NCBI GenBank assembly: GCA_051362555.1
Contig: CM120645.1
Coordinates: forward strand, 14,818,001 to 14,882,000
Source: Lingula anatina
Taxonomy: Eukaryota; Animalia; Brachiopoda
DNA length: 64,000 bases
Direction of reading: 5' to 3'
Numbering within the stretch: position 1 is the first letter of the stretch; every line of letters starts with the position of its first letter. This document shows, piece by piece, positions 1-64,000 of the stretch. The position numbers and the translations under genes were made by a program. The notes beneath the pieces are model-generated. The model saw only the letters and a list, made by a program, of their open reading frames with translations. It did no database searches and had not been told where the DNA came from.

Positions 1-411
1 AGTAAGAATAATAATCTTGCTGAAATTTTTTTCTCAACTTCTCCTGTCACTAATACTGCCCATATAGTGCAGACATAAAAATTTAATGACATTCAGAATA
101 TTACAAAAATTGTCATTTTTGCAAATCTATGGATTTTAGTTCTAACAGGCCTAGGTTGTCAATAAAATTGAACCAAATCCCCTACCAAGTGCAACACAAA
201 AATACAGAAAAATATTCACAATCTTGATAACAAATAACCCTCAAAAATACTTTTCCCTCTCCTCTTTAAGCAAAAAATGATGAACCTGTGCATTTACAAA
301 AGCCTCTATCATCCTCCATTAATGTTTCCATCAGCGCAGTTGCAAAATTATTTTTTTTAAAGTTAATATTTTTATGACACACATGTAGCTGATCAAACAC
401 TCACACATTAC

Positions 412-3400
412 CTTGAGAGACGTCCAAAAATGCTCCTTCAGACTTTGTCGGAATAGGAGGGGGTTTATCATCATCTTCACTGACCGCCCTGGCACGCTGT
501 AATGTATTGAAATGCTAGTTTTAAATCTACACGTTCAAAATGAAATGTGTAACCCTCATATTCAAAACCAATATATTAATACACTGCCAAAAAAAGAGCA
601 ATGCTAATTTTCAGTCATTTGTAAGGACATTATAACCATAAAAATGATTTCTAACAAAAAAAGAAAAAAACCAACAAATTTTAAACATAGTTCAGAGAAA
701 ATACTGAAACATAATAGTAGTGAGCATTTTAGGCACTGTATAATTAATTTATCGAATATCTAACAATGTATATGACATTTCTTTTCAAATCACCTGGAAT
801 GGCTGTTTCACCTCCGTAGGTCTGTTTTCCCTACTGCCAGGGGGGTTAACATCTGAAAGAACAACCACAAAAGTTTCATATTAAGTCTCATTGTACTATA
901 AATACAAGTCACATCAATAATTATACTAGCTTTTTATTTTGTCTTACAAACTGTCACATGTTTCCAACTCATATATGTCAAAACTAGCTAGCTATAGAAT
1001 GTATAGAATATATGCTGCCCCTGACTCCACACTGCCATATAAAATATTATTTTAATAAGTTTTGAAAAATTACAGAAAAGATGGATTTATAACCTGCTAT
1101 CCACAATAAATGAGATTTGCTGCCAAAAAAAAAAAAAAATTACTACAATTTATACCCAACCATTTTGTATAAACTCAATCCTGAAATGATCTCATCTCCT
1201 AAGATTGGGGGATTGTTTTCAAAGATATTCAAAACCATATTTTAAAATGAACCAACTTGTTGGTTTGTGAAGGACAAAGAACTGCCAGTTTCTGTATTCT
1301 GGTTGCTCAAAATGATTCCTCTTCATATTGAACTTCCTGGTACCGTAATTATTATAAATCCTTTCAATAGAAATGTTATGATTTCTATCTTTTGAAATTC
1401 TTATGTAATTTTGTTATATGCTGGAAAAACTGCAGCTTCTTCTTCAAAACCAAATATCCCATATGCCACAAAAGTTTCACAGGATTCAAACTAATGAAAA
1501 TGCTTCACAATGAAATTCTCTTGCAAGTAACAATTGCCAATTCCTGCTGCTGGTGATGATGACTTCACTGCACTATATCGACATAAGAGATAGTGCTTGC
1601 AGACAGCAGTAACTGTACTTAAGCTTACAAATGATCTCTCATTGTCCCAGTATAGTTTCAATTCAGAAAGCCTAAATTAAAAGTCATAATCAGAAAAACC
1701 TCATTAAATCAGTCAGCATACAGTTACTGGATGCACAGCTTTCCCACGGTATTTTCACTGACACAGGCAGTCTTTTTTATTACTGTTACAGTGTACAGGG
1801 TGACTGCAAAAGTTTGTACCACCTAAAAAAGCAAACCAGCACTTCCTACTTACTTCAAAATCTGATTTTCAGGTTTGAATGAAAAAAATTAAGCTTAGCC
1901 TAATAATTAGTTACTTAAGCAAGTAACTTTAAGTAATTAAGGCCCAAAATGTTATTCCATGGTTGAATTCCATTCAAACTGTGTATAATCATAGTGTGAA
2001 GGATTTTTGTAAGCACCCTGTATACCAGAACATAATATTAGTCTAATATTTCCTCTCAGTTTTATAGTGCCCTCTATAGCCAGTGGCAAAAACAACTGTA
2101 AACAGGCTATTAAAATAAACCCCACTCACCACCAGAACCATATCTAATGTGATTTATCTTTTTTATGGAAGATGAATCAGAAAAATGAGAAAAATAGGAT
2201 CATACTGATTTTTTTGTAAACATGTTTATGGCAAGATATAGAAAGTGGTAATTATGATGAACATACTGCACTGAAAATGTTTTAAAATTATCAATTTAAA
2301 ATGTACATGTACAGTAATTATAGCCGACATCACTGTAGTTTTTTCATGTGTCATTAAAGTGTAAGAATAGGCCAGTTTTGACTAAAATGAACACAAACCT
2401 TCAGCTAGAATTCAAGACTGCATGAACTTATAAAATTGGAACAATGACTGAACATTTTTGCAAACAAGTGGTAGGTAAAGTTTTCTGAACCACAACAGTT
2501 TGACTGGATTGATTATGCTATAGAGGGAAAGTTGGGGGGGGGGGGGGGGGTCTTACTCTCACAATCCACAATGTACCATTAGAAATTAACTGTTTAACAG
2601 GACATGTCCAGTGCAGGGACTCTGTAAACATGACTTTCTTACTAATAACACTTATAATACAATAAAAAAATTTAGTCAGTCTTCAAAATTTTGTTGGAAG
2701 ACGATTCTCCACTGACTTAATTTTTTTCACATTGAAAATTCTGTCAAACTTGAAAATGAGTCTCTCAAAAATTTTGAAAAGTTTGTCACCTAATATGTCC
2801 TGATGTCAGATAAATGCATTTTAAAATGTTAATTAATTTTTAAATTAATAAAAAAAATTAATAAAAAAGTTTTTACCCTAGCATGCAGTTGTCCATTACT
2901 AAAAGTGCAGCAACACGGTGAACTGTTTGACATACTCAATGTGAAAAGGGCCTGTTAAAAAAGCTTCAGCAGGGGACATGAAGCCCTACTTACCACGTTC
3001 TGAACTTTTTAAAAGTACAGGTTCATAAGTTTGCCCTTCTCTTTGTGGACTGCCATCTTGTGATGACCTCTTTTTTCGCGGAGGTGCTTTAGGATTTGGG
3101 CCACCAACTGAAGAATTATCAAAGAACCCCTTTGATGATGAAAGAGGCATTTGTTTACAATGCTCGAAGGAATATGAATACTCAAGAGAGTTCGGTTCTT
3201 TTGTTTCTTCAATCTTGGGAATTAATGCTGGTGGACGAGCATCATTCTGTGAACTCCTTTTACCAAAGAGCTCCCTCGTTGTGGAGTATGGCTCAGCATA
3301 TTCTCCCGATGACTCGGAAACTGTGGACTGAGAATCCAGGAATGGGTCTGCATACTCATGTGCAACAGGGGGCGTAGCTGAAGACTTACTTGGAAAAGAA

Positions 3401-6400
3401 TTTTCTTGCTTTTTTCTGCCAAAGAGTCCCATTTCACTGGTCACAGAATATGGCGCAGCTGCTTCATCTTCAAAATCATTATTGTGGCCCCTTTGTACTG
3501 TTTTGCCTTTCAGCCCAAATTCGCTACTGGAAGCATATGGCTGTATATCATCAGAACTTGAAGTATGTGACCCAGTGACTGTCTCGTGAGTGGAGTTTCT
3601 CAACTGGACATTTGACACTGCATACGGGACAGCTTGAGGCTGTGCCATTGGTTGACTTTTCCTAACACCAGAGGGCAGTGGGATGGGCTGCGCCTTGTTA
3701 ATAACACCATGCTGTTGCTGGTTAACATTTGTAGAAGCCCTGTTCTCCGGTTCAGCAGTCCGCAGACCCCCTTGTGCAGCTTTCAGTTCCTTCATAAAGC
3801 CATCAGACACAGGTGTGACCCCAGGCGGTGGTGGTTTTTCCAACGGGGCATTCTGGGATTGCATGACTGCAGCGTAGGCTGGATCAACACTAACACACGA
3901 GCCACAGCCCAGCTGAAAGGCAGATTTAAGATGCTCTAAGGGGCCGCCCTTTTCTTCATGATGGGGTTTACTGTGCTGATCTTTACCGCTGTGGTCTTTG
4001 TCTTCATCAAATGACTTTTTTTTCTTATGGTCAGAAGATTTAAGATTGCCTTCACCACTGATTTTGTTCTTTAGCTTCTGCAAAGGGTTCAGTTTGTGAT
4101 GGTCCTCAGAGGCTGAGGACTTCTTGCCTTGCTCACTGCCTAATACTAAATCTGATCCGAGTTTTTGCCTCAATTCGGATACAGACTGGGATCTGGCATC
4201 ATCTTCTTTACTGGAGATTTGAATATGCGCAGCTTCTTGGGAAGGCAGATTTTGTTCTTTTTGAACCGGCCATATTCCTTCATAATGTGCATTCTCTTTC
4301 AAGTGCACATTGCCTATTGCGTAAGGCATAACAGGTGACACAGGGTCTTTCCTGTCAAAAATTCTGCCCTCTTGATTCTCCCCTTTCACAGCTATTACAG
4401 TTACATTTTGGCCCTTTAACGAACTGCTATCTTGGACTGCCTGATGTCCTTTTTGCATTGTGTCAGCGGAAGACTTTCTGGTGGAAGAAGCATCAACACT
4501 GCTTTGCGTTTTTTCGAATGACTTAACCTTTGCATTGACATGTGTACCTCCGTGCATTGTATAACTAGAACTCTGATCAACTCCATCAGCGACTTGCAAA
4601 TTTCTGCTTTCATTTGAGGGTTTTCTTGCCACTGTGGCTTTTGCAGCTGGCATCGGGTCCATCTCCTTAATACTGATCCTTTTAGGCAAGTCAACATTCA
4701 CATATTCATCACGCTTCTGAACCTCAGTCTGCCCCTGGACAGGAAGAGGATCCCCCTTTACTACAGTTTTCAATAGGGGTTTCCCAGTCTCTGCCATGGT
4801 GCTTTTAGGAATGTCAACATTTACATATTCCTCGCGTCGCTCTTCTCTGGGGGGTCCAACAAGTCCTTTTTCTGGTGGATGACGAGGTACATGCCCGGAA
4901 GAATCTGGCACTAAAAAATCGGCTTGCTTTGAAGCCAGTTTGGCAACGGTTTTCTCGATGGCAATTTCAGCAGGGTGGATCCTGGCTGGGGCAGCCTGGG
5001 GAGGTTTTGAGGGGCCCTTGAATGGGGAAGCTGCAGCCTGCACAACACCATGAGCAGGTTCAGGAATAGCATAGTCATCTTCTTGGTTAATGGGTGCTGC
5101 AGAAAGTGAACATAAAACACCACTTATCTCCCTGGTTACAAAGAGATTACATATATTACTGACACTTCTGTTAATAATTTGCAAAATGAGTCAACTGGTT
5201 TCAGAAACATTCCCAGTTTCTTTGGAGAGATTACATACAGGCTATAAATCAAATCATTAGAAAGGTTATTATTCTAGTTCAATCTATTACCTTAGAGCAA
5301 CTCATATCACTACTATAAACAAGTAACTGGATACTAGTTTAGTTTTTAAAAAAAATATCCCAAATACTTACCTGTGCTTTCAAAAACATCAACATTCTCA
5401 TAAGGATCATACGAGTCCTGAATCAACAAAATACAACTTACAAGTTAAACAAGAAAATTATAAAATGAATTATTATAAGATAAGGTAATAAAACTTTTGA
5501 AATGGTTGTATACATAAACTCACCAAGGTCTAACAATGGTCATCTTTAAACATTCTTTCCCCCTCCCTCACCCCTCAACTCAAGATCACAATGCAGACTG
5601 TTTAAATCTACAGTGACTGTAATGATTTTCAAATGGCTTTTTACAAGTATCCATGCTCTGAAAGTGTAGGTTGGAGACTTTTTTTTTGCAGACTACAGTT
5701 CCATCTATATCTGACAGAAGAAACTCATCAACCATGTGTGCCCTTGTGTTCAATTTCTGTTACTGACAGACAAGAATTATGCCAATTCATTCAAAGTCAA
5801 AAAGAGTTTACCTCCTTTTCATATGTGCTTCCCTCTCCCACCTGGACATTTTCATACGAATGCCTTTCAATTATACGTAAGTGGCGTTCAAATAGTTCCC
5901 TGACTGCCATGAACACAAACCAGTATTGATCCTAGAAGATAAATAAACCAACAATAAAAAAAAAGACAGCAAACTTGTCAAATGGACAGAAGTGTAACTG
6001 ATAAAATTTATAGAAGTATTGCCATTTAAACAGTCTAAAGTGCCTGACTATCATGAACACAAACAAGTTTATTTCCTAGAATAGAAAAATCTACAATGAA
6101 AATAATACATCATCTGCATTATAAAAGATTTTTCTATAAGTTCATACATAATTTTTGACCATTTCTGCTGTTCAAAATACTTGCTTGAAATAGAAAAGGG
6201 CATTTTGCTTATCAGTTTTCATTAAATTTCTCAAAAGAATTTATAAAATCAAGATTTAACATACTAGGGATTTAAGTTACAATAAAAGTAATAAATAAGC
6301 AAAAATAATGCTTACAGGAGTTTGCACAGCTGATGGCCTCTGCCTTCTCATTTCATCAATAACATTAAACAAGTTGAAGTCCTTTGTAAGTTTCTAGAAC

Positions 6401-9400
6401 AAGAGACAAAACAAAAATAAAATCATTTACACCAAATGTGCAAACAAATCCAACTTTTCCTTCTTTCTCAGTATATTAGTAACAAACAATGTTAATTTAT
6501 GATTAATTCACATGAACTTTGTTTCAATGTTTGCAACTGCAGTTTAATGGTTAATGGTTAATGAAATTGCTATGTTAATTGCATTTCTTCAAATGGTTTC
6601 AAAGCTGTTAAACCATTGTAAAAAGGCACTAAAGGACCATTCCCATACCCTATCGTACTAGCAGGATCGATATATCTCCAAGGGGTTTCTCGCTAAATTG
6701 CCCCCTACCAGCTTCAGATGGCATGACAGACATTTAAGCCACTTAAAACGAATGCAATTCAGCCAGAATCCCCTCAGAGTTAGATCTATCCTGCTTTTAC
6801 GATAGGTTTATAAGAACCCAGTCTAAGATATGGTGCTGCTTTGGCTAACAGGTCACTTCTGTATGTCATAAGCCTAGGGATCTTCACAATGAGTTAGGAC
6901 AAAATGGCTTATGCGCACCAACTCAGTGGTTACTCTTGCTGATTACAATCAGACTAAAGGACTAACACACCTCCTCTTGTTTCCAATGCCCTTTTAAAAT
7001 CACCAGCCTCTTTGTATTCTATCAATGCCAGGAGGAGGCATGTCAGTTTGTTAATCTGACTGCACTCAGCAGGAGTCCCCATGGAGCTAGTGCCCACTAG
7101 CTACTGCGTCTTAAATCAATCTGAATAGCCCCCTGACACCTTTCAGTACTTACTCCTTTTTTAAGTAAGCTCCAGCAGTAGTCTATGGCAATTATGGTCC
7201 CTGTTCTACCACACCCAGCACTGAAAATAATATTTGTACTTTACGTAAGGCCAGTCTGTGATGCAGTGTGTGATACAGTTTTAAGAATGCGTCTTGAACA
7301 AATAATTAAAATAAAAAGGTTACTGCTACAGTATCTGAAATTATTAAATTTCTTTTAAAAAACAAAAAATTGCACCCAGCACTGAAAAAAATATTTGTAC
7401 TTTACGTAAGGCCAGTCTGTGATGCAGTGTGTGATACAGTTTTAAGAATGCGTCTTGAACAAATAATTAAAAAAAAAAGGTTACTGTTACAGTATCTGAA
7501 ATTATTAAATTTCTTTTAAAAAACAAAAAATAGCAAAAACAAAATTCTACCAATATTTTTGGGAAAAAAGAACATTTCCACAATACATACCTAAAGATAT
7601 TATGTGATAGTGGCAATGCTGTACACTTTATTCAGTTTTAGGGGTGATTTTGGGGGAAATGCAAGTATGTATGCCAAATAATATACTGCCACCATCTTGC
7701 CATATGTGCCTTTTACACCTCTCACTAATACTTGAGGTGTTCCCACATATATTTTTCAGGTGACAGTGTATGATCTCATACATAAAAGCAGATATTCAAT
7801 CTATACAATAGGTACAGAGAAGACCATATTAAAGTCATTTTTGGTGTAAGGCACCTACTAGGTGTGAGTCAAACAACACATACCTGCAATGGACCACAAT
7901 TGGTAGAGTTTCTTGCTTTTGTTTTTCCCGTGCCTCGGCTACAAGGTCTAGGATATAGTCATAATGGTCTGGTACTCCATGGTCCGGCCATGCTGTATAA
8001 TGAAGCTGATATACGACCTTGCAAATGTTGGCTTTTCTGATCTCTAGTTCCCGAAGAGTATAGTCTGGTGATTGGTGGTCTTCCTTTGTCTTTAATAGAA
8101 ACATTTCACAGTATATAATACACTTAAATGGGAATTTAAGCACCTTTATGGAATTCAAACCTTATACATAAATGGCAACTTTAAAGGAATAGGGGGTATG
8201 TCTTGGTATCAAAATGAAAAATGTTTTGTCATCACTAAACCTCCTAAATAAACAAAATTAAAAAACAATCAAGAGACATTGGCATTAATTGGAAATATCA
8301 CAGCTACACTCAATGTCCATTTCTTTAAGTATCTAAAACTGCCCCCCTTCCCTCACATGAATTTATTTTATTTTATTATGTTTGCATAGTTAACTGACTT
8401 TAAATTATGGCACATAGTTTACCATGATCTTATACGTATCCAATAAAAATGCATCCTCAAAATCATTCTTTTTTTAATTTAAACCATTTATTTTTTACCA
8501 GTGTGATTAAAAGGTCTCCAAACTGGACCTCCCTATCTAACTCAGGCCAATACTTCTCACATTTGGTCTAAAGAGAAAATAAATATAACATTATTACTAG
8601 ACTAATCGAAATACATTCCAGATGTTAGAATAATTACTCTTATAGCTTGTATGAATAATCAATATACCAGATTAAGACATCTGTTGCAATTTAGGTGATC
8701 TATGTAGATTTCCAGCTCAAAGTGAATCATAAAAATATAGACGTCATTATATTAATATATAAATAGTAACCACCATGCACATAATATACAGTTTATCTAT
8801 TAAAATAGTTTTATGATTAAGTTGGAAAACTGACCAAGATATGTAAGACGTGATGTTGTTTGGTCAAATTTGTTTTAATTTATAAATAACAGAATCAAAA
8901 GGCTACAGGCGTCTCTGAATGTTATACAAAATATGAATAACTACTAGTATACAGAGGACACCTACTCATGAACAGTTTTAATTGTTTATTACACCAAAAC
9001 ATTTTTACTATACAGCATCAATATTACACAGCTTTGTCAAATGGGAAATAACAAATAACCTTTGTGCACTAATCAGGCCCGTAACCAGCAATTTCAAAAG
9101 GGGGGTTCTTTTTCTGAAAAAGTGGACCTTTTACCATGGAACCCTTATGTCCTTAGAGAAAATTTTACCCAGAGGGGGCATTTTCCCTTCCCTCCCCCCA
9201 CCCCCCCTCCAGCTACGTGCCTGACTAAAAATAAACTTAACAAAATCCATCAAGTAGACCAGTAGAATTCTTACCTTGCCAGCTTCCCTTAAATTGCAAG
9301 CCATGAGGACCACCTTCACCTCATTCTCCCAGATCATTCTCCAGAAGTCTATCACAGATGTCGGCAGTGGAGCCTGAGCTGCTATGTAAGTGTTGTGACC

Positions 9401-12400
9401 AGATACACCCTGTATACAATACAATACAATACAATACAATACAATACAAAAAAACAATACAATAACATGATCACTATGTAACCCACAGTTAAAGATACTA
9501 TAAGTTTCTATCAACACAGATCCGTGCAGAATAAAACAAAAAAACTTCACATGTACCTGACCTAAATAACATAGAAATCTCACTGCACTTCACACTTGAT
9601 TAAATGATAAAGTGATTTAATAATAGTTTATTAGATTTATGATTCATTTTAGTGTATTTATTCACTCCAGCATCTTGTTCCATTATGGTTTTATTCAATA
9701 TTTGTCACGAGAACTCTAAATACCTAAATCACAATACCATTAAATTAACTTAACATGGGGCAACAAAACTTTTGTAAAAAAAAAATAAATAAACAAAAAC
9801 TGAGACCATGAATTTTATTGTACACCTGAAAAAAAAGATGATCTGATATATTTTGGTGTAAAAAATAACCACAACACTTTCTTATTATAATCAGATGAGT
9901 TATGATTATACATAAATGAAAGTACACCATGAGACAGTCGAAAATAGACTAAGGAAGATAACAACTTAGTAATTTCATTTTGATGTAGACATTTGGTTTT
10001 CTACCACGAGGCAACAACACCTGAATCAGTGCCCTATTTTGTGTGTTTGTGTATCCATCTTTCATTGTAATTCATCACTGACAAGGTCACTAATGTGTTG
10101 AAAGCTTCAACAATTAAGAAATCCCATGCAGTGCAATTGTGCCTATATCACATGCAGTGCAATTGTGCCTAAATAAACATCACATGTATCAGGAGGTTTA
10201 AGTATGAAACTATTCATTTTCAGCCATCTGACCCAGTTTAGATACAAAACCATTTTATTTTGAAACTTATCAGTATCCTGTATACCGTTTATATAAGTCA
10301 AACCTACACAAGGGTTGAACAATCCCCCTATACCGTATCAGGCTTCTATCCAGGAAGTTAAAACTGACATATTTAATTTAATTGCCTTGGATAGCTTACA
10401 GCACTGTCCTTACAAATTATGTTAAACTTCCTTGCAGCTGATGTAGGAGTTCATTGTTTGCAATATGTTTGAAAACAATATCTACAATGCATACTTGAAC
10501 CAAATGAAATAATAATTATCTCCTTTCCAGTGCTGCTTTTATAAAATTGATGATTACTTAAAACTGATGATTCCAATATTTCTGAAATGTTACTTGGCTC
10601 AATGTCCAAAGGTAAATTTTTGTGAGCAATATGATAAATCTTTAGAAAAGTAAAATACTGGAACAAGTAAGCTGGTGATTGAAAATTTTGTATTAACTGT
10701 AAAATACATACCTTGACATAGTTAGCATTGATGTAATCAGAGCCGGTTAGTCCAGGTACAGGTTGCAAGGGAACTCTTGTGTACTCAACTGAAAATAGTT
10801 TTTATTGTTTAACTTATATTTTATCACATCAAAGAAAGTTATTAGAACATTATTCTAAGACTCTGTCAAATTTTCCACTAAATCTATTTTTATTGGGACA
10901 TCTAGTGATCAGTTTAGTGCAGGCATTAAAACTTTGTCTTTAGAATCAACAAATGTCTGACATGTCCTAATGAAGACCAATGAAGTCAATCAAAAATTAG
11001 ACAGAGAAAAAAGTGTAATAACTGAAAATAATAATGGCCCACAGTAATATATCTATTTATAAGGACTTGAGAAAAATTTTTTTTTCAAAAGTGAAACATT
11101 ACTAGAATTCAATCATGGAATTTCAGAAGGGAACAAATCAAATGCAAAACAAAATGGTGCCTGTTACCAGATACTTCCTATTTACATGTATGTTTGTTTA
11201 ATTTAACATCTGCAGAGTTTTAGCCCCATAACAGTTTTAGGAAGACTATCTTTCCAATGGCTTAAGCTGCACATTTTCATTTTCATTTTCGGCGAAAGTT
11301 GATTTCTAAGTAGATAAGTAGTTCAAAAGTATTTGACAAGGCCATAAAATAATTTTGCAGGCATACTTGTAGATAGGTTTATAACATATTAGAAAAATAT
11401 CATTGAGAAAAAAAAACAATGTTAAAGAACCGAATGATTCAATACAATAAGAGCAGACCTTTTTTTAAAAATATAAAATGCTAGATATCAATCAACATCT
11501 CTCAGAAGCAGATTTTTATCACTTAAATGGTGCGAAGGGTTATTTAGAAAATGTTTTGCAGAAAATTTTCAAAGAAGAAATTAGTAGAAAAACTGATAAA
11601 TCACTCTAGAATTATCCATAAAAAGCATATATATACATTATTCTACTTCTATAACATATAATTACCAATAACCTGTTACAAACTACCTTCAATGACAAAA
11701 CAAACTACCTTCAATGACAAAAAAGTATGCATAACAATTTTGTTACATCTGCATCAACACAATATACAATTACATTTATCATATCAAGCATATGAAACTC
11801 ACATGGAAGAATATCTTTGTATCTGTTCTTCACTCCATTGTATAGTTTCTGACCAGCTGAGCTAGAGTAAGTGTTTTTATATTCCAAACTCCGCTGCTTC
11901 AATTCCTGTACAAAAGAAGAGAAGAAAATTTAAAGTGATGAGGAAAGAATTTATCTTATAAACTCCCTTCGAATTTTATTGATATTTGCAAGTCCGAGAA
12001 TATAGGTGTGTTGTAAATAATGAGAAGGGCATGGCAATGACCTTCAGAGTGTGACATTAATCATTTCTCTCCTACAACACCAGTTGTCTTATAGACTGAA
12101 TAAGGTGACCAAAAGATAAATATAAATTTTATTGACTAAGGTGACATTTAATCCACCAAAGAAAGGAAAAAAACATTGAAATAAAATAAAATATAGTACC
12201 TATAATTCTCTACGCTATTTAATAGGGTCAAAATCCAAGCCTAAAAACAATAAATCTGCCATTGCAGCAAGTACACATACCTAGCATGAAATTCATGTGT
12301 GAACACTACTACTGACAATATTGATATGCACACTGTGTACATGATAAAAGTGAAAGTGCCAGGGCATCTCCTGATGTTTACATACAGTACATGTAGATGA

Positions 12401-12873
12401 GTGAAAGTGGCACAAGATGTCTATACATGCCTAAACGTACTGTATAAACCATGCATATCCTAACATCTTTTTTTAAAAAATAGAGGTCAAATGGTAGTGA
12501 TATGACTTATATAAACATGCAGTGTATGTTCGGTGTGTGTGTACATTTTATTGTATGTACAGAATGATTTGATTACAAAATACATGTACATGTACATGTA
12601 ACAATAACAGTTTGAGTCGACGCCTTCTTTCTCTCTCGTATCACACATCTAATTCCGCATATTCCACAAATCTGCTTAATCTGCTGATATACTTCCTCAA
12701 TTACCACCATAGGAATGTGACCACATATACTGGGTAAAGTAACATGTACAAGTGAAAAGCAAAATATGACTCACAGCAAAATCTCTCTCAAAGCCATCAC
12801 GACCGTCGTCGTCCTTTTCGTCCAAAGAATCCGTATGGCGGACAAAGTCCTCCAGTATTTCCCTGATGGACAT
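412..12873 (-). CDS. PTPN12: Non-receptor tyrosine phosphatase, PTP-PEST family (PTPN12/18/22-like); multi-exon, 3' end lies beyond the window start
   Basis: Phase-compatible GT-AG exons: 12873-12775, 11905-11803, 10788-10712, 9409-9275, 8567-8499, 8089-7884, 7220-7154, 6393-6316, 5931-5812, 5417-5372, 5096-2994, 852-794, 496-412. Spliced protein has MSIREILEDF..., KNRYKDILPF, DYINANY, DFWRMIWE, KCEKYWP, WPDHGVP, HCSAGCGRTG, QTPDQY. The late exon PPPIPTKSEGAF resembles the Csk-SH3-binding PPPLPERTPESF motif of this family. Confidence 0.93.
1796..2020. mobile_element. Tc1/mariner-type MITE
   Basis: TA|CAGGGTGACTGCAAAA ... TTTTTGTAAGCACCCTG|TA: imperfect terminal inverted repeats with TA target duplication, no ORF. 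Confidence 0.6.
6640..6822. mobile_element. Probable MITE, related to 15044-15253
   Basis: Imperfect inverted ends (CATACCCTATCGTACTAGCAGGATCGAT / ATCTATCCTGCTTTTACGATAGGTTTAT); a similar GATCGATCTA/AGATCTAT architecture occurs at 15044-15253. Confidence 0.4.
7212..7531. repeat. Tandem duplication of ~161 bp covering the splice acceptor of the PTP catalytic exon
   Basis: CACCCAGCACTGAAAA...TCTTTTAAAAAACAAAAAAT occurs at ~7212-7370 and ~7373-7531, nearly identical. Confidence 0.9.
9074..9223 (-). mobile_element. MITE with CAGGCCCGTAGCCAG-type TIRs; same family as 15778-15930
   Basis: Ends CAGGCCCGTAACCAG ... CCAGCTACGTGCCTG; internal similarity (AAAAGGTCCAC, CTCTGGGTAAAA) to 15778-15930 in reverse orientation. 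Confidence 0.65.
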
Positions 12874-12966
12874 CGTCTTTGGTTATCCGCTAAATAACTG
12901 AAGTCATGTTTTAATATTCTCAATCGCCGAGTCCGAGGGTTAGGTTAGTTCTCGGAAAACAACAAC

Positions 12967-13000
12967 CCGGAAGTCAACATTGTTGATACTGGCGCCATCT
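12967..13000 (-). promoter_or_regulatory. ETS- and YY1-type promoter motifs upstream of the phosphatase start codon
   Basis: CCGGAAGT at 12967-12974 and GGCGCCATCT (AGATGGCGCC on -) at 12991-13000, ~100 nt 5' of the ATG in a CpG-containing patch. Confidence 0.55.
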
Positions 13001-13238
13001 GTTGGATAAAGGAGTTTGGGAAATTCTGCCTCGCTTTCGTCCCAGACTTTTTATCTGCAAAAAAAAAAAAATAAATAAATAGATAAATAACTACCAGTAA
13101 TGTCGGAAATTTTGTTGGTTTTGTGAACGCAGGAATTCCAAGATAATTACATGACTTAGCTGTCAACATCGACTACTGCCAGAGAGCGAGATTACCTCGC
13201 ATGCCCCACAGGGTAGCCTACATGCCCCCCCCCCCCCC

Positions 13239-13272
<34 letters not shown>

Positions 13273-13801
13273 CTCTTTTTACAAACGTTGGATTTTAATG
13301 CTTTGGAAAGTAATGTTTCGTTTTTTATATTTTTTTATTTTCATCAGTTTGTTAGCAGTTTGCTATAATCGAATATACTTTGACTACACATTAAAATATA
13401 CTGGTAATATTGAAAAATAAAATCGGCAAGAAGGCCTAAGTAGGCCTAATTTAATTAATTTTAATTAAAGTCTTTCAATGTTTCAAGAATTCTATCTGCT
13501 GTTTTACAACTTAGCCATAATAGCAGCCTGTTTGAATAAATGATTAAAACGATTCAGTTTTTCGCACTCTGTGAACGTCGTGTCGATCGCTTTCATCGGG
13601 AATTGAGCTTATTGCCCACTTCAGGTAGATGTGACAATCGTAAACCTATAACCTATGTACCTGTTGATTCTTCAGAGCTGTTTTTTCGTACTGTCGCCCT
13701 TTTCTCCACAAGCAACGATACAACCTAAACCTAGCGAACTTTTCCTTCTTTTAAATACAACTATATATAGGCATATTGCTCAAGTCACACTTCAGGCTCT
13801 T

Positions 13802-14508
13802 CTTGAAACTTGAAAATACACTATACTTTACCCCTCTCGACGTTTTAGAACTTCTTTCACAACATCTACCGGCCACTAGCCTCACGTTTCGAAAGGCATT
13901 TAGAGTTAATAAAAATAAAAATACGCAAAGGGCATATATTGTTTTGATGCTGACGTAGCTACCAAAACTTGGCAAAAAAACTTGAAACTTGAAAATACAC
14001 TATAGGACTTTACCCCTCTCGACGTTTTAGAACTTCTTTCATAACATCTACTAGCCTAACGTTTCGAAAGGCATTTAGAGTTAATAAAAAATAAATATAC
14101 GCAAAGGGTATCTATTGTTTTGATGCTGACGTAGCTACCAAAACTTGGCCAAAAAAACTTGAAACTTGAAAATACACTATACTTTACCCCTCTCAACGTT
14201 TTAGAACTTCTTTCACGACATCTACCGGCCACTAGCCTCACGTTTCGAAAGGCATTTAGAGTTAATAAAAAATAAAAATACACAAAGGGTATCTTTTGTT
14301 TTGATGCTGACGTAGCTACCAAAACTTGGCAAAAAAAATCTTGAAACTTGAAACTTTACCCCTCTCGACGTTTTAGAACTTCTTTCACAACATCTTCCGG
14401 CCACGAGCCTCATGTTTCGAAAGGCATTTAGAGTTAATAAAAAATAAAAATACGCAAAGGGTATCTATTGTTTTGATGCTGACGTAGCTACCAAAACTTG
14501 GCAAAAAA
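13802..14508. repeat. Tandem array, 4 copies of a ~170-180 bp unit
   Basis: Unit CTTGAAACTTGAAAATACAC...GCTGACGTAGCTACCAAAACTTGGCAAAAA starts at ~13802, 13981, 14158 and 14340. Confidence 0.95.
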
Positions 14509-15777
14509 GAAAAAGAAATATATCGAAAGTATTGTGGATGAGCAGGCACGTAGCCAGGGGGTTCAGGAGGGGTTCGGTTTTGCGGTTGGGACAGGTGGTG
14601 TCCCATGATGATATTACCATGCATAGTGTTGTAAAGTTTATAGCATACTTATACCTCTTCACTAATTTCAAGTAATGTGTAAAGAGGAATAAAATAAAAT
14701 AAAAATAATAGGGAGTTATTGAGAGCAAGTTTAATTTATTTAGAGTCAACAAGTGCACAAACTGTTTTATAATTAGACCTAGGAAAAGATGAATCAGGTA
14801 CGTCATTGTAGGCCTAACGTTTGCTTTCATTTGATTGGTGAATTTCACAACAGAATTGTAATTTTCTGTCATGTGCATAACACATGCTAACTGAGGTTTG
14901 GACATGATCCAAACATTAGCACTTCAAATAATATTTTAGATACTTTTAGTCTTAATTAAAGACAAGCATCTTAGGGATTCCCTAATAAGGAGATAGTGAA
15001 TGGAGGATATACATGTAAATACTCCCCTAGCAAAATAAGGCTCTGTTCTCACAACTTTTAGATCGATCTATCACCGCGGGGAGTCTCACTAGATTACTGT
15101 CAGATAATCCCCCTTAAGTGTCCGTCCCCGCCTACTACAAGCTTTAAGGGGTAATTAACTTTCGTGTCCGCCCGGCTGACAGCTATTTAGCGTGAACCCC
15201 CAGGGAGTTAGGTCGATCCAATGTAGGTCGATCTAATCTATGAGAATGGGGTGTAAGTGTCATCCCTAACGCAATGCGTAAAGTGATACAGAAAATCATG
15301 TCTTGAACCAATGTTTTTATTTACCTTCTGACAGGACGTTTTTCACAAAAATTACTGAATTAACTTACCCTAGAAAGGAAACCAAAGCCAAGTATTTTGT
15401 ACAGAATTTCTGGATTTGAGGAAAGCAGCTGTCGCGTCTAACCATGCCAATATAACAGCAGTAGTGCAGACGTCTTCTGACGGTAATTAAGCTCAGAAAC
15501 ATGATGTGCCCCAGACCTGTTCTTGTCACCCTGAGCTTCAGAGATAACTTGAGAGGTTAGTGTCAAGTTATATCTGAAGCTCAGGGTGGTTCTTGTGGAA
15601 TGTTGTGGTCAAGTTCCAAAATGTTATGAAGCTTTTTCTACGAGGAAGACTTATTTTAACATTCTCCCTTTTCAGAACGTGGTTGTCTTTGGTCGGCCTT
15701 ATACCCATGGGCCAGGTATTTTTGCCCTTGTGCCTGTGTGGTTATGATGCTGTCTATCGCTTTAAATGGTTCTCATA

Positions 15778-15930
15778 CAGTCCCGTAGCCAGGGGGGGGG
15801 GGTTCGGGGGGGGTCGTAAGAACCGCCCCTTTTGCTGGGAAAAGGTCCACTCTGGGTAAAATTTGATATATGTACATGAAGTTTTTATGGAAAAAGGTCC
15901 ACCCTTTTGACATCGCTGGCTACGGGCCTG
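15778..15930 (+). mobile_element. MITE with 15-bp TIRs (CAG-ended, hAT-like)
   Basis: CAGTCCCGTAGCCAG ... CTGGCTACGGGCCTG; second copy at 9074-9223 and a lone end at ~14543; no clear TSD. Confidence 0.7.
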
Positions 15931-18792
15931 TCCTACATGTAGAACAGCCCAACCTTCTGGCAAATCGGCGGGTCAAAACTCACTCCTACGTCAACCTCTA
16001 AGTAAAAAAAAAACGTATCCCTCTCACTTAAGGCCGCATATTAAAAATTAATTGGTGTTGAAGTATTTCAATGGTCATTATTCTACTACTCACGGTGACA
16101 TGATCTCTAATTTACGTGATAATCGGTTGCCTAGTTGTTGTGTAATACTATGGTAACCTTGTAGCAATGTATATAATTGCGGTAGAGAAGACACTTTTTG
16201 GTAGGGGAGGATATAGACTGTATAGAGTTACATATGGTGGACATGAACGAAGATGTACCATGTATATGTAGACAATCTAGATTTTAAGGTGAAAGAGTTT
16301 TATATATAAAAATAAACAAGAAAAAAGACCAGGTGCTTTCCATTAAGCACCCCCCCCCCCCCCCCCCGATTCAGCCAGGAATATGTACATGTATAATGCA
16401 AAACTCATCGTTAAAAATAGGCACCTTGTCCTTTAACTGTATTAATGCGACATCTAGGCAACATCTCAATTTGCTATATTTATATACCTTTGATGCCGTT
16501 TTGGAGATCATTTCACGCTCAATATGTTGTCCGTTATGGCTGATGCATTTGCAATAAGGCAATGCTGATCAAGAAGCCGTATAAAAATACACGTCTCTAT
16601 GTATAATATTGGCGTATGCACAAAAGATGCCTACTATTTCTAGGTTTTACAGCCAGCAGTTTCAATTTTTCTGTGAAAAAGATGTTTTCTCATTGACCCA
16701 ACTTGAAAAATGGCATAGAGCCTACAGTGTAAATCGAATTTTAAATCAGAGAGGACATTTCCGGCAAAAAGCGCTGTTCTTTCAACTCCCCTGAACCTTC
16801 CCCTACCTACTGCAAAGTATAGAAATATGTATATGTCATGGTTCAATTATCAAATAAGATATAAAACGTGATACTAAAGTCATGGTTGAGAGACATACGG
16901 ATTAACGATCTGTGGAGGACACATGGTTTATAAACTAGCATGAAGGGGGAATTCAGGTGGTGACTTTTTATTTGGGGGGGGGGGGGGGTACATGTACTAG
17001 TCATTTTTTAATAAGTTTACATGTCTGTCTGACGAGTACTGTGACCTGAGTTTTAGAATTCTGACGGAGGCCCTTCTCTGTAGATAGAATTCAGTGAATA
17101 ATACAAAGGCTATAGTGTATAAGTTGGATGACAAACCTTGACTTTGAGTGTGTGTGTGTGGGGGGTCGGGAATTTACAGCGTCGTCTCTCACGTGATTTT
17201 GAAGGATGTCTTTCCTTACTAATTCTGGCGTGATTTTTTTAATAGCTATTTTTTACATTTAATTGTGTATTTTAGGCACTGTGACTAATAGTGACATTGG
17301 GTCTAGCATACGATGAGTAAAAAACATGCCCACCCCAGCATATGCCACCTTACGTAATCCATATTAAAAGAGCACATGACATAAGCCCAGTTATATTTAG
17401 TCAAACTAAAAGTCCCCATGCAAGCTCACGGCAGATCTTAGCTTGTACTCTAAAATTGCAAGGAAAGAATGTACTTTGGGACCTCTGTGGTCGTCTGCGG
17501 TGGTTTCTGGAGGTCGCAGGCCATGGCGCATTGTGTTGGTGACAATTCGGCTGACGTAAGCGGTGTCACGTTTTGACTCAGAGAACATTTCAAAGACTTT
17601 CTCGGTTTCGGTTTCATCACTGAAGGACTGAAGGTTGTGTATTTAAAAAACTTTTTACTTTTTATGTCTTTCTTATCGATACGTTTTATTGAGTCAAATT
17701 CATTGATCACTTTATTTATTCAATTCATCTGTGACCAACATTTTATCTTTTACGTCGCAACACTCGAAAATTGTCCCTCCTATTGAACTCCGCATCTAAA
17801 ACCGCATTACATGCAGTACTGCCACACTATTTTATACGTTCAATTTACGAAGTAAAAACAAGCCTCGTGTAATCAACATTGCAGTTAGACGATATATGGA
17901 TGTAGACATATTTAATGCCCAATAAACTATTATTTTTTTATCTTTATTATTATCACTATATCAGAGTCAAAGAAATAGATAATTAGGACAACTCTGGATC
18001 AACACTGACGAACGAGATGGAGCACTATGGTCAGACTTTTACGTCAATTGCCAATGTAAAGACAGAATAACGCGTATCTTCTCTGACCAGCTAGAATCAT
18101 GAAGGAGGAGTGCCATGGGCAAATGTGAAATTTCGAGAAAGAATTTCAAAGAAAGAATTAAAACAAAGTGGCAGAAATACGCTTTACTTACTCGAAATCG
18201 CCAATTAGTCACTCGTAAATTTCGGGTCAATAACTCAAAAGTTCGAATTAGTTATCTTAAAATATGCATTTATTAAGTCGAAATTTCAAAATAAAATAAA
18301 TACAAAGTGGCCGTAATACGTATCTGTGAAGTGCACTTGTTGTAAATAGTGATTAACAGATGGGCCTTTAGCAATAACCAACGCTATAATTAATCTTGAA
18401 AGTTCACTTGACTTAACTACATGGAAAAATAAAAGCACCCACCGAAAATGAAAATTTCTAAAAGGGGGCGACGTTAACATGTTGCTGAATCTGCATCCCC
18501 CAATTTCCCTCCTCATGTTGACAGCCGATGACCGTCAATGCACCGTGAGTAGCGCCATGGGCTGAGATCACGCCACCAAGTGCGTTGTGCGTCTGTCCTG
18601 TTGCCAAGTGATGATTAAGACAGGGTGTAGGCTAAACCCCGTGACCATGTTGAAACAATAACTAAAAGTGAATCAGGAAAAAGTTTCCAAATCATAACAG
18701 GAAAGTGATGAGGCATAAAGCGCCGTATAAACGAACTGTGAATTGTGTTTTAGAATCAAAGTAAAAAGAGACGTGGTGACTGTAGACTCGGA

Positions 18793-20988
18793 ATGCATAT
18801 TAGGGGCTATACTTGTTTTATGATTACTTTTCTCTGTGCGGGTATTACTGGGTACAGTATTCCGCAATCTGTAACTTCTCACATATCCTGCGAGTTGAGA
18901 GAACAAGTTGAAGTGCGCCAGGAAGGGACGCCGTTCAGGATTTACGTGAGCCAGTCCCATTATACCCCAGGGGAAAGTTTGGAAGGTAACTGTTTTCTGT
19001 TTATCTTTTTAGCTTTTCTTTCTTTCTTTCTTTCTTTCTTTCTTTTTAAATATCATTCTGTTCATCTTTTTATCTTTTCTTCCTATCTTTGTTCAAATAC
19101 CATTGCCCCGATTTTGTCTTTCACGTTAAAACGATCAGAAATTGCCCCAAAAAAAGACAATCAAAATTTACATTGTGTTATATTTTAAGTATTTTTATAG
19201 TAGAGCTGCATGTATGCCGATATGTAAGGCAGTTTAAAAAAACAAATGGGTATTACAATGGAAAGAATGCACGACTTTGACTAAAGTTAATGGCAAAATA
19301 GAAAAAAATCTCGGAAAAAATGTTCCAGTAAAATACATCTTGGCTATCTTTTGAAACTTTACCGATAATGACCCATGTTTAAAAGTTCAAATTGCACATA
19401 CACTAAATCGTTCGTGGATATATTGTCCCCGAGAGAAACGTGCACGATTTGGTGCTCAGGTTGTAACAATTTATCGTGTTTTAAAATTTTGGTTTTTTGC
19501 ACCAGGGTCTTTAAATCATACTACTCTCATCAACAGAAAATTAAAACGCCACATTTGGACACGAAAAAACGTGACTACTTACGTACATTATTTTGAAAAG
19601 GTGATGAGACTATTTCGGCTCCACTGTACAAAGATGAATTTGTGCTGGTTTGCTCACGATACACCAAGCTGTTAACGAAATAAATGACTTGCATGTTACT
19701 CGTTTTTTTTTTTCGTACATAAACTTTTTACATATTTTGTTTGAAATTAAGTTAATCTCTTGACGCTCGAGAAAACTTCCCAGTAAAATTTAGATTTTTT
19801 ATTGAATAATTCAATTGTTAAGTTAATGACTATTTAACGTTCCAATATTTCATTTTCCTTTAGTTATGGTCAAGGCTACCGGGGGCGCCTCTTTTACAGC
19901 AGTTGTCATGGAGGCACATTTACGTACCTGCGACTTCTCCGAACATACAACCATCGGCGCTTTTAATGGTGACGATGCCTTACGACTGTTAAATTGTGAG
20001 GGGATAGCTGTAAGTAATGGGAGCTGCCTTCTTTCTCCTGTTTTTGGTCGTCTGTAGCGGAATCTCAATGATACGATTCAGTACACATGTAGTAAAATAT
20101 TGTAAAGTTGTACTGGATTTTATAATCAGATGTGCATATTAAATGAGCTTTCTCTGAAATAATTGTGTAAGTGTAGCGCTTGATGGAAAACGAAATGAAA
20201 TTTCACTCGGTTTGTTATGAAGTAATTTATTACATAACAGCGTTTCGCATTTTGTTGATAAAATGATCTTTTATGAATTTGGCGCTAACCACCAAACTAC
20301 ACGTGAAAGTCGGGTTTTTATAAGATAAAAAATTATAAACATGAGTCAGTGCCCATTAACCCAATAGTCGGTTCAAATATCTATGTTTTATTTCAGTCTC
20401 ACGCGGTTTTCCTCACTAAAAATGGAGCCCAGGAAAAGACGTTTAAATGGACAGCTCCGAGAAATATTACCAGGTTAATAGAATTCAGGTAAATGTCAGT
20501 TTTGTTCGAGCTCTACGTGTACTCGTTGTACCAAACAACTGAGGCGTCTGATATAATAAAATCTACTTAACATCACCGCAAAAATAATGATAGTAAAAAT
20601 GTATGGATTTTAATGAGTAAACTAGTGAAATAATGCAGCATTTGCCAAACAGTTATAGTTTATGATAGGCAGATGTATAAGATAATATTGTCCTTTAAAC
20701 ATACAATGTCATCAGAAAAATCGGTTAATCAGTACAATAGTATTTTACCCTTATACGCTTCTTTTCTATAGTGCTATGATATTGGAAACGAACGGAACGG
20801 ATCAGGATTGGAGAACAGTGAAATCAGCGGCCATAGGAAATATATCCATGTATGTAAAAGACGAACTATGTCCTGAAACTCCTCTGTCGAACAGCAGTTC
20901 AATGAACATCGGGTCCCCAATATACAGTATCGGTCTCTATCCAATCGTGACATTCATCTTGATGCATTTGTTGACCAAATGGCTATGA
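18793..20988 (+). CDS. Secreted, probably GPI-anchored Reeler-domain protein
   Basis: Exons 18793-18985, 19864-20009, 20397-20488, 20772-20988 join in frame. Signal-peptide-like N-terminus; Reeler-like motifs PFRIYVSQSHYTPGESLEV, IGAF, FKWTAP...IEFSA; Ser-rich spacer and hydrophobic C-terminus. Confidence 0.75.
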
Positions 20989-22692
20989 CGTTGTTGACGC
21001 ATTTACTATGACATTGACGTTATAATGGACGTGATGGTGATGTCTGGATTTGTGAAACACATTGTTCTCTCCGTTTAGTCTGCGAACATGAATGTAAATT
21101 GCCTGTCATGTTTTCACCAGATGTCTCGGGGATTTATTTATTGTTATTTTTCCATTTCTCGAAAAAAAGGTGAAGATGTGAAGTAATTTTTTATCAAACG
21201 TAATTGATTTCCAACGAAAAAGTGGGTTGGTATTTTTTATTTATTTATTTATTTATTTGTTCATAACTTGTACAGCTAGTAATGTGTGTATCCATTGTCT
21301 TTTTCTATATCATCTATTTTTTTTTTCTAAAGAGGCCAGTTATTGTAAGATATGTAAATAATGTATTTGATATATGGTAAAAATTAAGGATAATAAATAT
21401 CACTAAATACCTGTCCTTTCTTGTTTTTTACTTCAATGAACAAAGAATCCGAAATTCAGTCCTACGTGTTTTGATTTCAAAAAGGAGTTAAAAACATGTT
21501 TCCAGTTCGCAAGTCAGAATATCCCACACGTGCTATTTTATATGTTCCTATTTTTTGTATCCCCTCTTTCAAAATTCTGAAAAAAAATTTTTTTCCAATA
21601 CTTAAAAAACTTCTTAGTATTATCTATGTGCAAAATACACGTATTTGAGACTCCACGAGGAACATCGGAATAGACCGAATCAAGGAAGTGCTATTATTTA
21701 AAAATTGTTTTTGAATTTTCAACAAACGAAGGTATCAACAACTTTTTAGTCTTTAACTACTGTATATACATATGATGGGGAATAATGATAATAAAATACA
21801 AAATATGAGTCGGAGACATATTTACATGTAGACAAGGCCCTACAGGTATATAAAATTTTGATACAGCTTGTCAAACTGTATTTTATGGAGAAGGCAGATA
21901 AACCGTTATTCAGTATTCTAAGAGGCTCTTTTGGAGCAATGAAACAACTTCATTGTTTTATTTGTTAGAGGATAGGCTAGAAGAAAAAAGATGCCATTAA
22001 CCATATGGATTAGCACATTGGCTGTTGCACTTCAAAATGAATCAATATACGTTTATACATGTGCATGCATACCTAAACTGCATGTATGTGGTACATGTAT
22101 GCATTCAGATGGAAAACCGTTCTGAGCTAATAAGTCCTTAAATCATACATATACAACCCACAAAAAATGAATTCGAACAAGCACACTGCCAACAGTAAAA
22201 ACAGCGAAGAAAAATGTAATTTCCTCCTGGAAAGTCATTTTGTCATCAGCAAAATCTAAACTCTCAAGCTCTAATGAGTAATAAAAACAATAGCTGAATC
22301 AGTGTTCGAAAATTACAATTACATCATAGGTATTCGGTTTCGCAAGGCCAACCACAATGAAATGTCAAAGAAGTTTCTCGTGACTATACAGATGAAATAG
22401 GGACTTTTTTTACTTTTACAGGGGTTTCTACAGGGTCATCCAAAGAGACTTTTCTGCAGAAGACTGGACGATGGAGAGGGATTTGAGCAGTATTTGGCAT
22501 TGCTTTTTTTTTCTTTTTATAGAATTGGACATTTTCAACAGGAAAAGGAAGGATAAGTGCTACAAATGAGGATTCCTGTCATCAAAATTCACGCAAACGC
22601 CATATCTTGTTAAAACAACGAAGGGCTTAATTTGAATACTCCTCAGAGCATGTAAATATATGGAAATGTAGTATTGTTCTAATCTGCCATTA

Positions 22693-22693
<1 letters not shown>

Positions 22694-22740
<47 letters not shown>
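22694..22740. repeat. (ATT)n microsatellite
   Basis: Direct reading. Confidence 0.9.
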
Positions 22741-23202
22741 GTTGTAATTACTTATGACATATCCCTTTATCAACAATGCTGATAAACAAAGTGTTGCTAA
22801 TATAATTTTTTCCTCCTTAATGCACAGACAAAAAATAAATAAATAAATAAATAAATAAATAAATTAATTAATTAATTAATGTGACAAAACGAACGATAAA
22901 AATTCCACTGTGAACTTATAAAATAGAAATGTATAAAAAGTAAGTGTCAAAGAATGTGCACTGTGATGTGTTAGATGTGCTGAACTGAGTGTGTCGTGAT
23001 GTGCTGTGAGACTACGCTCCCATTGTTTTCGTTTACAGAGACAAACTGTCTCCAGACGGTTTCAAAATGTCGACAGCAAGTCTTGTTACAAGAGACCTTT
23101 CTGAGTGTATAGGCACAGTAAATATATCTTCACTCTTAGGCTTACAATTAAGTCAGAACGTGGTTATTTCATCTACTGTCTGTATTTTCGTTGTTTAGCA
23201 AA

Positions 23203-23255
23203 AAAATAAAATAAAATAAAATAAAATAAAATAAAATAAAATAAAATAAATAAAT
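23203..23255. repeat. (AAAAT)n microsatellite
   Basis: Direct reading. Confidence 0.9.
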
Positions 23256-23635
23256 AAAAAGAAAGGAAAAAAGGACCTAAAATTGCTAATCACCCTTAAT
23301 TAATGCACACATAAACAGTAAAGCAGAAAACCAACAGACATTATGTAACATAAAACATTTTGTAGATTGGGATAGTCAGAAGAAAAGTTTTACGATCTTG
23401 AGTTAAGCGGGATAGACCCATTAAATCTCAATAAAATCAATAGAATTAGAACAAGCACCAACAAATGAACCAAAAACTTAACTAGGAATTAAAAGCTGTG
23501 GGGGAAGTCAAGGGTGGGTTTCTAGCATCTTTCAAACCCAAGAATAAATGCCTAATAAACAACCATCAGAGGCTAGGGGTGCATTATATTTACCACACAC
23601 AAGGCTACACACAGGCGCGCGTGCATGCTCGCACG

Positions 23636-23655
23636 CACACACACACACATAGGGC

Positions 23656-23694
<39 letters not shown>
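23636..23694. repeat. (CA)n microsatellite, interrupted
   Basis: Direct reading. Confidence 0.9.
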
Positions 23695-23696
<2 letters not shown>

Positions 23697-23837
23697 CAGA
23701 CACACTTACCCTACCCAGTATTATATAAGAAGAGTTTAGTTTGAACGTCAGCTCGTATCCTATACAGACACGCCATTTCTGTCTTTCTTATAAATAGCAT
23801 TTTTAAAAAACGGAGTATTGTATTATAAGGCCCTCAG

Positions 23838-24118
23838 CGGAACCGGAAATTGCGTCACCAGAACGCGTCGGGGGTTCCCCATCGTCACTGCGTCGTTAAG
23901 CTCGACACTGCGGGTTGCTAGCCCCGCGTCTGGGAAAAAATAAGCCTCATACCAAGGAAAGCTTGTGTACTGCCAGTTCCATGTAAGTAGTTTGGTTTAC
24001 TTAGATTTTAAGACTATATTTAAATGGAAATTATAACAGATTGAATATGAGGCAAGCTATATTTGGTGGTTTTAATTGTTGAAAAGTTGTCCTCATTTGT
24101 ATCGTTTGGGGATTCCCC
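23838..24118 (+). promoter_or_regulatory. Putative promoter and non-coding first exon of the TIR gene, with two NF-kappaB sites
   Basis: CpG-rich patch with GCGGAACCGGAAAT (ETS-like), TGCGTCA, GGGGGTTCCCC (23870-23880), donor CAT|GTAAGT at 23983, and GGGGATTCCCC (24108-24118). Confidence 0.55.
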
Positions 24119-24793
24119 TTTCTTACACACCTCTTTACTGACGCAATTTCTCTCGTGGACTTACGTTTTTAAAGAATAAAATTGCAAGTGAACAGGGCGT
24201 GATTTGACATATCAGTATAGTGTATTGGTCATTATATGACATGTGCATATTCCAATTGCGTTTACTTAGGAATAAATTGTATTGTTTTATCTCACTTAAC
24301 ATACTTGCAGATTGGGCGAATATTGGTTTGTTTTCTTGTTTACCCATGTGAAAAATCTATGAAAGGATTGCATGTGTGTCAAAAATTAGTTTGCCTCTGT
24401 ACAGGCCTGTTGTTAAAAAGGGAACATGCAGCGAATAACGGAATTCGTTGAGTTGGTTTAGGCCCTATTTACCCGCCATTCAGGTCTTGTTAGTGGTTTA
24501 TATTCGCCTTGTAAAGTCCTGTACTTCAGATGTAGGCCCTATAGGCGGGTGAAAAATAAGTGAAACTGTCTAAATCTGATCAAGCGTGGTTTATCATGTA
24601 GTATTTAATATTGTGTGTTTGTAAGTGTGTGTGCATGGGGGGTATGTGTGTCTATATAGTAAGCTTCCAGGGTCTTTTCAATCTCTTCGACTAATCGTCT
24701 TGCATTTTGAAGTCAAATTGAAGCATAATTTATTCCCTGACAAAATAGGGCTTTACTCAATTTATGTCTAGCCTAGGCTAGATGATATCTTGG

Positions 24794-24808
24794 CTGGGGT
24801 GGCGCTAG

Positions 24809-24853
<45 letters not shown>

Positions 24854-25031
24854 TTTAGCCAAAGTGCTACTTTTTCATCACTTTTTTTTCTTCAAATGGC
24901 TTAAATTTGACTAAAACAAGTCAAATCAACTGTATTTTGTTTAGCCAATTTTTAAATTGTCAAAATTGTTAAATTGTTAAAATGTCAGTTTAAGCATGTG
25001 GCTAAATTGGCAAGTGTTAGCGCTACCCCAG
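24794..25031. mobile_element. MITE with 17-bp TIRs and 5-bp TSD
   Basis: CTTGG|CTGGGGTGGCGCTAGCA ... TGTTAGCGCTACCCCAG|CTTGG; internal T40 run. Confidence 0.75.
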
Positions 25032-25197
25032 CTTGGTTCCTACATATAGGTCTAAATCATTTTCAATGATTTGGGGTTTTAGGGAAAATATATTTTAAAG
25101 AAAGAAAGAAAAGAAATAGGAACAGATATACCTTTTTATTTTATTAATATCTGAAACACATAGTGGGTTACATAATTCGATTATATTCAATTACAGA

Positions 25198-28100
25198 ATG
25201 GAGGTCTCTGATCTTTCTACGGGAACTGACAATCTCTCCCTGAGTGAGATGGACATATCTTTATCTGATGACAACACAACACCAAAAGTTGACAATGATA
25301 CTAACGGATCTTTAGAGGACGGCAATGCAACGGAACCTATGTAAGTAAACTACTGATTTTTTTTTAATTTAGCGACCATCGTCTATGTATATTCTTTCCC
25401 ATGTGTGTGATTAAGATATTTTAAAAATTAGGTATTAAGTAAAATTCACATTTAGCACATTCTGTGATTGAATGGTATTACTGTGCTTTTTAATGAGTAC
25501 ATAACCAGAGAAAATAATATAATTCATGAAAGCTGAATCACATTTACGCTGTATAATCATGTATTGAAAATCAGTCAAACATTCGGTCTGTTCACTAGAT
25601 CTTTGTCACGACATTGTCCATGTATAAATGTGTCATTTTTCTTTTGTTTATTTATTTTTCTTATCGAGGTTGTATTCGTGTATGTGAACAAATAGGGAAA
25701 TATATAAATTGGTTAATTAGTAAATTTATTATCATTTTCAGTCATTTTCATTATTATCATATTTTTTTCAAATTATACACCCAAACCCAATATACAGGTG
25801 CAATTGATGTCACAGGCATGCTCTTTAAACTATTTAGTGCATAGATTGCAAGCTATGGGCCCCACATGAACAAAACTGTATCAAAGTTTCACTCTCCTGG
25901 AACCAGGAACAATAAAAAATAATTCATCGTCTATCCCCAAAATGGAACATACACATGTACGTTACTGTCACAAATGCAAAACGCCCAGCTTTGAAACGTT
26001 TTACTCATTTGAAAATGCGATTATCACTGGTTTTGTTCTTTGATTCATCTCCTACAGGTAAAAAAACTATAATAATCTTCTGTATAGAGCAGTTTACTGT
26101 TTTTGAGTGACTTTAGTTTGCTTGTCACTGAATATTTAAAAAATGGGTAAAATACACCCTACCTACAGTAAAATAAGCATTAAATAACTTTTTCCCCTCA
26201 TGATCCAAATATTATATCAGAAATGTCAAACAATCATGGAATCACAATACTTTCTATTGCACCAATTGCAAGTACATAAACAAAAACTTTTTGATAATTT
26301 TTCTAGGGAACATATGTAACCAGTGATACTAACCAGTGATACGTAACGTAGTGTTAGCCATGCCGCAAAGCACCTTGAGTTATAGTTTTAATAAATATAA
26401 GCATTAGCCTACATCCTTACGTCATGTATAATTTACCATGACTAAAACACTACAAAATATATCGGAACGCAGTAAAAGAATTTAAGTTTAATGACCCGGA
26501 ACATGTACGTTACCATACGTTTCCAGAAGATACGTTACCTTTAAATGTTGAGACATGGTAAAATTAAAGTTTGAATTAAAATTGAGACTTTTGTTCTATA
26601 CATGTGTATGTTTAAAAAAATTGAATACAACTTTGAATTCATTCAAATTTATTTTGGACACTTCAGCATGCGAAATGCACCTCTATATTGGGTCTGGGTG
26701 TATAACGTTGCAATGACGGTGTTATAATTAAGGAGTTGCGTTCGTCTTTCTAGGTGTGTGCTTCCTCGAGAAAAATATCACGCATTTTTGGCTCATAGTA
26801 ATACTGATGCTAAGTTTGTGGAAAGTATCATGGACACATTGGAGAAAAGAGGAATCAGTTGCTGCTATTCCAAAAGAGATTTCCGCCTAGGTACTTCAAC
26901 GGTGTCTTGTATTAATGAAGCTCTGGACAGGAGCAAGTTTGTTATCTGTTTTCTTTCAAAAGATTTTCTTACAAGTCCTTGGTGCAAGCATGAAAGAGAA
27001 TTGGCGTTGCATAAAGCTGCCGAGACGAGTGAAGACATTGTCGTCCCTATCCTGATGGACGCGTCTGTTGAAGATTTGCCCTTGAATATACGGCGCTTAA
27101 CTCATATCAGACGCGAGGACATCGATTTTGAGAAGTTGTCTTTTTCGCTTGGATGTGAGTATTGCATTAAGTACAGATTATTGGTATATTTTTAGAGCTT
27201 TTTTTATTTTCTAGCCACTTAACAATAGTAAATAACAGAAGTTAAACCAGAATAAGTAAATGAAAATATAAATAACATTTGAGCACTGATGCATTGTTTT
27301 GATCACGTTATTGATGCCAAACAGATATGTCATAACTGAAACAAGAATTCTGCGGTATAAAGTTGGGGCCCAAGGAAACAATGTCTTTCTTCACACAGGA
27401 ATTTGGAACTGTAGACGGGGACAAATAATGCTGTAAATGTGTTTTATTTTGTTATGTTTCGCTTGTGATCATATTTTAAGAGAGGGAGAAGGACCTTGGA
27501 GGTACAAATTTACCCAGCTAAGGGGGCAAGCTTTACCTACTGTAATTGTGAAAAAGACTAGAACAATACACACGACACTGGCTATTTCTTGAAAAGATTT
27601 TTGAAAAGTCCTGGCAAAATGCTCAGGTGTATTTAAGAAATCAAAACGGCGCATTTTTCTATGCAACATTGCTTATATTTTCAGTTCCAGAGGGAAACTC
27701 CCGTCCAACGTACATTGATCTTGAGACTGCTAACGCAGAACTGAAGACCAAGTTGGAGGATGCTCAGATCAATTTGAAGGATGCTCAGATTGAGTTGGAG
27801 GATGCTCAGAAATTAATCAAAATAAAAGATGACGCCTTGATTCAGCAGCAAATGCACATCAAGCAGTGCGAAGATAAGGTGAGCCAGCATGAATCTGCAA
27901 TGGCTGCCATGAAACTACGGTGTCACGATCTTCAGCAGAGACTAGATAGAAGAGATGCCGAGCTAAAAGAAATGAAGACCAAGTTGGATCATTGTCTGAA
28001 TGAGGATGAAAATAAGCAACAACAAATGAGTGATTCAGCTCTTACGACCACCGTTGAAGATTTACCGGAAAAGCAGATTGGCGACATCCAAACCGATCCT

Positions 28101-29019
28101 ACATTGTCTTTGAAAGATGTTCAAGAGTTTCATTGCCGACTTGGGTTAGCACAGAAACGGCAAAGAGTGACAAGACCTAATCTGTACTATGATTTGCGCA
28201 GGAGAGATGACAAAGTAAAAGAAATGAAGACCATGAAACCACAGTGTCTCGATCTTCAGCAGAGACTAGATAGAAGAAATGCCGAGCTAAAAGAAATGAA
28301 GACCAAGTTGGACCATTGTCTGAATGAGAAGGCTGAAATTAAGCAACAACAAATGAGTGATTCAGCTGTTAAAGATTTGCCAAAAATGCAGGTGGGCGAC
28401 ATCCAAACCGTTCCTAGATTGGCTCGTATTAAGATGAAAGAGTTTCGTCGCCTACGTATGTTAGGAGAGGGCTACGCCAAAGAATCAAGGACGTGATCAG
28501 TACTTTGAAAGGTGCAGAGCGTATTGTAAAGGAGGATACAAACAACAGTATCCCAGAAAGTATGGTCTTTGATATGTTTAATTTATTGTGGAGATCTTAC
28601 AGGAATCTAAAAGACTACCAAGCATCCATCAACTACTGTAACGAAGCTTTATCATATCGGCACAAGTTGTTTGGTCCTGGCTGTATAAATAAAGATGTAG
28701 CAAGCTGTTATCACAGCTGCGGCCTCACACACGAACTGTGGGGAAAGCTCGATGATGCGGTAGGATTGTACAGTACATCTGTCATATATCACAGAATACT
28801 CCGTGAAAAAAAAACAACTGTGATGAATACCCCAGAGAGAAATTGCCGCTTTCTTTGCGACTTTTAGGGCGCACATATTCAAAGAAAGGTGACATGGAAG
28901 CTTCCAGCAAATATTTAAATATGGCATTAGAAGAAGAGATCAAGTTACATGGACAGGACGAAACGCACCCGAATATCAAGAAAATAAGATCTCTTTTGGA
29001 GAAAACCAAACGCACCTAA
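25198..29019 (+). CDS. TIR domain - duplicated coiled coil - TPR repeat protein; the TPR part is reached only across two -1 frameshifts (pseudogene, assembly error or recoding)
   Basis: Exons 25198-25340, 26754-27154 and 27685 onward join in frame. TIR: KYHAFLAHS..RDFRLG..SKDFLTSPWCKHE..VVPIL. Heptad-rich region to the stop at 28496. TPR-like helices in the -1 frame 28470-28810 (DVASCYHSCGLTHELWGKLDDAVGLY) and again in -1 to TAA 29019 (LLGRTYSKKGDMEASSKYLNMALE..HPNI). No signal peptide or TM segment. Confidence 0.8.
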
Positions 29020-29364
29020 TTCATAAGAACTAAGCAAAATAATAATAATAACGATTAACTATATGTATGTGCTTCAGATTTTGTTGGAATTGATGAAAAT
29101 GATAGGTCGAGAAGATAATGTCTCCCTATGTAAACTGTGCATGAAACCTGCAGTCAAAATGATAAGTACACGCAGATTTATTATTCGTTCAGAAATGTTT
29201 GCTGTATTTAAAAATAATGAATTAATCAATGTTCAAAGTTTTCCATATTCTTTGTTGAGCCCAAAATAACGAAACTTAATTTTCATTTGAATTTTTATTT
29301 TGACGGAGTCATTGGTGATATGCAAGAGCAGCCAGGAACACGACTGTCAGGGCCTTGAGTTCAG

Positions 29365-29549
29365 GCCCCAGTTTCACACAAAAAAAAAAACAAACTTGAG
29401 TCACTTCCCTGGCTCAGTTGACTAGGATTTCCATGAGAATGCTATTACTGTGTACATTGCTCCTGATAGGGTAAGATGTGACCATGAAACATTGGTAATT
29501 AAGTTCTTAGACAATGAACCTGACTTAAGTTTTTTTGTGAAACTGGGAC
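29365..29549. mobile_element. PIF/Harbinger-type MITE
   Basis: CAG|GCCCCAGTTTCACA ... TGTGAAACTGGGAC|CAG: TIRs with 3-bp CWG-type TSD. Confidence 0.7.
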
Positions 29550-29697
29550 CAGGGCTTTCAGAACAAACTGAACATATTTTTCAGAAAAATGTAACTAACG
29601 CCATATGTATTTAAGCTATAGAGAACGCGATGGCGCTTACTGTTCGGAATTTACCGGTACGCCCATTTTGTGAACAATTGATAATGCGACCAAAGCG

Positions 29698-29700
<3 letters not shown>

Positions 29701-29760
<60 letters not shown>
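29701..29760. repeat. (TA)30 microsatellite
   Basis: Direct reading. Confidence 0.95.
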
Positions 29761-29768
<8 letters not shown>

Positions 29769-30914
29769 AGCTTTGTTTTTGTCTATTAATGTATATACCG
29801 TATTTCAGAATTTATTTGTGCAAATTGTCAAACTAGTAAGTCATCCTCCATTTTTTACCGTCTTTCGACAGAAAAAAATGCCCTTAAATGTAAACTTGTA
29901 AATTCTGACCGTCACCCAGAAGACAGCCTCCGTCCGCCCCTGTGCATCTGCTCTCCTCATTCGGATTTTTATTGTTTATTTGTATATTTTTTTCTTTTGG
30001 AAAATAATCCGGCTTGTTTCTGTTTTTCATCAATTAGAGTGTTAGTATGATACAGAGTGCAAGCTTTGTTTAGATATATTATGAGAACTATTTAGCTAAT
30101 TAATGTTCTAAAATTACCTACATCAGTATGCATTAGTATTGAAGCTCTCCAATAATGTGAATTGTAATGTTATTTAATTTACCCAAAGCTTCAGTGATGT
30201 TATTACTAAAAAAATTGGTATTTGATTTATAACACATGAAACTGCCCCACCCTGTAGGAAAATATGCGGGTACATGTATGATAAGGGTTAACTTTAATTT
30301 TATGCGAATTTATTATTCCAATCTGTTACGGAAAGAGAATTGCTCGGTTTTCGGATTTTCAGGCGTTGTCATTATTCCGCCAGTACAATTATTCGAAATT
30401 TCGCCCGTACTGTAACGATTATGAAATCTCTGAGAGATAAATAAAGCTCTACGTCACCTACAGCTTTCAAAAGACATTCTCGGTTTAATTGATTTTTTTT
30501 CTAAACTGTATAATTCTTAATGATGATTCTAGTTCTAAATGAAATAAGATTTGGCAAAATCAAGGTCTTGTTATTACTGTTATTAATGCTCTAGGTATTC
30601 AACGTCTGGTCTAATTGAACCTGTCGATTTTAATTTTGGACCAGCAGATTTTCGGAAAGTGGTGATCCAAATGGTCATTGTAAGAATCGGATAACCGATT
30701 TTTGGTTTATTTTGATTAATGTAGACTTAAGCGGCCCATTTGCGTGATCTTTTATGTGAGGAGATAGGATTGCGAGGAGAATTGATTGACACTTCAGCAG
30801 CGTGGCTGTTTTGCAGTTTTCATTTTGTAGGAATAGACATTTTTGCGACACTCCTTTGTGCTTTTATGACACTTCAGACACCACATAGTATAATATCGTC
30901 AAGTTACATGTAGA

Positions 30915-33268
30915 GGGAGGGAATCATAACATGCATTCCGAAGGAGGATAGACCAAAACAATTTTTAAAAAATTGGCGCCCTATTACACTATTGAATACC
31001 GTTTACAAGATTGCCTCAGGTGTCGTATCAAGTAGAATAAAAACGGTATTGGATAAACTGATAAGTAAAGAACAGACTGGTTTCCTAAAAGGGAGATACA
31101 TAGGGGAAAATACTCGTTTAATCTATGATCTCATGCAATATACTGAGGAAAACCATGTACCTGGAATATTACTTCTAATAGATTTTGAGAAGGCATTCGA
31201 TAGTATATCATGGGACTTTCTAAATCAAGTTCTTATTTTCTTTAATTTCGGTCCAGACATAATAAATTACATTAAAACCTTTTATAAAAACATTACTTCA
31301 AGAGTAAATCAAGGAGGTCATTTATCCGAAATGTTTCAACCACAGCGTGGCCTGAGACAAGGTGATCCGATATCACCATATTTATTTTTGTTATGTTCTG
31401 AAATTCTTTCGGTAAGCATAAAGAATAACCCTCAAATTAAAGGAATACAAATTGGGGAAAATGAATACAAAATATCGCAATATGCAGATGACACGTCCTT
31501 AATCTTAGATGGTTCTGAACAATCCCTTAACGCCTCCCTACAGGATCTAAGATGGTTTGAAAAAATTTCGGGTTTAAAAATAAATTATGACAAAACTCAG
31601 GTTATTTGGATAGGGAGTAAAAAAAATTCAAATGAGAAACTGTGCAAAAATTGGACATTAATATGGGGTGCAACGTCTTTTAAATTATTAGGTATTAAAT
31701 TCTATGTCGAACTAGATACTATATGTGAAAGGAATTATCGGGGAAAAATTGAAAGTACTGAACGATTACTTAAACTATGGGAAAGACGAATTTTGACCCC
31801 CGTCGGCAGAATTACAGTGATTAAAAGTCTCATAATATCGAAATTTAACCATCTTTTTATTTCACTGTCTAACCCATCTAACCAAATAATTAAGGAGCTA
31901 AAAAAGCTAATCTTTGGATTTCTTTGGAAAGGTAAACCGGATAAAGTAAAAAGGGAAATAGTATGTAAAAAAATAAAAGATGGAGGACTGAATATGATAA
32001 ACGTAGAAGCTTCAATAATGGCATTCAAATTGACTTGGGTGAGACGGTTGATAAATAGGGAGGGTATTTGGCAAAATATCCTTTTGCATAGATATAAATT
32101 AGACTTGATGCTAAACTGTGGTTGTGAATATTTGCGCTTCTGTCAAACAGGCACACAGAATTTATTTTGGAAGGATGTTTTTTTAGCTTGGCAGGAATTG
32201 TTGAAAAAAAAAGAACAAATGACCGAGTTGAATAAAGTCCCCTTATGGTACAGTGACTCTTTGAGGATAAATAAAGAGACGCTGTTCCATAAAGAGATGT
32301 ATGATAAAGGATTTAGACAAGTGAACGATCTTATCAATGAAAAAGGTAGACTTTATTCATATAAAGAATTTTCTGAACTCTCCAATATTAAAATCAATTT
32401 TTTACAATACAATGGTATTATCGCAACAATAAATGATCTATACAGAAAAAAATTCAATCCACATAAAATCAAAATGTACGGTCCGTGGCAACCAGAAGGT
32501 ATACGAGTTATTGTAAGACAAACAAGGGGATCAAAAGATATGTACGACATATTAAATAGCTCGAATGCTAGGCCTATTTTTGAGGAAAAATGGTCAAATA
32601 TTTTTACTCCTCGGGATCATAGTTTTTGGGAAAAGATATATAAGAAAACCAATGTGTCGGTAAAGGACACAAAAATGCTGTGGTTCCAGTTTCGAATTTT
32701 CTATAGAATCCTCACCACAAATAACTTTGTATATAAAACTGGCCTAAGTCAATCACCTATGTGTACATTTTGCCACGAGGAGGTAGAAACTATATATCAT
32801 ATACTTTGGGATTGTAATATTGTACAAAACTTCTTACGCCAAGTAGAAGCATGGTTAATTTCTTGTAATATATATTTAAATTTCAGTAATATACAGTTTA
32901 TTTTAATTGACATTAATGAACGTAATGTATCCAATATAATCATGACTATACACATTAAGTTTTTCATATACAAAACAAAATGTCAGAAAGACGCACTGTT
33001 ACTCACAAAACTTCAACTTTATTTAGAAAATATATACAAAATCTATAAGCAAAAATACATTGTATCTCAAGACTTAGATAAATTCAATGTTATATGGCAG
33101 AAATGGAGGGGTATATATGGATTTGTGTAGTTGCATGTATACAAATTATTGACTATAATTTTCTTATTCGTTAAATCCTTGTGGACTTTGGTATTGTAAT
33201 GAATATTGTGTGCTTGTAAAAATTTATGTACTTGCTTTTTTTCTATTGCAATAAAAAAAAAAAAAAAA
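30915..33268 (+). mobile_element. 5'-truncated non-LTR retrotransposon (L1/Tx1 clade) nested in the 5' LTR
   Basis: 14-bp TSD AAGTTACATGTAGA (30901-30914, 33269-33282), single-copy in the intact 3' LTR. AATAAA running into poly(A) at 33250-33270. Starts inside ORF2 (GIITCIPK..KNWRPITLLN). Confidence 0.95.
30992..33130 (+). CDS. LINE ORF2 remnant: reverse transcriptase and C-terminal cysteine motif; endonuclease missing
   Basis: LIDFEKAFDS, GLRQGDPISPYLF, QYADDT, KLLGI, GGLN, CTFC..ETIYHILWDC; reading frame is open from the truncation point. Confidence 0.92.
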   Translation: MNTVYKIASGVVSSRIKTVLDKLISKEQTGFLKGRYIGENTRLIYDLMQYTEENHVPGILLLIDFEKAFDSISWDFLNQVLIFFNFGPDIINYIKTFYKNITSRVNQGGHLSEMFQPQRGLRQGDPISPYLFLLCSEILSVSIKNNPQIKGIQIGENEYKISQYADDTSLILDGSEQSLNASLQDLRWFEKISGLKINYDKTQVIWIGSKKNSNEKLCKNWTLIWGATSFKLLGIKFYVELDTICERNYRGKIESTERLLKLWERRILTPVGRITVIKSLIISKFNHLFISLSNPSNQIIKELKKLIFGFLWKGKPDKVKREIVCKKIKDGGLNMINVEASIMAFKLTWVRRLINREGIWQNILLHRYKLDLMLNCGCEYLRFCQTGTQNLFWKDVFLAWQELLKKKEQMTELNKVPLWYSDSLRINKETLFHKEMYDKGFRQVNDLINEKGRLYSYKEFSELSNIKINFLQYNGIIATINDLYRKKFNPHKIKMYGPWQPEGIRVIVRQTRGSKDMYDILNSSNARPIFEEKWSNIFTPRDHSFWEKIYKKTNVSVKDTKMLWFQFRIFYRILTTNNFVYKTGLSQSPMCTFCHEEVETIYHILWDCNIVQNFLRQVEAWLISCNIYLNFSNIQFILIDINERNVSNIIMTIHIKFFIYKTKCQKDALLLTKLQLYLENIYKIYKQKYIVSQDLDKFNVIWQKWRGIYGFV

Positions 33269-33359
33269 AAGTTACATGTAGATGTTCAGTGATTTTGTTA
33301 GAGGAAATTCAGCTTTTCAGGATAAAAAGGAATAATTGACATCCACGAAAGCCAGCAAT

Positions 33360-33488
33360 GTGAGTTTTATGATTGCTCTGTTGTATAAGTTAGTTTAACA
33401 TTCTTAATGCAGTTTAAAATTGTTTGTAACACTCTGTTTTATTTAAGAAGACATATTTATGTTCTTTTTTGGTTTGTTTTCGTTTTAG
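33360..33488 (+). other. Putative spliceosomal intron inside the LTR (identical copy at 39681-39809)
   Basis: Donor AAT|GTGAGT; long U-rich tract and acceptor TTTGTTTTCGTTTTAG|TC; lies between an Inr-like TCAGT (33286-33290) and AATAAA (33540-33545). Confidence 0.7.
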
Positions 33489-33604
33489 TCAGAACCATTG
33501 GACTACAAGTACTGATGCGTATCTGATGCTGGTTACTGAAATAAACATACAGAATATTTAACCAAGACTTTATTGTTCTCAATTAAGATCCGTGGGATCT
33601 TACA

Positions 33605-33621
33605 GTTCTGAATTGGCTTTC
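33605..33621 (+). promoter_or_regulatory. Non-canonical primer-binding site complementary to the spliced LTR junction
   Basis: GTTCTGAATTGGCTTTC directly follows the LTR-terminal CA. Its reverse complement GAAAGCCAATTCAGAAC matches the spliced LTR sequence GAAAGC[CAG]CAAT|TCAGAAC. Confidence 0.65.
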
Positions 33622-33626
33622 CAACC

Positions 33627-36600
33627 ATGTCACTTCAAGAGGAAATAGAAAGACAGCGTCATTTAATTGAAGAATTAGAGAGAGACATTGATCAATCTAT
33701 TCACTCTCTTTTAAGAGACATAAAGAGAGAACATTCACTTCTTACCAGTACACCGCACAATGTAGCTACTAGTACATCAATCAGTGAAGCTTCTATAAGC
33801 CCCATACCTCATCCAGGGACACCATACACATGTAGATCAGAGGGTATTTCCACAATGAATGCAGTGTCTGTGACATCTCCTGTCACAATGCCATCACTTG
33901 GTGCATTAAGTTCAAACATTCCAGCTTTCAGCCAGACGACATTCACATCTCACAATGTACCAGTTGTACCACAGTCTCAGTCTGCAATATCAACATCTAA
34001 TATACCAGTGTCTGTTGCGGTACCACTCACACCTTTTCCTAAACCTGTTTGGACAATGCAGGCTGCCCCTCTCACTGCTTCGCATGCAACACAGTCCATG
34101 ACATCACAGGGTGACCGTTTGCTGGGAAGTATTCCTGTATCATGTGAATTACCTGCGACTTCTCAGCTTACAGTGCCATCTCCAGCTGTATTTAGTACAA
34201 GCTTACCCGACTTTATTCACATAACACAACCAAATATTTATCATCCCCATGGTGCAGTAGCATTCTCCGCATCTCAGACTCCGATTCCAACGAGATTTGA
34301 AACAACAGCGTCTGTCGCAGTGCCACCCGCACCCATGCCTGCATACAGTATTCCATCTCAGACTATACAACACAGTGCAGTATATACACCAATATCTGAG
34401 TCTGTTTCACCAACAAGTGACTCACTGACCCCACTGATAGATGCAATGCAGTTGCCAAAGGTAGAATTGATGCCTTTTAATGGAAATCCTCTGCAGTACC
34501 ACCCATTTATGAGATCATTTGAAAACATGGTAGGACATAAAAATGTTCCTCATGCTGCAAAATTGGCCAGGCTCTTGCAATATTGTCGCGGCGAAGCTTA
34601 TAATCTTATACAGTGTTGCTGTGTTATGGAACCAGAACAGGGATATGCCACGGCTTTAAAGTTATTGAAAGAAAGGTACGGAGACAGTTACACTATTTTC
34701 CAGGCCTGGATACAGAAAATCATGAATAGGGGACCGGTGACGGATAATGTAGCTTTACGTCACTTTGCTGATGAGTTGAGATGCTGCTTTGAAACCTTGC
34801 GTGCAGTTGGGAGAAAGGAAGACATAAATAGTGGGGACTACCTACTTAAGATTGTACAAAAGCTGCCCCAATATATTAAACCCAGATGGTTGAAGTTGGT
34901 ACACAGTATCCGGTCTGAAGGAAGAAATCCTGACATAGGGGACTTGGTTAACTTTATCTCTTTAGCAGCAGACGAAAGGAATGACCCTGTTTTTGGCCAA
35001 CTTCTGTCTACTGGCAGAGAAGGAAGGAACAGACAGGTCACTGCCAATTACAGCACAAGTACCGACAGTCCACTGTGTGCCTGCTGTGGTTCACATCACA
35101 GTTTATTTAACTGTGAAGAATTCAAAGGTTTGAGAGTACAAGATAGACTAACTTTAGCAAAACAGAAGAATTTATGTTTCAATTGTTTGAGAACAGGACA
35201 TGTGGCCTTAAGATGTCCAGTGAACCGAGTATGCTCAGTAGAAGGGTGTGAACAGAAGCATACGAAATTTCTACATCTACCCCAGAGAAATGCAAACCAG
35301 AATATAGATGAAACGAGTACTGAAGAAGTTGCTTGTAATGCCACAGGGGCCGGGGTGGGCAAGCAAAAGATTGCACTTCCCATCATTAGTGTGAAGGTCC
35401 GTGGGCAAGGTCAAACCCAATTTGTTGAAACATATGCTCTTTTAGATAGTGGCTCAACTCAAAGTTTCTGTTCAGAAGAGTTAACAAGGTCATTGAACTT
35501 GGAATCTACCAGGAAAATTCACAACATTGTTTTGAACACACTTGGTCACCAAAAGAGAGTATTCAGTAAATCTGTAAACTTGGAGGTGACAAATGCAGAT
35601 GAAACTTTGATATATGACATGACAGATATATTGACTAGGCCCAAGCTAAATATAGGCACTGATAATATTGTTACTCAGGAAGAGTTGGACAACTGGCAAC
35701 ATTTGAAGGACATAAAGTTACCAGAAGTAGACATTGACCAAGTGCACATTCTTATCGGACAAGACATGCCAGAATTACTCAAACCAAGAGAGATCCGAGA
35801 AGGAAAGACAGGTATGCCATATGCAGTGAGAACAGCACTGGGATGGACAATCAACGGTCCAATTGGAGAAAGGTCAAGAGAAAATGTTGGAAGTTATTTT
35901 GTGAACACTTCCAATGAACTCCAGGACCAGATCAAGAACTTGTGGAAGCTAGATGGACATGATGAAGATTTTTCAGCTATGTCTGTCAATGACAAGAAGG
36001 TTATGACTATCTGGGAAAATTCATTACACTATGATGAAGAAAAAAAACATTACAGCATGGGCATTCCATTCCAAGAGCAGCCACTAAATCTCCCAGATAA
36101 CTGGCCTGTGGCAAATTTCCGTTTACAGTGCCTCAAAAGAAGGTTACAGAAAGACAAGTGGCTCCAAGAAAAGTATGTTGAAAGTATGGTAGAACTACGA
36201 GACAAAGGTTATGCAGAAGAGGTGAAAGAGGTCAGTAGAGATGATGGTTATGTTTGGTATCTGCCCCACCATCCAGTATTACACGCCAGAAAACCAGATA
36301 AAGTACGTATTGTTTACGACTGTGCAGCCAAGCACAAAGGCATTTCCCTGAATGATGCAATATATCAAGGCCCAGACTTAACAAACAAACTGATTGGAGT
36401 TTTACTGCGTTTTAGGCATCACCCCGTTGCTTTCATGGCTGATATTGAAGGAATGTTTTTACAAGTTAAGGTGGACGAGAATCATCGTGACGTGCTTCGA
36501 TTCTTGTGGTGGAAGGATGATGATATGAACAAACCAGTTCAAGTTTATAGAATGACAAGGCATCTGTTTGGAGGGGTATGGAGTCCAAGTTGTGCATCAT

Positions 36601-39236
36601 TTGCCCTACGGCGTACTGCGCTGGACAATTCCTTGAATTTCACCTCTCAGGCTATAGAAACTGTACTGCGGAATTTTTATGTTGATGACTGTCTCAAATC
36701 AGTACCTGATACACAACATGCGATTCAATTAGTTAAAGAATTGCGAGAATTATTGGCACTTGGAGGGTTCAAGCTCACGAAGTGGATAAGCAATTCACGG
36801 GAACTCCAACACTCTATTCCAGAAGCGGAGTGGGCCAAAGGAATTCCAACCTTAGATCTTGAACAAGATGAATTACCTGTGGAGAGAGCATTAGGTGTTT
36901 TGTGGGATGTGGAATCTGACAAACTTGGGTTCAATACGCTAGTCAAACAGAAACCTATTACCCGCCGAGGACTGTTAAGTGTTGTAAGCTCTGTGTATGA
37001 TCCCTTGGGATTTGTCAGCCCCTTTATTCAGAAAGCGAAAATGATGTTCCAGATGCTGTGCAAGTTGAAGATCGGCTGGGATGATCCATTACCAGAAGAC
37101 ATGGCTCATCAGTGGAACAAGTGGCAAAATGACTTACCTTTGATCAATGAGATGAAAGTTCAGCGATGTTTAGTACCACCAGCATTTGGTACCCCGATTG
37201 ATATTCAACTTCATCACTTCGCAGATGCATCTGAAAATGGGTACGGTGTCGTTACTTACCTACGTTTGACAAACGGAGAAGGCCACGTACACTGTGCATT
37301 TGTCATGAGTAGAGCTAGATTGGCCCCTTGCTCAGCGACCACAATACCCAGATTGGAGTTGTCTGCAGCTGTTATGGCAGTAGATTTAGATGAATTGCTA
37401 AGGAAGGAATTGGACTTTTCCTTTTCTCCTTCTGTCTTCTGGTCTGATAGCATGATAGTACTGCAATATATTGCAAATGAGGACAAGCGATTTAAGACTT
37501 TCGTGGCAAACAGAATTGCTAAGATAAGAGAAGTGACCTCACCATCTCAGTGGAGGCATATAAGTAGCAAATTAAACCCAGCTGATGACGTATCACGTGG
37601 TGCAACGCCCCAAGAGTTGGTCAGTAAGGAACAGTGGATTTGTGGTCCCTGTTTTTTGCAGTTTCCTGAGGCGGAATGGCCTAGTTCTCCTTACTTAGCA
37701 GAAGTAGAAGCTCATGATACTGAAGTAAAACAAGACGTTAGTGTCTACCATGCTGAGATTATGAAAACGGACATACTTGACAAGCTGATGGCAAGATATT
37801 CCACTTGGAATGAGCTAAAGAAAGCAGTAGCGTGGATATTAAGAGCAAAGTCTGTACTTAGGAGTAAAGTCTTAAAAAGGGTACAGCAAACGTGTGACTT
37901 GCTCTCTGTTGAAGAACTTAATGTGGCTGAAGAAGAGATTGTTAAGTATGTTCAAAGAAACATGACAAGGGAACAGTTTCAGAGCAAAGGTTTCAAAAGA
38001 CTATCGCCAGAAACCTTACCCAGCGGCATTTGGGTGGTTGGCGGTCGTTTGAGATATTCCAGCCTTGTGGAGACAGCCAAACACCAGTGGATTTTGCCAC
38101 AAAAGCATCCAGTTGTTTCTTTGATGGTGACAGTGAGACATTATCATAATGAAGCAGGGCATACAGGAGTGGAACATGTCCTTTCAGACATCAGACAGCG
38201 TTATTGGATTATGAATGGCCGTGCTGCCGTTAAACGAGAGATCTATAGGTGTATGTTGTGCAGAAAGTTAAAGGCCCCGACACTTGAACAACGAATGGCT
38301 GATTTGCCGAAGAATCGCACAGAAGCATTTCTACCACCCTTTACTATAGTGGGCGTTGACTTTTTTGGACCATTCTTTGTAAAACGTGCACGTAGTGAAG
38401 AAAAGAGGTACGGTTGTCTGTTCACGTGCCTAACATGCAGAGCAATACACATTGAGATATCTCATTCACTAAGCACCGATTCGTTCCTGAATGCTATGCA
38501 GAGATTCATTTGCCGACGAGGAGAACCTGAGGAAGTTCGCTCTGATAATGGAACCAATTTCACAGGAGCACATCGTGAACTGAGGGAACATATTAGTAGG
38601 TGGAATCAAAACAAGATAACGGACTGTTTACGTCAAAGGGAAATTAAGTGGGTGTTTAATCCTCCCTGCGCGTCACATATGGGAGGGATATGGGAACGGC
38701 AAATTAGAACAGTGCGATCAGTTCTCAGCTCATTGTTGGCTCAACAACCGCTCAAGTTGGATGATGAGGCTCTTTGTACTCTTATGTGCATAGTGGAGAA
38801 TATTGTGAATTCAAGGCCTATCACAAAGCTTTCTGATGATCCCAAAGACCTGTTGCCACTGACGCCTAATCATCTTTTACTGTTGCGTTCAGGACCAGTG
38901 TTACCACCTGGGGAATTCGTGAAACAAGATATGTACCATAGGCGGTGGAAACAGGTTCAGTATATTGCTGACTTATTTTGGCAGCGTTGGCTAAAATAAT
39001 ATCTGCCTTTGTTACAAGAGCGGCAAAAGTGGTTCAGTGTTAAGCGAAATCTCAAAGTTGGGGATTTGGTATTAGTGAAAGATGAAAGTACCCCGCGTCT
39101 GCAATGGCCAATGGGCTTGGTGACAAATACAAGTCCAAGTATGGACGGCCGTGTTCGCTCAGTCCAAGTTGGAACACAACATGGAATCTTCAAGGTACCA
39201 GTGACAAAACTTTGTCTTCTGGAAGGTGTAGACTGA
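33627..39236 (+). CDS. Bel/Pao Gag-Pol polyprotein with one premature stop at 38997-38999
   Basis: Gag LPKVELMPFNG and Cys/His knuckles; protease LLDSGS; RT ADIEGMFLQ and NFYVDD; Pao RNase H HHFADAS..IPRLEL..WSDS..NPADDVSRG; integrase HHCC plus GVDFFGP, SDNGTNF, GGIWER. The frame resumes after the TAA (K*YLPLLQERQKW) and runs to the stop at 39236. Confidence 0.95.
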
Positions 39237-39577
39237 TGTGATGGATGTTAAAGTGGTAAAGTCATAGACCTTTTAATTACAACATAGACAAAATATTGTA
39301 ATCTGGGTCTGTGGTTAAATTTATAATATAATTTATGCAATGTGGGTACATGTGCATAAGGGGCCGGTGTAAGAATCGGATAACCGATTTTTTGTTTATT
39401 TTGATTAATGTAGACTTAAGCGGCCCATTTGCGTGATCTTTTATGTGAGGAGATAGGATTGCGAGGAGAATTGATTGACACTTCAGCAGCGTGGCTGTTT
39501 TGCAGTTTTCATTCTGTAGGAATAGACATTTTTGCGACACTCCTTTGTGCTTTTATGACACTTCAGACACCACATAG

Positions 39578-39611
39578 TATAATATCGTCAAGTTACATGT
39601 AGATGTTCAGT
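39578..39611 (+). promoter_or_regulatory. LTR core promoter: TATA-like box and initiator
   Basis: TATAAT at 39578 and TCAGT at 39607-39611; the A at 39609 is 31 nt after the first T, the canonical TATA-Inr spacing. Confidence 0.6.
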
Positions 39612-40343
39612 GATTTTGTTAGAGGAAATTCAGCTTTTCAGGATAAAAAGGAATAATTGACATCCACGAAAGCCAGCAATGTGAGTTTTATGATTGCTCT
39701 GTTGTATAAGTTAGTTTAACATTCTTAATGCAGTTTAAAATTGTTTGTAACACTCTGTTTTATTTAAGAAGACATATTTATGTTCTTTTTTGGTTTGTTT
39801 TCGTTTTAGTCAGAACCATTGGACTACAAGTACTGATGCGTATCTGATGCTGGTTACTGAAATAAACATACAGAATATTTAACCAAGACTTTATTGTTCT
39901 CAATTAAGATCCGTGGGATCTTACAGTCATTAAGCTGAAAGGTTTATGGAGCAGACAGGTAAATTCTACTCAACAGTTTGAATGTATTCTTAGAAAAGTC
40001 GCTTTTAATACAATACCAATTGTTAAAGGGGAACACCGTGAATCTCATTTGTGCGCTCGATAAAATCTGTTATCATTTGCGTATTTATTGGATACAGCAT
40101 CAGACTGATAGTACATTTATATTATATCAAACTGATAATTATATGACAAAACGTCCTACTCTATATTGTCTGTGACGACGGAATACAAATACTCTAGACC
40201 TAAAATGTATTCGCAGCTACGTGTATGCTCGGATCCGATTGTACATTAGACTTCATTTAGAAGAAAAAACAGATGAGATGGGACAATTCTTGATATAAAC
40301 CAATGTATTTTACAGGTAATGTCATTTACAAAACTTTATACCG

Positions 40344-43300
40344 ATGGTCCTTTTTCTACTGAAAATGGCTGACCATACGCAGGTACCAGAGGAAACTGTG
40401 CATTCGAACGACATATCTGCAGGAAACAGTGCAGCCGACGGTGAAGACTTCTCCCTTACCTTAAACTCCTCGCACGAAGAGGAACACACTGAAGTTAAAG
40501 ACAGCACACCCTATGGCTGCTACTTCTGTCTCAAAGTGTTTGCCTCGTTTCTCTTCGCGACTGCACTGCTTTTCGCCTTAGTGGCCAACAAGGTGACAAT
40601 ATACGCCATATCTCACAGCTTGTCAAACCACTCCTCAGGTTCTGGACCCAATGAATTGACCATCGATACCATCGACCAGAAGATATCAGTGTTTATGTTA
40701 ATGGTCATCTTGATTATTCCATACGGCCTGGCGTCTCTGCGCTGTCTTTGGAGTTCGGGGGTGCTTCAGACCTTGACGCGGAACCTTTTTTGTTTCTGCT
40801 GTTGCGCCAACTTTTCCTGTTCCAGAGCAAAGCGCGACTTGGAGACGCCGTGGCCTTCATGGGGGCGTATAGCTTTGGTCAGTATTATAAAATACAGTGC
40901 TTTTATTATGTTTTATAATAACTGTTATTTTTCCATCCCGGTAAATGATATGGGGATGACCATCTTTATCAAAGCGTGATTTTACCTCTCTTGTATGCTT
41001 TTCATGGTGGGATGTTTAAAATGGGGAGTTCATTCATTTCAACACATTGCTGTGGCACACGTATGTCGCTTACTCAAATTATTATCAACTCAGAATATTT
41101 TTAACCAGTGATTATAGCACAAGTGTATTGTAACTGAAAACAGAAATTATAGAACATATAATGTTAACCTTCCAGATATCATTGAAACGCTATATCGTGA
41201 CATACCTTTATATAGTCCATACGTCAATGATAAAACCCAATCTAAACGATAACATACCACGCCACCAGAGCTAGGCCCTGTATATCAGACATCTTTCACA
41301 TATTCATTATACAGTACTAGTATATAAAGCACTGGGCATGCCCCCCCCTTCCCGGCACAGCCCGGCCCTGTATAGTGGTCCCATGCATCTGTTACCGTAC
41401 ATGCATTGGGCAGGCGTTTGGCACTTCTTTCAACCTGCTTATCACTGTTAATACGAATCCTAATATTTGATATTAAATGTTGCATTAAATGAGATAAATC
41501 AATGCAGTGAAAGCCATATCATCATTATTATTGACTGGTTTGTGCTACCAAAAATAAGAGGTTTATTGAGTAATTGTCTTTTGTTATTTAATGTTTGGTT
41601 AATGTCTTATAATCAATATGGCCTGTATTTTGATTTATTATAGATAATAGTGACAAGTCTTTTGGAAGTCCTCGGCCTCTGGATCATCCTTCTGTACGTA
41701 TTCCCTTTCTCAACCGGATTGGAAAGCGTTTTGTCGTCTGCCTTGGTTTTCCTCGGCTGCAACATATCCGATCTTCTCCTTTGGCTCAAAGGGAAATGTC
41801 TCCATGGCGATGAACAAACCCAACAGGAGCCCAACGCCCGAACAAAACTTTTCACCGCTTTGTTTAATACAGTCCCTTTATTTCTAAGTGCAATCGGCCT
41901 ATTCCTTTTGCTGTTCTTTGATAAGGATATTAGACATGATGGCGAACGCGGGGAAAGTTCCCCTATTGCATGGTCCCTCCCACTAGGTGTCGCTCTGGTA
42001 GCTGTGTCTTGGGTACCAACTATACTACAGTGGCAAGTGACCATTACACCCAAGAAACAATTGCCTATCTCACGCATTCGTTTTCAGTTGCTCGCAGAAG
42101 ATGAAACTGGAGTTTCCATTTTTCCAGACGGATGTCGCTGGAAAGCTGGCTTGATTTCAAACTTCTTGAAAGTGTTTTTTGTTCCACTTGTCCTGCTCAT
42201 TCTAGGAGAAATTTATACTCAAAACGATGCCATAATTAACATTGCCCTGTTAATATCACCGAATGAATTTGCCATCTACGTTTTCCACCAAGAGTTTTTC
42301 TGGTATTTCATTATCAATATATTCTCTAGTTTTTTGGGGTATTTATTTGCATGGGCTACGATTGCGATTTCCTTTGGGTTTACCTGTCGGTTTTGCAAAA
42401 GTAAAAGAATTTTCATTTCCGCCCTCTTCTTCCCGCTTATCACCGCCTCGCCATTGGCGGCAATTTTGATCGGCCTGGAGCGCACGTGCTTGGTGATGCT
42501 TCCTCCTGAGCAATGTCATAGTCAGGATGAGTTAAGCTGGGGTTTCATTGCCACCGTCCTGATTCTGGTAGCTAGCTTTGTTTCATGTGGAGTTTGGATA
42601 GTCACTACAAGGCCCCGGACTATACTAACAAGCGAGTCTCAGGTGAGAAAAATTGACCGTCTGTTTTGGATTTTACCTGTTTATTCATAATATTATATTA
42701 AGAAATTATTTAACATATTCAAAATGCATAGTTTCACAACGTGTATAATACATCGCATTTATGCACAACCCGTTTGTTGAAGTATTAAAAAAGTGTTTCT
42801 TTTCCTAGATCTTTTGGCATGCTAACTACACTGGTGCTTTGTTGGAGCAATGGCTTTGGCTAAATCGTAAGACAGAGAAAAAAGATCTAACTCCAGTGCC
42901 AACTGACAAGGAAAAGAAAAATTGTGTTATCTATTTATGTACAACAATGTGTAATGAGGTAGGATACACAGTGTTGTTGTTCGGAATTTCTTTTTTAAAC
43001 CATAAATAAACATCAAACTCGCATAGTCAGACAGTCAGCTTGAATAACATTTGCTTCTTGAGTTTGTAAAGACAATAATACGTTTCAGCACTGAATTTAC
43101 GACACTGAAATAGATGGTGATCCCAAAGGAAAATGTGTATGTTCTGTAGTGGAAAATTCCTGTTTTAGTCAGAAGAGGAAATGACCCAACTACTTCTTTC
43201 TTTGAAAAATGTCATTGATGGTAGAGACAGAGGATCGCCATTGTTCCACTCTCACGTATGGCTAGATGGTGCTTTTGACACCAAGACGAAACCAGAAAGT

Positions 43301-46300
43301 AATACACTCAGTAGAAACGCACTTCAGTTACTGGGCATAGTAAAATCTGTGTTTGGTGAGTTATTTTTAAAGATGACATACAAAGAAGCTTACCGTCATC
43401 AATTAATGTCAAAATAATGTGATTTTCTATTGTAACATGTATTACTAGTACTTTGTTTTAGCAGATAACATCCGAGTGTGGTTTTTTTACTTAAAGTTAT
43501 TTATTGAAGCAGGTCTTATATCTGTAAGAGTAATAGAAAATCATCTAAATATATTCAAGTACACTTGCAAGGATAGTTGCTGTTCGCTTGGAAATTTCTA
43601 ATTTAATGAAAAAAACCAATTCGACCTATTCCACAAAAAAAACAAATCTGCAAAGAGAGTCTCTTGGTTGTCGTTAACTATTAGCTCAAAATCTCCACAA
43701 AGATGGATTGAACAATCTCTTTATCACTGCGAATATGTTTATGAAAAAACTTAAATGTTTCATATAACACTTATCTTAGATGTCAGTTTAGGGAATGAAC
43801 CACCTGGTACAGTATCCTACCGTTTTGAGACGAGGAAAACAAGGTACGGTCGCCGCTTTACGTGGACATTTTATGATCTCAATGAGGAACTGGAAGATGT
43901 GGATCTAAATGTGCATCTCAAGGACAACAGAAAGGTAATTTTACCTCCATGTTGCTGTTTTATATATTATGCGGCCTGGTGAATATTTCGAACGGACGCC
44001 AAAAACTTTGCCTATGAAATAATTATCATTTTTTCTTCTTGATGCTATCACTAACGTCGCTTAGATGCAGCACTTTATTCAATTACAACATAAATGTGAT
44101 CAAATCCACTGGTAGTACCCGTGCTTGCCAGAATTTGAACAGGGAGTCGTTTGCTCCCGTAGACAAACAGAAATGATCCATTTCGTCAAAAGTCTGCCAC
44201 CAAATGCAATATCCAACAATATGTTTAAGAATTAAAATAAGCAGTAGTTTTGTGTATATTGGAATATGTGCATATAAGTGACGCTCATATGTTTTCTTAA
44301 ATACAGACTTGACATTTAATATGGAATATTTCAGTTTTAAAGGTATACCTAGGTAAAAATGCGTTCTTCATTGAAAAAACTCAGATCTCATATAAGATAT
44401 CTGACTGGAGAAGTGTGAAGACAGGTGTGTCTCTACCAATTAACTGATTACCAAGTCTGACGCATTGCTGCATTGTGTAATATGCAGTGATTTAATTGGG
44501 TAGTGCTCCTTTGGGGTGGCCAAAGCTTGACTTTGGCGAGGCATGGTTCTGTCAAAAATGTATCCATATGTCGGCAACTATTGCATAGAAGAATTTGAAA
44601 TTTTGCATGCAAGCGGTCGGTTTTGCAGTGCGTAAAATGAGTTAAGCATTGTTTATCAAAATCGTTAAGCTGTGCCAGAATGGCGCGAAAAAGACAGACA
44701 TTGCCAGACAGATTATTGCCCCAAACGGAACTGTCCGCACAGTTTCGTAGAGTAATGCCCAGGGTTATGTGCCCACACAGACAACACGTCCAATGTATCG
44801 ATATCTTACCACCAAGATACAGGACTCAATGTCCTTCAGGAAATGCTGCTACAATTAAACCAAAACCACCTAGTCCGTTTCAAATGAGGGGCAAATTGTC
44901 ACCAAAACGCGTTTTCAAGGCGCTAAGCGAAGACCAAAATGGTTTCAGCAGGTTAGGATATTAGGCCACCTCTGAGGAAGCCACTGTAAACAGCAAAACA
45001 GCGTAGTTTGTTTCTCTAATTAATTGGGGACCATGTCCGTTTCTGGGTAGAACACTGAAATTGCGTTGTTTTCTTTAATGAGGTCAGATTTCACCTGTAC
45101 CGCTAAATTGGTCAAAAAAGAGTTTACAGACATCCTGAAGAGGCCTACGACAAGGTGTGTGCCGCTTCTGAAGTGACTAGGGCCATTGACATCGTCAATA
45201 TTTGGAGTTGATACCACATTGGTGCCAAAACACCAATGGAAGTCATCGATGAAAACCTGAACCAGATCAAATAAAGGAATAATCTGGGAACCACTTGACT
45301 ATCATTTGATAGGGGACACCTTAGGCACAGTTTTAGGTTGCACGATCAGATTGCTGGTTCACACAGAAAACTTTTTATAGCAGATAACTTACAGAACCAA
45401 AGGAATAAGCAGCTACCTTGGTCATCAAAATCGCCATATTTGAACCACTTTGACAATATGTGGTTCGGTCAATAGTCGCCAAATCAACGGCCTGCATGTC
45501 CTACAACAAAACTGAACCAAATTGGACAAGTTTTAACCGTTGACTGGAATTTTATTCCAGATTAAATTCTGAAAAAATATCGCAAGAAATGCCTTGCCTC
45601 TTGAAAGCTCTGGTAGCAGGAAGATAAGGTCAGGCATAGCAGCGACTGTTAATGTGACTAGACACTGACATGAGGGTCCTTTGTGGGTCGTGTAATTCTT
45701 TTAAAGACGATAATTTAGGAGATATGGAGATCCAAAATATCGCTTTCAATGGTTGTCGTATGACTTAAAATTGGCAATGCATTTTTGTTTGCTTCACTGG
45801 GGAAGTCAATTAAAAAACTGATGTTGCAATGACATGGAACATTTTATCAAAAGTTATTAAAACACGATTTTAATCCTTATTTTTATTTATCAGTCTGCAA
45901 AATGGGAAAAAAACTGATTAATAATGATTTAGAAAAAATATTCCATATTAAATGTCAAGTCTGTAGTTACTCGAGAGAGAAAGTGGTCAATAGTCAATAC
46001 TTTTTATTTATTCGCTTTAGGTTAAGAAGAAGAAACGTTGGAGCCAGATTATGTACTTATCGTACATCATTGATTTTCTCTGTGTAAAATCTGCAAAAAG
46101 AACTGGTTTAGATGTGGATGAAAGTAAGCAAATATATGTAAGGCATAATGCAACCTGCAGGGTAGTCATTTCACAGAAATACAGTTAGATTCCTCTTCAA
46201 CACATAAGATTATGATTTAGTGTATTTTAATAACTGTAATGTTCATATTCGATTTCGACGTCTTTTATTCTGCCCCAACCATTGTGCTTCGTTTTTGTAT

Positions 46301-49300
46301 TTCAACTGCTGTTTGGCTAACTTTGTTCACATTTACAGTTCAATTAATCGCGTTTCAGTTTTGAAGGATACTTTTATCTTGACGACCGACGCTGATGTGA
46401 AGTTTGAATTTGCATCGGTAGAGGCTCTCCTTGATGTTTTCCTGCGAGACGAAACCAAGCAGCTTGGAGCCGTTTGTGCCCGAACCCACCCGCTGGGTTC
46501 TGTAGCCAACCCTTTAGTATCATACCAGATTTTTGACTACGCTATTGGCCACTGGTTGCAAAAGGTAGACAGCGCCTGTCAGACATGTTGTTGGTTTGAG
46601 CACAAGGCAGAAACGGTGATCATTTACAAGACAAAGAATACCTGCTTAAAAAGTAGTCAAATTTCGCAAGATGATAAATGAAGAAACTCCGTTAAATGCT
46701 TTCCTCTCTGCCGTTAAAGGGAACAAACCAGAAAAAGAAAGCCTTATTGGCAGAGAGGGAAAATATTTTTCACAAATATAGATATAAAAAGAATATATTA
46801 CAAGTAGCAAAGTGAGACTTATAGAATTAAGAGGTTCTCATGTGCATTGGAGGCAATCATATTATTTTATTATATTCAGGTTGCCAACCACACTCTGGGA
46901 AGCGTGCTGTGTGCCCCCGGCTGCTTTAGCATGTACCGAACGGCCATTTTGAAAAACGTCCTACCAGAGTACGGGAGTGACACTAGCTGTGGCACGGAGT
47001 TCCTTTACAAAGACATGGGAGAGGACAGATGGCTCTGCACTCTGATGGTATGTGCATTTCTAAATTCAAAAAGGTTTCTTGGTTTGCAATATTTATTACT
47101 ATTGCAACACTGTGAACCCCCTTCCATGCCATATGTGGTAAAACTTTTATAAAAAAAAAGCAGGTAGCTTCACCTGTCACCAAAAGTGATAAATTGAGTC
47201 TTCTGTTTCGTTGGCAGACGCGTTGTCTATTGCGCCAAGAGGCCGTGATACTTACAATTTTCAAAAAATGAAATAAAGTGAAATGTTCTTTTTCTGACGA
47301 ATACGTACTAACATTGTCTTTGTAAAACACAGGTTAACAACGGGGCGTGGCTTGAGTACTGCGCGGCTGCAGAAGACAAAACATTTTGTCCAACTGGGTT
47401 TGAGGAATTCTTCAAGCAGCGACGACGTTGGATTGTATCTACTATGGCTAATATGTTCTTACTGATGAGAACATTCGGTACAGTCGTCCGCTGTAACAAA
47501 CACATCACAACTTTGTTTATGGTTTACCAGTTTTTGCTGTTCATATCATCCCTCATTGGTCCCGCAACGGTCATTTTGGTAATAGCAGGTACGTTGAATG
47601 GAGTCATCCTCGTCATAGTGTTTGTGAAGATATCGGTTCAATGGTGTTATTTCTTTTTCTACACTATGAACAAAATATTTGCATTAAGGTGTTTTCCTTG
47701 TACATGTACATTTTATATGCAGGTATTTATCTCTTTTCTTCCACTTGTACAGCAAAAATTCTTTTCACCCCTTTAGCGCATCGCAATTGGTAAAAGTTCA
47801 TACTTATAAGGCAAGCATTTCGTTTTTTAGGTGGTTACGAGTACGCTTATGACATTAACAGCGTGATAATTACCATCATTCTCGTCATCCTGGCCGCCAT
47901 ATTACTCGTTGTTTGCTACTTTGCTGCGCACAAAACTCAGATTTTGGTATCTTGGAATTTTTGCATATAATTTTGTTTGTGCATATATTATGGATATGAT
48001 AATATTGTAATAATGGTGATTTTCAACCAGATTACTCACTTAAGATAATACTGAATTGTAAACAAATTACGCATAAATGGTAAAAAAACAAATATTTATT
48101 CAGTGTTAACAGTTTCTACCTTGTCATGTTGTAAACAAGGTTTGATGAATCTGGGCTTACTTTTGCACAATGCGCTGACTTCTCATAATATTGCATGTGT
48201 CTGATTTTCAGTTTGCTGTAGGTCTTAGTATAATTCTTGCCCTGGCCATGGTTGCTGGTTTTATAGGTACCGCCAGACAACTGGTGACTGACTATAACAA
48301 TATAACGGCTTTCGTTTACCAGGTAGATAAAAACGGTAAGTTGACTTTTCCTTCTGAGGGCTTATATATTATATCCAGGTTTATTTAAAGGCTTTTACTA
48401 TAAACAATTAATAGCGCCTATTGAATGTGAACATTTGCTGTTATTGCTATTGTTGTTGTTACTGTTATTGTTATTATTATTTGTATTTTTTAAATTTTTG
48501 TATGACTCTGTTTGTTTTATTATATCTTTTTCCGGTAAGATCCATGGAAAGTAAATGTTCCCATCAGCTCAATCTATATTACTGTCGTGGTGGGAATATT
48601 TGTGATTACAGCATTACTACATCCAACCGAATTCCTGTGTCTCCTGCACGGTAAGTTGCCACGTCGTACGAATACCAGATTTTAGAACGGAAACGCGCTG
48701 GAGAGATATACAACCATCATAAAGATACAAAAGAAAGAAGATTGATATCATAAATAGATAAACAAATGTTAAAAGTAGTGTTCAAGCATAGGAGTCAAGT
48801 TCAATCCCAATAAATAAAAAGACATAATGTAAGCAAGCATAACGTCAGACAAACATTTGACACAACTTGGAATGAAACGTTTTGGCGAAATACGCCAATG
48901 GAATCGAAATATCACAGGTTGATGGTTTCCATATATTTTTGTTCTTTTTCTTATTGTTAGGAATTACGTACCTATTTTTCCTGCCTGGGGGATATCTGAT
49001 TTTGATGATTTACAGTATTTGCAACATCACAGACCAATCTTGGGGTGAGTCACGTATTCTGACATCCCATTTACATAATAATAATAATAAAAATAATAAT
49101 AATTATAGAAAAATAATAATATTGATAATAAATATGTATTCTCCTATTGTATACATGTAGGTATCATTTAATACACATAGAACTGGAGTCGTTTTACCAT
49201 CTTGAGTGTGAAAAAGATTAAATAGAATAGAATGAAACTTGAGATGAGTTAAAAGTAATTGGTGAAATTGCTATTTTTACTGTGAAAAAGAGATGTGGCC

Positions 49301-52287
49301 TTTGGATGGAAGCTTTTAAGAATCGTTTGCTCCTTCTTTCATTGAATTTAGTATTATTTTTAATTTGTTTCATTGTCAGAAACTATTTCGGTATGATATT
49401 GTGTTCATTTTGATTGTGTTAAAGGAACTCGCGAATCCGAAAAAGAACAAGGCAAAGATGGAGTTCTCGGAAATTTTTTTAGAGATCTAAAATCATTTTG
49501 GTAAGTACAATTGAGATCTCACAGATTGACATAATTGGTGTCTGGATTTCCATTTACAAATACAGATTTTTTGCAAATATGATACAAGGCGATTGGTAAA
49601 GTTGACTCTATCACACTGAAAGCTCGCCAATAGGCTAATATACACATGCAGAAGTTAGACCATGTATCTGTTGTTTACCTCAGAATTCTTAAAGAATGTC
49701 ATTTAAATAAAAATGTTACCTTTTCTCAAGTATTCATAAGTGTTTTTTTTTTTTTTTTTTTTTTTCGCAGCTGTCCTGTGAAAGCAGACCGAAGTTCTGC
49801 CATGGAAATGGAAAACATGGACTCTGAAGGCGATGAGAATTCAGGTATTCTAATAGCTGTTTTCTTAACAAAAGTTCTTCATACCTTGGCTGATTGACTC
49901 ATAAAATGACGTTATAATTTGGAAATAATGGACAGCATCGAGTCTGAAGTTGATCAGGACCTAGGTATACTATTCTCTGTTTCCTTAAAAATTCGACGAA
50001 AATAGTCTGAATGACTCATACTTAAATGACATTGTTATTTGTAAATTGCAGTCATTTTTCATAATTTCGAGAGCTGTTTACCAATTAAAAATTATTCAGT
50101 TTAAATTGAAAAGAACGAGCTCGCCAGGACTCGAACCTGGAATCTTCTGCTCCGTAGGCAGACGCGCCACGAGCCCTTCTGTAGCTAGAATGATAAACAA
50201 CCGGCCGACACCGATACCTGAACCATTTTGAAATATGGTCTTAATGAAACTGTCTCAAATAGAATAGTTTTTGTCACATTTTGATGCTTCAATTGATAGT
50301 TAAAATTGATTTTCAATGTCCATTTCGCTGTAGTTGCAAATCTAACCAAAACTGTCAAATTACAGATATACCGTTCACTAGATCAAGAAGAAGGCGAAGA
50401 TTCCAACCGCCAGCTGGTACGTTCTCGGCAGACGACTGGCTTCGCGCGCAATTTTATGAAAAAGAAATACACGTAAGTTGCTTTAACAAAACAGTGAATT
50501 ATTGCAATGGCCTGTAAAAACGTATTTCGCAGCCGACAGGATTCGAACCTGTGCGGGGATACCCCAATGGATTTCAAGTCCATCGCCTTAACCACTCGGC
50601 CACGACTGCTGTATTATTACCTAAAGTTTCCTATGGAAAGGGCCAGAAGACGTGCGAACATCATATTAGAAATGCGTTTTTCCCCAAAAATGACGTGCAC
50701 CAGTTTATTTTCATTCACAGCAAGACACTTTTACTTTAAGGTTATCTAAAACCTTAAATTTCACTGTGGTTAAGACCAAATGGCGTTAGATATCTGCAAT
50801 TTCGTGTGTGAATTCTTAAGCCTTTATATATTCATTGCAGGCTTGCTCGCCTATGTTTGATGCGCTTGGCTACGGAGATACAAGTTTCATTGCAGGGATG
50901 TCACGAGAGGTAATTACCAATGGATCATTCATTATCCAGTGTTATGTGTCGGAATGATATTCTTGAGGCACGGACATATTCTGAGACATGTTGTATAAAA
51001 TTTACCCTCTACCAGGGCGACAGATAGATTTTTTACAGATATTCACAGATATGTCTCTAGATAGATAGACGGTCATTTTGGTCTGAAGTCACTTGAGGCA
51101 CGGACATATTCTGAGACATGTTGTATAAAACTAATATTACTCTAAAATAGGACAGAATATACTTAAATTAAACATACATCACCATAAGTAACTTTCGTGT
51201 ATTTCGTAGAAAATATAAAAGGAATGAATCCAAAGGTAGAGAAGTGAACTCAGTATATGCAAAAGCTTATACCCTCAGGGGAACAGCATGTACCCTGGGA
51301 ATGTTAAGGAACCAATGGTTTTATGTGCTATTTCAGGAAATTCGTCAAGTTGGTTTAACCAATCCTAAACATATCAACACCGTATACCGAGAAGCACAGT
51401 CTTTGCCGCCATTTTCTATTGACCCAAGATGGCCGATCACAGAGGTTTATTTGAAAGATTGTCATTTGTAATGATAATGTCCAATGTACATGTTGATTTC
51501 TTACACTGAAACTTACGACATTTTACTGACAAAAATAGGTTTGATTCATTTTAAAGTACAAAGTTCCTTGTCTTTTTAAATAATTCTTGATTTGGCAATT
51601 AAAGTGAAAATTCTTCATATTTTCATCGTAGCAGTTGCGTATAAAAAAAAACGAGCACCATGACACCTGAAATGTTATTTTTAATTGAATGGGATTTGTA
51701 GACGGAAAAGCGCATCAAATGGGTGAACAGAGTTGGCCTAATGGATTATAAAGATAGTCTGCTGGAAAAGTTTGACGACCTGCCTTCTACAACGAGCAAA
51801 AGTAAACTGAGAGTGAAGTATGGAATACATAAACCAGGTAAATAAGACGTGTAATGATACTTCTAACGCACGGACACATTATTTTAGTGCTACCTATCGT
51901 ATTAAATCGGTAAACAAAATTTTGGATCCACCGGCTATGCATTATCTCCTCCAAAAGGGGTCAGCTCTTTACATGCAGTGTACATATTGTGCTTTTTTAC
52001 TCATTGAAAATGAAATTTATTGCTTGAAATATTGTGTTTTCAATGTTTTAACTATCAATAAATGACAATGATTTTTTTTAATCTTAGGGCACTTGAAAAG
52101 ATTGTACACGGCCATACAGCAACTGCGGACACCAACAGGCGGTATTTATTATAATTTTTTATTTATCAATTTATTTATTTTTTTTTGTTTGTTTGTTTAT
52201 TTATTTATTTTTGCTTAGAGAAACTAATATTCCAACTCTTCATTTACTACCTTTTAGTCGCTACTCCAACGCTGAACTCTCTCTCTC

Positions 52288-52335
<48 letters not shown>

Positions 52336-53724
52336 TGTCTGATACATGTTTCCATTAATTTTACGCGTGCGAGAAATTTCCCTTTTGCTGAAAGTAAAAA
52401 AAAAAAACTAAATCGTATTTGTTTTTAAGTATAAGGACGGATGAGGAGTAGGGATGCATATTGCGTTAGGAGAGACTAACTTCAGTAACCTTGCCATATC
52501 TTTCAGCTGAATGGGTCCAAATGGAAGTGAAAGAAGAGGTCAGAAAACTCGTCAGGGCTGAGGCCTCGTCTTCGCCTAACCTTGACATGGAGTCCGATGA
52601 CAACATACTTGGGTCATCGTCGTCTGCTGTGGTTACTTCTGACCACACGGAGGACCGATTCTGGGAGCAGTTGGTTGAACTGCGTCTCAAACCACAGGCG
52701 GTTTTCCCAGAGAGGGAGGATCGGTTAGCGGGTATGTTCTGGCAATTATCCCGTGTATATTTTCTGTTGGGCAGGCACTTCTTATTCAATTGATAAGCAC
52801 GTTTAATATTATTGATTTGAACAGATTCTATTATTGCAAAATGCAGTACTTTTTGCGTCCTTTTAAGGTACCTCCAAATAAAAATGAAAATGTAGACACA
52901 CGCTGGGAAAGACCTCATTGAGTGTTCAAGGGTGTTTTTATTCAGGTGAAGTAATACTACTTTATTATAGTACCAATCTATAAGAATATTTTTCCAGGAG
53001 AACTGCATGACATTCGGAAAACTTCCCTTATATGGTTTGCAGTGGCCAACATGTTCTGGCTTGTCTTGTTTCTGACGCTGAGCAACCTTCCAGCAAACGA
53101 TAAGAAGGGATCAGACTTGCATGTGTTCGGAAACAATCCCGTTGGTACGTGGTTTTCGTTTTCGACTCCTATTACATGTAACTACGTCAAAGGATGTTAC
53201 AGTATTAAAATATGTCTTCTTGTAATAAAGGTAAATTTGTGTAAGAAATGCAAGAATAATAGTTTTGAGTTATTTTGCTAAAACCGGTACAATTGCTTTC
53301 ATATTAATTGCACAAAGGTGCAAAGTATGTTTTATGTGTGACATACTGTGAGGAGACGTGTGGCAACGAATGTTTGGAGTTATGGTAACATTGATATTCC
53401 CCTTCACATAGTGTTTCTGTCCTTACAGGGCTGGCATTTCTGTTCCTGTTTTGTCTTTTACTCATCATCCAGTTCTTCAGCATGTTGGTGCATCGCGTAT
53501 GGACATTCATACACTTGGTGGCACGCGCAAAGTTGCCCGGATCCAAGACAAGTCGCCCAGATGCTTCGGTCTGGAACACGCGCATAGCGCGACAGCAGGT
53601 GGTCGATCCTGAGGAGGAGGAGCAATTCTATCAGTCATGGAATGCCACGCTGAAAAGGGTGACCGAATTTTCGCAGTCCATGTCCGACCAGAGAAGTCTC
53701 TTGGGCTATTCTATCCGAAAATAG
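40344..53724 (+). CDS. CHS: Chitin synthase (GT2) with two C-terminal SAM domains and no myosin motor
   Basis: Exons 40344-40877, 41644-42642, 42809-42958, 43169-43355, 43780-43934, 46021-46123, 46359-46564, 46880-47047, 47333-47588, 47831-47946, 48212-48335, 48540-48650, 48961-49044, 49425-49500, 49771-49844, 50366-50472, 50841-50909, 51337-51444, 51702-51837, 52088-52141, 52507-52731, 52998-53144, 53429-53724, all phase-compatible. Motifs HLKD..KKKRWSQ, TDADV, CAPGCFSMYR, DMGEDRWLCTL, QRRRW, LHPTE, SWGTRE, QFFSMLVHR. Confidence 0.94.
50116..50176 (-). pseudogene. tRNA-Arg(ACG)-derived gene lacking the D arm (61 nt)
   Basis: GGGCTCGTGGCGCGTCTGCCTACGGAGCAGAAGATTCCAGGTTCGAGTCCTGGCGAGCTCG. Acceptor, anticodon (TCTGC/GCAGA, loop CTACGGA) and T arms all pair; ~12 nt of the D region are missing; TTCTTTT follows. 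Confidence 0.8.
50528..50609 (-). tRNA. tRNA-Ser (anticodon UGA)
   Basis: GCAGTCGTGGCCGAGTGGTTAAGGCGATGGACTTGAAATCCATTGGGGTATCCCCGCACAGGTTCGAATCCTGTCGGCTGCG: full cloverleaf, long variable arm, A and B boxes, G discriminator, downstream T5 terminator. Confidence 0.95.
50962..51130. repeat. Perfect 39-bp direct repeat pair in a CHS intron
   Basis: CTTGAGGCACGGACATATTCTGAGACATGTTGTATAAAA at 50962-51000 and 51092-51130. Confidence 0.9.
52277..52338. repeat. Compound (CT)n(GT)n microsatellite
   Basis: Direct reading. Confidence 0.9.
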
Positions 53725-54568
53725 ATTTAGTCTTTCTCGAGGAATGCCCTTCGGCATGTGCAATGACCTCAACATAATGGAAATGTGTAATAATACGCGT
53801 ATGATAATACAATCTGACATGCTCAGTTATAAGGTAATTTTGGGAGATGTTTACTGGATCAAGTGCAGAGTATTATGCTACCCACAAAAACAGGATCCGT
53901 TCACAATTTAAATATTTATTATTGATGACGATGGTTTATGGTTATGTGTTAAACAGCCTGTCATTTAATGACCCGTGCAGTGCCAGTGAGGAGGCAGAAG
54001 CAGTATAATGTTCCAACGTATTATTCCATGTAAATCAACCTTTACATTTTATTTTACTTTAGTGCTATATATCAACTGCACCGGTGGCTGATAAAATTGT
54101 AATATTTCGTGCCATCTATGAATATTTACTTTTAAACTGGCTTATAAAAAAAAAATTAAACGGGCCATTACATTCAGTGTGGTTTATTAAATGTAATATC
54201 TCAAAGAGTGTAACAACGATTAATGTATAACATAACAAGCAGCAAAGTTCTGTCAACAAAAAGGAATCATTACATATATATGCTATTGCCGACAGAAATT
54301 TATGGCTTCATCAAGGATTCCTTTGGCTGAACAAATCTCTGTATGAATATTGACCAACATTTGAATACTGGCTTATAGAGCTATTGTTAATATTCATCGT
54401 TATCATTATTATCAATTATTATCAAGAGCTAGCAAAAATGTCCCAATAGGTTTTTACTGGGAACAATCATTTTATCTGATCTCGTGAATCAGTCGACTTT
54501 ATGTACTACAGTTTCTTAGTATGGTGGTTTTGATGTCTATCTTGTCTGCAGGTCGGCATGTGTTGTCT

Positions 54569-57500
54569 CTAAGGTGGGGGTGTCAGATTGGAACAATCTA
54601 ATTCCTCGCAGCACTTGCCAGGTTTAGGGGGTATCAGGGTACATCCAGCGGGTACCACGGACCACTCAGGACACCTGTTTGTGAGAAATAATAACATTTG
54701 TATCAGCGTTGATAAATGAGTTAATACTACCTCCCAATTAACTAGTTGGCCGTGGAGATCGATGTGGACATTTCTTGTGGTACTCTTTCTGTACATCAAA
54801 AAATCGAAGAGATACGACCATTAGCATCATTGCCTATCTGGACAATCAAGCTAATCTGACTACCAAATTGTTAGTCAGAAAATATACACCTTTTTTTCTA
54901 TTTTACATGTGAACCTATATTCCACACAAATTGTAATTATTATCAGTCTGAACGCAAGTCACTCTTCGACTAATTCAGTGAATGAACGACATACTTACAA
55001 AGGTTCACAGTACGTAAAGTTCATGGTTGGCACAATGCATATGCATCGCTTCTCACAGCCAATAGTCCAACCCTCTTTCTCCTTGTAGAATGTATTATTC
55101 ACTTCACATCGGTCTATAATATAATATAATATAATATAATATAATATAATATAATCGGTCTATAATAAAGCATAATATAATACTGTATAATAACGATGAC
55201 TACTAGACAGCGAATCGGTTCTACGTACAGTATATCTGTTAGGTTCATGGATACTTTAAGTAACCATCGCTTTAACCTGATGTAGTTATATTATACATGT
55301 TTTTGCTATAATGGATTACCTGGTGGTTTCTGACATTTGAATTGTCCGTGGGCTAACAACTCACACTGTACCTCACGTCCATTGTAGAGAGGACAGGGGT
55401 TTGGCTGGCAGGGATCTGTGGAAAAAGATAATGTAATGCAAGGAATAAAAATATAAACATAAAATCATAAATAATCTGTTGCACAGACACCGACATATTG
55501 GTAAATAATAAAATGTGTGATGTTGTAAATAAAAAGTGTAAGTTAGCTAATGAAAAAAAAATTTGCATTTGCGATTTGCAGACCCTAATTCGAAACGGTA
55601 AAAAGCATATCCTAAACTCACAAAACATGTCTTTACATGTAGGCTAATATTTGCTTGCCTTAACATGTCAGAAGCAATAAAATACAACAAAAGCAGTAAC
55701 TGTTGAACATACTTGTCACTGTTGTCGCAGCATTACTAGTGCTTGTAGTAGGTGTAGTTGATTCTGTTGTAGAACTAGTAGTCGTCGTTTCTGCCGTGGC
55801 TTTAGTTTTGGGGTTTGTCGTAACTGTCGTAGCACTAGTTGTGGGGGTGGTCATAGCTGTCGTACCACTAGTTGTGGGTGTGCTTATTACTGCTCTAGTA
55901 CTAAATGTGGGTGTGGTCGTTACTTTTTTAGCACTAGTTGTGGGTTTGGTCGTTACTGCCTTAAAACTAATAATGGGTGTGGTCGTTTCTGACATAGTGC
56001 TAGTTGTCAGAGTATTCGATTTTAAAGTACTGTTAGTAGTTGGTGTACCCGTTTCTGCTGTGGTGCTGGTTGTGGTTGTAGTTGTTTCTGCTGGAGTGCT
56101 GGTGGTTAGTGTATTCCTTTCTGTTGCTGTGCTAGTTATAGGTCTATTCGTTTCTGATGTCGTGCTGGTTCCGGGCGTAGTCGTTTTTGGCCATGAACTG
56201 ATTGTAGTAGTTGTTGTCTCTGTTGTAGCACTAGTCGAAGGTGTTATCGTTTTTGTTGTACTCTGTGTGGATGTAACAGTCATTGTTTGCAAGGAGCAGG
56301 GATTAGCAATGTTTCTCCTCAAATTCCCAAGGCTATCGGGGTCATCAATATGTGAAACGTGGGTTTTGTATGGGACGCTTGCCATGGCTTGCAGGGAGCT
56401 GTAGTCGGTTTTGGTGTGCATACCAACGGCGTATATTTCAATCCCTTGTTTTCGAGCCACCTTTGCCTCGATTGTCGTCTGCTTCTTTTCATCTGGGTAT
56501 CCATCTGAGAATACTATAGCAATTTTTGGCACTCCCCTTCTCGCACCCATAGGTTTAGCCGGGTTAAGGTAGTCTAGGTGTGTAAGTCTTAACACTGTGT
56601 GGGTATGAGTGGCACCACCCACGTACTTAGCTGTTTGGATCTTGGTCAAGGTTTCGCTCTTGGTCGTAGTGTCCTTTAAGGTTGCTGCGATGTTGTAGCC
56701 ATTCCCAAATGTAATCAGACAAATACGAACGCCGTGCGTACCAACCGCAAAGGTACTATTTACAAGGGCGTGAATAAACTGCAGCGCTTCTCGAAATCTA
56801 GTTTTGCCAACACTTCCGGAGGAATCAACCAGAATTGCAATGTCAGCCTTTGACTGGCAACTCGGAAAATGCGTCACGTATGGGTTTGACGTACTTAAAG
56901 TTGATGGAACAGTTGAATGTGTTGTTGGCACAACTGAAAAAAATAAGAAAAAACATAAAATATAAATTAGTGAAAAGTGCATTATAAAACGTAATGTGGC
57001 TTGATGGTCGGTTTTGTACACCTAATCAAAATTGCTGATCTTCTACTTCAACATGTCTCTTCAATTTAACCAAACCAATGGAAGACGACCGTAATGTTTA
57101 TATACTGGTGCGAGACTGGCAGTACTCAGATCTATGGCAGGGCCATAACACCATCTAGCTGTAGTTCATATCAGTACTAGTTCAGGCTGCTTACCTCGTT
57201 TTGCTTTACAGATATATGGCATTTTTTCAAGGCATCTGTTGTCTGTGAAACGCCCGTAGACCGCATTCAGCTCGCCACAGTGTTTGTTGCTGCCGTAGAT
57301 GTTTGGGTGACCATAATTCCATTCCCTACGACAAGACAAAAATACCAAATGTGAAGTTTATTAAATATCATGCCTGAATTTCCCTTTGAACGGTTGTCGG
57401 ATCAACGATGGAGCACATGTACGAGTACATGTATGAGGCATTTGCCTGTCTGGGTTATGTGCATTTAACTGTCCGCACCATTTGACCCTGCAGTTGTCAG

Positions 57501-60500
57501 ACACACGAGGTTCACGACGCTTGGTTTAAGATGAAAATATCTGTCTTTTAGTTCTTAAAATTTCAGAGCAGAGCTTTTTTTGCATTGGAACAACGGTAAA
57601 AGAGCTTGTTTAAAGTCTATTTGCTCAATATCTGTTTATGAATTACTCAGCAATGAATCATCTAAAAAATACACATTTTGCATAAACATTATAGAACTGA
57701 GCACACATGAACTTAACTGCCACTTACACGAGAGAAGTGTTGTTGATACCATCTGACCAAGTGTACTTCTCGCTGTAGATTCTGTGCAATCCCGTCCACC
57801 ATCGATACGTTTCTGAGTCATGGAGATGGAACGTTTTGACTGCTGTCAACAACCATTCCTTTGACATAAATAATCATTGTGAATAATACCCAATATAAAA
57901 CGACTGTTTAAAATAACTCTTTTTAAACATTTGAATACAACGATTCCCTGGATGATTATCTTCTTTATTATTCTATGAACAAATAACTGCCAGCAGTGAC
58001 GTCAAAATAAATTAATAGGTAAATAAGCTACAATATTGCCAACTACAATACACTTCTGACCATTAGCAACGAACTAATCTATATACCAATGTTCACCTTT
58101 GCGCCCACTTTTAGTAATCATCTTTTAAACGAGCGTACAACCACAGTTATATTAGGTTAACTTATCGCTAGTCATTTTGAACGTCGGGTGATGGTTTGGC
58201 ATCGAGTATATCAGATTGCGTGAATTATGAATCACATTTCTTTATACATGTAAGCACTTTTCAAATTTTAGAAAATCTGCCGAAGGTAAGATGAAAACCA
58301 TTTTACCTTTTCTCTTTTGGACAAAATTGAAACTAGATCACCTCCACTGGCCAGGCAGTCAATTCTTGCATCAAACCATGTCTTGCCTACTTTTCTGTCA
58401 CTAAACTGGTAACAGTTATCATTCACCGAGCTTTCAAAGTATCCATGAGGACAAAGGGTTGGGGTGTCTATTTGAAAAAGAAACAAAGCAATATTCGAAA
58501 CTAGGATAAATTTGATATAATTAGATATAACTTCATTATGAGAATCGTTTTAAATGGATACATATAAATGGAAGCTAAAATGAAGTCCTGAAGAATACAT
58601 ATCTAATTTGATGCACTAATTGTACCTAACAACTAAATGCAATTGTAAAGATTATATTTTGCATAAGAGAGAGAAACAAGGAGAAAGAACATCTAGCACT
58701 CCTTACTGATTGGCGATTATTGTTCCGTACCTTTCACTGTGATTTTCTTTGACTTGCAAATGTAAGGTCGGCTTCTTGTACAATCAAGGTCGTTCAAATT
58801 ATAATCTCGGAAAATCTCTGCGCAATTTTGTGACCCATACTTATTATTAGGCTGTCCTGGGGACCATATTCTGCTTTAAGTGTGAAATGGAAGTTTTTTA
58901 TCATTTAGTTGAACTGTTATGAAGATAAACATAAAATGGTAAACCGCGTAAATTGTTATGTTGCTCCTTAGACCACTGTATATTAACAGCATGAACTAGA
59001 AAATCAGTCGTCTTAACTATTTGACTTATCCAGATCTCTCTAAACCGTTTAAGAAATATAAGTATAGGTTAGCACAATGCCATTGTACAGAATGCAACAC
59101 TTGAACGTTCCCATGGTAGTTAAATATCAAAGCAACATTATTTTTTATCCTTATGATATTAACTAACAAGACAATAATTTGCATTTCCCTTCGGAACTCT
59201 GAATGAAAAGGACACATTTCACTAACTGCACGAAAATAACTTACGAGAGAGACGTATCGGTATTCCCGTCAGCCCATTTAAAATTGTTGCCATTCAGCCT
59301 GTTATAACCAGTCCACCATCTATCATTGTCTAAATCGTGCATCTGGTATGTCTTTAAGACCAAGTCCAGCCAGTCCTGAGGGTAAAACGTAAGATGTACA
59401 TGTCATTAGTTTCTTAACATTAACTCTTCATTGAAATGTTTCAGCAGCTGCATTAGTACATACATGTACCCTGTGTGTCCCAGCACAAGCCACACTCACA
59501 TACTGACGACATGAAACTCCAGTTAATTAAGGGTACGAGCTAACATATTGACAAAGATATCAAAATGCTTCTGGACAAAATCGGTGTCTATTTTTTCTCT
59601 AATGACTCCTTGCAAAATACGTGTGTGTCGAAATAATCTGTTTAATCTTAGAATGAAAATGGGTTCTTCACCTTTTCAAGTTTAGACGAAAAGGAAACCA
59701 GGTCACCGCCATTGGCCACACAATCAAACCTTGCATCAGCCCATGGTTTGCTTGCTTTTATGTCATTGAATCGGTAACAGTGATTGTTTTGTTGGTTCTC
59801 AGTGTACCCCAAGGGGCACTGGCTGTGGATGGCTTTAATTCAAAGAAATAAGAAAGAGATGCCTATAAGATCATAAAAACGGTAATATAGAAGATAAGAT
59901 TCACTATTTATTTTCACCACATGTCTTTGACATTTTGTTGCAAAATGGTTCAATAAGTTAATTCTGGGATTATGATGTAATTTGCTTTCAGCATGCAGGG
60001 AGCGCTGTAAACATAATCTTAATATTCAATTTTGCTCGACTTTTTTGTAAAAACAACGTATTAAAACTGAGTCAGGTTCACTGTTCTCTGTTTTAGCCTG
60101 GGGACATTGATGATAGGTAAATGTTTATTAATAAAACAATAAAAACCGAGCGATATTAATATAATATAAAATAACATAAGAAGATGGGGAAGCAATTGCT
60201 ACACCAGGTTGCCGACTGATTGGCGGCTTTTCAGTATATTGCGCTTGCTCCTTACAATTGCGATGGCCAACATTATATTTAACATAAGAGAGAATGAAAG
60301 AAAAAGAGGGAGGCGAGTTAAAGGATAATCAAGCACGCCTGACTTATTAGCGACTTTTGTTCATTACCTTTCACTGTAATTTTCCTTGCTTTGCAAATGT
60401 AAGGCCGGCTACTTCGACAATCGAGGTCGTTCAGATTATAATCTGGGTAAATCTCGACGCAGTTTTGTGTCCCGGCCAAATTATTGGGTTGCCCTTGGGA

Positions 60501-63500
60501 CCATACTCTGTTTTAAATATGAAATAAAAATGAAGCTTTATATATAATTTGGTTGTTATGTACATAAACATACAAAGTTTGAAACACAATTTTTTTTTGT
60601 ATATACGTCATCAATCCATTATCAGTCTCCTCTTTTTACGTCTCTGTTAATGACTTACATGGTAAGACCAGTATCTTGCACATCTCCCCATATCTTAAAT
60701 TTTCAGAGGAAATACATATACAATGAATGGGGCAAATTCATTAGCAAAATGTGCAGATTGCACGAAAAGTTCGTTCTTGTCTCTGAATACTTACGCAACG
60801 GATGTATCATTATTGCCGTCAGACCATAGGAATCTATTTCCATTCAACTTGTTATAGCCAGTCCACCATTTATCATTCTTTGGATTGTAGTTCCGATATA
60901 TTTTTAACACGGAGATCAACCATTCCTAAAGTTCAGAATTATGATATAAATATTAGTTCAAGGTGCAATGTATCTTTTCCTATCATCAATGTCATTGTTT
61001 TTGAATTATTTAAATTGAAAAAAAATAGTACTGATCTCAGACAAATATGATTAGAAGAAATCGATGACCAATTTTGCCTTAAATTTATCATTTGCAACAT
61101 TTTACAGATATTTGCTTTATGGCTGCAATTGGTGCAGTGATACGCTTGTTAACAGTCATAAAGCCTGGAATTTTAAACTTAAAGGGTACACCTTAAAGCA
61201 ATAATAACTCTTCGTTTCGGCCAAAAAATGAATTTTCCTGGAGTAAACAACAATTTTCCCATACTTTCCAATGGTTAATGAATCCATTTTTACATTCAAA
61301 GTTGGTCCCTGTTTTTTTTCTAAAAAGTTTGGTTTTTTGTTAAAATCTCTTAAGAGATTTTAACAGAGTATAGCCATCAATGGAGGTCACGTGGTCTAAA
61401 GACAAGCTCAGATATCAGGATAATAGCTATAACTGCTGTTTTTGTGGTAAAACAGAATATATTATATTTCTATGAGTTATTCACAAGATTTTTGTTGTGA
61501 AATATAGATCTCATACGAAGAGTTATTATCCCTTTTATGAAGGTTTCTATGATAAATATTATCCGTTTTTTATAAACCTTTTTAAATTAGTGTTTTATAC
61601 ATTCTTTCAAGTCTCAATCCCCTTCATTAGAATCACCAAAAAGATTTCAAAAACCCTTCACATGCAACCTTTCCATATTCGGATAATATCTCGACAAGTC
61701 TCATTCCATCAATTGCTCTGGATGCCCATACATCTGTTTTATGTATGGGGAGGGCAAATCATTTCGTTACCTTTTCAAGTTTAGACGAAAATGAAACCAG
61801 GTCACCGCCATTAATCACACAATCGAACCTTGCATTAGCCCATGGTTTGCTTGCTTTTATGTCGTTGAATTGGTAACAGTAATTGTTGAATCGGTTCTCA
61901 ATGTACCCCGAGGGACACTGGTTGTGGATGGCTTTAAATGAATGAAATAAGACAGATATATCTACAAGTTCATAAGACCGGTCACACAAAAGATAAGATT
62001 CACTGCTTAAGTTTCACTATACTCATCTAACTACTGGCTACACGTGGTATATTGTTGCAAAAAAGGTTATATAGATAAAATCTAGAATTATGATCCAATG
62101 TTTTTTCAGCGTGCACAAAGCACTGTAAACATCATCTTAACCACCGATATTGTCTTTGCTTTTTGTGAAAACACCATGATAAAATGAATCAGATTCACTA
62201 AGCCTGTTGTAATCTAGGGGGACTGAAGATGGCAACTGTTTGTAACAATAGAAAACCGATCGATATTGACAAAATATAAAATTACATCAGAGGGATGGAA
62301 GACAACTGCTACGCCTGGCAGCCGCCTGATTGGAGGCTATTTCAATACCTTGCGCTGCTGTTCTCTTTGCCTTACATATGTATGGCCGACTACTTAAACA
62401 GTGAAGATCGTTCAGATGATAATCTGGAAAAATCTCTACGCAGTTTTGTGGCCCAGACAAATTGTTAGGCTGTCCTGGGGACCATATTCTGTTTCAAATA
62501 TGAAATAAAAAATGAAACTCGTTACAGTATTGTGATGACTTATCATCAACATATGCATAAGAAGTTAGAGTGAAGCTGTGGCGTATTCATTTCGAATAGT
62601 CAAAATACAAAGCTGGAAAAACAGTATTTCACTTTATTTTATGTTATATAGTCATCAATTCATTATCAGTATCAATTTATTTTACGTTTTTTATTAATAA
62701 TTTACACTGTAAGACCAGTATGTTGCACATCTAGCGCATGTCTTAAAACATCAGAGGAAATACATGTACAATGAATTATAATAATTAGGCAAATTCATTG
62801 GCAAAAAGTGCAAATTGCATGAATTGTTAATACTGTCTCTGAATACTTACGCAAGGGATGTATCAGTATTGCCGTTAGACCATAGGAATTTGTTGCCATT
62901 CAGCTTGTTATAGCCAGTCCACCATTTACTATTGTTTGGATCGTGATTCCGATATGTTCTCAACACTGAGTTCAACCATTCCTGACGATTAAAATATAAT
63001 AGGATAATAGTTCAAATAAGGTGCGATATATAGATCTTTACAATCATGAATAATATCATTTTTATCATTGGTGCTGTATACATTGAATTACTTCAGATTG
63101 AACAAATTAATATGCTTCGAAAAAATCATTTCCTTTCAAATAATAATATTTTACAGACACTTGCTTGAATGACTGCAATTACTGAAGGCTACAGCTTTAG
63201 CAGATATTTAGCCTGAATCTAAAATGTCAAGGGGTTTATCTTATTTAAGGTTTTCTTTATAGTATCAGTTGCGTTGTTAGACACTATGCATTTCATGAAC
63301 TCTTGCCAGTCAAAAATTGAATCCTTAAAAAAACATTTAAATCCAAAAACTCTCCACGTGTGACTTTTTTTTTCTTTTCGTCGATTCTTCATCGATATCT
63401 AGTTTGACATATACTCATTCATCTGTCTAATGTAAGAAGGACTTGGTTGCTTTACCTTTTCAAGTTTAGACGAAAATGAAACCAGGTCACCTCCATTAAC

Positions 63501-63616
63501 CACGCAGTCGGTCCTTGCCTCAGCCCAAGGTTTGCTTGCTTTTATGTCATTGAATTGGTAACAGTCATTGTTCACTGGGCATTCGATGTAACCTGGTGGG
63601 CACTGGCTTTGGATGG
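54569..63616 (-). CDS. Extracellular mosaic protein: at least 4 C-type lectin domains, VWA, Thr-rich mucin stalk, EGF-like, VWC-like; 5' end lies beyond the window
   Basis: Each CTL has three exons (161/131/140 nt): 63616-63456, 62981-62851, 62488-62349; 61931-61771, 60925-60795, 60507-60368; 59832-59672, 59375-59245, 58870-58731; 58467-58307, 57858-57728, 57325-57195. Then VWA plus mucin 56933-55713 (ADIAILVDSSGS, FSDG), 55415-55320 (PCQPNPC), 55113-54999 and 54674-54569 (CEKRCIC..CP..GC..GKCC). Confidence 0.88.
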
Positions 63617-64000
63617 CTAGTCAAAACAATGTCTTGATGTCAAAATAACAGTCATGTTGTGAATAAGATGCACTGAAATAGCTCTGGTATTTTAAAAATA
63701 ATTTTATCATTTTGATTTTAGAATTAGTTCAAAGTTAATGATATATTCAATGAATTGCCTTTTTTTGGAGAAAAGAAAGTTTTTTTAAAAAAAGTAAGAC
63801 GCTGAAATCGCTTTCACTTAATTGCAGCTGTCCTGAGCTGGGTGCAATTAGTGGGGAGGCAGGTTTGTAACAAAATGGAGGGATTTAAAAGTATCCTCAT
63901 TTATAACATAAAGGCAAATGTTGAAAAAATCGGACCAATTTTACAAGAAAAAAGATGATGAAACTGACCAGAAAGCAGTAGAAGTTTTACATGCCTTACC

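Follow-up and report, generated by a model that had tools for sequence, protein, structure and literature searches.

The window analysed here, 64,000 nucleotides of the Lingula anatina genome (Brachiopoda; assembly GCA_051362555.1, contig CM120645.1, positions 14,818,001 to 14,882,000 of the forward strand), carries a complete insertion of a Bel/Pao LTR retrotransposon at 30679–39925 (+ strand), flanked by a 5-bp target-site duplication (30674–30678 and 39926–39930). Gag and pol are encoded in a single ORF of 1790 aa (33627–38999, +), in which Pfam identifies DUF1759 (residues 284–426), Peptidase_A17 (1112–1275; 1.8e-46) and an integrase (1503–1680); RVT_1 fell below the cut-off, and a YVDD motif is present. 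These are the Pao-type proteins of Bel/Pao elements (Belpaoviridae), while no match to a chromodomain, the protein feature looked for in Ty3/gypsy chromoviruses, was found in the element with Pfam. The LTRs are 558 bp long with inverted ends, which fits the 0.2–1.2 kb expected of Bel/Pao. A polypurine tract (39358–39367, +) lies directly before the 3′ LTR; its form, a run of G followed by CCGG, is near-invariant across the lineage and is shared by the window and most related loci. The element is thus Bel/Pao by protein, and it is in priming that it departs from the profile given for the family by ICTV.

The 3′ LTR is intact (39368–39925, +) and contains, in order, a TATA box (39578–39585) located 31 nt before an Inr A at 39609, an intron (39681–39809) and AATAAA (39861). 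The first-pass annotation had read this same order in the 5′ LTR, where it does not stand, as a 5′-truncated LINE (30915–33268, +; RVT_1, zf-RVT and a poly(A) tail, with an open frame of 738 codons) parts the TATA-like box (30889–30896) from the Inr. What had been taken for the 5′ LTR is in fact only its downstream part (33269–33604, +; 0 differences from 39590–39925), the U3 part being found at 30679–30914 (+; 2 differences from 39368–39603) on the far side of the LINE and its 14-bp duplication (30901–30914 and 33269–33282). Both the split promoter and the interrupted pol had been missed; the latter ends at a premature stop in the integrase region (38997–38999), beyond which 78 more codons continue in the same frame. 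Compared over 558 sites, the two LTRs show 2 differences. The copy is young but probably dead, since the LINE parts TATA from Inr in its 5′ LTR and its pol is cut short, and the LINE probably silenced it soon after insertion.

The downstream part of the 5′ LTR nonetheless bears the features on which the present argument turns, and here the first-pass coordinates hold. An Inr-like TCAGT places the start of a predicted exon 1 (33288–33359, +) at A 33288, a position predicted from the TATA/Inr spacing of the 3′ LTR. It is followed by a predicted spliceosomal intron of 129 nt (33360–33488, +) with U2-type signals, namely a GTGAGT donor that conforms to GTRAGT, a T-rich pyrimidine tract and a TAG acceptor of the YAG form, and by an AATAAA poly(A) signal (33540–33545, +). 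The LTR ends in CA at 33604 with no TGG, and hence no tRNA-type primer-binding site, at its 5′ copy's end, and only 22 nt separate it from the gag ATG at 33627. Immediately after the terminal CA lies a candidate non-tRNA primer-binding site of 17 nt (33605–33621, +).

The pairing that had been proposed between this site and the spliced LTR RNA is reproduced in full. Seven bases on the exon-2 side of the junction (33489–33495, +) pair with 33605–33611, and four on the exon-1 side (33356–33359, +) pair with 33612–33615, giving an 11-bp core across the junction; after a 3-nt bulge, a second-helix arm (33347–33352, +) adds 6 bp with 33616–33621. All 17 pairs are Watson–Crick, and the duplex abuts the LTR-terminal CA, so that the predicted primer 3′ end falls at 33495. 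Unspliced RNA offers 7 contiguous bp at the start of the site. The predicted duplex energy is −22.0 kcal/mol for spliced RNA, whereas the two sides taken singly in unspliced RNA give −10.7 and −12.8. When the intron was chosen blind to the site, this one was top-scoring, and the best match to its junction anywhere in 33272–39925 was the primer site. When the post-LTR sequence of the window was shuffled 5000 times and tried against 12 candidate junctions at 6 offsets, 11 bp was reached once. A self-complementarity of about 11 bases, as used to recognize the Tf1/sushi group, is therefore present in the window after splicing.

A comparison among related families, which the first-pass annotation had put forward as a test, carries most of the weight. 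Relatives with the same Pfam families numbered 4501, and the alignment comprised the window protein and 26 of 120 relatives among the matches listed. The nearest named proteins among the matches listed belong to echinoderms, fish, a nemertean, a priapulid and abalone; 45 pattern matches in viral contigs included no relative. Loci were drawn from metagenome contigs (the best 80 of 558 qualifying) and, together with the window, fell into 58 families at 90% RT identity, with RTs 47–61% identical to that of the window. A first set of 32 families was curated, and a further 26, initially set aside, were then examined. In all, 39 of the 58 could be evaluated, of which 30 (the window and 29 others) are of the intron type, 8 are intronless and 1 is decayed. 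For sixteen of the remainder the contig did not include the LTR or the sequence after it, and three gave one side only (L009, L056 and, by eye, L003). An apparent hit in L027, at the start of its contig, was discarded as an artefact.

The intron-type families pair over 10–16 bp across the junction of an LTR intron of 75–423 nt, and the intronless families pair directly over 9–12 contiguous bp. Within the curated 32, there are 25 intron families with 10–15 bp (exactly 11 in 15 of them, and 10 bp with weaker donors in two), 6 intronless families with 9–12 bp, and the decayed L075, which has kept its donor in the 3′ copy alone. The families first set aside added five of the intron type, L011 (7+4), L055 (6+4), L078 (6+5), L079 (7+9) and L071 (3+8, its 3-base exon-2 side read by eye), and the intronless L046 and L068, each with 11 bp. 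The LTR end was defined by divergence between the two copies in 10 of the 32 (8 intron-type, 1 intronless and 1 decayed); for the other 22 it was set from a terminal ACA or ATA after the result of the first scan had been seen.

In that first scan, which took in 51 of the 80 loci besides the window, every GT-AG pair was admitted at each of about 100–250 positions, without weighting. The best spliced match fell 0–5 nt after the LTR end in 24 families, and in 20 of these 24 the donor was GTAAGT or GTGAGT, which occurs at only 32 of 1207 GT dinucleotides in such LTRs. This unweighted count is the fairer one for donors, because donor strength was weighted in the curated pick, where GTRAGT is found in 23 of the 25 intron families, a YAG acceptor in 24, and a mean pyrimidine fraction of 0.73. 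A branch-point-like motif occurs in only 6 of the 25 introns, and neither a conserved branch point nor a conserved start site or Inr/TATA spacing was found across these families. A primer of 79 nt in the window would follow from the predicted start site.

Several controls bear on how the match should be read. With a single site-blind intron per LTR, 17 of the 32 families had their best match anywhere in the contig, 11–14 bp long, at 0–3 nt after the LTR end; the 15 misses comprise the 6 intronless families, the decayed one and 8 in which another donor or acceptor matched. Under a permissive site-blind filter at 11 bp or more, a family's own site matched its own junction in 21 of 32 cases, as against 18 of 992 foreign pairings, all 18 of them among close kin sharing the same 11-mer. 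L007 and L013 failed this filter on pyrimidine content, yet pair over 11 bp with GTAAGT donors. None of 1600 downstream control windows reached 10 bp. The families are related, not independent, and these control counts are not probabilities. The sites comprise 21 distinct 11-mers in 25 families with one invariant position, and the site is therefore not a fixed host sequence. A TGG was found at the LTR end in none of the 32 families (the window and 31 others), a single incidental one occurring at offset 1 inside a family that matches its own junction, and the sequence after the LTR yielded no alternative primer site in the 32. Clearly, junction and post-LTR site change together across Bel/Pao families as divergent as these.

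The second helix is also family-specific, with a mean energy of −6.65 kcal/mol as compared with −3.73 (0 of 20,000 permutations; 31 families). RNA upstream of the core therefore matters, and the primer would not simply be the transcript's first 11 bases. In folding predictions, the duplex forms with P > 0.5 in 13–17 of 20 spliced leaders and in 1–2 of 20 unspliced ones. The window itself counts against this, the predicted probability in its spliced leader being 0.79, 0.56 and 0.00 with 30, 50 and 72 exon-1 bases, respectively, and 0.96 only for a start at 33330. From the predicted start at 33288 the duplex does not form in the fold ensemble (P about 0), because an exon-2 stretch (33523–33533, +) is predicted to take the junction into a competing hairpin.

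The intronless families (L043, L046, L064, L067, L068, L072, L073 and L080) occur at several places on the RT tree, where the intronless state requires 3 changes for the 6 families tested, each beside intron-bearing kin. On the midpoint-rooted tree, an ancestral intron with subsequent losses is the simplest reading. L043, with an LTR of 177 bp, is sister to the intron-bearing L008, and a comparison with L008 and L013 makes the intronless families look like products of precise intron loss. They keep the same pairing geometry as their intron-bearing relatives, which agrees with their being progeny of fully spliced RNA, as the model below predicts. The share of the primer encoded by exon 2 varies by clade, being 3 bases in L035, L047 and L071, 4 in L049 and L053, 6 in L004, L025, L030, L032, L055, L063 and L078, and 7 in the rest, with the total staying at about 11. 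These differences resemble an apparent sliding of the intron.

An LTR element needs a 3′-OH at the end of U5 to begin minus-strand synthesis, and here the only candidate is the element's own spliced RNA. The window element would then, with good likelihood, prime its minus-strand DNA with a primer that is built by splicing, in a manner resembling the self-priming of Tf1. The intron signals, an 11-bp core ending at the LTR-terminal CA, the second helix and covariation across families form the basis of this reading at the DNA level, and it is the comparison between families that lends support to the first-pass proposal of a spliced LTR RNA as primer. The host spliceosome would remove the LTR intron and so join the two halves of the primer. 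By analogy with Tf1, the element's RNase H may cut after the seventh base of exon 2 (33495), leaving a 3′-OH at the LTR end, and reverse transcriptase would copy U5 and R before jumping to the 3′ end of the genome RNA. From that end the new LTRs would take U3, exon 1 and the intron, and the 3′ copy must therefore be unspliced in the RNA that is copied, as the copying scheme and the near-identity of the two LTRs also suggest; were it spliced, intronless progeny would result, as in the 8 families. Copying of the primer during plus-strand synthesis is established for tRNA primers. Here, it would extend over the last 11 or so bases of the spliced primer and could keep site and junction matched.

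Whether such a primer would act in trans or in cis is close to an even question. A spliced LTR transcript priming a fully unspliced genome RNA is slightly favoured because it is the simplest account of intron inheritance, with a cap-proximal primer in cis almost as probable. Counted against the scheme is that a strong intron in the 3′ LTR, beside a poly(A) signal, should splice often, yet the intron persists. Intronless families exist and look viable, so frequent 3′ splicing should have erased it. For the lineage as a whole, one could tentatively suggest, at somewhat less than even chances, that a widespread group of aquatic Bel/Pao elements uses the spliceosome as a switch, in which a spliced primer supplied in trans serves an unspliced genome RNA unable to prime or cut itself. 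The intron would then be an ancient part of the cycle, and the intronless self-primers would have arisen through reverse transcription of spliced RNA.

Self-priming has precedents in other superfamilies. In Tf1, the RNA's first 11 bases pair with a site after the 5′ LTR and the primer is freed when RNase H cleaves between bases 11 and 12, according to the accessible text of PMC7175516. Tf1 and Tf2 of S. pombe, and the Tf1/sushi group of Ty3/gypsy more widely, are likewise described there as lacking a tRNA site and relying on an 11-base pairing of their own RNA, and 11 bp is also the commonest length of the core in the present families. The Lingula element differs in superfamily and in that a predicted intron divides its 11 bases, which would be brought together only by splicing. 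Nor are they the first bases of the RNA, given the covarying second helix upstream of the core, and the RNase H cut is here an extrapolation from Tf1. Self-primers have also been predicted for plant Tcn1 (gypsy) and for TAR, Houba and Osr-1 (copia), from LTR complementarity of at least 10 bp located 0–5 nt after the LTR (PMC6317226, accessible text). The intronless families conform to that rule except for L064 (9 bp). The plant screen requires a contiguous match, and an element with an intron-split primer would be counted in it among those that lack a primer site; the accessible part of that paper makes no mention of an intron. In fungal GalEa, a Conserved Hairpin Site stands directly after the 5′ LTR and the tRNA site is lost (PMC5445492). 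That hairpin lies downstream of the LTR, and the accessible text reports no complementary LTR sequence and no intron.

For Bel/Pao itself, the ICTV profile of Belpaoviridae (PMC8742986) names a primer site of 18 nt that is complementary to tRNA-Arg or tRNA-Gly, and describes replication as poorly understood. The window element shares with that profile its LTRs, a polypurine tract, one gag-pol ORF and Pao-type domains; unlike it, neither the window nor the 31 other families has such a site, to judge from the lack of a TGG at the LTR end. Primer and tRNA terms are absent from the accessible portions of three Bel/Pao papers (PMC3118150, PMC554778 and PMC6238403), those of PMC8220671 make only generic mention of primers and tRNAs, and in PMC3601003, as far as its accessible text goes, self-priming appears only as a possible ancestral state. 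No description of Bel/Pao self-priming or of a primer built by splicing was found in a search that stopped short of subscription journals, Repbase, GyDB and supplements.

A pairing that is real and requires splicing could conceivably be regulatory instead, acting as a bridge in splicing of the 5′ copy or as a switch in translation, dimerization or packaging, with priming left to another RNA or site. Only the 5′ LTR intron has the site after it, which would provide the asymmetry that the life cycle needs, and in the window the site lies a few bases 5′ of the gag ATG. Such a role is unlikely, as the duplex always stops within 0–5 nt of the LTR end, including families in which gag begins hundreds of bases downstream, the pairing is kept by intronless families, and the 32 families offer neither another primer site after the LTR nor a TGG at its end. 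The primer might also form on unspliced RNA as a three-way junction in which the "intron" is looped out and its splice signals serve some other purpose. This would dispense with a second RNA and explain intron inheritance, and the exon-1 arm of the window alone gives 8 contiguous bp (−12.8 kcal/mol); moreover, no joint was listed among the reads fitting 33272–39589 (29, 4, 3 and 18, from four of nine runs), a depth too low to test splicing. What makes it very unlikely is that 30 families, with introns of 75–423 nt, all have the break in the pairing precisely at GT and AG, that exon-2 pairing is predicted in so few unspliced leaders (1–2 of 20), and that the intronless families resemble precise losses (L043 against L008 and L013).

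Many of the sites begin with GTTCGAA, which resembles the T-arm of a tRNA. The primer might be a tRNA of the host, half of one or some other host RNA, the self-match being secondary. The ICTV treats the family as tRNA-primed (PMC8742986), and half-tRNA primers are described for Ty1/copia in the accessible text of PMC6317226. Against this, 25 families carry 21 distinct 11-mers, each matching its own junction; the single tRNA-Ser of the window (TGA anticodon, a gene or pseudogene at 50528–50609, −) pairs only loosely with the site (−8.6 kcal/mol), and no Rfam match lies at 33200–33700. This makes a host primer even harder to credit. As for chance, an AT-rich LTR offers many possible GT-AG pairs, and spliced matches of 8–11 nt do turn up as second-best in the permissive scan, but fortuitous complementarity beside fortuitous splice-like motifs is effectively refuted by the controls (a single shuffle in 5000, and none of the 1600 control windows) and by the recurrence of the same position in 30 families. 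Priming by the element's own spliced RNA remains the preferred reading.

Reverse-transcription priming in Bel/Pao has so far been assumed to use host tRNA (ICTV). If spliced self-priming is correct, a large Bel/Pao lineage would do without tRNA priming, and its replication would hang on a host splicing event, giving the host a direct point of control. Standard screens for primer sites would miss this whole class of primer, and the intronless families would record, in nature, how introns are precisely lost through reverse transcription. Under the model one would expect a read across the junction, an RNA that ends at the seventh base of exon 2, and RNA joined to DNA at the LTR end.

Some further observations concern the families and the window more generally. 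Across the 25 intron families, the predicted primer 3′ end is AC (22) or AT (3), and the next base is most often C (17) or G (5), which could possibly reflect a cleavage-site preference. ACTTAC, the reverse complement of a splice donor, is repeated within the first 130 nt of the LTR in L013, L031 and L080 (three copies each) and in L022 (two), and is also seen in L068. The distance from primer site to gag, 22 nt in the window, reaches about 130–400 nt in L064, L072, L073, L067, L057 and L058. Just 3′ of the 3′ LTR are two open frames (40320–40979 and 41644–42690, +), of which the first contains hydrophobic stretches and has no Pfam match, and they are possible targets of LTR read-through. The stretches 58665–63694 and 13825–14508 carry degenerate repeats spaced at about 1.6–2.1 kb and an array in which about 175 nt is present in four copies. 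In run X1, four reads fit the window up to 33364 and then continue into unlike sequence (median 77 letters), and none runs upstream of 33272; they may derive from a sister family, from an LTR that has been rearranged or from a chimeric transcript driven by the LTR. A sister subfamily does appear to be transcribed, since four reads of run X4 (33592–33690) carry a diverged U5 that runs into the same post-LTR site.
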